Source: an uncultured Poribacteria bacterium
Lineage (GTDB): Bacteria; Poribacteria; WGA-4E; WGA-3G
Reading direction: 5' to 3'
Assembly (NCBI GenBank): GCA_951813565.1
Contig: OX638351.1
Span: 863,389 to 927,388 of the forward strand
DNA: 64,000 nucleotides
In this document: positions 1 through 64,000 of the stretch, in pieces
Numbering within the stretch: position 1 is the first letter of the stretch
Layout: every line of letters begins with the position of its first letter
Position numbers and translations under genes: made by a program
The notes under the pieces: generated by a model
The model's database searches: none
What the model was told of the DNA's origin: nothing
What the model saw: only the letters and a program-made list of their open reading frames with translations

Positions 1-1
1 T

Positions 2-1681
2 TTGCTTGATATAATCAAAACGGATAAGTATGAAACCGCACGTCTTGAGGCAACGAAAGCACTTAGGGAAATAAGTCCTGCTCTGGCTGATAAAGGTCTT
101 GTAGATATTGTTAAAAAAGGACGCGGCAGTTTTGAGGACGGTCATGAAGTTCAATCCGTTCAAAATGAGGTTATCGGCGCACTTGTGAAAGATGGAAATG
201 AAACCACAACCGATTTGCTACTTGACGCGCTCAAGTCTGCTGATGATGAATGGACTCGCTGGGCAATCGTCTATATGCTTGGTGTCATTCATAAGGCTTC
301 AGCGTTAGACACGATGCTTGCCGAGTTGAAAAATCCGAGTTATGTTATTCGTAAAGAGGTTGTTACTCGACTCGGTGGTTTTAAAGACCGAAAGACAGTA
401 GAACCCTTAATCGCAATCCTTGAAAACCGGGAAGAAGCAGTATCTATCCGTGCAGCAGTAGCTGCCTCGTTAAATGCGCTTCGCGACGAACGCGCAGCAC
501 CCGCACTCCGCGAAGCACTCAATGATGAAAACAGTGCTGTGCGGTTACAAGCAGTCGCTGCTTTAGGAAGTATAAAAGATGCAAAAGCTGTCTCTAAACT
601 GAGCGAAATGGTTGAAAATCAGTTAGAAACGGATGTTATCCGTGCTGCGGCTGTCACCGCACTCGGCAACATCGGTGATACGGCTTCAGAAGACCTCTTT
701 ATCCGTGCCCTTGACATCCGAATCGGTAATATCTCTAATAATGCAATCACAGCACTCGGAAAATTAAAAAGCACAAAAGCTGTTCCTCGCCTTATCGCAA
801 TCTTGGAGGATAAACGGATTCCTTTAGATGCCAGTACGGCTGCATTGGCAAATGCCTCTCCGCGCATAAAAGCTGCGGTAGCACTTGGCGCAATTGAGGG
901 AACAGAGGCAACGAAAGCGCTTGCTAATCGCATTGTTGACGAAACAGAATATATTGTTGCACTTGAAGACGCAGCGAACAGACGCAATTTGGCACTTAAC
1001 GATAGGAAAAGGAACTGGAGTTGGGAAGTTATCGTCAGATCTGCCAAAAAACTTAATCTACCTGAGTTCATCTCCGATAAAATGCAGGCACGTACGGATG
1101 ACAAATGGGAAGGAAATCCGATCAGAAATGCTGCGTCCGTTGCATTAGCACGCACACGTTCGCTTAACGTTTCGGAGCTTAGAGAAGCACTCGCCGATTC
1201 AAATGTGGATACCCGAAAAGATACTGCAAAGAAAATTGGAGAAACTGGCACGCTCGCATTATTAGAAGACCTCGTCCTCGTCTCAAACGGAGAAAATGAG
1301 GACAATAAGGATGTTCGGAGATTAGCAACGCAGGCTTTAGGTGAACTTGCGGATGTTTCAACGACTGGCTCTCTCATTGAAGTCATGAATAACGATGAAA
1401 ATCATATTGAAATCCGCAGGGACGCAGCACGTGCACTCGGCAAAATTGGGACCGATAAAGCGGTTGCAGCACTCGTCGCAAAACTCACTGAATTGCACGC
1501 AGAACAAACAGAGCGTGCATTCCGCGCCGATCTGATAAGAGCACTCGGAGATGCAGAAAACTACAGTTCAACACAGATTCTGGAAACAGTTTTAGAAGAC
1601 GCAGATGCGGATATCCATTTCTTAGCGGCATCCGCACTCTTTGAGATTACCGGTAATGGTTATGGTTATGATCGGTTATAA
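2..1681 (+). CDS. HEAT/PBS-lyase repeat protein (5'-partial)
   Basis: Open from the window edge. Repeated HEAT-like units (VRLQAVAALGSI, IRAAAVTALGNIG, IRRDAARALGKIG). Confidence 0.85.
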   Translation: MLDIIKTDKYETARLEATKALREISPALADKGLVDIVKKGRGSFEDGHEVQSVQNEVIGALVKDGNETTTDLLLDALKSADDEWTRWAIVYMLGVIHKASALDTMLAELKNPSYVIRKEVVTRLGGFKDRKTVEPLIAILENREEAVSIRAAVAASLNALRDERAAPALREALNDENSAVRLQAVAALGSIKDAKAVSKLSEMVENQLETDVIRAAAVTALGNIGDTASEDLFIRALDIRIGNISNNAITALGKLKSTKAVPRLIAILEDKRIPLDASTAALANASPRIKAAVALGAIEGTEATKALANRIVDETEYIVALEDAANRRNLALNDRKRNWSWEVIVRSAKKLNLPEFISDKMQARTDDKWEGNPIRNAASVALARTRSLNVSELREALADSNVDTRKDTAKKIGETGTLALLEDLVLVSNGENEDNKDVRRLATQALGELADVSTTGSLIEVMNNDENHIEIRRDAARALGKIGTDKAVAALVAKLTELHAEQTERAFRADLIRALGDAENYSSTQILETVLEDADADIHFLAASALFEITGNGYGYDRL

Positions 1682-1978
1682 TGTAGACTCCTTCTATAGT
1701 AAGACCTTAATACCCAACATTTTCTTCGGATTTGTATTATTGTAGTCTCGCAATTCATTACTAACAAGACTTACGCATTCCCTCTTGATGAAGGAGGGTT
1801 AAAAGTCCTTGCTTTGGTGTTTTTAACCCCCTAAATCCCTTATCAGTGGGACTGTAAAAAAAAAATGCGTAAGTCCTGACTAAATCAACACTAATTATGC
1901 CTGAGGCATTTGGTTACTTTACATCCTCTTAGTATGGACACAATACGCTAAATGCGATCTATTCCCGATAAAATTCAC

Positions 1979-2008
1979 TTGACACATTCACAAATTTTGT
2001 GGTACACT
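1979..2008 (+). promoter_or_regulatory. sigma70-type promoter with a palindrome in the spacer
   Basis: TTGACA (1979-84), 18-nt spacer, then TGn-TACACT (2003-08). CACAAA-T-TTTGTG inverted repeat at 1989-2001. Lies 40 nt upstream of the 2048 ORF. Confidence 0.55.
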
Positions 2009-2047
2009 TACATATCCATATTGAAATGAAAACGGAATAAAAGGTTT

Positions 2048-2629
2048 ATGGCGATATTCTATCGCGGATCAGGTATTGGCACCTATTGGCACATAAATGA
2101 CCCAATAGAAAGCGGTTTTGCCGCAAGGGCACCCGGAATGACATCCACTATAACTCGGTTGATGCTTCATATTGCTCGAAGCACTGTTAACAGCCCTTTC
2201 ATTTCTATCACCCGATCTTATGCAGTCGCGTGGCGATACGCGATGTTGAGTAGCGTGAGAGTTCCTACTGTGAACGGCCCGGCATACGTGCATGAAATCG
2301 AAATTCAAGAACCTTTACCTAAAGGTTTAGAACTCTTAGATCCAGTCAAAGCAGTCGCAAAAACCTTACCTTCTCCTACAAGCATAGGACCACCCTACCA
2401 ACACGATGGATTTCCCGATTTCTTGTTGGGAATTGTTGATCCAAGTAATATGGGACATTTTCTGGAACAACACTCAATGCAGCCGCCCTCAAGTGAAGGC
2501 ACTCCACGGACACCAAACCTAACAATTGAATTAGAAACACTTGTAAGGGCATTACGGGATGCTGAAATTCTTGCCCACGGCAACATCCCTCCAACCGCTG
2601 TAAAAAATCGTTTTGAGGTTTACTATTAG
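2048..2629 (+). CDS. ADP-ribosyltransferase of the R-S-E clade (pertussis/cholera toxin A-like fold), no signal peptide
   Basis: FYRG (R6), GFAAR, LMLH (H41), SPFISITRS (S-x-T/S), AYVHEI and RDAEILAHGNIPP (E173) occur in canonical order. The last motif parallels pertussis S1 QSEYLAHRRIPP. Confidence 0.75.
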   Translation: MAIFYRGSGIGTYWHINDPIESGFAARAPGMTSTITRLMLHIARSTVNSPFISITRSYAVAWRYAMLSSVRVPTVNGPAYVHEIEIQEPLPKGLELLDPVKAVAKTLPSPTSIGPPYQHDGFPDFLLGIVDPSNMGHFLEQHSMQPPSSEGTPRTPNLTIELETLVRALRDAEILAHGNIPPTAVKNRFEVYY

Positions 2630-2665
2630 ATTCGACTATCTTTGATAATTAATAAGGGTAAACTC

Positions 2666-2998
2666 ATGAACAGCTACAAAGTTAAGTCTCCGTTCAATCT
2701 AACAATTAAGACACTTGACCTGAAAGGACGCGTGCAAGGGACTGATACTATCGAATTCTTGCGCGTTGAACTCCAGTATGAAGATGGTAATGGACCGCTT
2801 TTCCTCGCGCGGGTTCGGTACGCCTGCAACGGTGTTGAACAAGAAGACGGTTTCCCTATTGATTTAGATAAAGGGGCATTCATTTCTACAGTCTCTATCC
2901 AAAATGAAGGATTAGAAGAAAAACTCCAGGAAATTGGTCCCGAAATTGCCAAGATTGTGCGTAAAGATTTAGCAAAACACTGTCGAGCACATGCCTAA
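2666..2998 (+). CDS. Hypothetical 110-aa protein, candidate antitoxin/immunity partner
   Basis: ATG at 2666 after AAGGG, 36 nt downstream of the ART stop, same strand. No recognisable family. Confidence 0.55.
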   Translation: MNSYKVKSPFNLTIKTLDLKGRVQGTDTIEFLRVELQYEDGNGPLFLARVRYACNGVEQEDGFPIDLDKGAFISTVSIQNEGLEEKLQEIGPEIAKIVRKDLAKHCRAHA

Positions 2999-3116
2999 AA
3001 ACAGCAAACCAGAATGAGTTGTTTATCTCATTTTCTTTTGGATTATCCCTCATATTTACCAACAAGACAATGCCTTCTCAATTAATAACCTAAATTTTCA
3101 ACAAGGAGAGATTTAT

Positions 3117-3440
3117 ATGGCATTTTTTGAATTACGTCAATATCGAACCCAACCCGGACAACGCGACAACTGGGTCAAATACATGGAGGAAACGATTATC
3201 CCGTTCCAGATTTCCAAGGGAATGGTCGTTATCGGTAGTTTTATCGGTGAAGAAGAGGATGACCTCTATGTCTGGATCCGACGGTTTGAAAACGAGGAAC
3301 AGCGTGAAAAACTCTACGCAGCGGTTTATGAAGACGATAGATGGGTAAACGAAATCTCGGCACGCGTCGGTGAACTCATTGATAGATCAAAAATCGTTGT
3401 TACACGGATGGAACCGACCTCACGCTCACCGCATCAATAA
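3117..3440 (+). CDS. NIPSNAP family protein
   Basis: FFELRQYRTQPG...YVWIRRFENEE pattern, 107 aa, AGGAG RBS. Confidence 0.8.
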   Translation: MAFFELRQYRTQPGQRDNWVKYMEETIIPFQISKGMVVIGSFIGEEEDDLYVWIRRFENEEQREKLYAAVYEDDRWVNEISARVGELIDRSKIVVTRMEPTSRSPHQ

Positions 3441-3459
3441 CAGCAACGGAGATGTCAGA

Positions 3460-4209
3460 ATGAACGCTGAAGAAAAATATCTGTTTGACCTGTGGGGATA
3501 TGTGAATATAGAAGGTGTTTTAGAAGCGGAAGAACTTGCAGAATTGAACGCTCTGATTGACGCGCAAGACTACCCTGATCCTGCGGATGAGAACATCCAT
3601 TCACAACGATTCGGTGGTTTCTTGAGTTGGGAAAATGAGGCTTTTCGGAAACTTCTCAACCATCCACGCATCATGCCATGCTTAGCAGAGGTTGTCGGCC
3701 CAAAATTTCGGCTTGATCATGTTTACGGTATCTTGATGAAAGAAGGCAACCCTGGTGGAACACTCCACGGTGGTGGCACGCCTTACGATCCATCACAATA
3801 TTACGTCTTCCGAAATGATCGGATGTATAACGGTTTGACTGTTGTTTCGTGGGCTTTGACAGATATGCTGCCAGGGCATGGTGGTTTTTGCTGTATTCCT
3901 GGTAGCCACAAAAGCAACTATCCGTGTCCACCGCAGTTCCGACCCGTGAAAGACAACAAAACTTGTATGGCGCCTGTGCATCAGAAGGCAGGCGATGCTG
4001 TCATCTTCACGGAAGCGTTAACTCACGGTACCCTTCCGTGGACTGCTACGCACCAACGCCGCTCAATTCTGTTCAAGTATTCCCCAGGACATGCTTCATG
4101 GGGACAAGGTAGATATGACGATGCACTCCGCGAGCTGATGACAGATGAAGACCAGAAGTTGATGCTTGAACCGCCTTATGTTGCACACCGTAAACCTGTA
4201 GTAAATTAG
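3460..4209 (+). CDS. PhyH-family Fe(II)/2OG oxygenase with H-x-G motif
   Basis: EKYLFDLWGY start, LHGG, GGFCCIPGSHK, GDAVIFTEALTHG, RRSILFKY. Start moved to ATG 3460. Confidence 0.85.
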   Translation: MNAEEKYLFDLWGYVNIEGVLEAEELAELNALIDAQDYPDPADENIHSQRFGGFLSWENEAFRKLLNHPRIMPCLAEVVGPKFRLDHVYGILMKEGNPGGTLHGGGTPYDPSQYYVFRNDRMYNGLTVVSWALTDMLPGHGGFCCIPGSHKSNYPCPPQFRPVKDNKTCMAPVHQKAGDAVIFTEALTHGTLPWTATHQRRSILFKYSPGHASWGQGRYDDALRELMTDEDQKLMLEPPYVAHRKPVVN

Positions 4210-4282
4210 TGATCTCAAAACCCAATCCAATTTGCTTTTTGGTGATAACGCGAAATCTTCATGCTGCTGATCACGATTGAAA

Positions 4283-4495
4283 ATGAAAAAGATTAAACCT
4301 TATCTATTATTTTGGATATTTGCAAGCATAATCATAGGAATAACCTTAAGTTCTTTCTACGGCTATGAAGATTTGTTTGTCGCGCTTATAGTGAGCATAA
4401 TTCTTATTGTTAATCTAATAATTTTGCCCAAAATATGGCGGTTTGTGTTGGCAAGAGTTAGCGAGGTAGCAAAGGCTGTACGAGGGTCGGACTAA
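4283..4495 (+). CDS. Small hypothetical membrane protein
   Basis: Two hydrophobic stretches in about 70 aa. Confidence 0.4.
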   Translation: MKKIKPYLLFWIFASIIIGITLSSFYGYEDLFVALIVSIILIVNLIILPKIWRFVLARVSEVAKAVRGSD

Positions 4496-4561
4496 TGTAA
4501 TTGCGAAAATATCCTTTTTGTCATTCTATAACTTGAGCGGTTGATTCTCTTCTGTTTTATG

Positions 4562-5707
4562 TTACCAATCCGCAACACTACCGTCGGTATCATAATAATA
4601 CTCGCCGCCAAGTTCTTCAGGATAGGTATCAAGCATCTGTTCCGCTTCCTGCTCATTGATTTCGAATCCGAGCCCTGGTTTTGTTGGCAACTCAATGTGG
4701 CCATCTGTAACTTGCCAATCTTCGGTGAATAAACCTGCACCCAAACCGTCATCAATTTGCTCTTGGATAAGGAAATTTGGAACGACAGCATCAACATGAA
4801 GGGAGGCAGAAAAAGCAACCGGTCCAATCGCACAATGCGGTGCAATATGCATATAGTAAACCTCCGCCATATTGGCGATTTTCTTCAGTTCGGTGATACC
4901 ACCAGCGTGGGAGGTATCGGGTTGTAAGTAAGCAACCGCTTGTTTCTCAAAAACTTCGCGAAATCCCCACCGTGTCAGCAAACGTTCACCGGTGGCAATC
5001 GGAAACGGAACATGGTCAGATACTAATTTCAGAGCATCTACATTCTCTTGTGGAACAGGTTCCTCAACGAACATTGGACGCATGCCTTTAAGTTCGTGGC
5101 AAATCTCAATAGCAAGGGCAGGTGTCATCTTACCATGAAAATCAAAGGCAAGTTCAACATCGGGACCGACCCATTCGCGCATCAGATAGGCACGTTCAAC
5201 AAAAGCATCAATCACTGCAGGAGGTTCATGTCCGCGCCATTTACCACCAGGCCCGCTTTTAAACGCTGTGTAGCCTCCTTTTTCTTGTAAAAATTCAAGC
5301 CGTTCTTTTGCAGAGGCTTTTCCATCGTCAGTTAAACTGCCGATGCCCCAGTGTGCATAAACGCGGATACGGTCACGCACAGCGCCACCTAAGAGTTGAT
5401 ACGTTGGCACATTGTAAAATTTGCCCGCAATGTCCCACAACGCCTGATCGATTCCGGACAGGGCAGACATCAAGATATTACCGCCTCGAAAAAAAGCAGA
5501 TCGGTAGATATGCTGCCAATGGTGTTCAATACGTAAAGGGTCTTTACCAATAAAATAGTCGGCAAGTTCTTCAACTGCCGCCCATGTGCTTTTCGGTTTA
5601 CCTTCAAGTGTCGTTTCACCCCATCCAACGATGCCGGTGTCTGTTGTAATTTTTACAAGCCGCATCCGACGACGTGGATAGAATTGTTCAATAGTCGCAA
5701 TCTTCAT
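4562..5707 (-). CDS. dgoD: Galactonate dehydratase-like enzyme (mandelate racemase/enolase superfamily)
   Basis: GWGETTLEGK, SGIDQALWDIAGK, FDFHG, EEP, ATGER, APH motifs. Confidence 0.8.
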   Translation of the reverse strand: MKIATIEQFYPRRRMRLVKITTDTGIVGWGETTLEGKPKSTWAAVEELADYFIGKDPLRIEHHWQHIYRSAFFRGGNILMSALSGIDQALWDIAGKFYNVPTYQLLGGAVRDRIRVYAHWGIGSLTDDGKASAKERLEFLQEKGGYTAFKSGPGGKWRGHEPPAVIDAFVERAYLMREWVGPDVELAFDFHGKMTPALAIEICHELKGMRPMFVEEPVPQENVDALKLVSDHVPFPIATGERLLTRWGFREVFEKQAVAYLQPDTSHAGGITELKKIANMAEVYYMHIAPHCAIGPVAFSASLHVDAVVPNFLIQEQIDDGLGAGLFTEDWQVTDGHIELPTKPGLGFEINEQEAEQMLDTYPEELGGEYYYDTDGSVADW

Positions 5708-5864
5708 TAGAATTTCCTTTACGAGTTATGATCGGTTATAGTGTAGCATAGAAATAAACATAATTTTAAAGTTATAGCGTTTGTAGTCGCGCAATTCATT
5801 GCGCCTCTTACATTTACATAGTTAAAAAATGGTATATCGCTAATTGTAAAATCAATTGTAGTAT

Positions 5865-6945
5865 GTCATAGGTACCCACTACCTAAAGGTAGGGGCTTGT
5901 GCTTCCTTGCGACTGCGGTTTTCTCAGAGAGTTGACCGTCTTAGTGTCGCTCCACTTTAGGCAGCCAAGCCTGCCCGTTTGATATTGATAGCAGCGTTGG
6001 TGTCTCGGTCGTGGTGTGAACCACATTCGGAACATGTCCACTGCCTATCAGAAAGAGAGAGTTCTTTGTTATGGTATCCACAATCACTACAAGGTTTTGT
6101 TGTTGCTATCCATTGAGAGATTCGCACAAGTTTTTTGCCGTGCTTCGCACACTTCTGTTCCAATATCTGAAGAAACTGGTAGAAAGAATGGTCAGAAACT
6201 TTACGCCCCCATAATCGTTTCATACCGTCAAGGTTCAGCGTTTCCAAAATGAGTGTGTCAAACTCTACACAAAGTTTTGAGGCAAGTTTCCATTGCCAAT
6301 CTTCTCTTTGTCGGGCAACTTTTCTGTGTTGTCTTGCCAAAGCACGACACGCACGATACCAATTGCTTGAACCTTTAACCTTACGACTCAGTGTTTTGTT
6401 TAGAGATTGCAGCGTCTTGAGTGAATGTCATAGAATTGTATTTGTGGCGGGGTTTGATTTTCGGTCTACCCACTTTACGCGTTGTTTTGCCCGCTTTTCG
6501 GTCTTCGATATTCTCAAAGAAAGCGTCTTGAGATTTACCATAACGTAGGACAACGTCTTGCACAACTTGACTCGGCAAGTCCGCCCAGTGTGGTTTAGTT
6601 GTTTTTTTGAGTTTCGTAACATGTGCCTTCAGACGATACGCAGACAAATTTTTGCCGAACATGCGATAATACCTACGTGCCAAACGCATGATATGCACAT
6701 GGATTTGCCACATATCATCAAGCATATTACCAAGTTTGATTGTGTTAGATTGGTGTTGAAGTTTGAACTTGTGAGATTTTCTCATTGTCCACTTTGACCT
6801 TCAATATAGTCTTTTATCACTTCAAGAGTTACACTATAGTATGATATATTATACCACATTGTGATTAGATTGAAAAGTATATTTTAAATCAAAACTTTCG
6901 CCGTCTACATCCCCTACCTAAAGGCAGAGGGTTTGACGGGGAGTG
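5865..6945 (-). mobile_element. IS200/IS605 (tnpB-only) element, copy A, internally deleted
   Basis: Ends match the 24749-26112 element: left end follows TTAG, right end ends in TATGAC. About 284 bp shorter. Confidence 0.9.
5957..6785 (-). pseudogene. tnpB: tnpB pseudogene (frameshifting deletion removes RuvC-I)
   Basis: N-terminal ORF 6381-6785 and C-terminal ORF 5957-6340 are near-identical to 24908-26020. The GFDYG segment is missing. Confidence 0.9.
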
Positions 6946-6998
6946 CTAAAAAATGCTCTCTTTTATCTACAAACCGACAACCAATTACAGGAGGAATT

Positions 6999-8336
6999 AT
7001 GCCTTCACAACCCAATATTCTTTTCATGATTGCCGATGACCATCGGTGGGATGCCATTGATGGTATGGGTGATCCAACGGTAAAAACACCAACGATGGAT
7101 TCACTTATGGCACGTGGGACAACGTTCCACCAAACCCACATCATGGGGTCGCTTTCGGGAGCAGTTTGTGTTCCGAGTCGTGCCGCTGTTCTCACAAGTG
7201 CAGGTCTATTCCGAAGCGGTGCAAACCAGATTAACCGAGATTATGCTGTATGGCCCCAGGTGATGCGTCAAGCAGGTTATCACACATTTTTTAGTGGTAA
7301 GTGGCACAATGACAGACAAACGTTTGCAGATAGTTTTGATGACGGCGCTACAATTTTCTTCGGTGGCATGGGCAATCAATATAAAGTGCCAATTTTCGAT
7401 TTTGATCCGACAGGAAAATATCCGAAAGACGCAAGGTATATTGGTGATAAGTTTTCTACCACTTTGTTTACAGATTCTGCCGTTCAATTTATAGAAAACT
7501 ACGACCAAACGGATCCATTTTTCCTTTATCTCTCCTTTACTTCACCGCATGATCCTCGTACACCGCCGGGTGAATACGCGACGATGTATAAACCTGAAGA
7601 GGTCCCTGTGCCAGATAACTTCCTTCCGGAACACCCATTTGACAACGGGGAAATGCGGATTCGTGACGAAGTTCTGGCAGAATTTCCACGCACCCCTGAA
7701 ATCGTCCAACAACACATCGCTGATTACTACGGTATGATTACCAGTCAAGATGCCGAAATGGGACGGCTGCTGCAGACGTTAGAGACAAAAGGTTATCTGG
7801 ATAATACTATTGTTATTTATACTGCCGACCACGGGCTTGCTGTTGGACAACACGGGCTGCTCGGAAAACAGAACCTCTATAGCCATAGTATCCGTGTCCC
7901 ATCTATATTCGCCGGGCCAGGAGTCCCTGAAGGCGTAACAGTGGATGCTTTGACCTATCTTTACGATGTATTTCCTACTGTTTGTGACCTAACTGAAGTT
8001 GACTGTCCTGATACAGTAGAAGGTAGTAGCTTAGTACCGTTGATGGAAGGCTGTGTGGATAAAATTCGCGATACGGTTTTCGCCGCGTATAAAGACATCC
8101 ATCGCACTGTCAGTGATGGGCGATGGAAACTGATCCGTTACTATGTTTCTAAAGAAACTGGTAACGGCACGGATTTTCTCCAACTGTTTGACCTTGAGAA
8201 CGATCCATCGGAAACAAATAATCTTGCCGATGTTCCCGAACATGCTGAACGTATCAATTCATTGGCGACTGAGCTGAAAAGATGGCAAAACGAGACCGAT
8301 GATTTTATGAAAGATATACCGGTATTGTTCCAGTAG
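6999..8336 (+). CDS. Sulfatase (choline-sulfatase-like)
   Basis: NILFMIADD, CVPSR (CxPxR), SGKWH, ADHG. ATG 6999 follows GGAGG. Confidence 0.9.
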   Translation: MPSQPNILFMIADDHRWDAIDGMGDPTVKTPTMDSLMARGTTFHQTHIMGSLSGAVCVPSRAAVLTSAGLFRSGANQINRDYAVWPQVMRQAGYHTFFSGKWHNDRQTFADSFDDGATIFFGGMGNQYKVPIFDFDPTGKYPKDARYIGDKFSTTLFTDSAVQFIENYDQTDPFFLYLSFTSPHDPRTPPGEYATMYKPEEVPVPDNFLPEHPFDNGEMRIRDEVLAEFPRTPEIVQQHIADYYGMITSQDAEMGRLLQTLETKGYLDNTIVIYTADHGLAVGQHGLLGKQNLYSHSIRVPSIFAGPGVPEGVTVDALTYLYDVFPTVCDLTEVDCPDTVEGSSLVPLMEGCVDKIRDTVFAAYKDIHRTVSDGRWKLIRYYVSKETGNGTDFLQLFDLENDPSETNNLADVPEHAERINSLATELKRWQNETDDFMKDIPVLFQ

Positions 8337-8535
8337 TAGGCACATTCCGTTTCTTGTGGGAGGGTTTTGTAAACCCGATTTTTTATATCGGCGTTGAAAA
8401 CGCCTCCTACAAGAGGTGGACTATAATCAAGAAAGTCAACAATCTTGAAAATCCTATAATCCTGTGAATCTTGGTTAAGACAATCCACGATTCAAATAAC
8501 ACACTGCCGACTACCACAAAAGCAAATCTCTTTTA

Positions 8536-9684
8536 CTATTCAATGTTGAACGCTTTCCCAATCGCAACTAATCGCGCAGCCTGTTCAGCGGTATCGGCTA
8601 TCAGTTGCATCGCATCTTCAACAGCATCCTCAAGCGACATTGGTGCTTGAACGATTCCCAACATCGCATCAATGCCAGCGGCATAAACGGCATCAGCACC
8701 TTCACCAATACCACCCGCAATCGCAATCACAGGAATATTGTCTGCTTTTGCTACCTTCGCAACGCCAACAGGAGTCTTCCCGAACGCAGTCTGAAAATCC
8801 AATTGACCCTCACCTGTGAAAACAAGAGATGCCCCCTTCATCCTATCCTTCAGTTTAACAGTGTCAATCATAATCTCAACACCGAGTTTCAATTCCGCGT
8901 TGAGAAACGCCATCAATCCAGCACCTAACCCACCTGCAGCACCCGCACCGGGAATGTCGTTGAAAGATTGTCCGAGTGTCCGCGTCAAAATCTTGTCAAA
9001 GTGTGCAAGATGAGTATCAAGCATCTTGACGATTTCAGGCGTTGCACCCTTCTGGGGACCATAAACATGGGATGCTCCGTCTGGACCTGTCAACGGATTA
9101 TTAACATCACAAGCAACAACTGTTTCTGTTTCTGCAATTGCGGGATGTAAACCCGTTATATCTATCAATGCTAATTCACCCAGTCCACCACCGCCTCGCG
9201 GAATCGAATTCCCATCCGCATTCAGAAATCTTACGCCGAGTGCTTCTGCCATTCCGGTTCCGCCATCGTTTGTTGCACTCCCGCCAATACCGATGATTAA
9301 GCGTCTACAACCTGCTTCCAAAGCTGCACGGATAAGTTGTCCTGTGCCGTAAGTAGTGGTCTGCAGTGGATTCCGTTTATCAGGTGGAACAAGTGTCAGG
9401 CCGGAAGCAGATGCCATCTCAATGACCGCTATTTCTCCATCCGCAAGGATACCAAATTCTGCGTCAACCTCGTTTCCGAGTGGCCCTCGCACACGTTGCG
9501 TTTGAATATGTCCACCAATGGCATCAACAAGAGATTGCACAGTGCCTTCACCACCATCCGCCATTGGAATTTTTTCAATAATCGCATCTGGAAACACACG
9601 GCGAAGACCTTGCTCAATAGCGTTCCCTGCTTCCAGTGCTGTAACGCTTCCTTTGAATGAATCCGGCGCAACTACAATTTTCAT
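8536..9684 (-). CDS. glxK: Glycerate kinase
   Basis: MKIVVAPDSFKGS, PMADGGEGT, GIGGSATNDGG, GAGAAGG, TGEG. Start moved to 9684. Confidence 0.92.
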   Translation of the reverse strand: MKIVVAPDSFKGSVTALEAGNAIEQGLRRVFPDAIIEKIPMADGGEGTVQSLVDAIGGHIQTQRVRGPLGNEVDAEFGILADGEIAVIEMASASGLTLVPPDKRNPLQTTTYGTGQLIRAALEAGCRRLIIGIGGSATNDGGTGMAEALGVRFLNADGNSIPRGGGGLGELALIDITGLHPAIAETETVVACDVNNPLTGPDGASHVYGPQKGATPEIVKMLDTHLAHFDKILTRTLGQSFNDIPGAGAAGGLGAGLMAFLNAELKLGVEIMIDTVKLKDRMKGASLVFTGEGQLDFQTAFGKTPVGVAKVAKADNIPVIAIAGGIGEGADAVYAAGIDAMLGIVQAPMSLEDAVEDAMQLIADTAEQAARLVAIGKAFNIE

Positions 9685-9823
9685 AACAACAAGTCTATCA
9701 TACGCTGTGCATTCTGTCAAGGTGTGAGTCGGAAGCGTTCAACGAATATGTAGCCAAGAAAACGATGATGTGTTATACTTTGCTAAACTGTATTTTGTTT
9801 CATATTATAAATATAGGTGACAC

Positions 9824-10591
9824 ATGAGTTGGCAATTAGAAACAACAGTCTCTGATGAACAGGTTAAATTTTACAAAGAAAATGGGTATCTCACTTATGG
9901 GCGTATCTTTACAGAATCGGAGTTGGACGAACTTCGCGATTATGTAGATGTAATGATAGAGAATCTGCCTGAAGGTAGACGTCCTGAACAGATGGATGTT
10001 CCACATTTTGAGCACCCGTACCTATTCAAATATCTCACGCATCCACGCGTGCTGAAGGTCATCGAACGGTTTGTCGGACCGGATGTTGTCCTTTGGTCAA
10101 GTCATTTTATCAGCAAACGCGAAAATGATGGTATGGCAGTGCCGTGGCATCAGGACGGTGTCTATTGGGGCAAATCTCTTGAACCGATGAACGTCATCAC
10201 GATGTGGCTGGCGGTTGATGAATCAAAGATAGAAAATGGATGCATGCGTGTCATTCCGGGAAGTCATAATTTGCGCGATCGGCGTTATGAAAAGGTGAAT
10301 CGTGACAATAACCTCTTCGGGAACGAGGTTGTGGAGGCAGACTTAGACGAATCAAAGGCGGTAAATTTGGAACTGGAGGTAGGGGAGTGCCATTTTCACG
10401 ATGCATGGACAATCCACAATTCCAGTCCAAATGTTTCACAGAAACGGCGCTGTGGTTATACAATGCGCTACATGCCAGCAAATGTTCGTTATCCAGGGGC
10501 AGAATGGCGTTCTACGCACAAAATATATCTGTTGCAGGGTGAGGACAAAACAGATGGCTTTAATATCTATGCACCTGTACCGAAATTTTAA
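9824..10591 (+). CDS. PhyH-family Fe(II)/2OG dioxygenase
   Basis: PWHQDG (HxD), ENGCMRVIPGSH, HDAWTIHNS. Confidence 0.9.
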   Translation: MSWQLETTVSDEQVKFYKENGYLTYGRIFTESELDELRDYVDVMIENLPEGRRPEQMDVPHFEHPYLFKYLTHPRVLKVIERFVGPDVVLWSSHFISKRENDGMAVPWHQDGVYWGKSLEPMNVITMWLAVDESKIENGCMRVIPGSHNLRDRRYEKVNRDNNLFGNEVVEADLDESKAVNLELEVGECHFHDAWTIHNSSPNVSQKRRCGYTMRYMPANVRYPGAEWRSTHKIYLLQGEDKTDGFNIYAPVPKF

Positions 10592-10612
10592 TGCTTTGAT
10601 AAAGGAGAACTT

Positions 10613-11476
10613 ATGTACCCCTATTTTGACGTACACTGCCACATCGGCATGACGGTATCACGCGCACCGGTCATTGGACAAAGCGTAGGACGATGCCTCG
10701 CGAGGATGGCTTCGGCAAATGTTATTGGTGCGATTCCGTGTCCGACAGCAGGCGGGCCACAGGCACGCGGTGTATTAGATACGCGGGCACAAAACAAGGT
10801 GATCGCGAATGCTTGTCGGAAGTATCCCGAACGTTTCCCTATCGGACTTGGGATTGTAGAAGTTCGGCATGAGCAAGCAGGTGTAGACGAACTTGACAGG
10901 GCAATGTGTGACGATGGTTTAGTCGGATTTGTGTGTCATCCGGCGTTATCTGGACATTCACTCGGTGGTGAATTATACGCGTTCCTTGAAGTCGTAGCAA
11001 TGCACAATGGATTATGTCTGCTGCATCAGGCAGGTTCAACACAAAATATAGCTGCGTATGCCCAACGGTTTCCAACGATAACCTTCATCATCGGACATGT
11101 CTCAATGAGCAAAGCAGGACAACTTGATGCCATTGCGCATTGTGCAAAGCAGGAGAATATTTGGTATGATGTTGCACAGAAACCTGAAGGCGCAGATGAA
11201 AGTTGGGATTTAGTGCACCTTGTTAATCATCTTAGCAATGAGAGACTTATGTTCGGTAGCGACTTGCCGTATTATGATTTCCGCTTAGTCCAAGCACAAA
11301 TAGAAACGGCAAACCTTGATGACGAGACGAAGGAGCGGATTGGATACCAGAATGCAGTAAGGTTGGTTCAGCAGTTCCAACCAGATTGGCTACCGACGCT
11401 AACTGCAATAACACCCCCGCAGGTTTACTCCGAGACTGATATGTGGGATGCGAATGGTGCAAGATTAAAAGACTGA
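10613..11476 (+). CDS. Amidohydrolase family protein (Amidohydro_2-like)
   Basis: DVHCH, IGH, FGSDLP, IGYQNAVRL. Confidence 0.8.
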   Translation: MYPYFDVHCHIGMTVSRAPVIGQSVGRCLARMASANVIGAIPCPTAGGPQARGVLDTRAQNKVIANACRKYPERFPIGLGIVEVRHEQAGVDELDRAMCDDGLVGFVCHPALSGHSLGGELYAFLEVVAMHNGLCLLHQAGSTQNIAAYAQRFPTITFIIGHVSMSKAGQLDAIAHCAKQENIWYDVAQKPEGADESWDLVHLVNHLSNERLMFGSDLPYYDFRLVQAQIETANLDDETKERIGYQNAVRLVQQFQPDWLPTLTAITPPQVYSETDMWDANGARLKD

Positions 11477-11522
11477 GATGTGGGATGCGAATGGTGCAAG
11501 ATTAAAGCAGAAAAAAATAGGG

Positions 11523-12383
11523 CTATTTAACAATCTCTACAGCCCGTATCCGATGACGGAGTACAAGGATACATACGGCAGTCAACGCAGCTAATAAAAG
11601 GAGAGTCCAAGACCAGTGCATATTGTAGCTGCTCTCCAAACCAAAAAGAGCATTTCCAAGACGATCGAAGTTCGCCCAAATAGAGACTAAAGCAACTGTG
11701 CTTGTTGAAAGAATCTCTTTAAGGATGAGATGAAGGACAGGCAATCCAAACCAAACAGCGCAAAAACCGATTGTCGCATAGCGGGAATTTGTTGTAAGCG
11801 ATGAGAATAACAAGATCAATAGACTCGTTATAGTGGTGATGATTACCGAATAGGCGATGATGGAAAGGGGTAGCCAGTAATTCTCTTTCAAAAAAGGTGT
11901 ATCGGTTAACAACACATGCTCAAGAAATAGTAATAGTCCAGGAATCAACGTCATACAGATAAGTAGAGTACCAATCACGATAAATTTACCAATGAGATAA
12001 TCTACCCATGAAATTGGCTTAGAGAGATAAAGTGAAAGCGCTTTGTGCTTTAGATCATTCGCAATTAATCCTGCCCCACCAAAAATAACGACTAACGCAA
12101 CCAAAAACGCAGACGAAAACGTTTCAATTCTGAATAGAAATCCCTGAAAAAAACCGCGATCAATATCAAGCCCAGTAGGCACATCCGGAAGAATATTAAA
12201 AATATAAATAAAGATTCCGTAAGACAAGATGTAGATTACCGGTGGAATCGCAACAATTAATCGGACAATTTTGCGCTGGGCGAGCAGTTTCAATTCTGCC
12301 TTTGCAATAACCCACCACTGTATGTGGTTGCGTGGTTTGAGTGTGCCTTCCCAATGTCTATAGTCCTGTGTGTGAATAGGCAT
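11523..12383 (-). CDS. ABC-2-type transporter permease
   Basis: Multi-TM protein with IANDLKHKALSLYLSKPISWVDYLIGK. Confidence 0.8.
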   Translation of the reverse strand: MPIHTQDYRHWEGTLKPRNHIQWWVIAKAELKLLAQRKIVRLIVAIPPVIYILSYGIFIYIFNILPDVPTGLDIDRGFFQGFLFRIETFSSAFLVALVVIFGGAGLIANDLKHKALSLYLSKPISWVDYLIGKFIVIGTLLICMTLIPGLLLFLEHVLLTDTPFLKENYWLPLSIIAYSVIITTITSLLILLFSSLTTNSRYATIGFCAVWFGLPVLHLILKEILSTSTVALVSIWANFDRLGNALFGLESSYNMHWSWTLLLLAALTAVCILVLRHRIRAVEIVK

Positions 12384-12385
12384 CG

Positions 12386-12886
12386 TTATCTCTTATAAAT
12401 AGCAGTTTTTTCTATGGTATCCGTAAAAGGTCCTTGCTTCTCAGTTTTGACTTCAACAGTAATAACACCTTCGTGTGTATCGCGTTCGGGATCATCTTCA
12501 ATGAGTCTACGAGGGATTTCTGTGCTTAGGAGTCTATCAAGACTATTCGGTTCCTGTGCCCATCGTACATCGTATAATCTTCCATCATAAACTTTCCGAT
12601 GTTTCTTGCCGTCCCGCATGGAATAGACTTCCACGTTGGTGGTAAAATCAGCATCTGAAATGGTGCTAACACCGACACTCGGACTGAGAATGCTCTGGTT
12701 CCATATTAGTGGAATCCCATTTCTATCAAGCAGATAAATTTTGATGTCTAACCGATCTACGCGCGGATAAGATATGGCCTGAATGCCCTCAAAATTTTGG
12801 ATTTCCCCGCTTCCGCATGCGATCAAAGCAATTACGCAAATACAGACAACTATAACTCTCTGTAATTGCAATTTTATGCGAAACAC
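12386..12886 (-). CDS. Hypothetical lipoprotein
   Basis: Lipobox-like ALIAC-GSG. Lies 2 nt from the permease gene. Confidence 0.6.
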   Translation of the reverse strand: MFRIKLQLQRVIVVCICVIALIACGSGEIQNFEGIQAISYPRVDRLDIKIYLLDRNGIPLIWNQSILSPSVGVSTISDADFTTNVEVYSMRDGKKHRKVYDGRLYDVRWAQEPNSLDRLLSTEIPRRLIEDDPERDTHEGVITVEVKTEKQGPFTDTIEKTAIYKR

Positions 12887-13133
12887 GCTAATCTCTCCTT
12901 TTTATGTGCCAACTCAAGGACTACTTATACCATAGAAACTTTCATCATTTATTATACTCTTTTTAGGGTATGAGTGTCAATCTTAAATGTGCTTTGTGCC
13001 TACTTTCCAAAGTGGTATAATGATTGTTATGAAAACTACAAAAAGAGGATTTACGCGCTTTGCTTTTTTTGATTTCGTAATTGCAATTTATGGAGGCATC
13101 TTTTTATTTCTCTTGGATGCAGCCCTTAATTTT

Positions 13134-13516
13134 GTCATAGGTACCCACTACCTAAAGGTAGGGGCTTGTGCTTCCTTGCGACTGCGGTTTTCTCAGAGAG
13201 TTGACCGTCTTATTGTCGCTCCACTTTAGGCAGCCAAGCCTGCCCGTTTGATATTGATAGCAGCGTTGGTGTCTCTGTCGTGGTGTGACCCACATTCGGG
13301 ACATGTCCACTGCCTATCAGAAAGAGAGAGTTCTTTGTTATGGTATCCACAATCACTACAAGGTTTTGTTGTTGCTATCCATTGCGAGATTCGCACAAGT
13401 TTTTTGCCGTGCTTCGCACACTTCTGTTCCAATATCTGAAGAAACTGGTAGAAAGAATGGTCAGAAACTTTACGCCCCCATAATCGTTTCATACCGTCAA
13501 GGTTCAGGGTTTCAAA
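13134..13516 (-). mobile_element. IS200/IS605 copy B: right end plus 3' tnpB fragment, truncated by an IS
   Basis: Right end (...TATGAC) and the C-terminal zinc finger/RuvC-III are near-identical to the other copies. Homology stops at 13516, at the IS inverted repeat. Confidence 0.9.
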
Positions 13517-14973
13517 GGGTGTGTAAAGTTTTTGGCATGAATATCACGCTGCTTTTGTGTTTGTATACCAATAATTATTCCATGCTTCATTTTTCAACAA
13601 ACACCTCCACTTCAGCACAGCATTGATACCCGGTTTCTCCCATCTCATAGCAGCTTGTTTGCATCTTTGTCCGACAACATGTTTACACGCACTTTCAATC
13701 ACACCACTGCCAATCTGATACCCTTTTTCTCTAAACGCTTTATACTGCATTCGCTTCGCGTGTTTTTCGAAATACCGCGCTTCTCTTTCTAAAATATCCG
13801 ATACTTCCGGGGTCTGTGTGTCTAAGCCACGAATGCGTGCGGCTACTTCTGTAATGTTGCCATCATAAAGGATAGGTTCTGTCGTTTTTACCCAGTCTTG
13901 TATCGCCTCTGTTTCAGTCTCTCCGAACGCAACTTTAGCAACATCATATAGATGAGACTTCGCATGCATATAATCCACAATCTCTACAGCATTGGGGAAG
14001 TATTCATCCGCTAAGTTCCATATCCACGCTGCACCATCACCAAGAAACACAATCTCTTGCGTATCTATCGCTTCTTGGTAGATGCCACTATTGGTTGCTA
14101 ACGCATATAACTCCTTACCAAAATGTGCTGCATCATTACGCGTTGCGACATAACGGATACTTGTCTCTCTCGCACTTGACACCGCATCAGAACCACATTG
14201 TGGATAATCTCTGTAAACACTACCAACTTTTGTCTCTTTCCACCCATCAGGGGAGTTGGTATGACACCCATCACAACTCACATGCCATCGCTCATTTTCT
14301 GCGAGTTTTTGAGGTGCCACTTGTTCACAGACGCTCAAATCTTCTGACCATTCACTCACTTTGTGTTGGAGCGTCGTGTGGCTGACTTCTATACCTTGAT
14401 GCGACAACTCCGATGCCGCTTCTCTATAGTCAAGAAGGGCAGACAGACGACACATCGCTTCAGCAACACGACGCGTGTATTGACCCAATAACTTCTGTTT
14501 GACCTCCCACGGCGCGTGACGATGTCCTTGTTCACAACAATACACCCAACGATTTACGCTTGTTTTTCCACAAAGTGTTGTGAAATAACGCGCACGCATA
14601 CGCAATGGACGACAAAGTTCTTGACACGCTGGACATTCAACTGGTTCACGCTCTTTCTTATTTGACTTTTTAGAAACACACATTTCTAAAAACTTTTGTT
14701 TAAAAGAACAAAATGCTTCGGAAACACGGACTTCAACATCACCTAAAGATAAACCCTCGTCAGAATTGATGTCTACATAAAGATCGTTGATCTCTTTTAC
14801 AAACTCGTTAAAATCTGCTTTGTAATCGTTGCCTTCACAAGGACTTAATGATATACTTGGCATTGGTATCCTCTCCTATAATAGTGATAATTATTAGGGT
14901 AGGATACCATTTATATACATTTTCTACAAGAACTCCATTCATTTCAATTTCATGCCAAAAACTTTACACACCC
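13517..14973 (-). mobile_element. ISKra4/ISLre2-like (Mutator-type DDE) insertion sequence
   Basis: 25-bp perfect TIRs GGGTGTGTAAAGTTTTTGGCATGAA at 13517-41 and 14949-73. No TSD visible. Confidence 0.85.
13544..14863 (-). CDS. DDE transposase (ISKra4/UPF0236-like), apparently intact
   Basis: SCDG, FLGDGAAWIW, VDYMHA and GSGVIESACK motifs. N-terminal CxxC. Confidence 0.85.
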   Translation of the reverse strand: MPSISLSPCEGNDYKADFNEFVKEINDLYVDINSDEGLSLGDVEVRVSEAFCSFKQKFLEMCVSKKSNKKEREPVECPACQELCRPLRMRARYFTTLCGKTSVNRWVYCCEQGHRHAPWEVKQKLLGQYTRRVAEAMCRLSALLDYREAASELSHQGIEVSHTTLQHKVSEWSEDLSVCEQVAPQKLAENERWHVSCDGCHTNSPDGWKETKVGSVYRDYPQCGSDAVSSARETSIRYVATRNDAAHFGKELYALATNSGIYQEAIDTQEIVFLGDGAAWIWNLADEYFPNAVEIVDYMHAKSHLYDVAKVAFGETETEAIQDWVKTTEPILYDGNITEVAARIRGLDTQTPEVSDILEREARYFEKHAKRMQYKAFREKGYQIGSGVIESACKHVVGQRCKQAAMRWEKPGINAVLKWRCLLKNEAWNNYWYTNTKAA

Positions 14974-14997
14974 AACAAGAATCGGAAAATTGACACA

Positions 14998-15804
14998 CTA
15001 TCCGATAATGCGCTCTATACGTTCCCGAACCCACGCTTTGTGCTCAGGATGTGTGTGAATATAAAAAGTGCCGTTCTGAATAGCGTTATAGACATGATTC
15101 GCCACTTCTGCAGGCGACATGCCTGCCTCCATCTCAGCACAAACATTCCGTGAATCGCCTAAAGTTTGCTGTTGATGCGTTTCCAATCCTGGATTTTGCA
15201 ATGTATCTGGACGATTTCGGGCAGAGTCCAGAATACCGGTCTGCACCCAACCGGGACACAGCACATGCACCTGAATCTGTGAAGCTTTTTGCTCCAATTC
15301 ATCGGCGAGGGTTTCAGAAAGGACCACTACGCCGTGCTTGCTCACCTTATAGATGCCTTCACCTGGACCTCGCACCAATCCAAGAATAGAAGCTGTATTC
15401 ACTATATGACACTCGCTCTCTTGCGCGAGCATACGTGGCACAAACGCGCGAATGCCGTGAATTACACCCCATAAGTTCACACCTAAGACCCATTCCCAAT
15501 CAGCGACGGTATGCTCCCAGATCGGACGACTACAAACGACACCAGCATTGTTACAGAGGATATGCACCGCACCAAAAGCATCCAACGTCCGCACAGCAAG
15601 GTTTTCAACATCGGCAGCATTTAAGACATCTGTTCTCACAGCAAGCACGGTTGTTCCTTTAGCGCGTAAGTCAGTCTCAAGTTTGGTTAATGGCTCTTCT
15701 TCAATATCTGCGAGGACAACCGTCATCCCCTCCGCAGCGAACCGTTCCGCCATACCGCGCCCGATACCGCTTGCTGCACCAGTAATAACCGCAACGGTTT
15801 TCAT
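14998..15804 (-). CDS. Short-chain dehydrogenase/reductase
   Basis: TGAASGIG, NNAG, NTAS, YKVSK. Confidence 0.9.
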   Translation of the reverse strand: MKTVAVITGAASGIGRGMAERFAAEGMTVVLADIEEEPLTKLETDLRAKGTTVLAVRTDVLNAADVENLAVRTLDAFGAVHILCNNAGVVCSRPIWEHTVADWEWVLGVNLWGVIHGIRAFVPRMLAQESECHIVNTASILGLVRGPGEGIYKVSKHGVVVLSETLADELEQKASQIQVHVLCPGWVQTGILDSARNRPDTLQNPGLETHQQQTLGDSRNVCAEMEAGMSPAEVANHVYNAIQNGTFYIHTHPEHKAWVRERIERIIG

Positions 15805-16491
15805 TCAAATCTCCGCTTGACGCTGCTGATGATACTCCTCTAATGCACGATTTGCATTCACAATTGTCTCTAACTTTTCAACGAGTACATCAATATGTTT
15901 GCCCGGGAAGGCGAAATAGAAGTCATCATCAGAAAGGGCAGTATAAACGCGATTACCGATGCATCCCAAACTACTTGCACCTTTGTTAGACTGTAGAACA
16001 GCCGGTATCACAGCACACGTTGGTCTACCCATCACACCGTTTTCAGTTCCGATTCCTGCAGCGGTTGCAGCTTCTGCTAATAGCATCATCTGTTTCGGTG
16101 TGCCAGAGATGATAACGACATCTGGTATGTCAGCAGTGTCTGTTAATGGAGCGTAGACTGCACTCTGGAAAGGATTTTCTTGCCGTGGAATGCCGGGAAC
16201 CTCATCCATACTAATATAGCCGAGTTCACCCATCAAGTTAAGGGTGTTTTCCAACTCTGCCATTTGTGCATCCGGTAATTCAACATTGTGTGTATAACAC
16301 CCGATCGGGCAGTTATAGTGGTCAGACGCTTCGGTATAGAAGGTCTTACCCTCCGATGCGCGCTTCCAATACGTGCAGCCGGAGGCTTCAGTTTTTTCCA
16401 CGCGGGAAACGCCTTCCGGTTGTGATTCGTGAAACGTTACTGCAATAGGGGCAGTTCCCAAATTGAGTAGTTCTTGTAATTGTTCTGACAT
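15805..16491 (-). CDS. DUF169 family protein
   Basis: PIAVTF, Cys pattern (CTYW, CPIG, PTCAVIP, SLGCIGNR). Confidence 0.7.
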   Translation of the reverse strand: MSEQLQELLNLGTAPIAVTFHESQPEGVSRVEKTEASGCTYWKRASEGKTFYTEASDHYNCPIGCYTHNVELPDAQMAELENTLNLMGELGYISMDEVPGIPRQENPFQSAVYAPLTDTADIPDVVIISGTPKQMMLLAEAATAAGIGTENGVMGRPTCAVIPAVLQSNKGASSLGCIGNRVYTALSDDDFYFAFPGKHIDVLVEKLETIVNANRALEEYHQQRQAEI

Positions 16492-16515
16492 ATTTTCTCC
16501 TTTATGAGATAAATT

Positions 16516-17943
16516 CTAAACGCTAATCGGGGCGAACTGCCCCTTAGTAGGTTCCGCTCAGCAGAACCATGCTTCGGTAATCCGTGGCGCGGGTAGATGC
16601 GCCTGTTTCTTTAAAACAGTCCTGTTCCGGTACAGCGGAGTGTGCCTATTATCATGCATATCGAAGGCAAGTTCCCATATCCGATAAAAGGTTTCCAACG
16701 TATCAACTTCCATCCGGTCGTCGTTTTCTGCAAGTGCATTGACCGTTTTGTGAAGTTCATCCATACGGGGATCGGGATGTGCCCATACATAACTAAAAGC
16801 GGTTTCATCAAGCGTGAGGGAAAGTGGTTTTGTTTCAGGACGATTAAGTAGATATGAACCGGGTGGAATGAGTAACCGAACAGCATATTGCACTGGATCA
16901 ACATGATAAATTAAACGATGTGTGTCAACGAATTCAAGGATTTCAAGATAATCGTCTAAGGTTGTCCACGGTGTGAACGGCACCCATGTTGGGCGTAGTG
17001 CGATACCAGCGCCATGAACGATCTCAATAGCGGTTTCAACATCAGTGCGGGTGTGGTGCTTCTCCAAAATCGTTAACACTCTATCGCTCAGCGATTCCAC
17101 AGCAGAGATGATGAATCGGCATCCGAGTTTAGCGAATTCGGGGAAGTGTTTTCTGTGTTTAAGTATATGTTCAATCTTGGTTGTAAAGTCAAAAGTAAGG
17201 TTGGGAAAAGTATCGTGCATAGCGCGGAGAATGCGGATCCCGTGCATTGGTCCGTTGAGAAAATCTGGATCACCGAACGTGATATGTGTTGCCCCTTCTG
17301 CCACTTGTCTCTGAATTTCATCTAACACCGTTTCGCGTTGGAGAGTGAAAAACTTTCCATTGTAGACAGGTGGAATAGGGCAGTGTGTGCAAAGATGCTT
17401 ACACCCGTGCGTCGTCTCCGTATAGCCGACAGTTCGCACCTCACCATCATCCTCAAATCGTGCGTATTTTTCTAAAGCTGGTAGTTTTCCATTAATTATC
17501 GTAGGACGAGGTATCTGTTCTTCAGTTTGTATTTTCTCTGAAAGGGATTGCACCAACGCGACCAGTTGTGTTGACGCTTCACCACTGGTACAAAAATCAA
17601 CCCCGTGTGAAAGTAGGTAGTCCGCATTAAGTTCCGCGTAAAGTCCATACATGCATATTGAAACATCTGGATTGAGATCACGAATTCGTTGGAGAAGGTA
17701 AACCCCAAGCCGTAAAGCAGTATGCATCGGGACAGAGATGCCGATAAACCGTGCTCGTTTGACCTTCTCAGCGTTCAGCGGCTCAACAGCGATGTCAATT
17801 GCATCAGGGAAAAATCCAGCAGCTTCAAGCGTCCCGAGCGGACGTGTAAGTCCCATCGGTCGGTGTCCGAGTTCATAGCAAGAGATTAAGAGAACTGCCC
17901 CAGGTGCATGCATTACTGAGGGAGCGCGTGTTTCCTTGTCCAT
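16516..17943 (-). CDS. CUAEP-tail radical SAM selenoprotein (B12-binding-like N-terminus); UGA at 16558-16560 read as Sec
   Basis: CKHLCTHC (CxxxCxxC) and ISVPMHTA. The frame continues WFC-TGA-AEPTKGQFAPISV-TAG (16516-18). The start position is uncertain. Confidence 0.8.
16532..16557 (-). promoter_or_regulatory. Candidate bacterial SECIS stem-loop
   Basis: Directly after the UGA: GCGGAAC...GTTCGC lower stem (one bulge) enclosing CCT-ACTA-AGG. Confidence 0.5.
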
Positions 17944-18092
17944 GCTAATAGGATAGCATATCATCACGGAATTTGCAACGCGATGATGTATTCGGTGGTA
18001 TAAAGTATTTGTCAATTGTCCGACCCGGACAATAAGGTTGTCGGGGCACGGGGCCCCGACCTACAATAAAAAACGCGAACAAAACAAAAACC

Positions 18093-19541
18093 TTATAAAT
18101 AAGGATAGGTAGCATCGGGATCATAATCCGGCAGCAAAGCATTATGAGGTTGTCCTGCTATGAGACTTGTGCCATCAGTAAAGCCTTCAGGACGGTCACG
18201 TAGAAACTCAATTAGTCTATTTCTCCAAGGCGTTAGTCGAGTTTCTGCATCGCTTTGGCTTGCCAAATCGTGTGTTTCGTGTGGATCATCCTGCAGATTG
18301 AAAAGATGTTCTTGACCCGTTTGGGAATACCAGATGTACTTATGGTGACCATCAGTCACATAGTGGTTGCCATGCTTGTAATTGTAGCAACCGGAATGTT
18401 CGCCGTGTAGACAGTCTCTAACCCGGTCGGTATCACCTCGCATAATAGGTAGTAGGCTTTTACCGGTACAGGTATTGGGAATTTCAATATCTGCAGCGTC
18501 AAGAATAGTGGGCATGATATCCTGCAAACCGACTGGACTATAGCTTGTGGTTTCTTTCAGATATCCCCATCTCGCTGGTGCACGCATCAGAAACGGCACA
18601 CGCGCAGAGGCTTCGTAAGGAAAGGTTTTACGGAACATATTGTGGTCACCTAACATTTCACCGTGGTCAGATGTGAAAATAACGAGACAGTCATTCAGAC
18701 TACCTGCATTTTGAAGCAGCCGCCCAATCTGATCGTCTATAAAATTAATCATTCCGTAATAGGCGGCACGCGCACATTGCATATCGTGGCTATCAAGGCA
18801 AATCTCCCATGCATTTGGATTTAACCCTTTCTGAGTCCTCTCAAATTGCGGTGCCCAGTCGCCGACCACGGGAGGTGGAAGTTCCCGCTGTATGTAGCGT
18901 TGGTAATAGTGTAGAGGTGGCGTCAAAGGCGGGTGCGGGTCTATAAAGGAAATATTAAGAAAAAATGGTACTGAAGGATCACGTTTTCGTATAAATTTGA
19001 GGGCGCGGTCAACACACCAGAAGGTGTGCATCTGCTCTTCGGGTAGGTGATGCGGACGACCAACCCATCCATTAGCAGAGACACCGTGTGCCATACCCGG
19101 ATCATAATCGTTGCGGCGGTGGGACTGCTGCAACCATTCGACATAGTCGTTGTTCGCTGTGCCATGTGTAGCATCAGACAACTGGAGGTGATCGAAACCG
19201 AATCGCTTGCGTGGCGGCGACAGATGTAGCTTGCCTATCATTTCTGTTTGATAACCGGCTGCGGATAATTCGCCAGCAAGGGTATAGGGCGGATTCCATT
19301 GTGCTCCTGTATACCCAACCATTCCGTTGGCGGCTGGGGCAGTACCGGTCATGATACCACGTCGGGCAGGAATACAACTCGGACATTCAGCGTACCCACG
19401 GCGGAAGTGGGTCCCACTGCGACCAATCCAGTCCAGGTTCGGTGTTTGCAGACAGTCAGGACCATCAGGATCAATACCCAAACAGTCGCCACGTTGTTGG
19501 TCGGTTGTAATTAGCATTATATTTGGACGAGCATCAGACAT
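18093..19541 (-). CDS. Sulfatase (arylsulfatase-like)
   Basis: LITTDQQR, CIPAR, IGKLH, SDHG. Confidence 0.9.
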   Translation of the reverse strand: MSDARPNIMLITTDQQRGDCLGIDPDGPDCLQTPNLDWIGRSGTHFRRGYAECPSCIPARRGIMTGTAPAANGMVGYTGAQWNPPYTLAGELSAAGYQTEMIGKLHLSPPRKRFGFDHLQLSDATHGTANNDYVEWLQQSHRRNDYDPGMAHGVSANGWVGRPHHLPEEQMHTFWCVDRALKFIRKRDPSVPFFLNISFIDPHPPLTPPLHYYQRYIQRELPPPVVGDWAPQFERTQKGLNPNAWEICLDSHDMQCARAAYYGMINFIDDQIGRLLQNAGSLNDCLVIFTSDHGEMLGDHNMFRKTFPYEASARVPFLMRAPARWGYLKETTSYSPVGLQDIMPTILDAADIEIPNTCTGKSLLPIMRGDTDRVRDCLHGEHSGCYNYKHGNHYVTDGHHKYIWYSQTGQEHLFNLQDDPHETHDLASQSDAETRLTPWRNRLIEFLRDRPEGFTDGTSLIAGQPHNALLPDYDPDATYPYL

Positions 19542-19546
19542 TTCAA

Positions 19547-20920
19547 TTACCTCGTAAGTCGTTTCAAAACATTATGTGTAATCTGTTCAACAACAGCATC
19601 GCCACCTGCTAATCCGTGTGACCAATCTGTTGTAGCAGCAGTAAAGACAGTACCACCTTTCGTATAGATACCCATTGTAGCAGCACCCGTATGTCCCTGT
19701 TTCCAACGTTCATACCATTCGCAATCATCTGGATGCCAACGGACAGGTGTAGTCGCGAGGATTGTAAATCCTTCAGGAGTGCCATCTTGATAGGTCGGCA
19801 CGGGCAAACCATCTTGAAGTGTAAATTCGCACCCATCACATTCGTAGCCGACAATGGTATTTTGCCCACCGAACTTGTCATCTCTCGCCAAGTCTGTACC
19901 TTCAAATACCCAGTGTTCCGGACGGTGTGCCGTGTATGCACCATCTCCATCCATAAATTGCCCGTGGCTCAAGTGATAGCCGCCTTGTAGGAAACCGACA
20001 CCAGTCAAATGATTTTCAGGACGATTCACCAAATAGTGACTCCACAAAGTACTCAACGTGCTGTAATCATCGGTTTTGTAAACAGGGTCTTGGTTGTAGC
20101 CCTGCTTAAAGCAGACAAGCGCACGTCCATTGTCTTCAGAACGCACCTGCCAACACACAGAATTTCCGCTGAAGAATGCTACGTTACCACCATTCACAAT
20201 AAATGTCTCAAGATTATCCCGCATTGGTGCAGACCAGTATTCGTCATGTCCAACACTTAATACGAGTTTGTAATGCTCCAAAATTTCAGGATGGAATTCC
20301 AGATCGCTATTCGCAGCATAGTCAAGCGTCCATCCGTTCTGTTCTGCCCAAACAATAAATGGCAACTCCCAGTTTCTAAAGATACCACCTGTGGGTCGGT
20401 CGAATGAAACACGATGCCCCTGTATTTTATTTTGTCCGTGATACCCGTAAAGGCTAAAACCACCCCAGTTATTGTAAGCGTTATAGGTGTTGGTAGAAAG
20501 CTGCAGCAGTATAGGTGTATTTTCTCCTGGCTTTGCTGGACGAACAATAAAGAACAAGGAACTTTCAGCCGTACGATGATTTCTGTAGATAGGATCACCA
20601 CCGCCATCTGCTGCGCGGAGTATGCCTTCATAGTATCCGCTCTGCCATGTCTCAGGCACCTCAAGCGTAAAAGTAGCGTTCCAACCACAGCCGTGTGATG
20701 AAGCGTTTTCGGGAATTAGTTGTGCCTCACCGGGTAGCCCTGATTCGTTGAATACGACCTCGCGCGTCGCGCCAATACGTGCAATTTCCAGAGAATAGTT
20801 CCCCGCACTCGTTGAAACATTGAACGCAATCTCCTCACCGGGTGCGTAGCTCAGTTGATGGGTGTATCCGTCAATATAGAGCGGTCTTATACGATTTTCG
20901 GTATGCGTTAAAGTTGCCAT
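19547..20920 (-). CDS. N,N-dimethylformamidase large/beta-subunit family protein
   Basis: TNTYNAYNNWGG, SVGHDEYWS, AFFSGN, VGYECD, VFTAATTDW. Confidence 0.75.
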   Translation of the reverse strand: MATLTHTENRIRPLYIDGYTHQLSYAPGEEIAFNVSTSAGNYSLEIARIGATREVVFNESGLPGEAQLIPENASSHGCGWNATFTLEVPETWQSGYYEGILRAADGGGDPIYRNHRTAESSLFFIVRPAKPGENTPILLQLSTNTYNAYNNWGGFSLYGYHGQNKIQGHRVSFDRPTGGIFRNWELPFIVWAEQNGWTLDYAANSDLEFHPEILEHYKLVLSVGHDEYWSAPMRDNLETFIVNGGNVAFFSGNSVCWQVRSEDNGRALVCFKQGYNQDPVYKTDDYSTLSTLWSHYLVNRPENHLTGVGFLQGGYHLSHGQFMDGDGAYTAHRPEHWVFEGTDLARDDKFGGQNTIVGYECDGCEFTLQDGLPVPTYQDGTPEGFTILATTPVRWHPDDCEWYERWKQGHTGAATMGIYTKGGTVFTAATTDWSHGLAGGDAVVEQITHNVLKRLTR

Positions 20921-21150
20921 GATGCGTCCTCCTTGATGTGTAGGGTATCACTTTTTGGGCAAAATGTCAACGGTATAAGGACAATATTTTAGAGCATCAA
21001 AAATGTAGAATTGAAAAAATTCGTCAATTTTACAGAAAAGTGATATAATATGTAGGGAGAACTGCTTTTGCAGTGGTTTTCGTCCTTCATTATATTGAAG
21101 GGTCCTCTTGTTGGCACAATGGAAAATGTTGATACGGAAGTGAGAAAAAT

Positions 21151-22008
21151 ATGGAAATAGATCAAAAACAACTAACCCCGCTTTCCCCTGAACAGATGCA
21201 TCAATGGGAGAACGATGGATACCTCTTACTAAAAGACGTTGTTCCAGAGTCTTATATCAATGGTGTACGCGATAGGTTTGCCCACGTTGTAGATGGTATA
21301 ATTGATCAACTAAAAGAGCAGGGAATCGTTGAAGATGAAGGGAAAGATCTCCCATTTGAAACGCGATTCTTGCAAGTCGCTGGTGAACATGCTAACCGTT
21401 TTGGTCGGTCTTGGCGTGGACAAATCGCTACATCCGAAATTTTTGATCTGCACTATGCCGGTCCTCTCGTAGATGCAATCGGTCAACTTACAGGTACAGA
21501 CGTCATTGGACATCCTGTCTTCAATGCTCGTCCTAAACTACCTGGACAACAATTGACTGTGGTTCCCTGGCATCAGGACAGTGGCTATTTTGGCACAGTC
21601 AGTGAACAATCACTCATCCCGACTGCATGGATACCGCTCGTGCCGGTAGATGAGGGCAACGGATGTTTACAGGTGGTTGCAGGTTCGCATCGGTTAGGTG
21701 TAGTTGACCATCACACTGAAAATCGTGAAGGCAAATTTCTTGAGGTGATGGACGAACTTATTGAGGATTCCAGTATTGTGACCTGTCCGATGGAGATAGG
21801 TGATGCCCTGGTGTTCCATAACCTCACGCTCCACCGATCCTTACCGCACACCACAAGCGAGATTATCCGATGGGCAATTGACATCCGCTATCTTCGTGAT
21901 GGTGACCATCCGGGCAGCATTTACTGGAAAGACCCTGATTTTAAATGGGTGATCCGAAGTAAAACACAACCCCTGACAACCCTTGCCCAATGGCTTGAAA
22001 TGTGGTAG
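21151..22008 (+). CDS. PhyH-family Fe(II)/2OG dioxygenase
   Basis: PWHQDS, NGCLQVVAGSH, FHNLTLHRS. Confidence 0.9.
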   Translation: MEIDQKQLTPLSPEQMHQWENDGYLLLKDVVPESYINGVRDRFAHVVDGIIDQLKEQGIVEDEGKDLPFETRFLQVAGEHANRFGRSWRGQIATSEIFDLHYAGPLVDAIGQLTGTDVIGHPVFNARPKLPGQQLTVVPWHQDSGYFGTVSEQSLIPTAWIPLVPVDEGNGCLQVVAGSHRLGVVDHHTENREGKFLEVMDELIEDSSIVTCPMEIGDALVFHNLTLHRSLPHTTSEIIRWAIDIRYLRDGDHPGSIYWKDPDFKWVIRSKTQPLTTLAQWLEMW

Positions 22009-22020
22009 TGTGATGTGATA

Positions 22021-22434
22021 CTATAAACTGTTAATTGAGCGCTTGCACTTCAAATTTGGTTTGACATCCAGAAATTGGCATGGTCCAATAGTTTTGAATA
22101 AATTGCTTGAATTGACACTCTTTTTGGACTTAGATACAGACGCAGCAAATGATGGAGCACATATAGGTGCGGGGTCTGTTCCCCGAGATGGCAACTCTCC
22201 AAGTTCTGCTAATGCTTTGTTCAATATCGGTCCAAGCAAGTGTATCCATCTATTCGCAAGCGGTTGAGACATGCCAAAGAGCACACCGAATAGCACTTGT
22301 TTCGGTGCTTCACGAAGGTAAATCAATATAAATAGCAACATATCTTCAGGCGTATCAAAACTACTATTTTTATAGGGTTTATATCTCCGTTTTTTGCGTG
22401 GTTTTCCTTCAAGGGTATGTGTTTGAACATACTC
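22021..22434 (-). pseudogene. Transposase N-terminal HTH fragment (DDE_Tnp_4/IS5-like)
   Basis: Reads HTLEGKPRKKRRY...PEDMLLFILIYL...FGMSQPLANRWIH. No catalytic domain follows. Confidence 0.65.
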
Positions 22435-22454
22435 TAAAAAACATTTAGTAAAAT

Positions 22455-23160
22455 AACGTGAGTTTGATAATAATATTATAACGTGAGTTTGATAATTAGA
22501 CCTAAATGTAGATGTCAGTTGGGTAGAGCGAAGCGAAACCTATAGGCGTCAATTTAGTGCCTGATTTTCTTGTGGGAGGGCTTTCTAAGCCCGATATTGT
22601 GAGGCTCAAACCGTTATATCGGGGTTGAAAACCCGACAAATGCCAAAAAGCGCATTTGGCGTTGATTTGGCAGCATGCCATACGCGCATGCTGCGTTGAT
22701 TCACTCCCACAATAGGATATATCCTAAAATTGACACTTATGGGTAGAGCTTGCGAAACCCGACCTGTTGGGACTGAAATACTATTATCAAAACCTGCTTG
22801 ATGTGTTCCTTCGATTTCCGTGTGAAACCCGCCCAGTTTGCCTTGAAACCTTGATATTGTCGGGTTTCGCAAGCTCTACCCGACGGGCGAACTTTAGATT
22901 TTATGAGAGACCAAAAACTACGGACAATTAAAACGTTATAATGTCTAATGTCTATTATTCCTAATCGGTTTGTTTTACTAACGTGAGTTCGGTATAATAC
23001 CAAACGGGACTTACGCAACTTGATCAAAAAACAGACAAATTTCGTCTGAAAAATCGTTATTTCAGCACTTTTAACCCTAAATCCCTTATCAAGCGGACTT
23101 TAAGAAGAACTGCGCAAGTCCTGTTTGGTTACGGCACGCGGTGCGTACCTACTACCTTTA
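22455..23160. repeat. Patchwork of nested REP/MITE-like palindromic repeats
   Basis: TAACGTGAGTTTGATAA twice, a CCTATAGGCGTCAA...TTGACACTTATGGG shell, TGTGGGAG REPs and AATCAAC hairpins. All recur elsewhere in the window. Confidence 0.8.
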
Positions 23161-23346
23161 AGCATATATTTGACATTGAATTATTTAGGCACACCCTTCG
23201 TTTATCTCTTTCTCTCTTGTAGGAGGACTTTGTAAGTCCGATTTCCTATCAAAAACTGAATCCCTCCGTCATACATACAAAATATCTTGCATTCTTCTCA
23301 GACATTAGGCATAATAATACTGAACAACATGTTAAGGAAGAATTGC

Positions 23347-24366
23347 ATGGTACGTGTGCCTTTCCAAACTTTATGTGATGAATTTTATCGTGTGCTTGTA
23401 ACTGTCGGATTTACCGGTGAACAGGCGAAATTATGTGCGAAGCTATTTGCAGAAAATCAACGTGATGGTGTCTATTCACATGGACTCAATCGCTTCCCAG
23501 GGTTTGTTGCTGGATTGCAAAGTAAACAGATTAACTTCCGGGCAAAACCGGGGAAAATTGAAAGTTTCGGAGCATTAGAACGTTGGGATGGCAAGATGGG
23601 GGTAGGACTTGTCAACGCCCATATCTGTATGCAACGCGCAATGGAACTTGCCGAAACAAACAGCATCGGTTGCGTAGGACTTTCAAACACAAACCACTGG
23701 ATGCGTGGTGGTGCTTATGCACTGCAGGCAGCAGAAGCAGGTTATATCGGTATCTGCTGGACAAACACAACGAAACTCATGCCACCGTGGGGTTCTGCGG
23801 AGAAAAAGATTGGTAATAACCCATTAGCAATTGCTATTCCTCGCAAAGAAGGACACATTCTGCTTGATATGGCGATGAGCCAGTATTCAAACGGAAAATT
23901 AGAAGTACTCAAACTTCAAAGCAAACAACTGCCGCTACCAGGCGGTTACGATACCAAAGGCAACCTAACGGTCGAACCTGCAGAGATACTCGATTCGCAA
24001 AGAGCACTGCCTATCGGCTATTGGAAAGGTTCTGGATTAGCATTTGTTCTTGACACAATGGCTACCGTAATCTCAGGTGGGCAAGCCACACATCAGATTG
24101 GAAAACAGAAATCAGAATATGCTGTTTCTCAGGTATATATCGCTGTCAATGCTACTGGAATGATGGGACAGACAGTATTGAACGAAACCGTGGAGGCAAT
24201 TATCAACGATTTTCATACCGCTGTTCCTTTAGATGAAAACGAAAAAGTGCGTTATCCAGGGGAAGGTATGTTGCGTACACGACAGGACAGCATTGAAAAG
24301 GGTGTCCTTGTGGACGAGACACAGTGGCAGGCATTATTAGAGATGAATAGAGATGAAACACTCTGA
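23347..24366 (+). CDS. yiaK: 3-dehydro-L-gulonate/2,3-diketo-L-gulonate reductase (Ldh_2 family)
   Basis: DGVYSHGLNRF, NTNHWMRGG, IGNNPL, DMAMSQ, PIGYWKGSGL. Confidence 0.85.
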   Translation: MVRVPFQTLCDEFYRVLVTVGFTGEQAKLCAKLFAENQRDGVYSHGLNRFPGFVAGLQSKQINFRAKPGKIESFGALERWDGKMGVGLVNAHICMQRAMELAETNSIGCVGLSNTNHWMRGGAYALQAAEAGYIGICWTNTTKLMPPWGSAEKKIGNNPLAIAIPRKEGHILLDMAMSQYSNGKLEVLKLQSKQLPLPGGYDTKGNLTVEPAEILDSQRALPIGYWKGSGLAFVLDTMATVISGGQATHQIGKQKSEYAVSQVYIAVNATGMMGQTVLNETVEAIINDFHTAVPLDENEKVRYPGEGMLRTRQDSIEKGVLVDETQWQALLEMNRDETL

Positions 24367-24748
24367 TCTTACTTTGGGAATTGGAGAAAACTCGTGACAT
24401 TACGCGCAGGGATTGTCGGTTGTGGCGGGATTAGCCGTAGCCACGCGGCAGCTTATGATGGTTTAGAAGATATTTCACTCGTCGCAATGTGTGACATTAA
24501 TAGCGATGCCCTTAATAACCGCGCCGATGAATATGGTGTTCCAAACCGATATACCAATTATGATGAGATGTTTGCGAATGAAACGCTTAATATTGTGAGT
24601 GTTTGCACACATGCGCCTTTACATGCCCCGATTACAATTGCGGCGGCACAAGCGGGTATCAATGTTTTATGTGAAAAACCACTCTCGGTTGATTTAGAGA
24701 CTGCTGACCAAATGCTTGCGGCGTGTAACGAAGCCAGTGTCCACTTAG

Positions 24749-26112
24749 CACTCCCCATCAAACCCCCTGCCTTTAGGTAGGGGATGTAGACGGCGAAAGT
24801 TTTGATTTAAAATATACTTTCAATCTAATCACAATGTGGTATAATATATCATACTATAGTATAACTCTTGAAGTGATAAAAGACTATATTGAAGGTCAAA
24901 GTGGACAATGAGAAAATCTCACAAGTTCAAACTTCAAAACCAATCTAACACAATCAAACTCGGCAATATGCTTGATGATATGTGGGAAATCCATGTGCAT
25001 ATCATGCGTTTGGCACGTAGGTATTATCGCATGTTCGGCAAAAATTTGTCTGCGTATCGTCTGAAGGCACATGTTGCGAAACTTAAAAAGACAACTAAAC
25101 CGCATTGGGCAGCCTTGCCGAGCCAAGTTGTGCAAGACGTTGTGCTGCGTTATGGTAAATCTCAAGACGCTTTCTTTGAGAATATCGAAGACCGAAAAGC
25201 GGGCAAAACAACGCGTAAAGTGGGTAGACCGAAAATCAAACCGAGACACAAATACAACTCCATGACCTTCACACAAGCGGGCTACAAACTTGAAGATAAC
25301 CGTATCAAAATCAACTGTATAGATACATGGTTTTCCTTTCACAAACACCGTGAAATCAAAGGGCTAATCAAGACGATCACGATCAAACGTGACAGGTGCG
25401 GTGACTATTGGATATGCTTTTCGTGCGAGAATGTTGACGATTCCGAACCCAAACCCAAGACAGGTAAGAGCGCAGGGTTTGATTATGGAAATAAAACGTT
25501 CCTCACAAGCGACGAAGGCAACAAGGGACAATCTCCGCAGTTTTTCAAACAATCACTGAAAAAGTTGCGAGCCTTGAGCAAAGCGCTGAGCCGTAAAGTC
25601 AAAGGTTCTAACAACTATTATCGTGCGTGCCGTGCTTTAGCAAGGCAACACAGAAAAGTTGCCCGACAAAGAGAAGATTGGCAATGGAAACTTGCCTCAA
25701 AACTTTGTGTAGAGTTTGACACACTCATTTTGGAAACGCTGAACCTTGACGGTATGAAACGATTATGGGGACGTAAAGTTTCTGACCATTCTTTCTACCA
25801 GTTTCTTCAGATATTGGAACAGAAGTGTGCCAAACACGGTAAAAAACTTGTGCAAATCTCTCAATGGATAGCAACAACAAAACCTTGTAGTGATTGTGGA
25901 TACCATAACAAAGAACTCTCTCTTTCTGATAGGCAGTGGACATGTTCCGAATGTGGTTCACACCACGACAGAGACATCAATGCTGCTATCAATATCAAAC
26001 AGGCAGGCTTGGCTGCCTAAAGTGGAGCGACACTAAGACGGTCAACTCTCTGAGAAAACCGCAGTCGCAAGGAAGCACAAACCCCTACCTTTAGGTAGTG
26101 GGTACCTATGAC
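24749..26112 (+). mobile_element. Complete IS200/IS605 tnpB-only element (1364 bp), target TTAG, no TSD
   Basis: TTAG|CACTCCCC left end with hairpin, right-end hairpin plus ...TATGAC|. The same junctions occur in the other copies. Confidence 0.92.
24908..26020 (+). CDS. tnpB: RNA-guided endonuclease TnpB, RuvC triad intact
   Basis: GFDYG (D), LILETL (E), CSDC/CSEC zinc finger, DRDINAAINI (D). 370 aa. Confidence 0.92.
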   Translation: MRKSHKFKLQNQSNTIKLGNMLDDMWEIHVHIMRLARRYYRMFGKNLSAYRLKAHVAKLKKTTKPHWAALPSQVVQDVVLRYGKSQDAFFENIEDRKAGKTTRKVGRPKIKPRHKYNSMTFTQAGYKLEDNRIKINCIDTWFSFHKHREIKGLIKTITIKRDRCGDYWICFSCENVDDSEPKPKTGKSAGFDYGNKTFLTSDEGNKGQSPQFFKQSLKKLRALSKALSRKVKGSNNYYRACRALARQHRKVARQREDWQWKLASKLCVEFDTLILETLNLDGMKRLWGRKVSDHSFYQFLQILEQKCAKHGKKLVQISQWIATTKPCSDCGYHNKELSLSDRQWTCSECGSHHDRDINAAINIKQAGLAA

Positions 26113-26132
26113 CGGTCAGCCACCAATTCCGA
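25960..26132 (+). ncRNA. Putative TnpB omega-RNA (scaffold in the right end, guide = flank CGGTCAGCCACCAATTCCGA); 5' boundary is a guess
   Basis: Position inferred from known TnpB biology. The region is conserved in copies A and B. Confidence 0.5.
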
Positions 26133-26881
26133 TTTACACCTCTTTTTCGGCATGCAAAATCCCTAATTGACGCGGGGAAGATTGGCGAACTACGATCAAT
26201 TCGTGAGGTTGGTAAAGGACGCGAAGCAGGCTTTGAATTGATGGAGATGGGAGTCCACTATTTTGACGAGATGGATTTCTTCTTAGACGGTATCTCTTGG
26301 ATTCAGGCACATATCACATATCAAGGACATGATGTGACAGACGATGACATTATGCACAGCAGTGAGTTGTGCAAAACTGATCGGCGTGACAATGGAATTG
26401 TCGCGGGAGATACGATGTTGGTACATATCGGTGGCGCAAATGGTGCGTATGGAATTATGGAACTTTACCGACGCCCGCAGCGACACGGGTGGATGATGGG
26501 ACCGCATCTTCTCGGTTCGGAGGGACAATTGATGATAAAACCAAACCCACATACAGGTATAGATGAAGTGTGGTACTGTCCTTTTGATGTCTCATTTGCA
26601 GCACATACACCTACGTGGGAACAGATAGAACTTGATACATCAGCATTTATGATCTCTGGAAAAGCGTGGAAGTCTCGCCACACAATCTGGAGTGCAAAAA
26701 ATGTCCGAGACGCACTTCTTGACGAAAATCAGCCAGAACTCGGTGGACGCAACGCGCTTACATCGCTTGAGTGTGTTAGCGCAACCTACGTCTCCCATTT
26801 TAGTGAGAAAAAAGTGCAACTGCCATTAGAGGAGCGGAGCCATCCACTTACCAAACATATTAACATAGGAGCAACAACTGA

Positions 26882-27730
26882 ATGAAACTTGCATTCTTTG
26901 ATGATTACCGACTCGGTGTGATTACTGAAAACGAAATTGTTGATATCAGTAATGCACTCGGTGATATTTCGTCTCATACACCGCAAGAACTTATACAAAC
27001 GGTGATAGAGGATTTTGATAACCTCCGTTCAACAATAGCGGATGCAGCTGAAAACGGCACTCCAATTGCTGTAGAAAATGTTACCCTTAAAGCTCCATTA
27101 CCGCGCCCTGGACAACTCGTTTGCCTTGCTGGTAATTACATTGAGCCAGATAGCCCTTCCCGACTTGATTTCAATGCATTCCTCAAATCACCAACCAGTG
27201 TTATTTCCACGCAGGAAACTGTCCAACTTCCAGAGGCGGATGTAACCGTGTTTCATTTTGAACCTGAGTTGGCTATTGTTATCGGAAAAACGGCAAGGCA
27301 TCTAACAGAAGCAAACGCACTTGACTGCGTTTTTGGGTACACACAATTTATTGATGTGTCTGCGCGCGGTTTACCGGGCGGGTTCTTTTTGGGGAAAAGT
27401 TGGCACACCTTCGCACCGATGGGACCTGGGCTTATTACCGCTGATGAAGTTGAAGATCCGAATGCGCTTGGTGTACAACTCTGGATTAACGACCGTTTAC
27501 AACACGATTTCTCCACAAACTCCATGGCGCGTTTCGTCCCAGAATTGCTCGTTGAGGTAACTAATGTGATAACACTGGAACCCGGGGATGTAGTCTCTAC
27601 AGGCACACATCACGAAGCACTCACCGCAGTGGGAGATGGTGATACGGTTCAGTTAGCAATTGAAGGTTTTGGACCAGCGTTAGCTGTCAACGTACACGAC
27701 CCGTTAAAGCGCACGACTTGGCGTGGGTAA
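26882..27730 (+). CDS. Fumarylacetoacetate hydrolase family protein
   Basis: CLAGNY, FLKSPTSV, HFEPELA, IDVSAR, GKSWHTFAPMGP, TGTH. Confidence 0.9.
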   Translation: MKLAFFDDYRLGVITENEIVDISNALGDISSHTPQELIQTVIEDFDNLRSTIADAAENGTPIAVENVTLKAPLPRPGQLVCLAGNYIEPDSPSRLDFNAFLKSPTSVISTQETVQLPEADVTVFHFEPELAIVIGKTARHLTEANALDCVFGYTQFIDVSARGLPGGFFLGKSWHTFAPMGPGLITADEVEDPNALGVQLWINDRLQHDFSTNSMARFVPELLVEVTNVITLEPGDVVSTGTHHEALTAVGDGDTVQLAIEGFGPALAVNVHDPLKRTTWRG

Positions 27731-27739
27731 GAAAAAAGG

Positions 27740-27769
27740 TTGACAACCGTATCGGTTTGCATGTATAAT
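27740..27769 (+). promoter_or_regulatory. sigma70 promoter
   Basis: TTGACA, 18 nt, TATAAT. AACCG-TAT-CGGTT palindrome in the spacer. Confidence 0.65.
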
Positions 27770-27904
27770 TTTAAAAATCAGGAATTTTAGGGCGTAGTTT
27801 GCAAGCCGATATTACAATTTGGGATGCGATGTCCTACGTTGCAGGAAATTATTTTTAGTTTAGACACAACAAACCCGTTCTTGATGATTAAGGAGAAGCG
27901 ATTG

Positions 27905-28831
27905 ATGAAAAGACACAGAAATATAGCCATTTATGCTATCTTTGCAATTGTCTGTGTGTGGATGGTAGGATGCGGCGGCTGTAATCCGGAACCGGTGCCG
28001 TCAAACATGACCCCTATTGAAGGGGAGGAAACTGGTGGAACGTCTGTCCTTATTACTGGCGAAAATTTCGATATGAAAAACGGTATGACTGTGATGTTTG
28101 GTGAGAAAGAAGGGCAAAATGTAACCGTCCCAAGTAAAACAGAACTTACTGTGGTAGCACCTGCTGGCACAGCGGGACAATCAGTGAGTGTCGTTATCAC
28201 CAACAAAGGAAAACCAGATGTGCCCGTTACGCTCAGCCAGCAATTTACCTATACAGATGCAACACCGCCGACAGTAACAGGTACCGACCCTACTGATGGT
28301 ACTGTTTTCTCTGAATACGAAGATTCTTTGAATGTCAGAGATAACCTCACGGTTACCTTCAGTGAACCGGTTGATGCTAATAGCGTTTCAATTCAAGTTG
28401 CTGTTGCTAAAACAGAAGATGCCATGAGTGAACCCGCAGAAGTTACACTTACAGGCACAGTAAGTGGTAGTGACGATTCTGTGACGTTTACTTCAGATAT
28501 GCCGATGCGCTGCGGACGCATGTATACCGTCACTGTCTCAGGCGCTACTGATATGGCTGGAAATACCCTTGCTACCGCACACAGTTTCAGTTTTAGTGTT
28601 ACCAGTCCGGAACCTGTCTACAAGTATTACGTTAAAGAAGAGGATATTCAGGAAGAAAATGGTGAGGCAGCACTTAAACGCATCGCCTCTCGTCCTGAGA
28701 TTTTTGATAATCCTGAGAAGTGGACACGATTAGTAGCCGCAAATCAAGATGATTATATCTTTGATCGGACGAAACTAAGTGTGGGACAAGAGTTATTAAT
28801 TCCTCGCGGACCCGCTTGGGGTGATAAGTAG
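27905..28831 (+). CDS. Lipoprotein with IPT/TIG, Ig-like and C-terminal LysM-like domains
   Basis: Signal ending MVGC, ITGENF...VMFG (IPT), PPTVTGTDP...VTFSEPV (Ig-like), and YYVK...IA...W..L..AN...GQELLIP (LysM-like). Confidence 0.75.
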   Translation: MKRHRNIAIYAIFAIVCVWMVGCGGCNPEPVPSNMTPIEGEETGGTSVLITGENFDMKNGMTVMFGEKEGQNVTVPSKTELTVVAPAGTAGQSVSVVITNKGKPDVPVTLSQQFTYTDATPPTVTGTDPTDGTVFSEYEDSLNVRDNLTVTFSEPVDANSVSIQVAVAKTEDAMSEPAEVTLTGTVSGSDDSVTFTSDMPMRCGRMYTVTVSGATDMAGNTLATAHSFSFSVTSPEPVYKYYVKEEDIQEENGEAALKRIASRPEIFDNPEKWTRLVAANQDDYIFDRTKLSVGQELLIPRGPAWGDK

Positions 28832-28857
28832 CCAATATCTTATTATATGGTAATTAG

Positions 28858-28890
28858 AAAAAAGCCGTGTATCTAATACACGGCTTTTTT
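28858..28890. terminator. Bidirectional intrinsic terminator
   Basis: AAAAAAGCCGTGT-ATCTAAT-ACACGGCTTTTTT between convergent genes. Confidence 0.85.
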
Positions 28891-29244
28891 ATTTGCAATG
28901 GTCTGAACCAGGATTTACAAGATTGTTGAGTTTTCTTGATTGAAGTTGTCTCTTGTGGGAGGGTTTGCATTCAATTCACCAAATCAATGCAGAATACCAC
29001 ACGCGTATTCTGCATTGCACATTTGTTGTTTGGTTTGGATTTCTTCTGTGAGTAGGAATCAACGCTGAATACACTTTTGTTTGGTATTCAGCGGGTTCCT
29101 AACCTTGGTCCTTGGTGACGTATCAGGTTTGCAAGTCCAACCACAAGAATATGTATCACGGCGAGTGTTTCTATAAAAAGAAAACGGATTAGTAATAACT
29201 AAAATGGTAATACTAATCCGCTTATGTAAGTGATGTGAAATGTC

Positions 29245-30009
29245 TTAGGCAGCACCGTTTCCGTCGGTTTGACCGTCGCCCATGCCGTCGGTTTGACCAT
29301 CACCCATGCCGTCGGTTTGACTGTCGCCCATACCGTCGGTTTGACCGTCGCCCATGCCGTCGGTTTGACCGTCGCCCATGCCGTCAGTTCCACCGTCCAT
29401 ACCGGTTCCACCATCATCAGTCATAGAGAGCGACACGAAAACGCTATAATTACCCTCACCAGCTTTTACGTGACATCCATGGCACCCACCGGCCATTTCT
29501 ACGGTGAGTTGGTTAGGCATCATCAATTCTTCCGCTGAGGCCACAGGCATACCGGTTACACCATACATCCAACCACCATGATCTGCGTACATCGGATCGT
29601 CAGTTTTCGTCATCGTTGAGATCTGCGCGACAAATGTGTTGGTAGGATCCATAGATTCCTTAATGATCATAGATCCTGCAGGATAAGCTGTCCCTGCATT
29701 GTTCGCCATAGCAGCGGCTTCGTTGAAATAGACGGTCCGGGTACCCGTGCCGTGAGCACCACCGCTCTCCGAGGGTTTGGTTACTTCGGTTGGCGGTACT
29801 GGGAGAGCAACACTCGCCCACGACTTGTGTGCATCCATATCCATCACCATTTCCATCATACTTGTCATGTCCTCGGCATCCATCATCCCCGGTTCCATCA
29901 TTTCCGTATCCGACATCACAGGTTTTAATACATCCTTCGTGCGTTCACAAGCTACAAAAGCCATACAACCGATTAAGACAGCAATTAGGGCTATCTGAAA
30001 TTTTAGCAT
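29245..30009 (-). CDS. Cytochrome P460/c'-beta-like lipoprotein with an acidic repeat tail
   Basis: Lipobox FVAC, YPAGSMIIKE, MTK...GGWMY, CHGCH near the C-terminus. Confidence 0.7.
   Translation of the reverse strand: MLKFQIALIAVLIGCMAFVACERTKDVLKPVMSDTEMMEPGMMDAEDMTSMMEMVMDMDAHKSWASVALPVPPTEVTKPSESGGAHGTGTRTVYFNEAAAMANNAGTAYPAGSMIIKESMDPTNTFVAQISTMTKTDDPMYADHGGWMYGVTGMPVASAEELMMPNQLTVEMAGGCHGCHVKAGEGNYSVFVSLSMTDDGGTGMDGGTDGMGDGQTDGMGDGQTDGMGDSQTDGMGDGQTDGMGDGQTDGNGAA
29261..29385 (-). repeat. 24-bp coding tandem repeat (about 5 copies, DGMGDGQT)
   Basis: CCGTCGGTTTGACCGTCGCCCATG units start at 29261, 29285, 29309, 29333 and 29357. Confidence 0.9.
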
Positions 30010-30249
30010 TATAATGCTCCTTATCTATAGAATTCTAAAGTAAATTTTAAGAAGAGTTACAAATCTATTCGTGAGGTTTCAAATGATAAGCTGTTCACAT
30101 TAGTTAGTTACTCTTCAGGTTCATGTACTACATAACCTTTTTTAATGATACCATATTTCATTTTATTTTTCAAGAAATTTAATAACACTTTAGCATAAGT
30201 AATTTGAGAAACCACAGCAAAACAGAATAATTCTATACAGATTCAAGAT

Positions 30250-31860
30250 CTACTTGCTATTAGTCTTTAGAATTTCCGAACGAACCTTTAGAATATAAGG
30301 ATGCTTTGGTGCTTGTGAAAGAGCTTTTTTAATTTCACGCTGTGCTTCAGAAGTTCGTTTGAGACGGTAATAAACAAAAGCGAGTGTTGCAATATGTGTT
30401 GGTCGTCTATCAATCGCTACAACAGATTCGGCAAGGTTAAGTGCTTCTGAAAGAGATCTGTTCTCTGTTGCAAGTAGGTATGCTAACGCATCTTTTGGAA
30501 ACGGGATATCTGGAGCAAGTTTTATTGCATGACGGAAATCTGTTTCTGCCTTGTTAGACTCACCAAGTTTTTGGTAAATCTGTCCGCGCCACCAATATCC
30601 TGGTGCCCACGCTGGCTCATGTTGAATACCCATCGTAAACGCATTCTCGGCACCCCGCAGATCACCTGATGCCTCGCGAAGATTTGCAAGCTGAGAATAA
30701 GTATCCATAAAGTCTGGTTCATGTTTGATAAGCGCGAGGAAATGTGCTTCAGCATCGATCCAATTTCTAAGTTTTGCCTCTATCATGCCCAAATGTAGCA
30801 ATGTCTGACGAGATGTCGGTTCTAACTTAAGCACACGTCGATATGTCTGTTTAGCGGATGCTAATTCGTCCATCTGCATCTGAACGTAAGCGTAATCTTT
30901 CAATGCAGGAATGTATGTCGCATCCGTTTCAAGTGCTTTCTTTAGCAGTGCTATTGCTTGCTGTCCCTGCTGTTTTTCAATATACCGATGTGCCTGTCGA
31001 CGATAAACTTCTGCTAATGCTTGTCGATGCCGAGAACGTGCAGCGTTGGCTTCTTCTGTATTGCCGAGTTGATCAAGAACATCTGTGAGTGATTTGTGAA
31101 ATATCGGTTCGTGTGGCGTTTCTTGGATAGCCTGTTCATAAAAACGTTGCGCAACAACGAGTTCACCGCGTTTTGCTGCAACTTCGCCCCTCCCGAAGGC
31201 AGCACTTGCAAGCGTCTTATCTAACGTTAGTGCCTCCCGAAAAACAGCATCAGCCTCATCAATACGGTTGAGTTTGAGCAGCACATGTCCAAGATTGTTG
31301 TAGGCAGCCGTTGTATCTGGGTAAAGTTGCACTGCAACGATATAGTATCGCCGTGCTTGTTCCAAGTTGCCACGTTCGGTTTCAATCTGTCCCAAAGCGA
31401 CATACCATGTGACAGAGGTGTTTTCACCTGCACCTTTGATGGCTTCCTGAAACAACACATCAGCTTCATCAAGTTGTTTATTGCGATGATAAGCAGTTGC
31501 AAGTTTCGCTTGCACAGTCGGTTCAAAAGCAAAACGTTTAACTTGTGGAAACTCCGAAATCAGTTGCAATGCACGTTGAAATGCCGTAATTGCGCTTGGA
31601 TAATCCCCTAACTTCGCGGAGGCATCACCTTCACCAATATACGCAATCGGGAGTTTAGGCGCATTTTTGGTAAGTGCCTGATACAGACGAAGTGCTTCAC
31701 CGAACCTCTCTTCTTGAAAAGCACGTTGTGCAATTTCTAACTGCTCCCGGGCCTTTTCAGGGTAGGTAGATATATCCCACGATAAAACATCGCCAAACAC
31801 TGATACAGTAAATATCAAAAAAAGGGAACAGATAACTGTTCGGTGCTGTGCCAAATTCAT
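30250..31860 (-). CDS. Secreted TPR repeat protein
   Basis: N-terminal signal and many TPRs (AYNNLGHVLLKLNRIDEA). Confidence 0.85.
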   Translation of the reverse strand: MNLAQHRTVICSLFLIFTVSVFGDVLSWDISTYPEKAREQLEIAQRAFQEERFGEALRLYQALTKNAPKLPIAYIGEGDASAKLGDYPSAITAFQRALQLISEFPQVKRFAFEPTVQAKLATAYHRNKQLDEADVLFQEAIKGAGENTSVTWYVALGQIETERGNLEQARRYYIVAVQLYPDTTAAYNNLGHVLLKLNRIDEADAVFREALTLDKTLASAAFGRGEVAAKRGELVVAQRFYEQAIQETPHEPIFHKSLTDVLDQLGNTEEANAARSRHRQALAEVYRRQAHRYIEKQQGQQAIALLKKALETDATYIPALKDYAYVQMQMDELASAKQTYRRVLKLEPTSRQTLLHLGMIEAKLRNWIDAEAHFLALIKHEPDFMDTYSQLANLREASGDLRGAENAFTMGIQHEPAWAPGYWWRGQIYQKLGESNKAETDFRHAIKLAPDIPFPKDALAYLLATENRSLSEALNLAESVVAIDRRPTHIATLAFVYYRLKRTSEAQREIKKALSQAPKHPYILKVRSEILKTNSK

Positions 31861-31864
31861 CAGA

Positions 31865-32872
31865 TTATTTTGTCGGTTGAATTTTTATTCCTGAAACACG
31901 TTTAAGTGCATCTTCTAAGATATACCAAGGTTCATCTGCTTTTTGCCTTGCTAACCATTCCTTAAACGCTGTTTCTGCCTTATTATGGCGAATCAGATCG
32001 GCAACTTGGTCTTTTACTTCCGAATACTGTTTTTGACGTTCAGGTGCTTTCTTAACAAGTTCAACAATCCTAAACCCCTCTGGAACAGGAATCGGTCCTT
32101 TCCGTTCGGAAGGCTCCAATTGCGCGACAATTGCTCCCAATGATGTATCTGTCGTCAATGTTAGCGAATTAAAGCTTATAGATTTCTCTGTTTTGGAACT
32201 TTGCTTAACTGTCTCATAAGTTTCACCTTGCAGTAGACGTGAATTGATATGTTCTGCCAGACGTTTAGCGGCTTGTTTTTCTTTTTTTGAACTATCTGGC
32301 GCCACGACTACAAGTGCGGATCGAAACGTAACCGTTGCAGGTGCAACAAACTGTGCTTTGTTTGCTTCAAAGTATTGCGGTGCTAACTCATCAATTTCTT
32401 TGCTGTCGACGGTTCTAACAAACTGACGCGTAAAATATTCAGAGTATATTATATCATCGGATACCCACTTCTCTAACGTTTCAATTTCTAATTCTTGTTC
32501 TCGTAGCACGTTTCTGAACGTCGCATCGGAAGGGAATTTGGAACGTATCGCTGCGATCTGTTCAGCAACCTGCTTTTTGTGGTCAACAGCCGTAATTCCG
32601 ATCTTCTCAGCCCCTTGCAATACAAATCTGCGACTGATAATCCGGTCTAAATACGCCTGTTTTTCTGCCTCAGTCGGTTCACGCGAAAGTGGTTTACCCA
32701 AAATAGCATCAATCCGAAATTCGTTTGTAAGTTCGCTTTGGGTAATTGGTTGTCCATTAACAACGGCAATCACAGAGTCTATAAGGGTTTGTGCGTCCGC
32801 ATTCCCGATAAACAGGAAGAGTAGAAAGACAATGTATTGTGCTATGTTTGAAAGGTGTTTTGGTATGTTCAT
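31865..32872 (-). CDS. SurA/PpiC-type peptidyl-prolyl isomerase chaperone
   Basis: IDSVIAVVNGQPITQSE, GPIPVPEGFRIV, YSEVKDQV. Confidence 0.8.
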   Translation of the reverse strand: MNIPKHLSNIAQYIVFLLFLFIGNADAQTLIDSVIAVVNGQPITQSELTNEFRIDAILGKPLSREPTEAEKQAYLDRIISRRFVLQGAEKIGITAVDHKKQVAEQIAAIRSKFPSDATFRNVLREQELEIETLEKWVSDDIIYSEYFTRQFVRTVDSKEIDELAPQYFEANKAQFVAPATVTFRSALVVVAPDSSKKEKQAAKRLAEHINSRLLQGETYETVKQSSKTEKSISFNSLTLTTDTSLGAIVAQLEPSERKGPIPVPEGFRIVELVKKAPERQKQYSEVKDQVADLIRHNKAETAFKEWLARQKADEPWYILEDALKRVSGIKIQPTK

Positions 32873-33009
32873 GGCTTGATATAATAGCGTAATTTGAGGT
32901 TTAATTCAAGGAATTTTGTTAGGTGTGGGCACTTAAAGATTGATTGAATTTGTTTGCTGAATGTGTTATCATTATTCTCAAGAAATCCGAATTGTGCGGG
33001 AGAAAAGTG

Positions 33010-34659
33010 ATGCAAGGACTTGTTAACGCCTCTTACAACTCCAGTTTTGTTTACGCTAATAGTCCGCAGGCTCGTAAACAAGATAGTACCGAGGCATACA
33101 ATAACCAAGGCGCTGATCATGATCAAGGACCTGTTAATGCCTCTTATGACTCCAATTTTATTTATGCTAATAATACACCGTCTCGTAAACAGGATAGTGC
33201 TGAGGCATACAATGATCAAGGCATTGATCATGCCAAAAACGGTGAGTACGATCTTGCCATCACCTACTTCAACAAGGCGATAGAACAGGATCCGGGTCAT
33301 GTGCGATCCTATTGTAATCGTGGAGTTACTTACTATTGCAAAGGTGAACATGAAAAGGCAATTAAAGACTTTAACAAGGCTATTAAACTAACTCTAGTTT
33401 CGGAAACTCCTAATGATTCACGTCATTGGATAATTTATAATAATCGCGGTGCTGCTTACGGCAGTAGGGATGAACATGTGAAAGCTATTAAAGATTTCAC
33501 AAAGGCAATTGAACTAAATTCACGCGATGCTGGTGCCCACAACAATCGTGGACTTGTTTATGGGAACGTACTTGATTTTGATCGGGCAATCGAGGATTAT
33601 AACATAGCAATAGAACTAAACCCAAAATATTCTGAAACATATAACAATCGTGGTATAGCTTATTATTACAAAGGTGAATATGATCGAGCAATAATAGATT
33701 ATGACAAAGCAATAGAACTGAATCCAGATCATGTTTTAGCCTATAACAATCGTGGACTTGCTTATAATCTAAATGGCAAACCTGACTGTGCAATAGAAGA
33801 CTTTGACAAGGTAATAAGACGAAAGCCTGACTATGCTGAGGCATATTACAATCGCGGGGCTATCTATGGCAATAAAGGTGAAGTTGATCTTGCCATTAGA
33901 GACTCAAGTAAAGCGATAGAACTCAATCCTGGTCATACTGAAGCATATTACAATCGCGGCGGGGCGTACCTCACTAAAGGCCTTGTTGACAAGGCAATCA
34001 CAGACTTTACCACAACAATAAAACTCAAACCTAATGATGGCTGTGCTTATAATTATCGCGGAGTTGCATATTTCAACAAAGGTAATTTAAGCCAAGCTAT
34101 TGAAGACTTTGCCAAAGCGATAGAACTCAACCCAGATTTTGCTGAGACATACCACTACCGCGGTAAGGCATATTATGTCAAAGGGGATTTGGAAAAGGCT
34201 ATCGTGGACTATACCCAAATGCTTGTTCTGAAGCCAAAGGTTGCCGAATCCTACTACATACGGGGTGAGGCGTACTTGCGCGCGAAGCAGTGGGAAGAAG
34301 CGAAAAGAGACCTTACTGCTGCCATCCTCCAAGATGTGGATATTCGTGAGGTATTCCTTAACACACACGAAAGTTTTGATGCTTTTGAGAAGAAAACGGG
34401 GACTAAACTGCCGGAAGACATAGGGCATCTGCTATCTTCGAATCCAGAGTCTTTTGAAATTGATAAAGATGCGCGTATAGCATTGGCAATGAAGTATTAT
34501 GAAAATGAAGAACTCAGCAGTGGACTCGCTGCACGACTTGCCGGTGTGTCACGCGAAAAATTTTGGTATCTGATGGGGGATTATGGGCTTTCTCTTTTTG
34601 GTACAGCTGAAGATCTGAAAGAGGAGCTTGAGAATGCCCGTAAAGCCAATCATCAGTAA
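33010..34659 (+). CDS. TPR-array protein with a C-terminal UPF0175 (COG2886)-like domain
   Basis: About 11-12 TPRs (AYNNRG...AI.D...AIELNP). C-terminus ALAMKYYENEELSSGLAARLAGVSREKF. Confidence 0.8.
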   Translation: MQGLVNASYNSSFVYANSPQARKQDSTEAYNNQGADHDQGPVNASYDSNFIYANNTPSRKQDSAEAYNDQGIDHAKNGEYDLAITYFNKAIEQDPGHVRSYCNRGVTYYCKGEHEKAIKDFNKAIKLTLVSETPNDSRHWIIYNNRGAAYGSRDEHVKAIKDFTKAIELNSRDAGAHNNRGLVYGNVLDFDRAIEDYNIAIELNPKYSETYNNRGIAYYYKGEYDRAIIDYDKAIELNPDHVLAYNNRGLAYNLNGKPDCAIEDFDKVIRRKPDYAEAYYNRGAIYGNKGEVDLAIRDSSKAIELNPGHTEAYYNRGGAYLTKGLVDKAITDFTTTIKLKPNDGCAYNYRGVAYFNKGNLSQAIEDFAKAIELNPDFAETYHYRGKAYYVKGDLEKAIVDYTQMLVLKPKVAESYYIRGEAYLRAKQWEEAKRDLTAAILQDVDIREVFLNTHESFDAFEKKTGTKLPEDIGHLLSSNPESFEIDKDARIALAMKYYENEELSSGLAARLAGVSREKFWYLMGDYGLSLFGTAEDLKEELENARKANHQ

Positions 34660-35122
34660 TAATAGTCCCCTCGTTTCGCTCTGGGGACTTAACCTTCTTT
34701 CTCTGTTTCGGGATCTCTACACAGAAGTGTGGATACCACGAGAAGTTGAAAGGGAATTTCTTGGAACGAAAAAAGAAGATCGCCAACAAGCACTCAATGA
34801 TGCTCCATGGATTAAAACTGTTGATTTAACGGATCCGCAAAACGCAGCGGTTTATCAGGGACTTGATGATGGTGAAGCCGAGGTACTGGCTCTTGCTAAA
34901 GAACATAATACACGGTTTGTTCTGCTTGATGAGAAGAAGGCACGGCAGGAGGCTAAAAGAATCGGACTCATTGTGAAGGGAACGGTAGGTATTTTGTTGG
35001 AGGCAAAGAAAAAGGGTTTGATCCATATGATCAAACCACTTATAATAGCGTTGGAGAATAATGGGATGCATCTGAGCAAACCGTTGATTGATTTAGTGTT
35101 ACGAGAAGCAGGTGAGGCATAA
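34634..35122 (+). CDS. DUF3368 PIN-domain protein (VapC-like)
   Basis: IISNNSPL, IPREV, LDDGEAEVLALA, LLDEKKAR, GTVGIL. ATG 34634 follows GAGGAG and overlaps the upstream gene by 26 nt. Confidence 0.85.
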   Translation: MPVKPIISNNSPLVSLWGLNLLSLFRDLYTEVWIPREVEREFLGTKKEDRQQALNDAPWIKTVDLTDPQNAAVYQGLDDGEAEVLALAKEHNTRFVLLDEKKARQEAKRIGLIVKGTVGILLEAKKKGLIHMIKPLIIALENNGMHLSKPLIDLVLREAGEA

Positions 35123-35214
35123 TAGAGATCAAACTGGAGACCATTACTAATGGTTATGGGATGCGTAATTGGAAAGTCGCGACCGGGAGGTCGCTCCTAC
35201 AGAAGAGTTACCTT

Positions 35215-36445
35215 TTATTCCACCAATCCAATCACACCGCAACCAATACGAGAACCGCCACCCGGTCTAACCCCTAACGCTTTTAGCACAGAGACAATCC
35301 ACTCGCCAAACGCTGCATCGTCCCCTTGGAAGTAACCTAATACCCACGCAGTCGTCCGATCATCCAGAAAACTGGTAAGCAGAACGTTATAACCAGCCAT
35401 GTCAGCAGGATTTTCTAAGTCTATTCCCGAAGCGATATAGAGATGCGTTAACCGTTTCTGCATCTCCTGTTCAAAATCTGCAGGTGTTCCAGTAGGAAAA
35501 GTCTGCTTATATTGATTTGTAAAGAAATCAGGGTCTACGGGCAATCCTATAGATATAAAGAATTCTTGGTAGGCAGCTAAATTTTTAGGATCAATTTCCA
35601 AAAATGCTTGATACGTTTGAGACCCCTTAATCGGAATTGCAAATAAAATTTCCGGATTTGCTAACTGTGTCAGGACTTAAAAAACACTTAAGCAGTAGTT
35701 CCAGTAAATCATGGCTATGCGGACTCACCGCTTGACCGGGAAGATGATGATCCGCTTCCAAATCTATCTGCTGACCAAGCATTGCCAGTGTGCAAGCGTG
35801 AGTGGTTTGTGCCATCTCTGTTCCCGGCTGCATTTGTCCAATATTATGGGAATGTGTGCCTGTGTCAGCGTGAGGATTTATTTGGAAGGTATCACCTGTT
35901 TCATGGATAAGTATCAGTTTACCAAGAATATCGGTGCTTGGGTCGCCGCCAACAGACCAGAAAGGTGTTGTAAACTCTAAAACACCTATGCCATCTGTGC
36001 CAACCGAAATGTTGCCAATTTCACCCACACCGATAGGCGGTGTGCCCAGTGTCGCTTCGGCAACAGACACACCGACTGTCCCCGCTTGAACATCCATAGG
36101 ATGCCAGTGCGGTCCCACGTCGTCACAACCGCTACCGATATGAAGATGTGCTGCGTGCAAGCCAGAGACAGCATCCTCAATCTCAATCACGACATGAACA
36201 CCGCTGTCAGTCTCCGTGAACATGGCTGTTCCAGTCAAATCACTTCCGTCTATTGCAGATATGGTAGCAACTGCGACTTTATCGCCGGGTTCGGCAGTGA
36301 TAACCTCTGTCGGAATCCTTTCGCAACCAATAACTAACCATGTTGTCAAAATGAGAACGAATAATAAAACACAGGTATAAGATTTAACAATTGGTAAATT
36401 GTTTTTGTAGGAGGGGTTTGAAACCCCAATTTGTAGGAATAGCAT
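35215..36445 (-). pseudogene. Cu/Zn-SOD-family lipoprotein split by a +1 frameshift (35627-35676), with a large insertion
   Basis: Upstream ORF has HAAHLH, C..VGPHW, GEIGN and LIHE. Downstream ORF ends GGGSRIGCGVIG, the SOD C-terminal signature. The true start is uncertain. Confidence 0.75.
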
Positions 36446-36556
36446 TGCACCTGTTCAAATATTGCAGTCTGAAAATCGAAATATGCGGTGATGATTATAC
36501 GGACATGTCTCATATTTGTCCCATAGTCATCACCACAAATCTGAAAATGATTCTGT

Positions 36557-37429
36557 TTACGCAATCAAATTATTCGCAGCACGAACAGGTCTAAAAAGCG
36601 TCTGCCGTTTAGGTGGCATTTCTTCCAACAACTTCGGATGTGGATTCCAATCGTGCCACTTGCTATTCACAGTATTATAGCAACTGAAAATTGCCAACCT
36701 GTCGTTCTCCTCGTTTGTCCAGCGGTGTGTGCTGTGTGTCAACGCCTCTGTGAAAAATAGTAATGACCCTGCAGGACATTCGTAAGTATCCCAAATCGGA
36801 GAATCTGGGGTCCGAATACTATCAGGTGCGGTATAGACTGCCTTATGGCTTCCCGTAATAAATAAGGTGCCTCCCTGTCTGTATTTGACAGAATTGAGTT
36901 CCCAAACGATACGAGTCAAACCGCTGTAGGCTCTTCCTGGAATACACCGATAGAGGTGTGAATCACCGGGAAAACGGAGCATACCGTTGCCGTTGTGTGG
37001 TCCAAAGTTGCCATCTCCGACAGTACGGTAGAATAGGCTACACGATTCCATTCGAAAGCCGTAGCATTCTTGGCTTGAAAGTGCTGGATGCGCGAGAAAT
37101 TCGTTCAGAAATCCGACAACATTAGGATGATCGGATAATTTTTCCATCGGTCCACCGAGAGGTGAACGTTCATGTTCCGGAATAGACTCCGGTTCATGAC
37201 GAAGACGAAGGCAGAACTCCTGCATCTCTTCAAGTTCATCACCTGCCAACACGCCGGGGACTAATAGCCAACCGCGCATGTCAAACAGATATTTCTGTTC
37301 CTGCGTAGGTGGCACAACAGGCGTACCGTCGGAGGTAGTTTGTGGGAGTTCGGCATTGTCTACATCAAGTGCCGCGCCCAAGTTTTTATCAACGATAAAA
37401 GGCTTTGTATAGTTTGTTGCTTGTTCCAT
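36557..37429 (-). CDS. PhyH-family oxygenase with H-x-G motif
   Basis: QKYLFDMRGW, GPHNG, FITGSHK, FFTEALTHS. Confidence 0.8.
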   Translation of the reverse strand: MEQATNYTKPFIVDKNLGAALDVDNAELPQTTSDGTPVVPPTQEQKYLFDMRGWLLVPGVLAGDELEEMQEFCLRLRHEPESIPEHERSPLGGPMEKLSDHPNVVGFLNEFLAHPALSSQECYGFRMESCSLFYRTVGDGNFGPHNGNGMLRFPGDSHLYRCIPGRAYSGLTRIVWELNSVKYRQGGTLFITGSHKAVYTAPDSIRTPDSPIWDTYECPAGSLLFFTEALTHSTHRWTNEENDRLAIFSCYNTVNSKWHDWNPHPKLLEEMPPKRQTLFRPVRAANNLIA

Positions 37430-37453
37430 AATAATATTTCCTAATTTACTTGT

Positions 37454-38653
37454 TTATGTCATCGCTTTCGCGCGTTTCAACGCATCTTCAGAAACATTCA
37501 GTGTTTTAGCGATGTCTTCATCAGTATGTGAAATGGACATGAACCAGATGTGTCCCTCCGGTAGATATAATCCACCATCTAACGTCGCTTCATAGAATGC
37601 TTTACGAAACTGACTCTGCTTTTCACCCTCAGCGTTCAAACCGAAAAAAGGCATTGGGCCAATTCCACCGATACGTGCTTGGTCAATACCTAACCGGTCT
37701 GTCATCTCCTTATAGCCATCTAACAATTTTTGCCCTTGTTTCCACATAAATGCCACACCGTCTTTTGCCTCCAATTCCGCAATTGTAGCAATAGCAGCGG
37801 CAACAAGTGAGACTTCTCCGTGGAAGGTTGCGGCGACCCATACGCCAGCAACTTCATCCATAATTTCCTGTTTGCCGACTACAACAGCAGTCGCGAATCC
37901 ATTAGCCAACGCCTTTCCAAAAACCGACATATCAGGTGTCACACCGAAATACTCCTGCGCGCCACCTAAAGCATATCGGAATCCAGTTTTAACTTCATCA
38001 AAAATTAACAAAGCATCGTTAGAATTCACAACGGATTTCACGTTTTCCAAATATCCTTCTGCAGGTAGGTCGTGCCCGGAGGGTTCCATAATCAAACACG
38101 CTATTTCTCTGGGATGTTCCTTAAAAAGGTCTTCAAGTGCATCTATATCGTTAAAACTTACACTTAGTGTCGATTCAGCACTACCCGGCAGGTGTCCACG
38201 AGAATTGTGACACCAATCGTGCCAACCGTGGTATCCGCAACGAATTATCTTCTCTTTTTCCGTATATGCGCGGGCAAACTTAATTGCCCCAGTAGTCGCA
38301 TCGGAACCACCGACAAAGTAAGCCACTCTATCTGCAGACGGAATAATCTCAACCAGTTTCTCTGCGAGTTCTATCTCTAATGTATGCCCGACATTATAGA
38401 CATTGCCGCGTTCCAATGCCTTGGCGACTGCCTCTATTACAGTAGGATAGGCATGTCCGAGAATCATCGGTCCATATCCCATCAAGTAGTCAATATAGTC
38501 GTTTCCATCGGCATCCCAAAAATGTGCGCCTTTTCCGCCAGCAACCATAATCGGCTGCGGAGGATTGCTCTGTTTATGTGGTTGTCCACCACCTAACAAC
38601 GCAGCCTTCGCCCGTTCTCGCCACGCCAACGATTTTTCAAAACTTCTTCCCAT
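37454..38653 (-). CDS. Class III aminotransferase (GSA aminomutase-like)
   Basis: WDADGNDYIDY, LGHA, GYHGW, FDEVKTGFR, FGKALANG. Start moved to 38653. Confidence 0.88.
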   Translation of the reverse strand: MGRSFEKSLAWRERAKAALLGGGQPHKQSNPPQPIMVAGGKGAHFWDADGNDYIDYLMGYGPMILGHAYPTVIEAVAKALERGNVYNVGHTLEIELAEKLVEIIPSADRVAYFVGGSDATTGAIKFARAYTEKEKIIRCGYHGWHDWCHNSRGHLPGSAESTLSVSFNDIDALEDLFKEHPREIACLIMEPSGHDLPAEGYLENVKSVVNSNDALLIFDEVKTGFRYALGGAQEYFGVTPDMSVFGKALANGFATAVVVGKQEIMDEVAGVWVAATFHGEVSLVAAAIATIAELEAKDGVAFMWKQGQKLLDGYKEMTDRLGIDQARIGGIGPMPFFGLNAEGEKQSQFRKAFYEATLDGGLYLPEGHIWFMSISHTDEDIAKTLNVSEDALKRAKAMT

Positions 38654-38944
38654 ATTACACACCTCTACGCAATTTGATAGATAGTATACCATAACTTGCG
38701 TCAATTTGAGCATTTTTTGTTGTAAATCGTGCAAATTAATGACATACTATTCCAATTAAAGTCGTGGGAAAGTTATAATGAAGTATAAAAATATGTAGAC
38801 ATTTTGGTTTGGAGCGTTTGTAGTCGCGCAATTCATTGCGCCTCTTATCTTCTTGTAGGAGCGAGCTCCAGCTCGCGACTTTACAGCTCAAACGAGGAAA
38901 AACTAAATGTTCCTATGATACCGAAACCTTTGGAGGAGATGAAA

Positions 38945-40318
38945 ATGGCAGAAAACCTATTAACAGATGAACAGATGCGGCATTTTATCGTGAACGGGTT
39001 TGTCACCGTTACGACAGCGTTACCGCCAGCATTTCACGATGACATCTTTGAAAGAACTGCTGTTGTGTTTGACAAGGAAGGCAATCCGGGCAATAATCTC
39101 TTGCCGAGAATACCAGAAATTCAGAGCGTGTTTGACGATGCAAACGTGAAAGGTGCATTGACAAGTCTGCTGGGACCGGATTACTATATGCAACCGCATC
39201 GGCATCCGCACTATAATCCGCCCGGTAGTAAAGGGCAAGGCATGCATCAAGATGGTGGAAAGCGATGGTCACACCATACACGTCGGTTGCTCGTTTTCTA
39301 TTATCCGCAAGATACACTTGTTGAACGTGGACCGACCGGTGTTGTGCCGATAAGTCATTACTTCAGTACAAATGAAGGTTCGCAAGTATCTCCCGAACGA
39401 CCCGTCTCTGGTAAAGCGGGAACAGTTGCCTTTGCTAACTACGACCTGTGGCACCGTGCCATGCCGAATCAGACTGATAAGAGGCGTTACATGATGAAAT
39501 TCCTCTATGCTCGGATGACGGAACCGCAAGAACCTACGTGGGCAAATAAAGAGACAGAATGGGCAAACGGCACAGCAATCGGACCGGCGGAACATCAGGA
39601 GATGTTTAAACATCTGTGGAACTGGCATCTTGGACCAAAGCACAGTGATTCGCCATCTTCACCTAACGGTGAATCGTTATCAGATTTAATCAGCGCGTTG
39701 AACAACACGACTGAATCAACGGGATTGCGGGCTGCATATCAAGTGCCAATGTTTGGCGAAAAAGCTGTGCCAGCACTGGTGAGATGTTTGCATGAGGAAT
39801 CGGATATGACTCGCCGAAACGCATGTTATGCGCTCAATGCAGTGGGGACTCCTGCTGTGAATGCGTTGCAAGATGCCTTGAAAGATTCACCTGAACATGT
39901 TCGTGCGAATTCTGCAGAAGCACTCGGAGACCTTGGGACTAATGCAGAACCCGCCGTTCCTGCATTAGTTGAGGCATTAGAAGATGAATCTGCCAATGTC
40001 CGGGCACGCGCGATTGAGTCGTTAGGCACAACGAGTCAATCAAGTTCGTTAGCAGTTCCAGGATTAATTAAGGCATTAGAAGATACGAATGGTGGGATCA
40101 GACGTAATGCTGTGTTTGCGCTGTGTCGGATTGGTAAAAATGCTGCGGACGCAGTTGAAGGTTTGGAAAATCTACTTTTTGATGAGAACCGTTATATTCG
40201 TGGCAATGCGGTGCATGCGCTTTACCGTATTGGCACACCACAAGCAAAATCGGTGCTTCTTAATTATTTGGAAGGCACGCGTTGGTGTGCATTGACGAAC
40301 CGCGAAACCACGTTTTAA
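38945..40318 (+). CDS. PhyH-family dioxygenase fused to C-terminal HEAT repeats
   Basis: MHQDG and LWHRA, followed by VRANSAEALG, VRARAIESLG, IRRNAVFAL. ATG 38945 follows GGAGGA. Confidence 0.85.
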   Translation: MAENLLTDEQMRHFIVNGFVTVTTALPPAFHDDIFERTAVVFDKEGNPGNNLLPRIPEIQSVFDDANVKGALTSLLGPDYYMQPHRHPHYNPPGSKGQGMHQDGGKRWSHHTRRLLVFYYPQDTLVERGPTGVVPISHYFSTNEGSQVSPERPVSGKAGTVAFANYDLWHRAMPNQTDKRRYMMKFLYARMTEPQEPTWANKETEWANGTAIGPAEHQEMFKHLWNWHLGPKHSDSPSSPNGESLSDLISALNNTTESTGLRAAYQVPMFGEKAVPALVRCLHEESDMTRRNACYALNAVGTPAVNALQDALKDSPEHVRANSAEALGDLGTNAEPAVPALVEALEDESANVRARAIESLGTTSQSSSLAVPGLIKALEDTNGGIRRNAVFALCRIGKNAADAVEGLENLLFDENRYIRGNAVHALYRIGTPQAKSVLLNYLEGTRWCALTNRETTF

Positions 40319-40488
40319 GATTATTGTGGTTGGACTACTGCTCCGCTTTATTGTAGGGCGGGGTCTCTGTGCCCCGCCTAATGTATAAACACGCATGAGG
40401 TGTTGATTTAGTCATTCAGTGTTTGTAGTCGCGCAATTTATTGCGCCTCTTTGAATTCGTTACGGCACGCGGAGCGTGCCTACTACTT

Positions 40489-42681
40489 TTAAGCAGACTG
40501 AAACGCAGCATAAATCTCCCGTGCCCGACTTTCAACATCCTTTAAATAGGTCTCACCGATTTGTACGCGGTAAAGTTCAGTGAGGTTACCACTTGTCTCA
40601 CCAAAGGCTTTGGCATAACGCCGGCATTCCTCCTTATCAGGACCGGAGGCATAGGCTTTTGTCTTCGCATCTGTCCCAGACTTTCTAACCTCAACAAACT
40701 TATCCGCAAACTTAAGGTAAGTTCCATCCCCGACAAATCGGACACTCTCAAGTGTCGTAAAATCGAGATCCGGAAGCGCGTCAGAAAGGATAGCACGCGC
40801 TTGTTCCATATCTATTTTTCCTTGACGTAGTGCAATGGCAATTCCAAGGAAGAACAGGTCGTTTTTGTCACGTTTCGCTTCGCCTTCCCGTTTTGCTGCG
40901 CGCAGTTTTTCAGGATTCGGTTCAGACTCGTTGTAGTAAGTAATATCTTCTCTCACGTCACACGTTGCGGTAATCCGACTTTCGGTAAAAATGGAGGCGA
41001 GATAGTCAGACAAAGGCATATCCGCCTGTTTGCAGTGCGCTGCAAGTGCTGTGACCAACACCATAGATTCACCTGCTGATTTCTCCCGCATCGCTATGGC
41101 GGTCCTTCCACCCTGACTCTGGATAAGTTCTTCGGGGCCGGTAATCATGCCACCACTCTCTTCACCCGCGAAAATCAGGCGTGGCTGTAAACCAAGCGAA
41201 ATCGTTTCACCATAAATATCTTGGATAACAACTGGCGTGTCTGGTATGTCGGTTATCTGCTTCTCAATCTTTTTCATAATTGCGGCAATTTCTTTGAAAC
41301 CGACCGGTACATTAATCACATTTACCCCATTAGCAGCAGCCCATTGGTCCCAAGCAAGTGCAGAAGGCGTTGTTTTAATCATAAATCGCGGATGGTCTTC
41401 CCAAAGTCCTGCGGTTTTAAGTTGCTTCGTGTGGAAATCCATTAACATCAGAAACGCTTGGTTAGGTGTGTAAATCGTCAATAGCCGATCGTCGTCAAGC
41501 ATTAGGAAATCAACACCAAGACTTTGGAGTGTTTCGGCACGCGATGTTTCTTCTATTTGACAAACGATAAGTCGGTCTCCATCTGGATCGGTTGCCTCAA
41601 TGATTGTTCCGATAGGTTGCTTTTTCAGTTTGGTCGCGTACTCTGCAGATTTGACGACATCAAGAATACTAAAATCGCATCCAAGGTCATAGAATTCTGC
41701 CTCGCCTGTTTTCGGATTTTTGTCCAGTTTTCCGATATTATGATAGAGCGGGTCAGCTTCAACGTGGAGCCAACGCACAGAATCGGCAATACCCAACCGC
41801 TCAAAGATCGCACGCATCGGGCGATACATGCACCCACCGACACAATCCACAACAATTGGCGGTTTCGTCTGACGGATAAGGTTGAGATTTGCCTCTGTGG
41901 CAACACCGCTTTTGAGATAACCGACATAAAGTTGTACGCCATCGTGAAGTTCGTCTAATCGTTCGAAATCAATATGTTCGTTGTTGACTGTACTAAAATG
42001 AATCGGATACCCCTCCGTATCAGCAGTATTAAGAATCTCCTCAATCTTTTTGACAAACTGCATGGATTCTTCGGGTAGGTATTGACTTCCTTGATTGTTG
42101 AGGTCTTTTGTTGCGTTTTTGGTGCTAACAGAGTGGCTTGATGTGACATGCTCGCCGCCATCCAAGTCAAGCATGAAAATAAGGAATGATGCCATCCAAA
42201 TCGGCAACGTACCAAACCCTTTCGGCACATAAGTCCGTATGCCTTGTGCTGCTTGAATGCGAGCAATGAATTCAACATATTTTTGCGAGTTGTAGCGCAC
42301 CTCACATCCTGCAAGTTTTTCTACAGGTTTCCCACCAGATTTTTCCTTTGCAACGAGACTTTTTCCAAGTGTCGCCAAGATAATACCCACCTGATTAATC
42401 GGAAAGCGCGTATCCCACGGATATAGAATGTTTTGTGGACCGCGTATCCCTGCAGTTGAAACCTGCGCTTCCTTAGCATAGTTACCGAACCATTCCCACA
42501 GGTTCAATTGTTCAATGAGTTCCTTGTTGAGTAGGAATGTGAATGCATCGGGTTCGTCTTGGGGAAAAAGAGGTAATTTGATTGAGTCGGGGGTGTTCTG
42601 CTCAACCATTGCGAAAAGTTGTTGTTCTGTTAGGTTACGTTTGTCAAGGGACGCTGCATCTACAGCAATTACCATCTCCAC
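40489..42681 (-). CDS. Divergent phosphoglucomutase/phosphomannomutase-family protein (730 aa)
   Basis: STAGIRG, TSSH, TDPDGDR and AGEESGG motifs. Confidence 0.8.
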   Translation of the reverse strand: MEMVIAVDAASLDKRNLTEQQLFAMVEQNTPDSIKLPLFPQDEPDAFTFLLNKELIEQLNLWEWFGNYAKEAQVSTAGIRGPQNILYPWDTRFPINQVGIILATLGKSLVAKEKSGGKPVEKLAGCEVRYNSQKYVEFIARIQAAQGIRTYVPKGFGTLPIWMASFLIFMLDLDGGEHVTSSHSVSTKNATKDLNNQGSQYLPEESMQFVKKIEEILNTADTEGYPIHFSTVNNEHIDFERLDELHDGVQLYVGYLKSGVATEANLNLIRQTKPPIVVDCVGGCMYRPMRAIFERLGIADSVRWLHVEADPLYHNIGKLDKNPKTGEAEFYDLGCDFSILDVVKSAEYATKLKKQPIGTIIEATDPDGDRLIVCQIEETSRAETLQSLGVDFLMLDDDRLLTIYTPNQAFLMLMDFHTKQLKTAGLWEDHPRFMIKTTPSALAWDQWAAANGVNVINVPVGFKEIAAIMKKIEKQITDIPDTPVVIQDIYGETISLGLQPRLIFAGEESGGMITGPEELIQSQGGRTAIAMREKSAGESMVLVTALAAHCKQADMPLSDYLASIFTESRITATCDVREDITYYNESEPNPEKLRAAKREGEAKRDKNDLFFLGIAIALRQGKIDMEQARAILSDALPDLDFTTLESVRFVGDGTYLKFADKFVEVRKSGTDAKTKAYASGPDKEECRRYAKAFGETSGNLTELYRVQIGETYLKDVESRAREIYAAFQSA

Positions 42682-42973
42682 GCTCCAAAAAAGTTTTTAC
42701 AGTTATTATAGCATATACACCATATTTTGTGGACAGTTAATTGCGTGGGATTTGTTAGGTTATAGGTTGGGCAGTAGGGCGGTGATGTGGTGGGTGTAGA
42801 TATGGTGTTTTCCATTGAATTCAAGTGTAGGCATAGGGAACTCCGAGAAAAAAGATTTGCGATTCATAAGATAAATTTTAACACAAAGTCGCGTTGGGTA
42901 TCAAGCAATTTTCCTTAAAACTATTTCTTACCAGAAGATAAGATTTTCATTAACATCAACCTTTCTCTGTCAT

Positions 42974-43554
42974 CAGAGGCATTCAATTTTCGTCTAATTA
43001 TCCGTTTTAGTTGAAAAGTTGGGACCTAAAAATCGTTCCCAGATGCACGAATTGATTGTATTTTTCTTCTCATTTTATTGGAATCATCTCTTTAAAAAGT
43101 TACCACTTGGTAACTTTTTTCATACCGTGGCAACTTTTTGAAATTCGCTATAAGCTCAGTATCTGTAGGGGTTTATAGACATTTTATTTAAGTTTTATAT
43201 TTTTCATCTGCGTTGAGGAACACGGGTTTCCTTTTGCAGGAGATATTTTATTTTGGTAAGTTTTGTGTTGTCGTCTTTGCATTAGAGAGTTACTTTCGAT
43301 TTTCGGTGTGTTTGGGGATCGGTTTTCTCTTTTCATACTGATATTATACCAAGCTCTGTGTAGTGATCAGAGGTTTTCGTGGTGTTAAGAACAATAAATA
43401 TCCAATAGATTCACAATAAGTTTGCAGGAAAAGTTGGGGTTGATACGTTTTTTGCATCTTGGATGAGCGTGCATTTTGTTGTCAGCATGGCGGTTGACGC
43501 GATTTTTTTCAGTTTTTGTAAAGGAAGAAATTATTGGAGAATTGAATGCCTCTG
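42974..43554. mobile_element. 581-bp non-autonomous element (MITE) with a 9-bp TSD
   Basis: 15-bp TIR CAGAGGCATTCAATT (42974-88 and 43540-54). CTCTGTCAT duplicated at 42965-73 and 43555-63. Confidence 0.85.
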
Positions 43555-43565
43555 CTCTGTCATCA

Positions 43566-43696
43566 GGGTGTGTAAAGTTTTTGTCACTAGGTGGTTCTGT
43601 AGGGTGTGTAAAGTTTTTGTAGAAATCCGCCCTACAGTGGAAAACGCCGCGTAATCATTGCAAATTGAACCTATGTAACCAAATATTTACACACCC
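43566..43696. repeat. Mini elements with ISKra4-like ends
   Basis: GGGTGTGTAAAGTTTTTG at 43566 and 43602 is identical to the 13517 TIR. TTTACACACCC at 43686-96. Confidence 0.7.
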
Positions 43697-43814
43697 ATAA
43701 TAAATTAAATAACTTGACAAAATCTCCGAAAACCTATTTAATTATGTAGGTTGACGTGCAAATATCATGTTTGCAGTACCTTAAATTTAGACCTATTGGG
43801 AGATATTAAAGGAC

Positions 43815-44276
43815 ATGAAAATAGAAAAACGACTTGAAGAATTAGGGATAGAATTACCACCCCCTGCGACACCCGTTGCTAATTACGTTACCACAGTTCA
43901 AACAGGAAATCTGGTTTTTACATCTGGACACGGCCCTGGTACAGGTGAGGGTAAAATCTATAAAAGCCAACTCGGCACAGATGCGACCATTGAAGAAGGA
44001 TACGAATCCGCGCGTCAAGTTGCAATCGGGTTGTTAAGCACACTCAAACATGCGTTAGGCGATCTGGATCGGATTAAACGTGTTGTGAAGGTTGTCGGAT
44101 TTATCAACTCCTCTGCAGATTTTACGGACCAACCCGCTGTCCTAAACGGTGCATCAGATTTCTTTGTTGAGGTTTTTGGCGATAAAGGCAAACATGCGCG
44201 CTCGGCAGTCGGCATGGTGCAATTGCCCGGCGGTATTCCGGTTGAAGTCGAAATGGTCGTAGAAATTGAGGATTAA
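43815..44276 (+). CDS. RidA/YjgF family protein
   Basis: LEELGIELP...ANYV, VFTSGH, HARSAVG, VEVEMVV. Confidence 0.9.
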   Translation: MKIEKRLEELGIELPPPATPVANYVTTVQTGNLVFTSGHGPGTGEGKIYKSQLGTDATIEEGYESARQVAIGLLSTLKHALGDLDRIKRVVKVVGFINSSADFTDQPAVLNGASDFFVEVFGDKGKHARSAVGMVQLPGGIPVEVEMVVEIED

Positions 44277-44298
44277 CCCTTAAAAAAAGAAGGAAATA

Positions 44299-45492
44299 AT
44301 GGCAGTTCAAATTGTTAAGCCTCGGATTCGTGGTTTTATTTGTACGAACGCGCATCCTGCTGGTTGTCAGGCAAATGTTCAAAGTCAGATAGATTTAATT
44401 AAAGAGAATACCTCACATAAGACGACAGGTTTAAACGCACTTGTTATTGGTGCGTCAACCGGTTATGGACTTGCCTCTCGCATTGCGTTGACGTGGGGAT
44501 ACGGGGCTAAGACGTTAGGTCTCCTCTACGAACGTCCCGCTGATGACCGACGCACAGCGTCTGCTGGCTATTACAACACCTTTGCTTTTCATCAACAAGC
44601 ACAACATGATGGCTTTTTTGCTCAGAGTCTCAACGGCGATGCCTTTTCGGATGAAGTAAAACACGAGACTATAGAACAACTTAAAGTCAATTTTGGCAAA
44701 ATAGATGTTCTTGTCTATAGCATCGCTGCACCGCGCCGAATCCATCCGCGCACTGGCGAAACACATAATTCTGAACTGAAACCGATCGGTGAATCGTATA
44801 CAGGTAAAACCATTGATCTGAACAACGAAGTCGTTGCCCCTGTAACGATTGAACCTGCAACTGACCAAGAAATCGTAGACACAATCGCTGTGATGGGAGG
44901 TGAAGACTTAGAGATGTGGGTTGAAGCTTTAGCAGATGCCGAATTACTCGCGCCGGAAGTGGCTGTTGTCGCATATACCTATATCGGCAGTACATTAACC
45001 TGGCCGATTTACCGAGATGGTACTATCGGCAGAGCAAAGGATGATTTAAAGGCACGCGTTGACGCGCTTGATGAAAAACTTTCAAATCAATTCGGTGGCA
45101 ATGCGTATATTTCGGTTAACAAAGCTGTTGTTACGCAAGCTTCTGCTGCTATACCTGTTGTTCCGCTTTACATTAGTATCCTCTACGATATTATGACCGC
45201 AAAAGGTATTAATGAAGCGCCGATTGGGCAGATGCGTCGATTATTCTCGGAACATCTTGGTCCTGGGTTAAAACCGCAACTTGATGGTGAACGTTATATT
45301 CGGTTGGATGACAGGGAATTACGGCAGGATGTGACCGATGTGGTCACCGAACGTTGGGAACAGATTAATACCGACAATTTCCATGAACTCTCTGATTACA
45401 CTGGCTACAGACGACGTTTCCGCAACCTTTTTGGCTTTGAGGTTGAGGGTGTTGACTATGATGAGGCAGTGGAAACAGAATTAACATTCTAA
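44299..45492 (+). CDS. fabV: Enoyl-ACP/trans-2-enoyl-CoA reductase FabV
   Basis: RGFICTNAHPAGC, GASTGYGLASRI, YSIAAP, YIGSTLTWPIY, KAVVTQASAAIP. Confidence 0.93.
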   Translation: MAVQIVKPRIRGFICTNAHPAGCQANVQSQIDLIKENTSHKTTGLNALVIGASTGYGLASRIALTWGYGAKTLGLLYERPADDRRTASAGYYNTFAFHQQAQHDGFFAQSLNGDAFSDEVKHETIEQLKVNFGKIDVLVYSIAAPRRIHPRTGETHNSELKPIGESYTGKTIDLNNEVVAPVTIEPATDQEIVDTIAVMGGEDLEMWVEALADAELLAPEVAVVAYTYIGSTLTWPIYRDGTIGRAKDDLKARVDALDEKLSNQFGGNAYISVNKAVVTQASAAIPVVPLYISILYDIMTAKGINEAPIGQMRRLFSEHLGPGLKPQLDGERYIRLDDRELRQDVTDVVTERWEQINTDNFHELSDYTGYRRRFRNLFGFEVEGVDYDEAVETELTF

Positions 45493-45543
45493 CAGTCCAA
45501 TAACCGTAGGCACGCTGTCAGTGGTGCTTCAATATATTTTTCA

Positions 45544-45621
45544 ATATTAGGTAAAGAGGACATAGCAACCGATTTACAAGCGATTTGCGGTGAATGTCAT
45601 TATGCATTCTTATGTTGTTGA
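45544..45621 (+). pseudogene. Possible HNH endonuclease C-terminal remnant
   Basis: Translates LGKEDIATDLQAICGECH, resembling the G.E...DL..LC..CH tail of HNH proteins. Confidence 0.35.
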
Positions 45622-45725
45622 TGCACAACATAAGAATGCAATAAGTTCAATCAGGAAGAAGAAACTAAATAAACTTACGGGCAGAAGATCTGGCACTTTC
45701 AAAGACTTGCCCGCCACTTTATATC

Positions 45726-46211
45726 ATGTTTGAGATTTTAAGGGTCTTTTTGGGTATATTTTTCTTTTGCCTTTTTTACATAACTATTGCTATCGGTCCA
45801 ACTCTTATTGAAAGATCTTATGATCTGTTAATCAGAAGAGTATTAGTAATTATTTGTTCTATTGTAAGTGGAATAAGTGCGGCTATAGTCGAAGGAATAA
45901 TAACGGGACCACCAGACGAAAGATTTTCAATAGCGGATCCGTGGTTTTGGTTTTTCATGGTGCCATTTATGTGCCTTTTTATGTTTGGTATATTTTGGAT
46001 ATGTGGATCTTGGCCCAGAGCTCTTAAAAAATTACAGAATAAATTGACCATTGAATACCAAAGATTGAAAAATCATGCACATTTGTCTCAAGAAATAATA
46101 TATGATATTCTACTAAAAAAAATGAGAAAATCCGAAAAAGACTTATATAGGATAGAAACGGATGGCTTTGGAAAGGTTTATATCTTTCCTCGCAATATAC
46201 ACATTACATAA
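45726..46211 (+). CDS. Hypothetical 3-TM membrane protein
   Basis: Three hydrophobic segments and a soluble tail. AT-rich. Confidence 0.6.
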   Translation: MFEILRVFLGIFFFCLFYITIAIGPTLIERSYDLLIRRVLVIICSIVSGISAAIVEGIITGPPDERFSIADPWFWFFMVPFMCLFMFGIFWICGSWPRALKKLQNKLTIEYQRLKNHAHLSQEIIYDILLKKMRKSEKDLYRIETDGFGKVYIFPRNIHIT

Positions 46212-46354
46212 GAAGCACCCCATGAACCTTATCAATCAAATTGTGTTACGCCAAACAAGTATACACACCTTTTATTAAATTAAACTGATGTGTCAATAAT
46301 CACTGCAAATTATTCCATAAATATATTTGCCTGCAATGGAAGAAGGATAGTATT

Positions 46355-48100
46355 ATGAGGCAGAATATGAATAGACGCAACTTCTTAAACATAGGGAATA
46401 TAGTGGTTGGTAAGGTAATTCCTGCTGAACGGTTAGGCATTCCAGGTACGGAACAAGATTTAACACAACTATTGGAAACATTTAACTATGAAGATGTTTT
46501 GATAACTCTTTCCAGAATCAATCTCTTATTACAACGTACAGATAACCTTTTAGATGACGAAAATGATCTTAAAATAGCTTTTTGTCGTGGAACTATACTC
46601 AATGCAATTGATGTTTGTCCAGACATAAGGAATGATTTCGTTTTCAGTCGACAAGGCACACTTCGCCTTTTAGACAAATGTGCATTAAATTCAGATTCAC
46701 AGTCCACTTATACGATTACAAACACAAAGGTAATGAACGATTTAGCTAAGGCATACCTAATTGTTAACGGATTACTTGATGCAGGTTCTTCTACTTTGAG
46801 CACATCAGAAGATGAAGAAGAAAGGAACATGTTAGTTAATTCTATTCCTTTTCAAGAATATGCTACCAATGAAGCACCGCAAGTTTATACGAAACATTTA
46901 GTTGTCCGGACAGAGGAATTATTACGTCTGCTTCAGAAAGATACCTCAAAACTTGATGTAAACGATATTTTCTCTCAGAAAACTGGGTTGACATTACAAG
47001 ATTACCAAAATCTCATTTTTCTCATAGTTACATTTTATTGGACTTTAACGTCAAAGGATATTCGCCTACAAGATCCATTAACAGGTAAATCTTTATTTTT
47101 CAAACCTAATATACATTCAGACGACCTCATACCACTATTTCAGAAACTACTACCACTTATATCTGTCTCAATAGACGAACTGAACAGTAAAGCAAATGAA
47201 TATGCAAGATTCATAGACGAATTCAGATTATGGCGGGACTATCCGCTTTTAAAAATAAATGAAAACACGACTATTTGTGTTGACTTTTCCTTCCTTTTGG
47301 AGAAAATTCAATCTGGGGCATTTTGGCTCATCCGTAAGTGGGTCAGAGGCAGCAGTGAAGAAGGGACTTTTGAAGACTTATGGGGTGATGTATTTGAAAA
47401 TTATGCTGCCTCTATAATTAAGCGAGGAATCAACTCCCAAAGTCCATCTATTCAAGAAAAAGTTATTGTTAATCCAAAATACGATCAAAAACCTGATGAA
47501 GAATGTGTTGATGTTGCTGTTTGTAGTGATGATACCCTTACCTTGGTCGAATGCAAATCAACACTCCTTTCTGCAGCATCTAAATTTAGTGGTGATTTCA
47601 ACAAATTTTATGATGGTGCTAAGTCAGTAAAAAAAGGTATAGAACAGTTAGGGACGGCTATTCAGCATTTAGGAAATAAAGATGAAAACCAAAGGCATGT
47701 TGTCAAAGATATTGACATCTGCAAAATAAAGAAGATCTATCCTGTTTTAGTCATTTCAGATCGGTTATTATCCTACTTATTTATGAACCAGGTTTTGAGT
47801 TCAAAATTTGAAGCCGAAGTTAAAAAGGAATGCTTGATGGAACATTTAGAGGTTATACCACTTACTGTATTGACAATAATGGATCTTGAATTATTAGAGC
47901 CTTATATACAAGACAAACCGCTCAACGCACGCTTAGATGAATGGTTAGACTGGCTTGAAGAGAACCCTCGTATTGGTTTCACAGCATATATGCATGATTT
48001 GATCAACAGAGAACAACGTAACAATCAGTTTATGGATCAGGGGTTTGCTCAATTTCATTCTGAAGGACAGAGGTACTTTTTGGAGAGAGGTATTAGTTGA
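46355..48100 (+). CDS. Hypothetical 581-aa protein with a PD-(D/E)xK (NERD-like) nuclease motif
   Basis: GDVFENY...CVDVAV...LVECKS. Visibly AT-rich codon usage. Confidence 0.65.
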   Translation: MRQNMNRRNFLNIGNIVVGKVIPAERLGIPGTEQDLTQLLETFNYEDVLITLSRINLLLQRTDNLLDDENDLKIAFCRGTILNAIDVCPDIRNDFVFSRQGTLRLLDKCALNSDSQSTYTITNTKVMNDLAKAYLIVNGLLDAGSSTLSTSEDEEERNMLVNSIPFQEYATNEAPQVYTKHLVVRTEELLRLLQKDTSKLDVNDIFSQKTGLTLQDYQNLIFLIVTFYWTLTSKDIRLQDPLTGKSLFFKPNIHSDDLIPLFQKLLPLISVSIDELNSKANEYARFIDEFRLWRDYPLLKINENTTICVDFSFLLEKIQSGAFWLIRKWVRGSSEEGTFEDLWGDVFENYAASIIKRGINSQSPSIQEKVIVNPKYDQKPDEECVDVAVCSDDTLTLVECKSTLLSAASKFSGDFNKFYDGAKSVKKGIEQLGTAIQHLGNKDENQRHVVKDIDICKIKKIYPVLVISDRLLSYLFMNQVLSSKFEAEVKKECLMEHLEVIPLTVLTIMDLELLEPYIQDKPLNARLDEWLDWLEENPRIGFTAYMHDLINREQRNNQFMDQGFAQFHSEGQRYFLERGIS

Positions 48101-48392
48101 TATCTCATAATAGTTACGCATAATACATCATAGTGCATCAAAATGCTGATTGATAAACACTGATTGTGTGATTAATTCACCTTGTTTCAACACAAAACAG
48201 AGAAAATTTGCCAACTAAACTGATTATTTAACGGAAGAATAAGCAAATCATCATAAAGAGTTACGTGTTTTCATGTCTATATAGGTGTTTTGTTGGTTGT
48301 TAGATTTTGAACGATTTTGAGAAATATCAAACTTATTATTTCAAAGAGAATTCCGATAGAATTTCAATGGAATACAATTGAAGGAGAAACTT

Positions 48393-49115
48393 ATGTCACA
48401 ACCTTTAGTTACAGTTTGGAACGAATTTAGACACGAAAAAACGAACGAAAAGATCCGCAAACTTTACCCGAAAGGCATTCATACTGCTATTGCAGATGGG
48501 TTAAGTGAACACGGTATTGAAACGTTAACCGCTACGTTAGATGAACCTGAACACGGTTTAACTGACGAAGTGCTGGATAAAACGAACGTATTGATATGGT
48601 GGGGACATGCTGCACACCATGCCGTTGAAGATGCTATCGCCGATAAGGTCCGAGCACGGGTACTACAAGGAATGGGACTTATTGTGTTACATTCTGGTCA
48701 CTATTCCAAACCCTTTACCCGTTTGATGGGAACGTCATGTAGTCTCAAATGGCGCGAGGCAGCAGAAAAGGAACGTATTTGGGTGATTGAACATGGGCAC
48801 CCGATCGTTGAAGGACTTGGCGAATATTTTGAAATTGAGCATGCCGAAATGTATGGTGAACCGTTTGACATTCCCGAACCCGACACGCTTGTTTTTATCA
48901 GTTGGTTCCCCGGTGGTGAGGTGTTCCGTAGTGGTTGTTGCTACTATCGTGGTAGAGGAAAAATCTTCTATTTTCGTCCTGGTCATGAAACATATCCGAT
49001 TTATTACGATGAGAATGTCCGCCAAGTTATTGCGAACGCTTCGCGTTGGGCATCCCTTGGAGATGCACCAGTGCCTGTCTTTGGGAATGCCAAACCGTTA
49101 GAACCATTGAATTAG
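48393..49115 (+). CDS. ThuA (trehalose utilisation)-like glutamine-amidotransferase-fold protein
   Basis: [43 protein letters not shown]. Confidence 0.9.
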
Positions 49116-49234
49116 AAAATTGCTATCAATGGACTTTTTGAGTCTGTCGGTTAAAATTTGAACTTCTTTGGTTAACACTTTGCTATACATGTATTGAATA
49201 CATTACGCATTCTGAATTTTAAAGGAGATAAACC

Positions 49235-49957
49235 ATGGAAGATGCTAAAGCTAAGATTGACCAATTGCTACAAGACGGTTTCATATTATTAGAGGGTGCG
49301 TTATCACCTGAAGAAACCGAAAATATCCGTCAGCGGGTTAACTACGCGCGCGAACAGGGTTGGGAAGAGGGGTTGAACGCAGTCGGTAATATGTGGTTTG
49401 ATAGTCTGCTTGATCGTGAACCAGATACCTATGCACCACTTGTTGGGCATCCAAGTGTCCGTCCATATCTTGAGGGCTTAATGGGTAAACAGTGTCAACT
49501 TCGTAGTCTACGTGCCCATATCAATCCAGGTCCCTATCTACAGGAATGGCACATGGATTTTTACGGCTATTGGCACGAAAAGCGTTATGTTGAAGAACAT
49601 CCGTTTGCAATGGCACCCGCTGGTATCAATACTACCTACTATTTTCAAGACAACGGTCCAGGTGAAGGACATCTCAAGTTTGTGAAAGGTGGACATATAA
49701 ACGAACCGCCGCATCTGTATCCGTTAGACCGTCCCAAATTTGAGGAGTGGTGTGAGGAACAAGAACACGTTATTCTGTATCCAAAAGCGGGTGATTGTGT
49801 CGTGTTCATCAACCACATGCCACATCAAGGCGCAAAAGAACGTGATGATATGGAGCGGAGCAATGTTGTCTGCCATTATCAGGTTACACCGATGTATGAT
49901 GGTGTTTGGCACGTTTCACGTCCGCGCGGATATCAAGGCACCTTCCCGTTTGCTTAG
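49235..49957 (+). CDS. PhyH-family dioxygenase
   Basis: EWHMDF, FVKGGH, AGDCVVF...HQG. Confidence 0.85.
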   Translation: MEDAKAKIDQLLQDGFILLEGALSPEETENIRQRVNYAREQGWEEGLNAVGNMWFDSLLDREPDTYAPLVGHPSVRPYLEGLMGKQCQLRSLRAHINPGPYLQEWHMDFYGYWHEKRYVEEHPFAMAPAGINTTYYFQDNGPGEGHLKFVKGGHINEPPHLYPLDRPKFEEWCEEQEHVILYPKAGDCVVFINHMPHQGAKERDDMERSNVVCHYQVTPMYDGVWHVSRPRGYQGTFPFA

Positions 49958-50029
49958 AACAATCCTCTCTGTTTTAGGGCGGATGTTGTATCCGCTTACA
50001 TTCAATCTATTGGTCCAAATTTAAAAGAG

Positions 50030-50848
50030 GTGAAACTCATGCGAAACTTTATAGTTATCTTCTTTACAACTGTATTTCTGGCAGCGAGTTTTCAAATTAG
50101 CAGCACAGCCGATGAATTGGAAGGGTTAGTCGTTTATTTTGATTTTGAAGCTGGCGCAGGTAAAACCGTCACAGATATGTCTGGAAACGGACAGGAAGGA
50201 AAATTAGAAGGCGACACAGACTGGACCGACGGTAAATTTGGTAAAGGTCTCAATTTTGGTGGAAAGGACGGTATTGTACGGGTTGTTCATTCCCATCGAT
50301 TTGAATTTACCGATGGGCTCACTATTTGTGCATGGGTTCGTCCTACTTTAGAAGCCGGCCCGGGCACGTGGCAACTGATTGCAGCAAAAGGTCCCGATGT
50401 ACAAGAGTTTTTTGAGGTGCTCCTCCATCCGGATGGCTATATATGGATGGGATGGAGAATGTCAGACGGACGTAAAGTGCCTGCGAAAAGTCCCGTTAAA
50501 ATCGTAAAAGATAAATGGCAGCACGTTGCTGTTTCATTTCAGACGGGAGAATGGTGGACAGTTTACCTTGATGGTGAAGTGCTAATTAATCATCCGAAGC
50601 AAGATGGTAAATTAGTGCCTGTTGAATCACCGCTGTTACTGGGAACTGAGGAACCGCCCAACTTAAACCGCTATTATAACGGTGATATGGATGAGTTCGC
50701 TATGTTTAACCGTGGGCTTTCTCAAAATGAAATTAAAGAGATTCAGGGTGGGATTCAGGATATATTGGCTGTTGAACCTACTGATAAATTATCAACAACT
50801 TGGGGCACTCTGAAACGGAAGTATAGCATTCGTAGTGTGTCAAATTGA
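50030..50848 (+). CDS. Secreted LamG (concanavalin A-like) domain protein
   Basis: VYFDFE, GKFGKGLNF, WQHVAV, VYLDGE, GDMDEFAMFNRGLS. C-terminal AVEPTDKLSTTWGTLK. Confidence 0.88.
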   Translation: MKLMRNFIVIFFTTVFLAASFQISSTADELEGLVVYFDFEAGAGKTVTDMSGNGQEGKLEGDTDWTDGKFGKGLNFGGKDGIVRVVHSHRFEFTDGLTICAWVRPTLEAGPGTWQLIAAKGPDVQEFFEVLLHPDGYIWMGWRMSDGRKVPAKSPVKIVKDKWQHVAVSFQTGEWWTVYLDGEVLINHPKQDGKLVPVESPLLLGTEEPPNLNRYYNGDMDEFAMFNRGLSQNEIKEIQGGIQDILAVEPTDKLSTTWGTLKRKYSIRSVSN

Positions 50849-50944
50849 CAGACATTTTCAATATCTTCATTGAGATGATAACTGCCAATTTGACACACTA
50901 ACAGTGTGGAACTGTGTCTTGCTATTTCTTCGTAAGAGAATAGT

Positions 50945-52150
50945 GGGCGGGCACCAAATCAAGAAATCAACGGTATGAACGACATTTAGTCATTCACCGG
51001 GTATGAATGCCTTTGGCAGAATACGCTGAATCAACGTCAAGCGCGCGTTTGGCACTTATCGGGTATCTGCATGATTTGACGAGTGTTAATTTAAGGCATG
51101 CAATCCCCGTTCACATCGTAGGGCCAAATCAACGCCAAATGCGCTTTTTGGCATTTGGCGGGGTCTTCTGTGCCCCGCCATGTGTCAGGAACATGTCAAG
51201 CAACGGGCGGGCACCAAATCAAGAAATCAACGGTATGAACCATGGCGAATGCCATACGGGGAATGCCAAAGGGCATTCATACCGTTGATTTGGCGCATTC
51301 GTCTTTAGTCATTCACCGGGTATGAATGCCTTTTGGCATTCCCCGGAGACCCGCCCCTACAATAAGGGTGAGGTTTGTAGGTTGTATTTAATAGCGTCCA
51401 ACCTGAAATAAATCCTTAAATTGATACCTATGGGTAGAACGTAGCGAAACCCAACGAAAAATCCTTAAATAACGTGAGTTTGATAATTAACTGGACAGGC
51501 AAAAATTGAACAGAGAACGGGCATATTTGCTGAAAAAATCGTTATTTTGGTGTTTTTAACCCCCTAAATCCCCTTATCAGAGGGACTTTAAGAGGAAATG
51601 TGGAAGTTCTAACTATTTATCAAACTCACGTTTAAATAGATGTCTATGTTGCGGTTAGAAAACCACAACTATTGGGATGTTCGCATATTTCAGAATTTAC
51701 TATAATAACCTAAGTTGCTACGGACAAGATTTCAAGCTTGTAGACATTGCTTTTTACTGAAAAACAAGGATTTCCAGCTAATTCTTATGCTTTCTTTTTT
51801 AAATCGGGGTTAGAAACCCCTCCTACAAGAGCATTCGCGATATAGGTAGCAACTTGGGTTATAATAACCTAAGTTGCTACCTATGTAGCACAAACTTTAT
51901 GAAGATTAACTTATTCTTTTGGTAATTTCTGTCCGTACGAGGCAGATGTGCCCGCTGCTGGCGAGGTTTCCTAACCTCGCTAAATTACCGATTTATTTTC
52001 TTAAACTTCATTTATAATGAACTTTAGAATTAACAGGACATTTTGAGTTGTGAATCAACGCCAAATGCGCGTTTGGCATTTGGCGGGAGGGAACTCCGAT
52101 TCCCGACTATCAGTGAATTTCATCGCGATTCGGAGATCGCTCCTACAGAA
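50945..52150. repeat. Cluster of nested REP/MITE-like repeats
   Basis: AATCAAC hairpins, a TAACGTGAGTTTGATAA shell (51470-51633), an ATAACCTAAGTTGCTAC shell and GTAG-type REPs. Confidence 0.8.
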
Positions 52151-52278
52151 AGTGTGCCTCTTTAATTTGAAGGTTCACCATAGTTTGTGCACTATTAGAC
52201 GCAAACTAAAAGTTTGCGCTACGATATTTCACGTTAGGTTATATATTTCACGTTAGGTTATAATTGAAGAGATAGATG

Positions 52279-52295
52279 TTGGCACAGATATTGCA
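52279..52295 (+). promoter_or_regulatory. sigma54 -24/-12 promoter upstream of dnaK
   Basis: TTGGCAC-AGATA-TTGCA with exact GG-N10-GC spacing, 55 nt before the ATG. Confidence 0.7.
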
Positions 52296-52350
52296 CTTAT
52301 ATTTTTAGCAAATTATACAAACAAAACAATTTATACTATTGGAGATTAAA

Positions 52351-54273
52351 ATGGGTAAAGTAATTGGAATTGATTTAGGAACAACAAATTCTTGTGTAGC
52401 TATCTTAGAGAGCGGTGATCCTAAGGTAATTGAAAATACAGAGGGAAATCGGACGACTCCTTCAGTTGTCGGTTTTACCAAAGAAGGGGAGCGTCCCGTT
52501 GGACAGGTAGCCAAAAGACAAGCCATCACAAATCCTGAAAACACAATTTTTTCTATTAAACGGTTCATGGGACGAAAACATAATGAACTCGGAGACGATA
52601 CATCTCGCGTGCCTTATGAATTAAAAAGTGATAAAGATGGTGATGTTGCCGTGAACATTGATGGTAAAGAATACTCGCCGCCCGAAATATCCGCAATGGT
52701 TTTGCGGAAAATGAAGGAAACCGCAGAGGCGTATCTTGGGGAAGAGGTTACACAAGCGGTAATCACCGTGCCAGCCTATTTCAATGATGCCCAACGCCAG
52801 GCGACAGCAGATGCAGGCAAAATAGCAGGATTGGAAGTTCTGCGGATTATTAACGAACCGACCGCTGCTTCACTCGCCTACGGGTTGCAAAATGAAGGCG
52901 ATAAGAAAATCGCTGTCTACGACCTTGGTGGTGGTACGTTTGATATCTCTATTTTAGAAATCGGAGACGGGGTGTTTGAAGTTAAAAGCACAAACGGTGA
53001 TACCCATCTTGGTGGAGACGATTTTGACCAAGCGATTATTGATTGGATGGCGCAGGAATTTCTCAGTAGCCAAGGCATTGACCTGCGTAATGACCAGATG
53101 GCGCTGCAACGGCTGAAAGAGGCAGCAGAAACGGCAAAGTGTGAGCTTTCCAGCACGCAACAGACGGATATCAATCTGCCTTTTATTACAAGTGATGCCA
53201 GCGGTCCTAAGCACCTTAATTTAACACTCACGCGCGCAAAACTTGAACAAATTACAGATGACTTGGTTGAACGTTCCCTTGCACCGTGCCGACAAGCGCT
53301 CTCGGATGCTGAGATGCAATCCTCTGATATTGATGAAGTTATACTCGTCGGTGGACAGACACGGATGCCAAAAGTACAGGAGGCTGTGCAGCAACTCTTT
53401 GGCAAAGAACCACACAAAGGTGTTAACCCTGACGAGGTTGTCGCAGTTGGTGCAGCAATTCAGGGCGGTGTACTTGCTGGTGATGAGGAAGTTAAAGATA
53501 TTTTGTTGCTGGATGTTACGCCGCTATCACTCGGTATTGAGACGCTCGGTGGGATGTTTACGCGGTTAATCGAAAAAAATACCACGATTCCAACGAAAAA
53601 GTCCGAGAAGTTTACAACGGCAGAAGACAATCAAACGGCAGTTGATGTGCATGTCCTACAAGGTGAACGGGAACAGGCTGTCTACAACAAAACGATTGGC
53701 AGGTTCCGACTGGGCGATATTCCACCGGCACCCAGAGGTGTTCCACAGATTGAGGTTACGTTTGATATTGATGCAAACGGCATTCTGAACGTGTCTGCTA
53801 AGGATACAGCAACAGGTAAGGAGCAAAAGATTACAATTACTGCTTCCTCCGGACTTAGCGATGCTGAAATTGATCAGATGATGAAAGATGCGGAAACACA
53901 CGCTGAAGAGGATAAACAGAAGCGGGAAGAAGTTGAGACACGCAACCGCGCTGATTCTTTAGTCTATGAAACTGAGAAAAACTTGAAAGAATTCGGGGAC
54001 AAGGTAGACGATGCGACTAAGGAAAAGGTTAACGCTGGCGTTGAACGCGTCAAGCAAGCGCTGGAAGCGAACAACAATGCTGAGATAAAATCTGCTACTG
54101 ATGACCTGATGCAGATATGGCATGAAGCTTCAGCACAGCTTTACCAACAGGCTGCAGATGCTGATCCTGGGGCAGCCGCTGAAGACGCTCCTTCTGAAGA
54201 TGCTGCAGATAGTGATGTCGTTGATGCTGAATACGAAGTCGTTGATGAGGATGAGAATAAGGACGAGAAGTAG
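52351..54273 (+). CDS. dnaK: Chaperone DnaK
   Basis: [48 protein letters not shown]. Confidence 0.98.
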
Positions 54274-54278
54274 GCAGC

Positions 54279-54940
54279 CCCATAGGTGTCAACTTAAGAA
54301 CATAATTACCAGATTGTCTCTTGTAGGAGGGCTTTCTAAGCCCGATTTTGTGAGACTCAAACTGTTAAATCCAAATCAACGCAGCATGCGCCAAATCAAG
54401 AAATCAACGGTATGAATCATGGCGAATCATGTAGAATACCAAAAGCGTATTCTACCAAGCGCATTCGTCTTTAGTCATTCACCGGGTATGAATGCCTGTT
54501 GGCATTCCCCGTATGGCATGCTGCCAAATCAACGCTGAATGCGCGTGTAGGCATTCATCCAAATCAACGCAGCATGCGCCAAATCAAGAAATCAACGGTA
54601 TGAATCATGGCGAATCATGTAGAATACCAAAAGCGTATTCTACCAAGCGCATTCGTCTTTAGTCATTCACCGGGTCCGAATGCCTGTTGGCATTCCCCGT
54701 ATGGCATGCTGCCAAATCAACGCTGAATGCGCGTGTAGACATTCATCCAAATCAACGCAGCATGCGCGTATGGCATGCTGCCAAATCAACGCTGAATGCG
54801 CGTGTAGGCATTCATCCAAATCAACGCTGAATGCGCGTGTAGGCATTCATCCAAATCAACGCTGAATGCGCGTGTAGGCATTCATCGGGGTTGAAAACCC
54901 CTCCCACAAGAAGAAATTTCCTTAAGTTGACACTTATGGG
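54279..54940. mobile_element. Composite palindromic element inserted in the dnaK terminator
   Basis: 20-bp imperfect TIR CCCATAGGTGTCAACTTAAG / CTTAAGTTGACACTTATGGG. GAGAAGTAGGCAGCCC repeated at 54265-80 and 54942-57. Confidence 0.75.
54371..54885 (+). repeat. Tandem array of CCAAATCAAC-hairpin modules
   Basis: 188-bp unit twice (54371, 54559), a 34-bp unit (54747), and a 35-bp unit three times (54781, 54816, 54851). Confidence 0.9.
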
Positions 54941-54942
54941 GG

Positions 54943-54972
54943 AGAAGTAGGCAGCCCACAGCCGCCTACTTC
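54943..54972 (+). terminator. Original dnaK terminator hairpin (displaced copy)
   Basis: AGAAGTAGGC...GCCTACTTCT stem. Its 5' arm is also present at the dnaK stop. Confidence 0.6.
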
Positions 54973-55013
54973 TATCCAAGAGGTGTTACTGATGTTTATA
55001 GCGAGTTTACATT

Positions 55014-55316
55014 AGACATTATAACGTTTTAATTGTGAGTTATTGGTCTGCGGAAAAATCTTATGTTTGTCCGTTGGGCAGATGAGGCATCGCGCGCAAC
55101 TTTCTGAATCGCGGATTTATCGGATGACGCAGATGGCACGGATTATTGGATACTGGTAACAACAAGTCGTTTTCATAATGTCCGGTCAATAACAGAAGGC
55201 GTGCATGCGTCCGTTGAATGTGCGGATACCAAGTTCTTAGAATCCGCGTCATCCGATAAATCTGCGATAATCCGCGATTCTGACAACACAACGCAGATTA
55301 AATCATTATAATGTCT
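55014..55316. mobile_element. 303-bp MITE, copy 1 (3-bp TSD ATT)
   Basis: TIR AGACATTATAA. ATT at 55011-13 and 55317-19. Near-identical inverted copy at 61795-62096. Confidence 0.85.
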
Positions 55317-55375
55317 ATTAGAATCTGTAGTACCAACGTTTCAACTTGAAAAGATTGACACCGTAGGTCTCTTTT

Positions 55376-55421
55376 GTCATAGGTACCCACTACCTAAAGG
55401 TAGGGGGTTTGACGGGGAGTG
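55376..55421 (-). mobile_element. 46-bp minimal relic of the TTAG tnpB element (left tip, one hairpin, right tip)
   Basis: Minus strand reads TTAG|CACTCCCCGTCAAACCCCCTACCTTTAGGTAGTGGGTACCTATGAC|. Confidence 0.85.
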
Positions 55422-56220
55422 CTAAAATAGAGCCAGTGACCCGAGTGAGTATCTCACGACGGGATTAGCGAAGAAGGCACCATTAGCCACCGCTATCGGC
55501 ACCGAGAAAGCAAGGTCAGAAATGATTGTGGCCGATGTGCTTGTTGAACTCCTGGAACACCTGGATCGTCGCATCAGTCTGTTTTCTGGCATTGACTTTA
55601 ATGTTGATGTTGAAAACGGTCTGACTGGTGTATGCGATTTTTTGGTGAGTCTGTCACCGAACCAATTTTATTTAGAGGCACCTGTCATTATCCTTGTTGA
55701 GGCAAAAAATACTGATGTGAAATTGGGGCTTGGACAATGTGTTGCAGAGATGCTCGCCGCCCAACGTTTTAACGCAGAAAGAGGAATGATATCCCTTGCG
55801 TTTATGGGGCTTCCACGACAGGAATAGATTGGCTGTTCCTTAAATTACAGGAAAATAACCTACACATTGATATGTCAGCCTATACGATTGAGCGGTGTGA
55901 CAGGATCCTTGGCATCCTCTCAAGTATGGTGTCCCAGGAGGTGTGATAGTGTATTTGACTACGGCTCCAAAATTACGGTTACTTGTTTTTCTGTGGACGA
56001 GTCAACGGAAGCAATGGCATAGTAAAATCTTCAGGAGTTAACTATAAAAAACTATCTTGTCCATTCATTTTGTTACCTGCTACTATTTGCCATTGTCTTC
56101 ACTGGATGCAGCGAGCGCGATAGAAACTTTATAGTTAAATCCCAAATATGTGAATCACCCTTTGTAGGTGTGGTTTGAAACCGCACCGGACATAATCTGG
56201 AATTACCTAATTTATTTGAG

Positions 56221-56576
56221 GGGTGTGCATAAACATCTATAACAAAATAGTAATTTCACCCTGTGTTTTTTATTTATTGCGGATTCTACAATTAACTGGA
56301 CATCTGAGCTGTCCGAGGGAACTCCGATTCCCGACTATTAGTGGTTTCGTCGCGATTCGGAGATCGCTCCTACAGAATATATGTGAACTTATTTAGAGTA
56401 GTGCATCTCATAAATCGGAATTTGTTGTTTCACTACGCTCAATCTAAGCCGTAAAATACTAATGCAAATGTCCGAGGCGCAATAAATTGCGCGACTACAA
56501 ACGCGTTTCTATAAATCAAGCGGCACCTGGCGCCTGTCCCTGTCTGTGTTGATGCGCCAAATATTTATGCACACCC
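56221..56576. repeat. MITE-like element bounded by GGGTGTGCATAAA inverted repeats, filled with REPs
   Basis: IRs at 56221-33 and 56564-76 resemble the 13517 IS TIR. Confidence 0.6.
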
Positions 56577-56688
56577 TCAGTTAAGGTACATAGTTTGATT
56601 AGAACAAAACCCATCTCATGTGATACCTAATGACCTAAAGTTCTACGACGATAATGATATACTTATTTAGGTGATAACGTGGGTTATT

Positions 56689-57507
56689 CTATCTCGTGTT
56701 CTTAATTTGTCCCCATGTAATGCTCAGCTTATCTGCAGGTTCAACAGGAGTAAACGGATTACCAGACACATTAGCAAGATGTGTGACTTCTTCTGCAGAG
56801 AGTGCTCGGTGGAACATTAGGAACTCATCCATCAATCCATTGAATGCCCATGTGGGCCCAACGTTACCATTAAAAGCCGGAGCTTCTGAGCCAATTCCGA
56901 TGAACCCGTAACGTGTCACCGCCTTTCCAATCATTTTGTTGTCTGTATCTGTGGCTGCCTCTACATCCAATTCACCGTCAACGTATATCCGTTTCATTTC
57001 AGCATCGAAGGTTACCACGATATGGTGCCATTGGTCGTCCGTAACTTCAACGTTACCGTGCCAATCCTTAATAGGGCAACAGACATCAAAACCGGCAAAG
57101 GTCAAATTTCCGAGCACATCATCACCAGCACCAAAACGGAAAAATTCACTACGATCCCAAGAGGCGATCATGCCTCTTTGTGCTGTCTTAATCCATACCG
57201 CCATGCTAAGTTCCGGAAATACGTCGGCATAATGATGATTTTGCACTGAAATAAAGTTTGCTGCGCCACCTGGGAATGCCATACACTCGTTAACTTTGCC
57301 TTCCACAACGTTAAGATCCCCACGTATCAGACCATGATTTTCATTTTCTGACCCATCCAAAACCTCACCATCTCCGAGGCTGTCCTCGTCAAAGCTATAA
57401 TAGATGATAAGCTCATTTTCGCTGATTCCCTGCGCGTGGGCAGTTAGCACGGGGACTGTTAGTATAAGCGTTAATGCCAAAAGCTTTAATATTACAGTGG
57501 TTTTCAT
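56689..57507 (-). CDS. Secreted LamG domain protein (paralog 1)
   Basis: YYSFDE, WHHIVV, IYVDGE, GLMDEF. C-terminal VEPADKLSITWGQIK. Confidence 0.88.
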   Translation of the reverse strand: MKTTVILKLLALTLILTVPVLTAHAQGISENELIIYYSFDEDSLGDGEVLDGSENENHGLIRGDLNVVEGKVNECMAFPGGAANFISVQNHHYADVFPELSMAVWIKTAQRGMIASWDRSEFFRFGAGDDVLGNLTFAGFDVCCPIKDWHGNVEVTDDQWHHIVVTFDAEMKRIYVDGELDVEAATDTDNKMIGKAVTRYGFIGIGSEAPAFNGNVGPTWAFNGLMDEFLMFHRALSAEEVTHLANVSGNPFTPVEPADKLSITWGQIKNTR

Positions 57508-57749
57508 TTTAGATCTCCTTAATTTATAGACGCCTTTACAGGTGCATTAATTGAAGTTCCTTAGAGTAATTTGACGAAACCCATCTCATGTGATGTCCGT
57601 CAATTTACGGTGGATCAATATTCTATTCAAAAGTTTCTGTTGGATTCTGCTCCAACGGTCCGGATTGAATACAACTTATAAAACAACATGGCGTCTAAGG
57701 TTCTACGCCGATAATGATATACCTATTGTAGGTAGTAACTTGGTTTATT

Positions 57750-58565
57750 CTATTTCACACTCTTAATTTTTCCCCATGTAATACTCAATTTGTCCGCAGG
57801 TTCAACAGCAAACGGATTCCCACGCGCATTAGCAAGACTTTCAACCTCATCTTTAGAAAATGCTCGGTGGAACAGAAAGAATTCATCCATCAACCCATTG
57901 AAAGCCCAGTTGGGACCAACAGCGCCACCAAAAGCACCAGCTTCCGAACCAATTCCGATAAATCCGTAACGTGTGATCACTTTTCCAATCATTTTGTTGT
58001 TTGTATCTGTGGGTGCTTCCACATCTAATTCACCATCGACGTATATCCGCTTCATTTCAGCATCAAAGGTTGCCACGACATGATGCCATTGGTCGTCCGT
58101 AACTTTGACGTCCCCGTGCCAATCCTTTATAGGACAACAGACATCAAAACCGACAAAAGTCAAATTTCCGAGCACATCATCACCAGCACCAAAACGGAAA
58201 AATTCACTCCGATCCCAAGATGCAATCATTCCCCTTTGTGCTGTCTTAATCCATACAGCGAGCGTCAGTTCTGGAAATAGGTCGGCATAATGGTGATTTT
58301 GCACCGCAATATAATTGGCTGCGCCCCCTGGGAACTCCATACATTCGTTAACTTTACCCTCCACAATCTTGAGATTACCACGTAGTAAACCGTGATTCTC
58401 ATTTTCTGAACCATCTAAGACCTCTCCCTTTTCAAGGGTGTCCTTGTCAAAACTATAGTAGATGATAAGCTCATCATCACTGATACCACGCGCATGGGTA
58501 GTCAACGCTGGGACTGTTAATATTAATGTTAACGTCAAAAGTATTAGAATAAAAGTGGCTTTCAT
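57750..58565 (-). CDS. Secreted LamG domain protein (paralog 2)
   Basis: Collinear and highly similar to 56689-57507. Start moved to MKATF. Confidence 0.88.
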   Translation of the reverse strand: MKATFILILLTLTLILTVPALTTHARGISDDELIIYYSFDKDTLEKGEVLDGSENENHGLLRGNLKIVEGKVNECMEFPGGAANYIAVQNHHYADLFPELTLAVWIKTAQRGMIASWDRSEFFRFGAGDDVLGNLTFVGFDVCCPIKDWHGDVKVTDDQWHHVVATFDAEMKRIYVDGELDVEAPTDTNNKMIGKVITRYGFIGIGSEAGAFGGAVGPNWAFNGLMDEFFLFHRAFSKDEVESLANARGNPFAVEPADKLSITWGKIKSVK

Positions 58566-58620
58566 TATAATGCTCCTTTTTATAGTTAAGTGCGTTTTCA
58601 ACGCGTAGATTTTAGTTAGG

Positions 58621-59454
58621 TTAAGAATATCCACCTACACCTAACAACATCCGTTCCTCCATATCTGCTTCTTTGAGAAAGGTTTGGGTCAATCCATCTT
58701 TAGGTGGATCACCTCCGTGTGGCGATCTGCGTAGCCACGTTGGCGTATAACCAAGAATTAACATTCTCCGCTTAGAACGCAGTGTAGGCAAAGCGCGATG
58801 CCAAAGATTACCGTGGATAAGTACCGCATCGCCAGCTTTCACCTGAAGTACTACTTCGCCCTCTATCGGTTCATAAATATTCGGCGTTGCTTTGTCTAAC
58901 CAGTCGTGGGAACCGGGTACAACGACAACTGCCCCAGTGTCTTCGTTTAGGTCGTCAAGATAGATAAGGCAATCAATACAGTGCGGTCGTGAAAACCAAG
59001 GTGGTATCGGATTAGAAACAACGCGCATGTGTTGATGCCATGGTGTTTGATGCTGCCTGTCATCACCGGGATAGGTGATCCGCGCGCTCAATCCGCGTAG
59101 TCGAACAAGCGGTCCCATCATTGCCCGGACAATTGACAAAACCGGTTGAAATTTTAGGAGTTCAAGAAACGCTTCGTCCTTGTCCATCAGATGGCGCGGA
59201 ATAAAACCCCATCCACGTTTTGAGGCGATTGCATTATCCCGCTTTTCCCATTCGTGTTCTTCTAATCTGTCAAGTGCGTCTCTTAGTTTTTGAAGTGCTT
59301 CTCCTTCAAAGAGTTTTTCGCGAACAAGGTAACCGATCTCAGCAAATGCTTGTAACTCTTCGGGGGTAGCATGCACTTCCACCTCCCAGTGTTGCCCAGT
59401 TTCACCCGGGTTATGGACATTTAGGATTTCATAATGAAGTGTGTGTTGTTCCAT
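58621..59454 (-). CDS. PhyH-family oxygenase with H-x-H motif
   Basis: PWHQH, VVPGSH, AGDAVL.HGNLWHR. Confidence 0.85.
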   Translation of the reverse strand: MEQHTLHYEILNVHNPGETGQHWEVEVHATPEELQAFAEIGYLVREKLFEGEALQKLRDALDRLEEHEWEKRDNAIASKRGWGFIPRHLMDKDEAFLELLKFQPVLSIVRAMMGPLVRLRGLSARITYPGDDRQHQTPWHQHMRVVSNPIPPWFSRPHCIDCLIYLDDLNEDTGAVVVVPGSHDWLDKATPNIYEPIEGEVVLQVKAGDAVLIHGNLWHRALPTLRSKRRMLILGYTPTWLRRSPHGGDPPKDGLTQTFLKEADMEERMLLGVGGYS

Positions 59455-59509
59455 CGTCACCTCGCTATGTTCTGTTTTGGTGTGCCGCGGTATAATATTT
59501 TACATAGCA

Positions 59510-60298
59510 TTACGCTTTCAAAAAATCTCCTGGAAGACGCGAACCTGGATAATTGCCATTTTCATCGCGATTGGCAATAGATTCTGGGATCTCGTCATCC
59601 CAATAGTCTGGAACAGTGTTCGGCCGGCTGTGCCATGCCAAGATCAAGGTGCGACGTATGTCAGTGTGATTTTTGTGGGCAGCGTGTAAAAGCCTTGCAT
59701 CTGCCATCACTAATGAACCTGCTTTGGCACATATATTTACTTGATCTGGATGGTCACTGAACATGAGGGGATGATCCTCATCAATAAACCGTGCGCCTTG
59801 TTCATGTGCAGGCACAAGTTGGTCGTGCAAATCAATACGTTTGAGATGTGTACCAGGAATTACCTTTAAACACCCGTTTTCAGGTGAGGTATCCGAAAGA
59901 TAGTAATTGAGAAAAATGGTTTGGGGCCACGGGGAACAACTGAGCGGATCATTCCAACGCATCCAATCTTGATGCCAATAGAGCGGTGGACCATCGGCTT
60001 CTTTTGTTAAGATGATGATTCCCCCGGAAGCGACGAAATCTCCGAAACCGAGCTGCTCCAACGCGTTCCATGACGGCTGCCACTCCAAGAGTCTCTTAAT
60101 ATATGGATTGTCTTCTCCACGTACATTCACGTGTTGTCCCTGATAAATCATCTCGTCTGGCTCCACGTGTCCTGCGATGAGCCGTTCCGATTCATCGTGC
60201 AGTTCTTGCAAGAATTCCTCTGTCAATATATCATCTACAATACAGTAGCCGTCGCGCAGCATTTGATTCCGTTTTTCTAAGGCGACTTCAGGTGTCAT
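59510..60298 (-). CDS. PhyH-family dioxygenase
   Basis: YWHQDW, ENGCLKVIPGTH, DARLLHAA. Confidence 0.9.
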   Translation of the reverse strand: MTPEVALEKRNQMLRDGYCIVDDILTEEFLQELHDESERLIAGHVEPDEMIYQGQHVNVRGEDNPYIKRLLEWQPSWNALEQLGFGDFVASGGIIILTKEADGPPLYWHQDWMRWNDPLSCSPWPQTIFLNYYLSDTSPENGCLKVIPGTHLKRIDLHDQLVPAHEQGARFIDEDHPLMFSDHPDQVNICAKAGSLVMADARLLHAAHKNHTDIRRTLILAWHSRPNTVPDYWDDEIPESIANRDENGNYPGSRLPGDFLKA

Positions 60299-60396
60299 CC
60301 AGTTACTCCTTAAAGTTTTAAATTTAACTAATTTTACACAAAATCGTTAGAGAAAACAACAATTTTTTATTAGTTTTGTAAAGTTTTTGACATAAT

Positions 60397-61777
60397 CTGA
60401 TATTTATCAAAATTATTAAGAATCCGCTAAATATCAATACAACGAAGGTATTAGGACATGAAAATGTGTTTATTATGAAGAGTTGACTTGATTTTTTATA
60501 TATGAGATGTCATCATATATTATAAACAATAACACTATTTGATTATTTAGGAGGACATCTCATGCATCATCAGATTATCAAATCTGTGAAGTTTTTTCAA
60601 CATCTTTTTTGTTCTCGTTTTCGCCGCATTAGATTACAAATCGTTGACACTGGACTTTTGTTATCGGTTTGTCATTTATTTGGTCTGGACAATCCGAACC
60701 AAGTTGCAGATGCGTTGACACTTCCCAAAGCGGGTCTTTATCGGGATCTTCACTCACTGAGCCAGTATCATTGGAAATGCTTGAATGTGCAGCTCGGATG
60801 TGCGATGGAACTTTGAGTTGATCAAAGATACCGAAGCTAAGAGTGCTTCAACACAATCTTGTCGGCGTCCTACTATCAGTGTAGATGATAGCAACGTAGA
60901 TCGATATGGAAAAACAATAGCATACTGCTCAAACTGGTGGTCTAAAAAACATAATAACACCACTTGGGGCAGAACATATTAGGCATCACGATCAAGATTG
61001 GCGATATTGTTATTCCACTCAATACACGCCTTGTTTCAAAATAAGGGCGTGGCAGGACAAAGAAACCGGTTTTTTTGTCCTGCCATGATGAAAGAAGTGT
61101 TAGATTTCTTTGATGCCCAAAGCATTGATATCAGAAAATATCCGATCACTTTCGATTCGTGGTATGGTAGCAAGAAACTGATCGGAATCTTATCAGATTT
61201 AGGGTTTATGTCCATATTGGTTCATGGTAAAAACAACTATGTGATGACAATAAAGAACAAAAAATCTAAACTTTCGGTTCATAAGAGATCCGGACAACTG
61301 CAGCCAAAACAATGGGGGTGCGATAAACCTGTCTGTCGTGTCCAAGCCACAAGTCCAACATTTGGTGCGTGTATTGTGCTGTTCTTTTTAGATATGGGAA
61401 AGGGACGCACACGCTTAGTTTTTGGTAAACCACTACGCACTTGTGAAGCACTCAAGATTTGGTCTCAACACCACGGGATTGAACATTTTTGGCAGAATAC
61501 GCGTGTGGTATTCTGCATGAGTTGAAATCCCGTTTGCACTTGTCCGCTATGAGTTTAGAAAGCACACAAGGGGCGTATGCGGGGCTCAGTATAAAAGTAA
61601 TGAGCTACCTGGTATTGTTGCAGGTAAGCATCTTAGAGCGTCGCACATTCCATCAAGGACAACTTGAACTCACTGGACAAAGACAAATGTTACTTGAAAT
61701 CATGGCGCATTTTCATGAACTAAACCCAAAAGAACCTTTATTATTACTGATATTCGACAACTTTTGAGAAATATCAG
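60397..61777 (+). mobile_element. Decayed IS4/IS701-like element with a frameshifted DDE transposase
   Basis: Imperfect TIR CTGATATTT(A/C)TCAAAA. Fragments SVDDS, TFDSWYGS and HHGIEHFW lie in different frames. Confidence 0.7.
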
Positions 61778-61794
61778 TAAAGTAAGTCTATAAT

Positions 61795-62096
61795 AGACAT
61801 TATAATGATTTAATCTGCGTTGTGTTGTCAGAATCGCGGATTATCGCAGATTATCGGATTACGCGGATTTTAAGAACTTTGTATCCGCACATTCAACGGA
61901 CGCATGCACGCCTTCTGTTATTGACCGGACATTATGAAAACGACTTGTTGTTACCAGTATCCAATAATCCGTGCCATCTGCGTCATCCGATAAATCCGCG
62001 ATTCAGAAAGTTGCGCGCGATGCCTCATCTGCCCAACGGACAAACATAAGATTTTTCCGCAGACCAATAACTCACAATTAAAACGTTATAATGTCT
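61795..62096. mobile_element. 302-bp MITE, copy 2 (inverted; TSD AAT)
   Basis: Reverse complement of 55014-55316 with a few differences. AAT at 61792-94 and 62097-99. Confidence 0.85.
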
Positions 62097-62140
62097 AATA
62101 ATATGAACACTATTGACAGTGCCTACTGTAGATAGTATTA

Positions 62141-62367
62141 TAACGTGAGTTTGATAATTAGACCTAAATGTAGATGTCCGTTGGGTAGAGCGAAGCGAAA
62201 CCCAACAATTCAACCGTCTTGGAAGTAATTTAAAGTTGGGTTTCACTCACTTTTCTGTTATTTCGGCATCAAATGGAAAAAAATCTCTCTTTTATGTCCG
62301 ATTTTTTGTTTATTCCGTTCTACCCAACGGACAGTGGTTATTGAATTTTATTATCAAACTCACGTTA
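62141..62367. repeat. MITE-like element with TAACGTGAGTTTGATAA inverted repeats
   Basis: Perfect 17-bp IR including terminal TA. The same shell occurs at 51470-51633 with a different core. Confidence 0.75.
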
Positions 62368-62388
62368 TTATATTTTAGATTTGATTAT

Positions 62389-62941
62389 CGTTTTTCGGTG
62401 TCAAGACCCCGTTGCTTTAGCGCGGGGATGTAGACACCGCTAACATGTGCAGGGCATCACGAAATGTCCAACGAAAGATTAGGATGTCCTACTACATCGT
62501 CAACCATGTCCGTTGGTGGAGAGCGTCTATATCATGCCAGTCGAATGCGAACTGGAACACGTGAGCGGGTTGATATGCAGCACATATCTGCAATGTGAAC
62601 TACCAAAGTCGCTATTTAGCGAACTCTCAAAAGGAGCGTGTAGAGCATTGTCCAAAAGACCCCAAGAGAAGTCCGCTATCTCTTGTTGTGTCGGGGTGCC
62701 TGTTAGAAAGGGCAAGAATGAACTGTTTTAAGTGAAACAGTGCCACTTCACAAAAAAGAATCTTGCCATCTAAAGCAGGTAAAAATCTGCAATAGATGAA
62801 TGGGCGGGGCATCGTCCATTGAAGGAGAGGATGGAAGACTTGCAAAGGCATTGCTGGCGCAAGCAGTCCTTGATGATAGCAGAATTTACCCAGTGCAGAG
62901 GACCTAAGAATCCCCCTGCTTTAGTTGGGGGAGTATGTTAA
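62389..62941 (+). mobile_element. ORF-less IS200/IS605-type element with a highly structured interior (candidate ncRNA); left boundary approximate
   Basis: Left end GTCAAGACCCC...TTTAG...GGGGATGTAGAC resembles the tnpB left end. Right end AAGAATCCCCC..TTTAG..GGGGGAGTATGTTAA. Confidence 0.7.
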
Positions 62942-63036
62942 AAAATCAGTGTATTGTGTATGGGCGGTGTTAAATACCGCCCTTTCCTATCTCTATCCTC
63001 CTTTACCTCCAAAAATTTCTCTTTTTTGCAGAATTA

Positions 63037-63064
63037 TGCAACCGTTTTCCTCCTAACTTGCGTC
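63037..63064 (+). promoter_or_regulatory. Possible ECF-sigma autoregulatory promoter
   Basis: TGCAACC...CGTC, with 18 nt between AAC and CGTC. Confidence 0.4.
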
Positions 63065-63116
63065 ATTATAGTTTGATATATGATTTAATCAAACTATCGC
63101 TTTCTAGAGACACTTA

Positions 63117-64000
63117 ATGAAAAATGACGATGTTGCACTTATCAGACGAATTCTTGCTGGTAATGAAACCGCTTTCGCTGAACTTGTGAAAAAGTATCAA
63201 AAACAGGTTCACGTTCTGGCGTGGCGAAAAATCGGAGATTTCCATATCGCTGAGGACATTACCCAGGATGTCTTTCTGAAAGTGTATCAGCAACTTCATG
63301 CCCTGAAAAATCCGAAACAGTTTTCCGGATGGCTCTATGTGATAACGACACGTCTCTGTGCAACGTGCCTACGCAAAAATCGGATTCAGACGCAACCGTT
63401 GGAGGACACAGAGATAACAATGATACAGAGTGATGCCTATTCACAACATGTCGTAGAGGAGCGGGCAAACACTGCAGTTGAAACACAACGTGAAGTGGTC
63501 AAGAGACTACTCGCTAAGTTGAAAGAGAGCGAACGCACGGTGATGGCGCTCCACTATCTCGGTGAGATGACAGTTGAAGAGATCAGCAAGTTTTTAGGGG
63601 TTTCTGCAGGAACGATTAAGAGTCGGCTACAACGTGCGCGAAACCGTTTACAAAAGGAGGAAACGATGATTAGAGAAGCACTCGACCATTTCCAAATTTC
63701 ACCGAACCTGACCGATAACATTATGCGAGAAGTTGCTCGACTTAAACCTATCGCACCTTCTGGTGGTAAGCCACTGGTGCCGTGGGTGATAGGTGCCGCA
63801 AGCGCAGTTTTGATTGTATTAATGCTTGGCATAGGCAGTCAATACTTAACACATTTTCAGAAACCCTATAGTTTAGATGCGCAAGCTGAAACGGCGGTTG
63901 AACTCGTTGATGCGCCTATTGTGCTAAATCTTGAGGCGACGCCAGATGTTCGTCGTCAGTTTGGGAATATAAATGCACTTGGTCCAAGCGATAACAATGG
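63117..64000 (+). CDS. ECF sigma factor with a C-terminal TM extension (3'-partial, absent from the ORF track)
   Basis: MKNDDVALIRRILAGNETAFAELV...AEDITQDVF...FSGWLY...TIKSRLQRAR, then WVIGAASAVLIVLMLGIG. Confidence 0.88.
   Translation, partial: MKNDDVALIRRILAGNETAFAELVKKYQKQVHVLAWRKIGDFHIAEDITQDVFLKVYQQLHALKNPKQFSGWLYVITTRLCATCLRKNRIQTQPLEDTEITMIQSDAYSQHVVEERANTAVETQREVVKRLLAKLKESERTVMALHYLGEMTVEEISKFLGVSAGTIKSRLQRARNRLQKEETMIREALDHFQISPNLTDNIMREVARLKPIAPSGGKPLVPWVIGAASAVLIVLMLGIGSQYLTHFQKPYSLDAQAETAVELVDAPIVLNLEATPDVRRQFGNINALGPSDNN

What the first reader, a model, noticed from the sequence alone, without database searches (positions are those of the whole stretch)
33010..35122. TPR array fused to a UPF0175 antitoxin-like domain, translationally coupled to a DUF3368 PIN gene
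Seen: about 11-12 TPRs and a cap run in frame into a UPF0175-like HTH (LSSGLAARLAGVSREKF). The PIN gene starts inside its last 26 nt with its own RBS. There is no signal peptide. Known: small UPF0175 + DUF3368 pairs are predicted TA modules, and TPR arrays act as phage-protein sensors in several defence systems. Inference: a sensor-gated TA/abortive-infection system in which ligand binding to the TPRs releases a PIN RNase.
Basis: partly seen in the sequence, partly recalled or inferred. Interest (0 to 1): 0.68.

Follow-up and report, generated by a model that had tools for sequence, protein, structure and literature searches.

The report
TPR-extended antitoxin with PIN nuclease partner
A sponge-symbiont (Poribacteria) genome carries a toxin-antitoxin-like gene pair whose "antitoxin" has a long protein-binding TPR array, and relatives across the phylum vary the array from 1 to 30 repeats and sometimes add immune-type TIR or FRG domains, so it looks like a modular sensor-plus-nuclease conflict system rather than an ordinary TA pair.

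Summary
Gene A (33010-34659, 549 aa) has a short N-terminal motif, 10 TPRs, a capping TPR, helical linkers and a full-length UPF0175 domain. Gene B (34634-35122, 162 aa) is a DUF3368/COG2405 PIN-like protein. It starts 26 nt inside A, behind a GAGGAG site.

The fusion is not a strain accident. The same 549-aa gene is in at least 8 independent metagenome assemblies. 75 related loci occur in 59 species-level genomes, all titled Poribacteria or "uncultured bacterium". They have 1-30 TPRs. 63 of 75 have a DUF3368 gene or remnant directly downstream, and 51 of those are intact.

Five relatives carry N-terminal TIR or FRG domains that match PADLOC defence models. The PIN matches candidate defence system PDC-S70.

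The array is the fastest-diverging part of the protein, and one co-occurring strain has TPRs 2-5 swapped for a divergent cassette.

Several points count against a simple phage-sensor story:
- The modules sit at conserved chromosomal sites among housekeeping genes.
- All parts are under purifying selection.
- A third of loci lack an intact PIN.
- The first catalytic Asp is Asn, which is typical of the family.

Verdict: a new variant of a known kind. The sensor-gated mechanism is plausible but untested.

The parts
32944..32972 (+). Candidate sigma-70-type promoter (TTGAAT-17-TATCAT with TG) in the 137-nt SurA/gene A divergent intergenic region. A weak 15-nt inverted repeat (32903-32917 / 32936-32950) overlaps its -35 hexamer.
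   Evidence: Consensus scans only. This is not evidence of function.
33010..34659 (+). Gene A: 549-aa TPR-array-UPF0175 fusion protein, the putative sensor-antitoxin.
   Evidence: ORF and RBS. Pfam TPR_1 x10 plus UPF0175. The identical gene was called in at least 8 metagenome assemblies.
33008..33232 (+). 111-bp tandem duplication (2 copies, 82% match) encoding the N-terminal motif GLVNASYxSxFxYANxxPxxRKQDSxEAYN. The motif occurs once in relatives L016 and L026.
   Evidence: TRF; alignment and phmmer.
33199..34242 (+). Ten canonical 34-residue TPRs (aa 64-411). Repeat 2/3 carries a 9-aa insertion (LVSETPNDSRHW region).
   Evidence: Pfam; local repeat HMM.
33286..33657 (+). Strain-variable cassette (aa 93-216, TPRs 2-5). 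In L007 it is replaced by a divergent segment (76 aa changes, 8 aa shorter, about 67% nt identity) while the flanks are 98.8-99.6% identical. L006 has a 44-nt patch with the same left breakpoint.
34243..34407 (+). Capping TPR (aa 412-445) and helical linker (aa 446-466). This 'constant' junction is conserved in all relatives.
   Evidence: Alignment A1. The AF2 model of aa 412-549 has pLDDT 88 and pTM 0.76 and is all-helical.
34408..34635 (+). UPF0175 (PF03683 / COG2886) HTH-like antitoxin domain, aa 467-542. The C-terminal tail (aa about 531-549) has lower model confidence.
   Evidence: Pfam E 1.2e-15. PADLOC PDLC05076, E 2.6e-7. Only weak Foldseek hits, to HTH DNA-binding domains including Fis and HipB.
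34621..34626 (+). GAGGAG ribosome-binding site for gene B, inside the end of gene A.
   Evidence: Read from the sequence.
34634..35122 (+). Gene B: 162-aa DUF3368/COG2405 PIN-like protein (PADLOC PDC-S70). Putative metal-site residues are N9, E41, E81 and D99 (plus E100).
   Evidence: Pfam; PADLOC E 3.8e-43; residue conservation. The identical protein is on 12 contigs.

Best explanation
The locus is a member of a Poribacteria-wide family of sensor-extended UPF0175-DUF3368 modules.

Shown:
- Gene A joins a variable TPR array to a constant cap-linker-UPF0175 module.
- Gene B is the cognate PIN-like protein, with an overlapping start.
- Across the phylum the array length (1-30 repeats) and an optional N-terminal domain (none, TIR, 2xTIR or FRG) vary, while the UPF0175 + PIN core stays constant.

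Inferred mechanism:
- The UPF0175 domain binds and silences the PIN nuclease, as in the canonical small UPF0175/DUF3368 pair.
- The TPR superhelix binds a protein or peptide cue, most likely from an invading element.
- Binding changes the conformation, oligomeric state or stability of A. The PIN is then freed to cut RNA. In TIR/FRG paralogues a second effector would fire too. The result is growth arrest or abortive infection.

The window's copy is an effector-less version in which the PIN is the only output.
For: - Homology of both halves to the predicted COG2886-COG2405 TA pair, with the same order and overlap. On plasmids the pair is a UPF0175 of 81-96 aa plus a DUF3368 of 163-166 aa. The literature reports UPF0175 exclusively next to COG2405 (PMC5499597, PMC2701414).
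- PADLOC PDC-S70 matches gene B over its full length. One PDC-S70 representative protected E. coli B against T4, T5 and T7 (bioRxiv 10.1101/2024.09.26.614923).
- 75 loci in 59 species genomes, with 63 carrying a PIN gene or remnant directly downstream.
- N-terminal TIR_2/ThsB_TIR (L044, L051, L066) or FRG (L083, L030) lies in the same open frame as the TPRs and UPF0175. These domains hit PADLOC ThsB (1.3e-25), Aga_TIR (1.7e-16) and PDC-S15 (2.8e-30). Genes found upstream of the module in some loci hit PDC-S31 (DUF2971), PDC-M63A (DUF6932) and type IIG RM.
- At one orthologous site the N-terminal domain differs between species: TIR, 2xTIR, FRG or none.
- Conservation gradient against the closest long relative: UPF0175 93%, cap/linker 76%, TPR 58% with repeat indels, N-terminus 44%.
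- The most variable TPR positions are 13, 12, 9 and 5, which lie on the concave ligand face.
- A strain-level cassette swap is confined to TPRs 2-5.
- PIN and UPF0175 divergences co-vary, r = 0.73.
- The C-terminal module is predicted as one rigid helical unit.
Against: - There is no direct evidence of toxicity, neutralisation, ligand binding or phage defence for this family.
- The modules occupy at least 3 syntenically conserved chromosomal sites. Site 1, SurA...Sod_Cu, is shared by about 26 loci with SurA identity down to 43%. Neighbours are mostly housekeeping genes, and only 4-5 of 136 neighbours are RM genes. None was found in phage or IMG/VR collections. This is unusual for mobile defence or TA genes.
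- dN/dS is 0.18 for TPR positions, 0.25 for concave positions and 0.165 for the C-terminal module. That is purifying selection with no arms-race signal.
- 12 of 75 loci have no PIN and about 12 have a broken one, yet the TPR-UPF0175 frame stays open.
- The first PIN acidic site is Asn in all 42 aligned close homologues and in 51 of 53 PINs at the related loci. It is also Asn in 87 of 130 family representatives. Catalysis is therefore not assured.
- The PIN AF2 model was poor (pLDDT 55), and no PDB relative was found by sequence.
Confidence: 0.5

Rival explanations
1. It is an ordinary selfish or addiction-type type II TA pair. The TPR array is only a scaffold (for oligomerisation, stability or chaperone docking) that stands in for the usual dimerisation or extension of the antitoxin. 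It senses nothing.
For: The order and overlap are the canonical UPF0175-DUF3368 arrangement. Duplicate identical copies lie between IS630/IS1595/IS3 transposase genes in one genome. Frequent PIN loss with antitoxin retention is typical of TA decay.
Against: A scaffold role does not explain array lengths of 1-30 repeats, variability on the concave face, cassette swapping, or in-frame TIR/FRG domains. Most copies sit at conserved chromosomal sites rather than on mobile elements.
Confidence: 0.2
2. It is a domesticated, ligand-responsive regulator. The TPR array senses a cellular or host-derived peptide and controls the HTH-like UPF0175 domain, in the manner of RRNPP/AimR-type TPR+HTH regulators. 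The PIN is a regulated RNase for RNA turnover or stress control and has no role in immunity.
For: Phylum-wide synteny at housekeeping sites and purifying selection on every part. The TPR-UPF0175 gene persists without the PIN in a third of loci. UPF0175 is HTH/Fis-like (PMC2701414; weak Foldseek hits).
Against: TIR, FRG, DUF2971 and RM associations, together with PADLOC matches, point to conflict systems. No conserved operator or target was identified; there are only weak promoter and inverted-repeat matches.
Confidence: 0.17
3. The PIN-like protein is catalytically inactive because the first acidic residue is Asn. It would then act as an RNA-binding or adaptor subunit, so the pair is not a toxin-antitoxin system at all.
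For: N9 is invariant in the close homologues and is Asn in 51 of 53 PINs at the related loci. Matelska et al. list COG2405 with 2-5 active-site residues, marked '+/-' (PMC5499597).
Against: E41, E81 and D99 are conserved in 129-130 of 130 representatives. Asn occupies this site in two-thirds of the whole family, and that family includes the PDC-S70 models. The residue at this site in the tested representative is unknown.
Confidence: 0.08
4. It is a eukaryote-like repeat protein used by the symbiont to manipulate the sponge host, and the TA-like partner is incidental.
For: Poribacteria and other sponge symbionts are known for expanded TPR/ankyrin 'eukaryote-like' proteins. This rests on my own knowledge and the general literature returned.
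Against: There is no N-terminal hydrophobic signal (read from the sequence). The fusion to UPF0175 and the coupled PIN are conserved in 63 of 75 loci. The added TIR and FRG domains are cytoplasmic immune-type domains.
Confidence: 0.03

Closest known systems
UPF0175 (COG2886) - DUF3368 (COG2405 PIN) predicted type II toxin-antitoxin pair; PADLOC candidate PDC-S70
   Same: Both domains are present in the same order, with overlapping stop and start. The PIN matches PDC-S70 models end to end. Canonical examples occur on cyanobacterial and haloarchaeal plasmids.
   Different: Canonical UPF0175 proteins are single-domain and 81-126 aa long. That holds for all 120 top hits of a family-profile search, of which three are Poribacteria sequences already found. 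Here the domain is the C-terminus of a 549-aa protein behind 10 TPRs and a cap, and in relatives it lies behind TIR or FRG domains. PDC-S70 is defined as a single-gene (PIN) candidate.
Effector-TPR-GreA/B-C-PIN conflict system (Kaur, Iyer, Burroughs, Aravind 2021, PMC8195603; Pfam PF20698)
   Same: A variable N-terminal effector (including TIR) is combined with TPRs and a constant PIN-type nuclease. PF20698 weakly hits 77 of 108 DUF3368 representatives, best E 7.6e-7.
   Different: That system is a single polypeptide with a GreA/B-C domain and no UPF0175. Here no GreA/B-C domain is found, the PIN is a separate gene, and the window's PIN scores below threshold on PF20698 (15 bits against 27.8).
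Avs / bacterial STAND-NLR-like defence proteins with TPR sensor arrays (own knowledge)
   Same: The tripartite logic is shared: an N-terminal effector (TIR or nuclease), a repeat-array sensor, and variability in the array.
   Different: A has no NTPase (STAND/NACHT) module. The constant module is an antitoxin-like HTH domain plus a separate PIN.
Sensor-antitoxin systems such as fused CapRel(SJ46) or Abi-type TA modules (own knowledge)
   Same: The proposed logic is the same: the antitoxin moiety doubles as the sensor of a phage protein and releases the toxin.
   Different: The protein families are unrelated, and nothing has been tested here.
RRNPP / AimR peptide-sensing regulators (TPR + HTH; own knowledge)
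   Same: A TPR array is coupled to a small HTH-type domain in one protein.
   Different: The domain order is reversed (HTH is N-terminal in RRNPP). There is no homology to UPF0175, no partner nuclease and no signalling-peptide gene.

Membership tests
UPF0175-DUF3368 (COG2886-COG2405) type II TA pair | Upstream gene encodes a UPF0175/COG2886 HTH-like domain | tested here: met
   PF03683 covers profile positions 1-75 of 75, E 1.2e-15, 57.4 bits against a cut-off of 27.9.
UPF0175-DUF3368 (COG2886-COG2405) type II TA pair | The antitoxin is a small (about 80-100 aa) single-domain protein | tested here: not met
   Gene A is 549 aa with 10 TPRs and a cap. Canonical members are 81-126 aa.
UPF0175-DUF3368 (COG2886-COG2405) type II TA pair | Downstream, same-strand, overlapping DUF3368/COG2405 PIN gene | tested here: met
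   26-nt overlap; PF11848 E 4e-12. The arrangement is conserved in 63 of 75 relatives.
UPF0175-DUF3368 (COG2886-COG2405) type II TA pair | The toxin arrests growth and the cognate antitoxin neutralises it | not testable with these tools
   Needs expression experiments. I found no experimental validation for this family in the papers I searched.
PIN-domain nuclease (VapC-like group) | Four conserved acidic metal-binding residues | tested here: inconclusive
   E41, E81 and D99 are conserved in 129-130 of 130 representatives. The first site is Asn here and in 87 of 130 representatives.
PIN-domain nuclease (VapC-like group) | PIN fold | tested here: inconclusive
   The AF2 model is poor (pLDDT 55). 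There are no PDB sequence hits. The assignment rests on weak Pfam PIN-family hits among relatives and the published classification (PMC5499597).
PADLOC PDC-S70 (candidate defence system) | Match to PDC-S70 HMMs | tested here: met
   PDLC05071 E 3.8e-43 over residues 6-161. Seven PDC-S70 models hit B, and one (PDLC05076) hits the UPF0175 part of A.
PADLOC PDC-S70 (candidate defence system) | Confers phage resistance | not testable with these tools
   One unrelated representative was positive in E. coli B (bioRxiv 10.1101/2024.09.26.614923). Nothing is known for the Poribacteria family.
TPR-GreA/B-C-PIN conflict system (PF20698) | Single polypeptide containing TPR, GreA/B-C and PIN domains | tested here: not met
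   Neither protein has a GreA/B-C hit. The PIN is a separate gene, and PF20698 scores 15.1 bits, below the 27.8 cut-off.
STAND/Avs NLR-like defence proteins | Central STAND NTPase domain between effector and repeat sensor | tested here: not met
   No NTPase family appears among the Pfam, NCBIfam or PADLOC hits of A, nor in the N-terminal segments of the TIR/FRG relatives.
RRNPP/AimR regulators | N-terminal HTH followed by a C-terminal TPR peptide-binding domain | tested here: not met
   The order is reversed (TPR N-terminal, HTH-like C-terminal) and there are no matches to these families.

The most novel reading that the evidence does not exclude
Poribacteria have turned an antitoxin domain into the constant adaptor of an NTPase-free, NLR-like receptor family. 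Interchangeable TPR sensor arrays are reshaped by repeat gain and loss and by cassette recombination. Interchangeable N-terminal effectors (TIR, FRG) are all wired through UPF0175 to a PIN nuclease. The modules are kept at fixed chromosomal 'immune loci' that are inherited vertically across the phylum.
Probability: 0.3. Interest if true: 0.8.

Novelty: new variant of a known kind. Interest (0 to 1): 0.62.

Why it matters
If the model holds, the family would show how a minimal TA pair acquires a dedicated sensor and extra effectors. It would link classical TA modules to pattern-recognition immunity of the Avs/NLR type without an NTPase switch. It would also assign a function to UPF0175/DUF3368 (PDC-S70), which is one of the more abundant untested defence candidates, especially in archaea. 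Finally, it would explain part of the large TPR expansion long noted in sponge symbionts as intracellular immunity or regulation rather than host manipulation. The natural series is a ready-made experimental panel: 1-30 repeats, with or without TIR/FRG, with or without the PIN, plus allelic cassettes within one population.

Tried and rejected
- The first homologue search with the last 138 aa of A returned only proteins of 239 aa or less. This suggested the long array was unique. It was a database artefact: the window's 549-aa protein is not in that collection, and a DNA-level scan found open frames up to 1354 aa.
- A recent in-situ amplification of the TPRs is rejected. TRF finds no 102-bp periodicity, only the 111-bp N-terminal duplication.
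- Pervasive positive selection on the array is rejected, with dN/dS of 0.18-0.25.
- A classic defence-island context is rejected for most loci.
- Phage or viral carriage: nothing in INPHARED or IMG/VR.
- AF2 of the PIN with a shallow alignment failed (pLDDT 55), so I ran no fold search on it.
- PDB sequence and profile searches for both proteins gave nothing meaningful. The ABC-ATPase hits are spurious LSGGE/LLDE matches. Entry 2mdt, which PMC5499597 lists for COG2405, was not retrieved.
- Foldseek with the C-terminal module gave only non-significant hits to HTH domains.
- The RNA-run search found only runs of unknown type (probably DNA) that hold the locus and no clear RNA-seq run, so co-transcription remains untested.
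- I could not establish whether TPR-UPF0175 fusions exist outside Poribacteria. The genome scan used Poribacteria-type peptide patterns, and only the top 120 of 2709 UPF0175 hits were visible.
Full report
**1. The observation**

The region holds two same-strand genes. Gene A runs from ATG 33010 (GGGAGA site 6 nt upstream) to the stop at 34657-34659 and encodes 549 aa. Gene B runs from ATG 34634 to 35122 and encodes 162 aa. It starts 26 nt before the end of A, with GAGGAG at 34621-34626.

Pfam gives A ten significant TPR_1 stretches and a full-length UPF0175 domain at aa 467-542 (E 1.2e-15). It gives B a DUF3368 domain at aa 114-159 (E 4e-12). NCBIfam adds only generic TPR families.

PADLOC models of the candidate system PDC-S70 cover B end to end (E 3.8e-43). 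One PDC-S70 model also hits the UPF0175 part of A.

A repeat HMM built from the window's own repeats resolves the following layout:
- a 63-aa N-terminal region
- ten 34-residue TPRs (aa 64-411)
- a capping repeat (aa 412-445)
- two short linker helices
- the UPF0175 domain

The N-terminal region results from a 111-bp tandem duplication (33008-33232, 82% match) of a motif that relatives carry once. The window holds only one copy of the module.

**2. Not an artefact or a one-off**

The PIN protein is found with an identical sequence on 12 contigs from different metagenome samples. Eight of the ten loci fetched hold the complete upstream gene. It is 549 aa in seven and 541 aa in one, always in the same synteny: cytochrome P460-like, 536-aa TPR protein, SurA | A, B | Sod_Cu, PhyH, aminotransferase. 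The other two contigs end inside the gene.

The names that sources give to close PIN homologues, and all 75 loci recovered from one-genome-per-species GTDB contigs, point to Candidatus Poribacteria, the sponge symbionts. The 75 loci come from 59 assemblies by my count of accession prefixes, and several genomes carry two or three copies.

The first protein search suggested that relatives were all 239 aa or less. That was a property of the database, which does not contain the window's 549-aa protein. At the DNA level, the open frame that contains the UPF0175 match is 175-1354 aa long with 1-30 TPRs.

A DUF3368 gene or remnant lies directly downstream in 63 of 75 loci. In one subclade it overlaps by 26 or 23 nt, as in the window; in the other it follows a 2-3-nt gap. 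Of these 63, 51 are intact and about 12 are truncated or carry stops. Twelve further loci have none.

**3. Relation to the canonical pair**

On cyanobacterial and haloarchaeal plasmids the pair is annotated as a 'UPF0175 family protein' of 81-96 aa followed by an overlapping 'DUF3368 domain-containing protein' of 163-166 aa.

A profile search across the UPF0175 family returned 2709 hits. The 120 best were all single-domain proteins of 81-126 aa, mainly from haloarchaea and cyanobacteria.

The literature adds the following:
- Makarova et al. predicted COG2886 (UPF0175) as an HTH, Fis-like antitoxin of PIN toxins (PMC2701414).
- Matelska et al. place COG2405/DUF3368 in the VapC-like PIN group as 'potential toxins' with 2-5 active-site residues. 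They note that UPF0175 occurs exclusively next to COG2405 (PMC5499597).
- PDC-S70 is a PIN-domain candidate defence system that is abundant in archaea (PMC12988326).
- One randomly chosen PDC-S70 representative reduced plating of T7 and T4 about 100-fold and of T5 about 1000-fold in E. coli B (bioRxiv 10.1101/2024.09.26.614923).

I found no paper that describes a TPR-UPF0175 fusion.

**4. What the family adds**

(a) Modularity. Five of the 75 open frames carry an N-terminal domain ahead of the TPRs:
- TIR_2 in L044 (1354 aa, 30 TPRs) and in L051
- two TIR domains (TIR_2 plus ThsB_TIR) in L066
- FRG in L083, and probably in L030, where it depends on a GTG start

These segments match PADLOC models of Thoeris ThsB (1.3e-25), pAgo-associated TIR (1.7e-16), PDC-S66 and PDC-S15 (2.8e-30). 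Upstream genes in some loci are DUF2971 proteins (PDC-S31) or Eco57I-type IIG RM enzymes.

At the window's own chromosomal site, a related genome (L003 = OZ241980.1) has a different arrangement:
- a 632-aa TIR + 12-TPR + cap + linker protein that stops exactly where UPF0175 would begin
- a DUF6932 gene (PDC-M63A) and a 73-aa gene
- a 207-aa 3-TPR-UPF0175 gene with no PIN

(b) Conservation gradient. Against the closest long relative (L016), identity is 93% in UPF0175, 76% in the cap and linker, 58% in the TPRs (with whole-repeat indels) and 44% at the N-terminus.

(c) Variable positions. Across 274 full repeats, the highest-entropy positions are canonical TPR positions 13, 12, 9 and 5. To my knowledge these line the concave ligand-binding groove. 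This is a general property of TPRs, so it is consistent with ligand binding but not decisive.

(d) Population mosaic. One sample (L007) is 98.8-99.6% identical to the window over about 10 kb. Within gene A, however, aa 93-216 (TPRs 2-5) are replaced by a divergent cassette with 76 aa changes, 8 aa shorter and about 67% nt identity. The best other match to this cassette is the orthologue L026, at 78%. A second sample (L006) carries a 44-nt patch with the same left breakpoint. This looks like recombination confined to the array. Metagenome assembly chimerism cannot be fully excluded.

(e) PIN and UPF0175 divergences co-vary (r = 0.73), as expected for cognate partners.

**5. Evidence that tempers the defence reading**

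- The modules sit at three or more syntenically conserved chromosomal sites.
  - The window's site, SurA...Sod_Cu, is shared by about 26 loci from genomes whose SurA is as little as 43% identical. TPR counts there range from 2 to 21, one locus has an FRG fusion, and several have lost the PIN.
  - A second site holds the TIR, double-TIR, FRG and effector-less versions in different species.
- Immediate neighbours are mostly metabolic genes (MR_MLE, Sod_Cu, TauE, GFO/IDH/MocA, GNAT). Only 4-5 of 136 neighbours are RM genes.
- Nothing similar was found in phage genomes or IMG/VR contigs. Only one genome shows duplicated copies between transposase genes.
- Across 68 pairs with 70-97% identity, dN/dS is 0.18 for non-concave TPR positions, 0.25 for concave positions and 0.165 for the C-terminal module. 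Every part is functional and constrained, and there is no overt arms-race signal.
- The first PIN acidic site is Asn (N9). It is invariant in the 42 aligned close homologues and is Asn in 51 of 53 PINs at the related loci.
  - It is also Asn in 87 of 130 representatives of the wider family at 50% clustering.
  - E41, E81 and D99 are conserved in 129-130 of 130.
  - Asn here is therefore a trait of the family, not a local loss, but activity is not guaranteed.

**6. Structure**

AF2 models aa 412-549 as one compact all-helical unit (pLDDT 88, pTM 0.76). The last 18 or so residues are less confident, which would fit a partner-dependent tail, but that is inference. Foldseek finds no significant PDB match; the weak hits are HTH DNA-binding domains including Fis and HipB. 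The PIN model was unusable (pLDDT 55), and neither protein has a PDB relative by sequence or profile. Many family members weakly match Pfam PF20698, the PIN of the effector-TPR-GreA/B-C-PIN conflict system (PMC8195603). That system is an independent precedent for pairing TPRs with this kind of PIN.

**7. Interpretation**

The best-supported reading (about 0.5) is a sensor-extended UPF0175-DUF3368 module. The UPF0175 domain holds the PIN in check. The TPR array binds a protein or peptide cue. Binding releases or activates the PIN and, in some paralogues, a TIR or FRG effector.

Shown:
- the architecture and its conservation
- the modular variation
- the defence-type domain associations
- selective constraint on every part

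Inferred:
- A-B binding
- PIN toxicity
- the identity of the ligand
- the gating step

The rivals are a plain addiction module with a non-sensing scaffold (0.2), a domesticated ligand-responsive regulator/RNase pair (0.17), an inactive PIN adaptor (0.08) and a host-directed eukaryote-like protein (0.03).

**8. Novelty and score**

The components and the logic are known. The fusion of a repeat sensor to UPF0175, with optional TIR/FRG domains, its phylum-wide fixed loci and its allelic cassettes appear to be undescribed in the library I searched. I rate it a new variant of a known kind, with interest 0.62.

Noticed in passing
window 35215-36445 (- strand): In the window the Cu/Zn superoxide dismutase-like gene downstream of the PIN is split into 272-aa and 128-aa ORFs. 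Strain L007 has one intact 409-aa gene, and the difference is a 1-nt indel near 35669. Most samples of this population share the split form.
   Followed up: partly
L003 3322-6624 (OZ241980.1), syntenic with window 32873-35122: At the same SurA...Sod_Cu site a related species has a different arrangement. A 632-aa TIR + 12-TPR + cap/linker protein ends exactly where UPF0175 should start. It is followed by a DUF6932 gene (PADLOC PDC-M63A), a 73-aa gene and a 3-TPR-UPF0175 gene with no PIN. It looks as if an inserted small module split a longer TIR-TPR-UPF0175 gene.
   Followed up: partly
L001 and L002 (CBDANF010000003.1, 836932-849579 and 2473239-2485886): One genome holds two identical copies of a roughly 4.4-kb block. 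The block contains IS630-family transposase fragments, two small ORFs (one homologous to the 73-aa gene of L003), the 215-aa TPR-UPF0175 gene, the PIN and three further ORFs. Different IS elements flank the two copies, which suggests recent duplication or transposition.
   Followed up: no
window 29245-30009 (- strand): A cytochrome P460-like protein has a C-terminal low-complexity tail of GMGDGQTD repeats. Its called length differs between samples of the same population (246 vs 254 aa), which suggests variation in repeat number.
   Followed up: no
L084/L085 (OY762492.1, 1297114-1316260): Two family members lie within 7 kb of each other in one genome. Extra DUF3368 genes lie upstream of the 1-TPR copy. 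The PIN at L085, like that at L081 in another genome, keeps Asp at the first catalytic site.
   Followed up: no
L020, L039, L041, L045, L055, L057, L065, L066, L083, L088 (inside the long arrays): The longest arrays (19-26 TPRs) share a non-TPR insert of about 75 aa at a similar position, roughly two-thirds of the way along the array. I did not characterise its nature.
   Followed up: no
window 1-64000: No tRNA genes and no Rfam family reach threshold anywhere in the 64-kb window.
   Followed up: yes

What the first reader, a model, noticed from the sequence alone, without database searches (positions are those of the whole stretch)
51119..51180. 35-bp micro-elements (CCAAATCAAC + hairpin) that insert into REPs, with filled and empty sites in the same window
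Seen: 51119 reads GTAGGG|CCAAATCAACGCCAAATGCGCTTTTTGGCATTTGG|CGGGG, versus uninterrupted GTAGGGCGGGG at 40353. The 515-bp array at 54371-54885 occupies the site that is empty at about 22620 (GTTATAT^CGGGGTTG). Related units occur near 22640-22705 (minus strand), 28980, 29050 and 52030. The AATCAAC leader is constant, hairpin stems vary while staying paired, the unit is usually followed by CGGG, and there is no TSD. Inference: a family of ultra-small HUH/Y1-mobilised elements, parasitic on REPs and amplified into arrays.
Basis: partly seen in the sequence, partly recalled or inferred. Interest (0 to 1): 0.62.

Follow-up and report, generated by a model that had tools for sequence, protein, structure and literature searches.

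The report
Tiny mobile hairpin DNA in Poribacteria
The 35-base repeats are real: they belong to a family of 33-36-base hairpin DNA units, found in this sample only in sponge-symbiont Poribacteria, that have been spliced precisely in front of a CG (usually CGGG) into other repeats, into each other and once into a transposon gene, making them among the smallest mobile DNA elements with clear filled and empty sites, although the enzyme that moves them was not found.

Summary
Observation confirmed. The unit is CCAAATCAACG, then a 7-10-bp stem with a 7-8-nt loop, then G or T (33-35 nt).

- **Abundance:** a model of the unit finds about 16 copies in five intergenic regions of the window. It finds 174 in 86 Poribacteria loci, but only three weak or odd hits in 42 viral or other-phylum loci.
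- **Hairpin:** it covaries, with 5 of 10 pairs changed on both sides and 91% of cells paired.
- **Insertion sites:** I found 61 filled/empty pairs in at least 9 unrelated host repeats, and one insertion inside a tnpB gene. The junctions are exact, with 0 or 1 nt duplicated. The 3' flank is CGGG in 70 of 117 contexts, and the 5' flank is free.
- **Relatives:** a sister type (GTAT-GAATGCC hairpin) and a 119-nt relative insert 5' of CG in the loops of other units, giving up to three levels of nesting.
- **Timing:** three sister species have no unit in the orthologous dnaK region, where the spacer is 247-329 nt against 1503 nt here. All sampled strains of this species share the single units, and only the array differs.

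The HUH/Y1 reading is plausible but unproven. Closest known kinds are REP/RAYT, single-hairpin IS200/IS605 derivatives and the Nostoc small dispersed repeats.

The parts
51124..51158 (+). A-type unit: CCAAATCAACG + stem CCAAATGC/GCATTTGG + loop GCTTTTTG. It is inserted in the 5' arm of a GTAG-type REP.
   Evidence: 59.1 bits, E 4e-14; DNA fold -12 kcal/mol, z -3.4. Present in all 7 strain-level assemblies.
51118..51179 (+). Host REP, GTAGGG^CGGGGTCTTCTGTGCCCCGCC, split by the unit (filled site).
40353..40378 (+). The same REP type uninterrupted, GTAGGGCGGGGTCTCTGTGCCCCGCC (paralogous empty site).
54371..54885 (+). Head-to-tail array of 8 units:
- u1: 54371-54390 + 54510-54523
- u2: 54524-54558
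- u3: 54559-54578 + 54698-54711
- u4: 54712-54746
- u5: 54747-54780
- u6: 54781-54815
- u7: 54816-54850
- u8: 54851-54885

It is followed by CGGGG. Two stem types are present, CAGCATGC and CTGAATGC.
   Evidence: (periods 35 and 188).
54391..54509 (+). 119-nt D element (CCAAATCAAGAAATCAACGGTATGAA...GGCATTCCC) inserted 5' of CGTATG in the loop of unit u1. A second copy at 54579-54697 lies in u3.
22636..22704 (-). Two tandem units on the minus strand (22636-22670 A-type; 22671-22704 with a GTG head). They lie 5' of CGGGTTTTCAACCCCG, the other arm of the same MITE hairpin.
   Evidence: 58 and 33 bits; identical in strain contig L117.
22614..22634 (+). Empty counterpart of the array site: TTATAT^CGGGGTTGAAAACCC, with the junction between 22619 and 22620.
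   Evidence: A further empty copy is L082:7765-7797 and a single-unit copy is L102:5702 (u110).
52050..52083 (+). Unit with a GTG head (GTGAATCAACG...), followed by CGGGAGGGAACTCCGATTCCCGA. In other genomes the same repeat carries 1 to 4 units at this spot.
   Evidence: u17, u49, u70, u96; 59.6 bits.
28979..29015 (+). Diverged unit: CCAAATCAATG + GCAGAATAC/GTATTCTGC hairpin.
   Evidence: (26.6 bits).
29054..29091 (+). Unit with an AGG head and stem CGCTGAATAC/GTATTCAGCG, followed by GGG.
   Evidence: (39.3 bits).
51026..51059 (+). Decayed unit: CTGAATCAACGTCAAGCGCGCGTTTGGCACTTAT, followed by CGGG.
   Evidence: (32.4 bits).
51259..51293 (-). F-type unit, CCAAATCAACG-GTAT-GAATGCC-CTTT-GGCATTC-CC, nested inside D element copy 2.
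   Evidence: f35: the empty counterpart is L093:2012-2051, 0 mismatches over the 40 aligned nt. (-8.1 kcal/mol, z -4.6).
51214..51343 (+). D element copy 2, inserted 5' of CGGAGACCC in the loop of an inverted GTAG REP (GGGCGGGCA^CGGAGACCCGCCCCTAC). A truncated copy 1 lies at 50954-51011.
54283..54960 (+). MITE-like host repeat. Terminal inverted repeats are CCCCATAGGTGTCAACTTAAG / CTTAAGTTGACACTTATGGGG, and an inner hairpin is CTTGTAGGAGGG...CCCCTCCCACAAG. It carries the array. Its paralogue is at about 22520-22760.
55376..55425 (-). Context only: a 46-nt single-hairpin derivative of the window's IS200/IS605 element. It has a TTAG target, the left tip, one hairpin, and a right tip ending TGAC.
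   Evidence: One search compared by eye with the element ends. Very high word depth in the bin that holds it, 55343-55500.

Best explanation
**What it is.** These are members of a superfamily of non-coding, non-autonomous mobile DNA units of 33-36 nt, found here only in Poribacteria. Each unit has a conserved 11-nt head (CCAAATCAACG), one hairpin whose sequence varies between subfamilies but stays paired, and a single tail base.

**How it inserts.** A unit enters DNA in a fixed orientation immediately 5' of a CG, strongly preferring CGGG. It duplicates no target base, or at most one.

**Why it nests and forms arrays.** GGG/CCC-stemmed REPs and MITE hairpins are rich in CGGG. A freshly inserted unit still abuts the same CGGG, and unit loops contain CG. 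New copies therefore land in REPs, behind older units (giving head-to-tail arrays) and inside unit loops (giving nesting). Arrays are then reshaped by duplication and by recombination between units.

**Inferred, not shown.** The unit probably moves as folded single-stranded DNA, cut and rejoined in trans by a HUH-type nuclease such as RAYT, IS200/IS605 TnpA or a rolling-circle relative. That enzyme would read the head plus the hairpin. The CG at the foot of the hairpin may help choose the target, because it pairs with the target CG and lengthens the stem by 2 bp.

**Confidence split.** About 0.85 that these are genuinely mobile micro-elements, and about 0.4 that a HUH enzyme moves them.
For: **Precise filled/empty pairs**
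- 61 pairs for the A-type, 20 of them with no mismatch in the flanks, in at least 9 unrelated hosts.
- 21 pairs for the F-type, several with 44/44 identical flanks inside A-type loops.
- A 52-nt tandem repeat in L041 has filled and empty copies side by side.

**Insertion into coding DNA**
- L058 tnpB reads ...GATCCCG|34-nt unit|TTGTGGAGC. The homologous element in L001 is uninterrupted.

**Target and structure**
- The 3' flank is CGGG in 70 of 117 non-redundant contexts. The first base is C in 102 of 117 and the second is G in 89 of 117. The 5' flank shows no preference.
- The hairpin covaries and folds as ssDNA at -6.4 to -12 kcal/mol.
- Head bases C10 and G11 pair with the target CG in 61 and 79 of 83 sequences.
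- Nine model hits of 71-73 nt and one of 109 nt are units nested in unit loops.

**Lineage-specific gain**
- There are 8 or more units around dnaK in this species. There are none in the orthologous 10 kb of three sister species (dnaK 89-92% identical at DNA level), although two of those genomes carry the family elsewhere.

**Taxon restriction**
- 86 of 106 pattern hits are in Poribacteria MAGs.
- Of 42 other loci only L047, an unclassified MAG, has real units.

**Orientation**
- Unit orientation is unrelated to neighbouring genes (25/28/16/13). This argues for a DNA-level element rather than a transcript signal.

**Precedent in the same window**
- A 46-nt single-hairpin IS200/IS605 derivative is present.

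**Precedent in the literature**
- E. coli TnpA-REP needs a 5' tag plus a hairpin. It cuts at a mere dinucleotide and can build tandem copies in vitro (PMC3333891).
Against: - No Y1, RAYT or other candidate enzyme gene was found in the window plus 106 loci, about 0.9 Mb.
- No gene is bracketed by inverted units in the way a REPtron is. The genes between inverted units are oxidoreductase, TrkA, ABC, HAD and response-regulator genes.
- The head is not GT(A/G)G.
- Read on the strand where the conserved flank is 5' (CCCG^), the element has no left tip for an IS608-style guide.
- No strand bias appears against GC skew or chromosome position. Riding inside mobile host repeats would blur any such bias.
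- The single units at 51124, 52050 and 22636-22704 are fixed in all sampled strains, so no transposition on the strain timescale was seen.
- Most filled/empty pairs are paralogous copies of repeats, so precise loss cannot be told from gain.
- The loci were collected with a pattern taken from the unit itself, and model R1 includes the CGG of the target. Both inflate uniformity.
Confidence: 0.5

Rival explanations
1. The units are moved by a different, possibly undescribed, enzyme class. Candidates are a tyrosine or serine recombinase acting on folded single strands (integron-like), an IS110-type or other site-specific system, or a reverse-transcriptase route through RNA.
For: - No HUH gene was found near any unit.
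- Neither the REP head rule nor the IS608 end architecture is met.
- The head AATCAAC resembles the attC inverse core RYYYAAC at 6 of 7 positions (my own comparison, from textbook knowledge).
- The structure is conserved while the sequence varies, as in attC sites.
Against: - There is no partner GTTRRRY on the same strand, and no cassette content.
- The junctions are ^CC and ^CG, not G^TT.
- 34 nt is far too small to encode a bridge or guide RNA.
- Unit orientation is unrelated to transcription, which gives no hint of an RNA stage.
Confidence: 0.2
2. No dedicated enzyme is involved. Units are copied into new sites by replication template switching or microhomology-mediated gene conversion at stalled hairpins. 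The shared CG(GG) on the right and the C on the left would serve as the microhomology, and arrays would grow by slippage.
For: - Every donor unit is already followed by CG(GG), and the target starts with the same bases.
- Units with mismatched arms exist, along with a 188-bp duplication and three identical consecutive units. These show that recombination and slippage act on arrays.
- All targets lie in or next to hairpins.
Against: - Microhomology on the left is only 1-2 nt, yet the boundaries are exact in dozens of events across at least 10 contexts and many species.
- The 11-nt head is strongly conserved although it is unpaired. In alignment A1 positions 4-11 are invariant, partly by ascertainment.
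- Two different hairpin classes keep the same head and the same junction rule, which points to recognition by a protein.
Confidence: 0.12
3. The units are not mobile themselves. They are modules of larger composite repeats (REP/MITE variants) that spread with their hosts, and the 'empty' copies arose by precise deletion between short repeats.
For: - Most pairs are paralogous repeat copies.
- One repeat family (52012-52188) always carries at least one unit with a GTG head.
- The single units are fixed among strains.
Against: - The same 34-nt unit with the same boundaries occurs in at least 9 unrelated hosts, inside other units, and inside a tnpB gene.
- There are no direct repeats at the boundaries that could drive precise deletion.
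- Sister species lack all units at the orthologous dnaK locus.
Confidence: 0.08
4. The units are selected cis-acting host signals, such as binding sites for a nucleoid or regulatory protein, DNA-uptake sequences, or RNA stabilisers/terminators, rather than selfish DNA.
For: - The head is conserved and the hairpin is conserved across many species.
- The location is intergenic.
- AATCAA matches the core of the IHF consensus WATCAA (my own knowledge).
Against: - Orientation is random relative to flanking genes.
- There is no T-run after the hairpin.
- There is no Rfam match.
- Units pile up inside other repeats and inside each other instead of at fixed positions relative to genes.
- They are absent from the orthologous spacers of sister species.
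Confidence: 0.05

Closest known systems
REP / BIME / REPIN elements with RAYT (TnpA-REP) Y1 transposases (Nunvar 2010, PMC2817692; Ton-Hoang 2012, PMC3333891; Bertels & Rainey 2011, PMC3116915)
   Same: - A short conserved 5' tag followed by one 20-40-nt hairpin whose stem keeps pairing through compensatory changes.
- High-copy, intergenic and clustered.
- The cognate enzyme of REPs acts on single strands, needs tag plus hairpin, cuts at a dinucleotide and can build tandem copies.
   Different: - The tag is CCAAATCAACG (11 nt), not GT(A/G)G.
- Arrays are head-to-tail, not alternating inverted REPs.
- Single units show exact insertion junctions 5' of CG(GG), which has not been documented for single REPs.
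- No RAYT flanked by these units was found.
- The units insert into GTAG REPs rather than being them.
IS200/IS605 family and its gene-less derivatives (PATEs), including the 46-nt single-hairpin derivative at 55376-55425 of this window
   Same: - Insertion in one orientation next to a fixed short sequence without target duplication. Read on the bottom strand this is 3' of CCCG, as IS608 inserts 3' of TTAC.
- Hairpin-based ends.
- Non-autonomous copies served in trans.
- A single-hairpin mini-version exists in the same genome.
   Different: - There is only one hairpin, and essentially no left tip (0-1 nt) between target and hairpin, so the IS608 guide/cleavage-site geometry does not fit.
- The ends are unrelated to the TTAG...TGAC element of this window.
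- No full-length parent was found.
- No strand bias was detected.
Small dispersed repeats SDR4-6 of Nostoc punctiforme and relatives (Elhai et al. 2008, Genome Res 18:1484). The paper is not held in the library, so its features are cited from memory and from citing papers.
   Same: - Very small (<40 nt) repeats that behave as mobile DNA.
- Found nested in each other and in larger repeats.
- Hairpin-containing.
- The mechanism and the enzyme are unknown.
   Different: - A different phylum (Cyanobacteria).
- 21-27 nt against 33-36 nt.
- No sequence relationship could be tested here.
- The clear CG(GG) target rule and the long head-to-tail arrays are features of the present family.
Rolling-circle HUH elements (IS91/ISCR, Helitrons)
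   Same: - No target duplication.
- Insertion at a fixed short sequence that abuts one end.
- A conserved 5' terminus and a hairpin close to the 3' terminus.
- A tendency to form tandem copies.
   Different: - Those are kilobase elements, or non-autonomous copies of more than 100 nt.
- No Rep/Hel or IS91-type gene was looked for genome-wide.
- The resemblance is recalled from general knowledge, not tested.

Membership tests
REP/RAYT (REPtron) | Conserved GT(A/G)G head directly 5' of the palindrome (PMC2817692). | tested here: not met
   The head is CCAAATCAACG, or GTGAATCAACG in some copies. Positions 4-11 are invariant in 84 sequences.
REP/RAYT (REPtron) | Short imperfect palindrome kept paired by compensatory changes; high-copy and intergenic. 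| tested here: met
   91% of cells paired, 5 of 10 pairs changed on both sides; about 16 copies in the window; 174 in 684 kb.
REP/RAYT (REPtron) | [quoted passage not shown] | tested here: inconclusive
   None was found in the window plus 106 loci.
REP/RAYT (REPtron) | Clusters (BIMEs) of REPs in alternating orientation. | tested here: not met
   Arrays are direct head-to-tail.
IS200/IS605-derived mini-elements (PATE-like) | Orientation-specific insertion 3' of a fixed tetra- or pentanucleotide, with no target duplication. | tested here: met
   On the bottom strand every copy follows CG, and 70 of 117 follow CCCG. Duplication is 0-1 nt.
IS200/IS605-derived mini-elements (PATE-like) | Left and right ends each with a sub-terminal hairpin and a guide tetranucleotide 5' of its foot. 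A collapsed form keeps both tips. | tested here: not met
   One hairpin. The tips are 11 nt and 1 nt, and on the target-first strand the left tip is 0-1 nt. Compare the 19-nt and 15-nt tips of the 46-nt derivative.
IS200/IS605-derived mini-elements (PATE-like) | A full-length parent with the same ends encoding TnpA and/or TnpB. | tested here: inconclusive
   The tnpB elements in the sample have TTAG...TGAC ends. No parent with these ends was seen, and no genome-wide search was possible.
MITE | Terminal inverted repeats and a target-site duplication. | tested here: not met
   The ends CCAAATC... and ...GCATTTGG/T are not inverted repeats of each other, and there is no TSD.
Small dispersed repeats (Elhai 2008) | 21-27-nt repeats of Nostocaceae, nested in each other and in larger repeats. 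| tested here: inconclusive
   Nesting is met. Size and taxon differ. Sequence comparison was not possible because the paper is not held.
Integron attC sites | Paired R''/R' core sites (RYYYAAC...GTTRRRY) on one strand, with recombination at G^TT. | tested here: not met
   Only an AATCAAC-like box is present, with no partner on the same strand. The junctions are ^CC and ^CG.
Known RNA families (Rfam 15) | A match at the gathering threshold. | tested here: not met
   0 matches in the window.

The most novel reading that the evidence does not exclude
These units may be a previously undescribed class of minimal single-strand DNA transposon. A 34-nt, single-hairpin element would carry all of its cis information in an 11-nt head and a structure-only stem. 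Its own CG at the hairpin foot would act as a 2-bp guide that selects the CG(GG) target. An enzyme not linked to it in the genome would move it, possibly a Y1 clade with no known substrate or a new enzyme. If so, this is the smallest sequence-specific mobile DNA with defined junctions. It would also be a main force inflating intergenic DNA in Poribacteria: the dnaK spacer is 1.5 kb here against 0.25-0.33 kb in sister species.
Probability: 0.3. Interest if true: 0.8.

Novelty: new variant of a known kind. Interest (0 to 1): 0.6.

Why it matters
REPs and similar tiny repeats are among the commonest features of bacterial genomes, yet how a single unit moves has hardly ever been caught. Published evidence rests on REP doublets (REPINs) and on in vitro cutting of BIMEs.

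This family offers dozens of exact junctions. It also shows:
- a simple target rule (5' of CG, best CGGG);
- self-nesting;
- growth of arrays at a target that each insertion regenerates;
- an insertion into a gene.

That makes the mechanism directly testable with oligonucleotides and candidate enzymes. It also explains much of the repeat-filled intergenic DNA of a major, uncultured sponge-symbiont phylum. I found no paper on DNA repeats of Poribacteria in the library.

For practical work, these units break short-read assemblies: contigs end at them. They could serve as markers for separating lineages.

Tried and rejected
2. **Cyanobacterial origin.** I suspected this at first from the resemblance to Nostoc SDRs. 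The genome-contig scan and earlier notes show Poribacteria.
3. **Elhai 2008 paper.** It is not held by DOI or by PMC id.
4. **RAYT or IS200 TnpA in the window plus 106 loci.** Nothing scored below E = 0.27.
5. **REPtron-like arrangement.** The eight pairs of inverted units 0.3-3.5 kb apart enclose only housekeeping genes or nothing.
6. **Recurrent neighbour genes.** ORF families that recur within 300 nt of units are WD40, ABC-2, MacB/FtsX and GFO/IDH paralogues, not enzymes acting on DNA.
7. **Strand bias.** I found none against local GC skew (41 of 77 loci, p = 0.65), against position on two chromosome-scale contigs, or against flanking gene direction.
8. **Strain polymorphism from public runs.** Only Logan unitigs were available. 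They break at the repeats, and the joints seen are explained by paralogues.
9. **Strain-level contigs.** The single units are fixed and only the array differs. The protein 27824-28831 is not on record.
10. **Viral contigs.** All 22 pattern hits are chance matches without the hairpin.
11. **IS608-style guide rule applied to the head.** It does not predict CGGG, so I rejected it as a simple explanation.
12. **Rfam.** No match.
Full report
**Scope and limits.** Everything beyond the 64-kb window therefore rests on four sources:
- 106 stretches of 8 kb fetched by one pattern scan of species-representative genomes;
- 22 viral stretches;
- 14 loci fetched through exact or near DnaK and PhyH proteins;
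- Logan contigs of four public runs.

**1.
- The window reads GTAGGG|CCAAATCAACGCCAAATGCGCTTTTTGGCATTTGG|CGGGGTCTTCTGTGCCCCGCC at 51118-51179. The same REP is uninterrupted, GTAGGGCGGGGTCTCTGTGCCCCGCC, at 40353-40378.
- The stretch 54371-54885 lies between TTAAAT and CGGGGTTGAAAACCCC of a MITE-like hairpin repeat. The other copy of that repeat reads TTATAT^CGGGGTTGAAAACCC at 22619/22620 and carries two units on the opposite strand at 22636-22704.
- CCAAATCAACG with up to one mismatch occurs 12 times against 1.76 expected.
- Tandem Repeats Finder reports a 35-nt period (5 copies) and a 188-nt period (2.1 copies) in the array.
- A covariance model of the unit (R1) finds about 16 full or interrupted copies in the window. 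All lie in five intergenic regions, and the eight best have E = 3e-14 to 1e-8.
- Rfam has nothing here.

**2. Organism and distribution.**
- The window encodes ThuA, PhyH, Laminin_G_3 and DnaK proteins.
Of these, 86 are from MAGs labelled Candidatus Poribacteria, belonging to some two dozen species. Earlier notes of this scan place the window's genome in the same phylum.
- R1 finds 174 copies (E up to 0.001) in those 86 loci.
- In 42 viral or other-phylum stretches that matched the bare pattern, R1 finds three hits. Two are in one unclassified MAG (L047) and one is weak.
- In this sample the family is therefore confined to Poribacteria. I found no paper on DNA repeats of this phylum.

**3. Anatomy.** The unit is 33-35 nt:
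- an unpaired head CCAAATCAACG (some copies have GTG or another triplet in place of CCA);
- a stem of 7-10 bp;
- a 7-8-nt loop (GCGTTTG, GCGTATG, GCTTTTG and others);
- one last base, G or T.

Stem subfamilies include CCAAATGC, CTGAATGC, CAGCATGC, CCGAATAC, CCAAATAC and ATGAATGC. Each comes with the matching 3' arm.

I selected 84 sequences on the head and the 5' arm only, and removed copies that are visibly interrupted. On these:
- 91.3% of cells pair, against 29-39% when the partner columns are slid.
- 5 of 10 pairs change on both sides.
- 77 cells carry a double change, against 23.6 in shuffles (0 of 500 reach 77).

The copies are related, so this shows that pairing is maintained across subfamilies. 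It does not give a count of independent events. As single-stranded DNA the units fold at -6.4 to -12 kcal/mol.

A second class (F-type) has the same head, then GTAT, a GAATGCC/GGCATTC stem with a 4-5-nt loop, and a CC(C) tail. A 119-nt relative (D) starts CCAAATCAAGAAATCAACGGTATGAA and ends GGCATTCCC.

**4. Insertion junctions.**
- For every unit I removed the unit in silico and searched the joined 22+22-nt flanks in all the DNA held. For the A-type, 61 units have an 'empty' counterpart with at most 2 mismatches. Twenty have none.
- The hosts are unrelated to each other:
  - GTCCCTA^CGGGAC (a triloop)
  - GGCATTCCC^CGGGTATGAATGCC
  - GCGCAATTCATTG^CGCC
  - GCCCCAG^CGGGGC
  - ...GTGT^CGGGTTTCGC (a 3' arm)
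  - GTAGGT^CGGGTAGAGCG and GTAGGG^CGGGG (5' arms of GTAG REPs)
  - TTAAAT^CGGGGTTGAAAACCCC
  - directly behind another unit (...GG^CGGGAGGGAACTCC), which is how arrays gain a copy.
- A 52-nt tandem repeat in L041 has filled and empty copies side by side.
- The F-type gives 21 pairs. Five have 44/44 identical flanks where it sits in the loop of an A-type unit (CCAAATGCG^CGTATGGCATTTG). The window's own F-type copy at 51259-51293 has an empty counterpart in L093.
- R1 hits of 71-73 nt (nine) and 109 nt (one) are units nested in units.
- In the window, D sits in the loops of two array units, 5' of CGTATG. It also sits in the loop of an inverted REP, 5' of CGGAGACCC, and that D copy itself contains an F-type unit. 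This makes three levels of nesting.
- One insertion lies in coding DNA. In L058 the 3' end of a tnpB gene reads GATCCCG|ACAAATGCCAAACGCGCATGTGGCGTTGATTTGG|TTGTGGAGC, while the homologous element in L001 reads GATCCCGTTGTGGAGC.
- Over 117 non-redundant contexts the 3' flank starts with C in 102, then G in 89, and is CGGG in 70. The 5' flank has no preference. R1 includes the CGG, which inflates these figures, but the regex-based lists show the same.
- The junction is ambiguous by one C, so the target duplication is 0 or 1 nt.

**5. Timing.**
- Contigs from other samples that encode the identical DnaK (dnaK DNA 99.9-100% identical) all carry the units at 51124 and 52050. A contig with the identical PhyH carries those at 22636-22704.
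- The strains do differ in other ways: a 168-nt MITE, a 19-bp duplication and a 35-nt deletion.
- Only the array varies. L108 follows the window as far as that contig runs. L114 and L115, from two independent samples and assemblers, span a 4-unit array in which the 5' and 3' arms of different subfamilies are combined.
- Such chimeric units also occur in a chromosome-level assembly (L102). I therefore read them as real recombinants, with the caveat that L114 and L115 are short-read assemblies.
- Three sister species keep the order ThuA-PhyH-Laminin_G_3-DnaK (dnaK 89-92% identical at DNA level). Their spacer before dnaK is 247-329 nt against 1503 nt here, and R1 finds no unit in their 10-kb loci, against 8 or more in this species. 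At least two of those genomes carry the family elsewhere.
- The units near dnaK were therefore gained after these species split and before the sampled strains diverged.

**6. Mechanism: shown and inferred.**

*Shown:*
- exact, orientation-specific insertion 5' of CG(GG) with no or 1-nt duplication;
- a conserved unpaired head and a structure-conserved stem;
- nesting and head-to-tail arrays;
- recombination within arrays;
- no relation to gene direction (25 co-directional on both sides, 28 opposite on both sides, 16 and 13 mixed).

*Inferred:* movement as a folded single strand through a trans-acting HUH-type nuclease. The reasons are:
- Tag-plus-hairpin is what E. coli TnpA-REP needs. That enzyme cuts at a dinucleotide and makes tandem copies in vitro (PMC3333891; PMC2817692).
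- Read on the bottom strand, the units follow the IS200/IS605 rule of inserting 3' of a fixed short sequence (CCCG^) without duplication.
- The window contains tnpB elements of that family, and a 46-nt single-hairpin derivative of one of them.
- After insertion the head's C10 and G11 pair with the target's C and G (61 and 79 of 83 sequences; folds). In the F-type at CGTA sites a third pair, A-T, is added. This suggests the foot of the hairpin helps to pick the CG. It is an idea, not a result.

*Against the HUH reading:*
- The head is not GTAG.
- There is no left tip for an IS608-type guide.
- No Y1 gene lies in about 0.9 Mb.
- No gene is bracketed by inverted units.
- No neighbouring gene family that acts on DNA recurs.
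- No strand bias was seen.

Earlier notes of this scan say that RAYT genes with GTAG REPs exist in other Poribacteria genomes. I could not test whether any of them serves this family.

**7. Comparison and novelty.** The family works like a REP (tag plus hairpin, probably single-stranded). It inserts like an IS200/IS605 element (fixed flank, no duplication). It behaves like the small dispersed repeats of Nostoc (very small, nested, mover unknown). It fails a defining feature of each, as set out in the membership table.

I class it as a new variant of a known kind. Its distinctive points are the clean single-unit junctions, the CG(GG) rule, the shared head on two hairpin classes and on a 119-nt relative, and the restriction to Poribacteria.

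Several earlier agent notes of this scan describe similar tiny nesting hairpins in other Poribacteria genomes. One mentions a GAATCAACG stem-loop and another a 34-36-nt hairpin landing next to CG. They are consistent with this report but are not independent evidence.

Noticed in passing
window 51465-51632: A 168-nt MITE with inverted ends (AACGTGAGTTTGATAAT...ATCAAACTCACGTT), bounded by TTAAAT on both sides. It is present in the window and in L111 but absent from five other assemblies of the same species. This is a genuine strain-level insertion polymorphism.
   Followed up: partly
window 52280-52295: TGGCACAGATATTGCA, about 55 nt upstream of the dnaK start, matches the sigma-54 consensus TGGCAC-N5-TTGCW. 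The core is kept in two of the three sister species (L118, L119), with one change in L120. A sigma-54 promoter for dnaK would be unusual.
   Followed up: no
window 50849-52350 versus L118, L119, L120: The Laminin_G_3-dnaK spacer is 1503 nt here and 247-329 nt in three sister species. Only the two ends are conserved, and the rest is lineage-specific nested repeats.
   Followed up: yes
window 52224-52261: A 19-bp tandem duplication (ATATTTCACGTTAGGTTAT x2) is present only in the window's assembly. Six other assemblies have one copy.
   Followed up: partly
window 55376-55425 (minus strand): A 46-nt single-hairpin collapse of the window's IS200/IS605 element. It has a TTAG target, the left tip, one CTACC-TTTA-GGTAG hairpin and a right tip ending TGAC. 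The bin that contains it has about 90 times the single-copy word depth in four sponge metagenomes, so some sequence there is highly repeated.
   Followed up: partly
L041 1780-2700 (minus strand): A tandem array of a 52-nt repeat containing the hairpin GTCCCTACGGGAC. Eight copies carry the 34-nt unit (period 86) and four do not (period 52).
   Followed up: partly
L058 1916-1949: A unit is inserted in the last codons of a tnpB gene, in the region where the guide RNA of such elements begins. It changes the C-terminus and probably disables the element.
   Followed up: partly
L118 5975-8732, L119 5978-7956, L120 5959-6564: Sister species have one to three or four tandem paralogous genes of about 201 aa with no Pfam hit (one to three of exactly 201 aa; L118 also has a 233-aa gene next in line). 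The first lies 39-43 nt after dnaK. The window's species has the repeat array and MITE there instead.
   Followed up: no
L118 878-2032: A DDE_3 transposase gene sits between ThuA and PhyH in the closest sister species only.
   Followed up: no
L107 about 3540 (window about 51790-51825): A 35-nt deletion in one strain removes CTAATTCTTATGCTTTCTTTTTTAAATCGGGGTTA, that is, the 5' arm of a GGGGTT/AACCCC hairpin repeat.
   Followed up: no

Follow-up and report, generated by a model that had tools for sequence, protein, structure and literature searches.

The window, a 64,000-nt stretch of a Candidatus Poribacteria genome (sponge symbionts), carries at positions 62390–62941 a discrete, ORF-less, non-autonomous IS200/IS605 element of 552 nt that is similar to palindrome-associated transposable elements (PATEs). 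Its ends resemble those of IS608, it is inserted 3' of the motif TTAT(C), and many copies occur at unrelated sites. Judged by sequence homology, the last ~145 nt (62797–62941) are the counterpart of the right end of related tnpB-bearing elements, where the omega (guide) RNA is encoded, and the ~350 nt upstream are, on comparative evidence, a conserved + strand RNA structure that is absent from those relatives. The best overall reading, which we consider probable, is that of a PATE-like non-autonomous element with an orphan omega RNA, expressed by read-through, and with a structured 5' domain.

The element, its ends and its copies

The limits of the element are the points at which the alignment of 15 copies and their flanks stops. 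The original prediction had placed them at 62389–62982, and they are now corrected to 62390–62941. The hairpin at 62962–82 is part of the flank and outside the element: it is missing beside other copies, resembles a local intrinsic terminator and was the sole terminator-like site found in the terminator scan. The IS605-like hairpins that had been noted at both ends are present (LE, 62407–62427, followed by GGGGATGTAGAC; RE, 62912–62931, followed by AGTATGTTAA). Both are subterminal, and the element has neither terminal inverted repeats nor a protein gene. The terminal features are as follows.

62385–62389 (+): target/TAM-like motif TTAT(C), directly before the left end; its C (62389) is assignable either to the target or to the element
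62390–62444 (+): left end (LE), with AAGA (62403–06) at the 5' foot of hairpin CCCCG/CGGGG (62407–62427, loop with GCTTTAG), then GATGTAGAC
62912–62941 (+): right-end (RE) hairpin and tail in the 15-copy alignment, CCCCC..GGGGG with loop UUUA (62920–23) and tail AGTATGTTAA

The LE hairpin shows compensated changes among the copies (G-C to A-U), and an RE hairpin and tail of the same kind are present on tnpB-bearing elements. A repeat search with the LE motif found the same end type on a resident TnpB element (24745–26112), and the ends are thus of the IS200/IS605 kind. Directly 5' of the copies stands TTAT followed by C (14/15) or T (1/15), while on the right side there is no duplication and the flanks are unrelated from copy to copy, as expected of a mobile, oriented element that inserts without target duplication. 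The 3' terminus is GGGAGTATGTCAA (TCAA) in 14/15 copies. In IS608, cleavage tetranucleotides at the RE and target reportedly pair with guide tetranucleotides at the feet of the hairpins. In the present family, GAAT stands 5' of the RE hairpin and TCAA is terminal in those 14 copies, and AA(G/A)A, 5' of the LE hairpin, could pair with the target TTAT. The window copy ends in TTAA (62938–62941) in place of TCAA, the predicted RE cleavage motif, and so may be immobile or no longer excisable.

The 15 full-length copies come from Poribacteria MAGs and metagenomes and are 74–85% identical to the window copy. Homologs over the whole interior were found by blastn and nhmmer at loci L046 (two copies), L049, L109, L066, L072, L107, L033, L021 and L105; L076 and L027 are two further copies truncated by block edges. 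Scanning metagenomes for the invariant 20-mer AATGGGCGGGGCATCGTCCA yielded four more, L112, L113, L114 and L117; three of the eight matches (L110, L111 and L115) were dropped as unrelated chance or coding matches. At least 10 copies with 94–99% mutual identity lie at different sites of a single MAG (CAXXTN01). The LE motif CTTTAGNNNGGGGATGTAGAC occurs at more than 108 loci in the genome collection, nearly all of them in Candidatus Poribacteria MAGs among the matches listed. CAXXTN01, the MAG with at least 10 of the ORF-less copies, also holds L018, a tnpB-bearing element with which they share the TTATC target; over its first ~50–55 nt the LE of L018 is about 96% identical to theirs. The plasmid collection gave no blastn match to the element. 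In viral contigs the core and hairpin-A patterns had no match, and the LE pattern found one unrelated PATE only, an ORF-less element of ~260 nt that bears this LE motif and a hairpin resembling an RE and is located upstream of terminase genes (L001, an IMG/VR contig, 2870–3140). In the L114 copy (5497–6007) the omega region is shortened and the RE hairpin is a different one (CCATGCC..GGCTTGG), still with the tail GGGAGTATGTCAA. A literature search found no paper connecting Poribacteria with TnpB.

The interior was said to be free of ORFs and of tnpA and tnpB, and this holds. The longest ORF is at most 74 codons and none is conserved; single- and multi-base indels between copies disrupt every frame. 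Searches (tblastn) with three TnpB proteins (from the window, L018 and L116; 41–42% identical to one another) reached at best an E-value of about 1 and gave no sign of a decayed tnpB, and translation of the interior yields no degraded transposase. The concatenated six-frame translation had no relative among 5.8 billion proteins.

PATEs are gene-less IS200/IS605 derivatives, some of which encode omega RNAs (Meers et al. 2023, PMC10055086; Gomes-Filho et al. 2015, PMC4615843). Like them, the element has gene-less LE and RE hairpins, is multi-copy, inserts 3' of a short motif and has a right end that matches the omega region of tnpB elements in the same genomes. It differs in being long for a PATE (552 nt), in having no promoter of its own, and in that ~350 nt of it belong neither to the ends nor to the omega scaffold but make up a conserved domain supported by covariation. 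Another comparison is with REP/REPIN elements, which are moved by RAYT (Y1 HUH) transposases, REPINs being inverted REP pairs of ~100 nt. These are likewise gene-less, hairpin-bearing intergenic repeats of operons, and movement by a Y1 enzyme in trans is proposed here as well, but REPINs are short, consist of inverted REP pairs and carry no omega-RNA module.

The window contains further mobile sequences. The resident TnpB element (24745–26112) is 1.37 kb long, belongs to a second IS605-type family, encodes an intact TnpB of 370 aa (PF01385 and PF07282) and lies within an ORF that begins at 24394 and extends into its LE. A broken copy of this second family, with tnpB in two tblastn pieces, lies at 5865–6949 (−) and a 3' fragment at 13133–13541 (−). 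In this family the RE tail (GGGTACCTATGAC) and the target motif are not those of the 62390–62941 element. A solo element of 50 nt (55376–55425), a minimal PATE, consists of the 5' part of the LE, one hairpin and the RE tail of the same TnpB family. Two inverted copies of a ~310-nt sequence (61791–62099 and 55011–55320; 99–100% identical) lie 6.5 kb apart on either side of a region containing fragmented transposase-like ORFs (60562–61767). Tandem arrays (188 nt, two units; 35-nt hairpin-forming units) occupy 54369–54906 and have motifs in common with 50951–51345 and 22621–22704.

The putative guide RNA module at the right end

The suggestion that the interior is an orphan omega-RNA-like guide is supported for the 3' ~145 nt only, by homology to L018, L116 and others and by a stem/pseudoknot layout resembling that of ISDra2. 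The module comprises the RE hairpin and tail listed above and the following features.

62800–62911 (+): omega-homologous scaffold, part 1; hairpin A at 62800–19 (loop GGGGCAU), outer helix 62827–31/62867–71, inner hairpin 62839–43/62859–63, UUGAU at 62870–74 and GAAT at 62908–11
62942–62961 (+): putative guide segment in the flank, outside the mobile element and different in sequence at each copy, placed here because TnpB omega guides are the 16–20 nt just outside the RE

The family profile (nhmmer) matched the tnpB-linked loci L018 (E 5.6e-7) and L116 (E 8.7e-4). A covariance model built on window 62719–62941 (CM R1) scored 66 bits with L018, 40 bits with L116, and between 32 and 40 bits with the tnpB-linked group of L116, L083, L090, L108, L030, L084, L004 and L016. 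The alignment is confident from hairpin A (62800) to the end and poor over the 80 model positions upstream, where the tnpB-linked loci show low posterior probabilities and non-canonical pairs. In L116, hairpin AATGGGCGGGGCATCGTCCA directly follows the stop codon of a 371-aa tnpB, and the shared sequence continues to a right end of the form ...GAAGAAT-hairpin-GAGTATGTCAA. The L018, L116 and window proteins are TnpB (Pfam PF01385 and PF07282), and that of L018 (386 aa) matches ISDra2 TnpB structures at E 4e-41. Within the 64-kb window no cognate (hairpin-A type) TnpB was found, and CM R1 matches only the element itself. Five pairs in the omega part are compensated within the family, and hairpin A is compensated between families (GGTAG/CTACC vs GGTTG/CAACC).

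The ISDra2 omega RNA has a 116-nt scaffold of four stems and a pseudoknot (positions −5 to −3 with the stem-1 loop), with a UUUA loop in stem 4, and the part 5' of stem 1 is dispensable (PMC10097598). By analogy, the module may be mapped onto this scaffold as follows.

ISDra2 stem 1 (+): would correspond to hairpin A, 62800–19
ISDra2 stem 2 (+): would correspond to 62827–31/62867–71
ISDra2 stem 3 (+): would correspond to 62839–43/62859–63
ISDra2 stem 4 (+): would correspond to the RE hairpin, loop UUUA at 62920–23
ISDra2 pseudoknot (+): would correspond to tail GU(C/U) with G(G/A)C of the hairpin-A loop, an analogy without covariation

The module resembles TnpB omega RNAs (the ISDra2-type reRNA, HgcC (RF00062) and the archaeal sotRNAs) in its position at the RE, in the putative guide in the flank, in the proposed counterparts of stem 1, nested stems 2/3 and stem 4 with its UUUA loop, in the potential for a pseudoknot between tail and stem-1 loop, and in sequence and CM homology to tnpB-linked RNAs. 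It differs in lacking an overlapping tnpB ORF and in a scaffold of ~142 nt vs 116 nt. RNAs of the HgcC family lie at the 3' ends of IS1341-type tnpB genes (PMC4615843). The match to it was weak (20.6 bits, E 0.008, in the homolog L046b only, covering the RE hairpin) and below the gathering threshold of 50 bits; Rfam scans of the window copy gave no HgcC match. The guide of TnpB omega RNAs is the 16–20 nt directly beyond the RE (PMC10097598; PMC10055086), and PATEs 'often encode omega RNAs' that are used in trans (PMC10055086). The orphan omega-RNA module appears complete.

The upstream structured domain

The ~350 nt between the LE and the omega module (62445–62796) can be divided into a 5' part, a junction and a core whose last helix reaches 62798.

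62445–62620 (+): 5' part of the family-specific structured domain; predicted hairpins 62452–69, 62471–74/62497–500 with inner 62485–87/62494–96, 62537–55 and 62572–88
62590–62651 (+): predicted three-way junction; closing helix 62590–96/62645–51, inner helix 62601–03/62640–42, hairpins 62609–22 and 62624–36 (invariant ACTCTCAAAAGGAGCG)
62659–62798 (+): most conserved core; CCC(C)/GGGG around CAAGAGA/TCTCTTG at 62660–62696, GCCT/GGGC at 62698–62713, ACTGTTT/AAACAGT at 62722–41, candidate pseudoknot 62730–34/62744–48, and CATCTA/TAGATG enclosing GCAGGT/ATCTGC at 62767–98

Across seven lineages, identity averages 68% in the LE, 77% in 62445–62620, 88% in 62621–62796 and 83% in the omega module, so that the second half of the domain is more conserved than the module itself. 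The 5' part holds an invariant block (AGCGGGTTGAT, 62564–74) and compensated pairs in ACGA/TCGT (two), CCAGT/ACTGG (one) and GATATG/CATATC (three). The three-way junction was predicted on several sub-alignments (RNAalifold), with one compensated pair in its closing helix and two in TCGCT/AGCGA. In the core (62659–62798), which has invariant runs of 16–19 nt, one pair is compensated and several A-U pairs are replaced by G-U. The core had no reliable counterpart in the tnpB-linked loci in the CM alignment. More widely, 62445–62796 lacks a counterpart in the tnpB-bearing relatives, in which a TTGACA-17-TATACT promoter and tnpB come after the LE, and also in the sister ORF-less families, which have other leaders.

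Dense base pairing had been proposed from the single sequence, and folding does beat the shuffled controls on both strands (z −3.9 on +, −4.4 on −). The whole-element RNAalifold fold was distrusted as its long-range pairings were unstable, and only local helices were therefore kept. The resulting conservative model of the whole element comprises 108 pairs, and 96% of the cells in it are paired. Both sides are changed in sixteen of these pairs, against 4.6 ± 1.8 in shuffled alignments (0/500 reach 16) and at most 3 in slid-partner controls. The central domain accounts for ~15 helices and 81 pairs, 10 of them changed on both sides (3.5 ± 1.5 shuffled; slid controls at most 2). Covariation is thus present, double-sided changes exceeding both kinds of control, and it comes from few independent lineages (mainly L112/L105, L117/L021 and window/L113). 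The G-U bias also favours the + strand, as had been suggested, with 190 G-U vs 19 A-C cells, a count that is biased because the helices were picked on that strand. The same qualification applies to the ratios of 131:17 in the central domain and 57:1 in the omega part; since the excess is seen in both, they probably lie on the same (+) RNA strand.

Most of the helices that were originally proposed recur in the comparison. Supported by the 15 copies are CCAGT/ACTGG and GATATG/CATATC, with the compensated pairs given above (one and three); CAAGAGA/TCTCTTG is consistent and invariant across copies; and ACTGTTT/AAACAGT, CATCTA/TAGATG and ATGGGCG/CGTCCAT are consistent with or supported by the alignment. 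The candidate pseudoknot AAGTG/CACTT is consistent with the copies and shows A-U to G-U changes only. Three helices are not retained: TAGAC/GTCTA has two uncompensated mismatches in about half of the copies, the 5' arm of GGCAAGA/TCTTGCC varies without compensation, and in place of AGGGCATC/GATGTCCT a local hairpin (GGGCA/TGTCC, 62452–69) fits.

Two possible contacts of the domain were noted. The invariant block AGCGGGUUGAU(AUGC) at 62564–62578 is complementary to the RE tail GUAUGUUAA at 62933–62941 over 9 bp, two of them G-U and none covarying, and GGGUUGAU at 62567–74 could compete with UUGAU (62870–74) of the omega module for that tail. An antisense role was rejected, the complementarity of the central domain to tnpB elements being at most 10 nt (E ≥ 0.4).

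Other ORF-less elements were seen in the fetched loci. A sister family of ~430 nt (L096 2380–2810 (−), L036 5084–5518 (−), L054 ~554–990 (−) and L103 ~1610–2049) shares the LE and RE and has a TTGACT-17-TATACT promoter of its own and, before the omega module, another conserved, helix-rich leader of ~200 nt. An element of ~490 nt in L056 (~3540–4030 (−)) has the other end type and a TTGACA-17-TATAAT promoter, and is inserted right after a tRNA-like 3' end within a tRNA gene cluster. Elements of ~290 nt (L014 5806–6096; similar in L024, L028, L055, L031 and L047) and ~420 nt (L073 993–1411) are plain deletion derivatives of the L030-type tnpB element and retain about 165 nt of its omega region.

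Expression, alternative readings and possible role

A promoter scan of two copies (the window copy and L046b) found no sigma-70-like + strand promoter inside either. Most copies lie in sense orientation in short spacers between co-oriented ORFs; the upstream ORF ends 10–30 nt before the LE in six copies and the downstream ORF starts 2–80 nt after the RE in five. Given the lack of an own promoter and the sense position between co-directional genes, read-through transcription is the likely source of the RNA. The genes downstream of 10 copies are functionally unrelated, and this rules out a gene-specific leader.

In the surroundings of the window copy, an ORF resembling an ECF-type sigma factor (by eye) begins 176 nt beyond the right end of the element and is cut off by the edge of the window (63118–64000); no link to it is drawn, as other copies precede unrelated genes. 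Directly upstream is a MITE-like element (62132–62375) with 19-bp terminal inverted repeats (ATAACGTGAGTTTGATAAT), a second copy of which begins at 22470 (22470–22540, 97% over 71 nt). A strong promoter-like sequence, TTGACA-17-TATTAT (62113–62141, +), could drive read-through into the 62390–62941 element.

In the mechanism that we propose, a Y1 TnpA encoded elsewhere would move the element as single-stranded DNA; the tnpB-bearing elements that were measured span about 1.37–1.40 kb from LE to RE and have no room for tnpA. Transcription would probably occur by read-through from co-directional neighbours. The 3' module of the transcript would fold into stem 1 (hairpin A), nested stems 2/3 and stem 4 (the RE hairpin with its UUUA loop), the tail GUC forming a pseudoknot with the hairpin-A loop, and the RNA would run on into 16–20 nt of flank as the guide. 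A TnpB supplied in trans by a cognate element (of the L018 type, with the same LE, target motif and RE) would bind the module and cut emptied, TTAT-flanked donor sites, so that recombination would restore the element.

For the ~350-nt domain, the most likely role, though one that we hold weakly, is that of a family-specific 5' leader that may stabilise the guide RNA, help to process it from operon transcripts or aid it in competition for TnpB. Such a leader leaves unexplained why 62621–62796 is more conserved (88%) than the omega module (83%), and the dispensability of all RNA 5' of stem 1 in ISDra2 also counts against it. A second reading, tentative and on balance doubtful, is that 62445–62796 represents an undescribed class of structured RNA with its own function, the only cargo of the IS605 shell, released when the omega RNA is cut at stem 1. 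It could be a processing ribozyme, an RNA that modulates TnpB or TnpA, or a switch, the last suggested by an invariant block (GGGUUGAUAUGC) that could compete with the UUGAU of the omega module for the RE tail. Besides that conservation and the invariant runs of 16–19 nt, an own function would be in keeping with the ~15 helices, the covariation above controls and the + strand G-U bias, with the absence of the domain from tnpB-bearing relatives and of any matching Rfam family, and with ISDra2 TnpB, which needs no RNA 5' of stem 1; it is also compatible with the omega reading of the 3' end. However, the domain is seen in one element family only, its conservation partly reflects recent transposition, and it shows no association with the function of neighbouring genes. 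Moreover, other Poribacteria PATE families carry different, unrelated leaders of ~70–350 nt in the same position, for which reason a generic leader role fits better.

Low sequence diversity (effective number 2.3), together with a single copy in the window whose terminal TCAA has mutated to TTAA, might instead indicate a dead relic, that is, a deletion derivative with a functionless interior in which conservation and apparent helices reflect shared descent only. We regard this as improbable, since at least 10 copies of 94–99% identity at different sites of one MAG indicate recent activity, conservation is uneven (LE 68% vs core 88%), and the compensated pairs exceed the shuffled and slid controls.

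The original prediction also considered an IStron-type ribozyme derivative. IStrons are group I introns fused to IS605 or IS607 elements, and an LE, ~350 nt of structured RNA and an omega/RE region would amount to an IStron minus its genes (Zedaveinyte et al., 10.1101/2023.11.20.567912). On this reading host transcripts would be freed of the element by its interior, acting as a self-splicing or self-cleaving ribozyme of the group I or another type. The order of parts, the sense insertion in transcribed regions (inside operons) and a U before the LE boundary are shared features, but the element has no genes and no group I signature. The whole window had no Rfam match at gathering threshold, and permissive scans of three diverged copies (window, L112 and L046b) gave no group I, hammerhead, twister, pistol, hatchet or HDV-like match at E ≤ 10 and no + strand HEARO. 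Group I introns have a 3'-terminal G, while the copies end in ...GT(C/T)AA, with a terminal A. No internal guide complementary to the TTAT-ending flank was found in the LE by eye, no P3-P7 type pseudoknot was recovered, and tnpB-bearing relatives lack the domain; an IStron origin is accordingly very improbable. The weakest reading, that the LE-proximal domain is an omega RNA of the IscB type (HEARO-like) that reads in from the left flank, would suit a large, multi-helical domain on the LE side, where IscB omega RNAs of IS200/IS605 elements reportedly lie, but is scarcely credible given that HEARO (RF02033) was matched only on the − strand of one of the three copies scanned (12.9 bits, E 3.3) and not on the + strand, that no fetched locus contains iscB, and that the ends are common to tnpB elements.

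An orphan omega module is known in general terms for PATEs, and the value of the present case lies in the 350-nt domain and in the occurrence of several PATE families in Poribacteria whose long leaders differ. IS605 derivatives that have lost their genes but retain an omega RNA show that the guide RNA, the nuclease and the transposase can reside on different elements, and this family adds a large conserved structured RNA domain at the place where its relatives carry tnpB. Even if the domain is idle, the family would still offer, in a sponge symbiont that has not been cultivated, a clean natural case of an orphan omega RNA with expression from host operons. If instead the domain is a cargo RNA, the Poribacteria PATEs, with the leaders of the sister families, would be a reservoir of transposon-borne structured RNAs. 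Should it affect guide-RNA biogenesis, competition for TnpB or transcript fate, it would represent a new RNA-level layer of control in TnpB systems, and it could also serve the engineering of compact guide RNAs.
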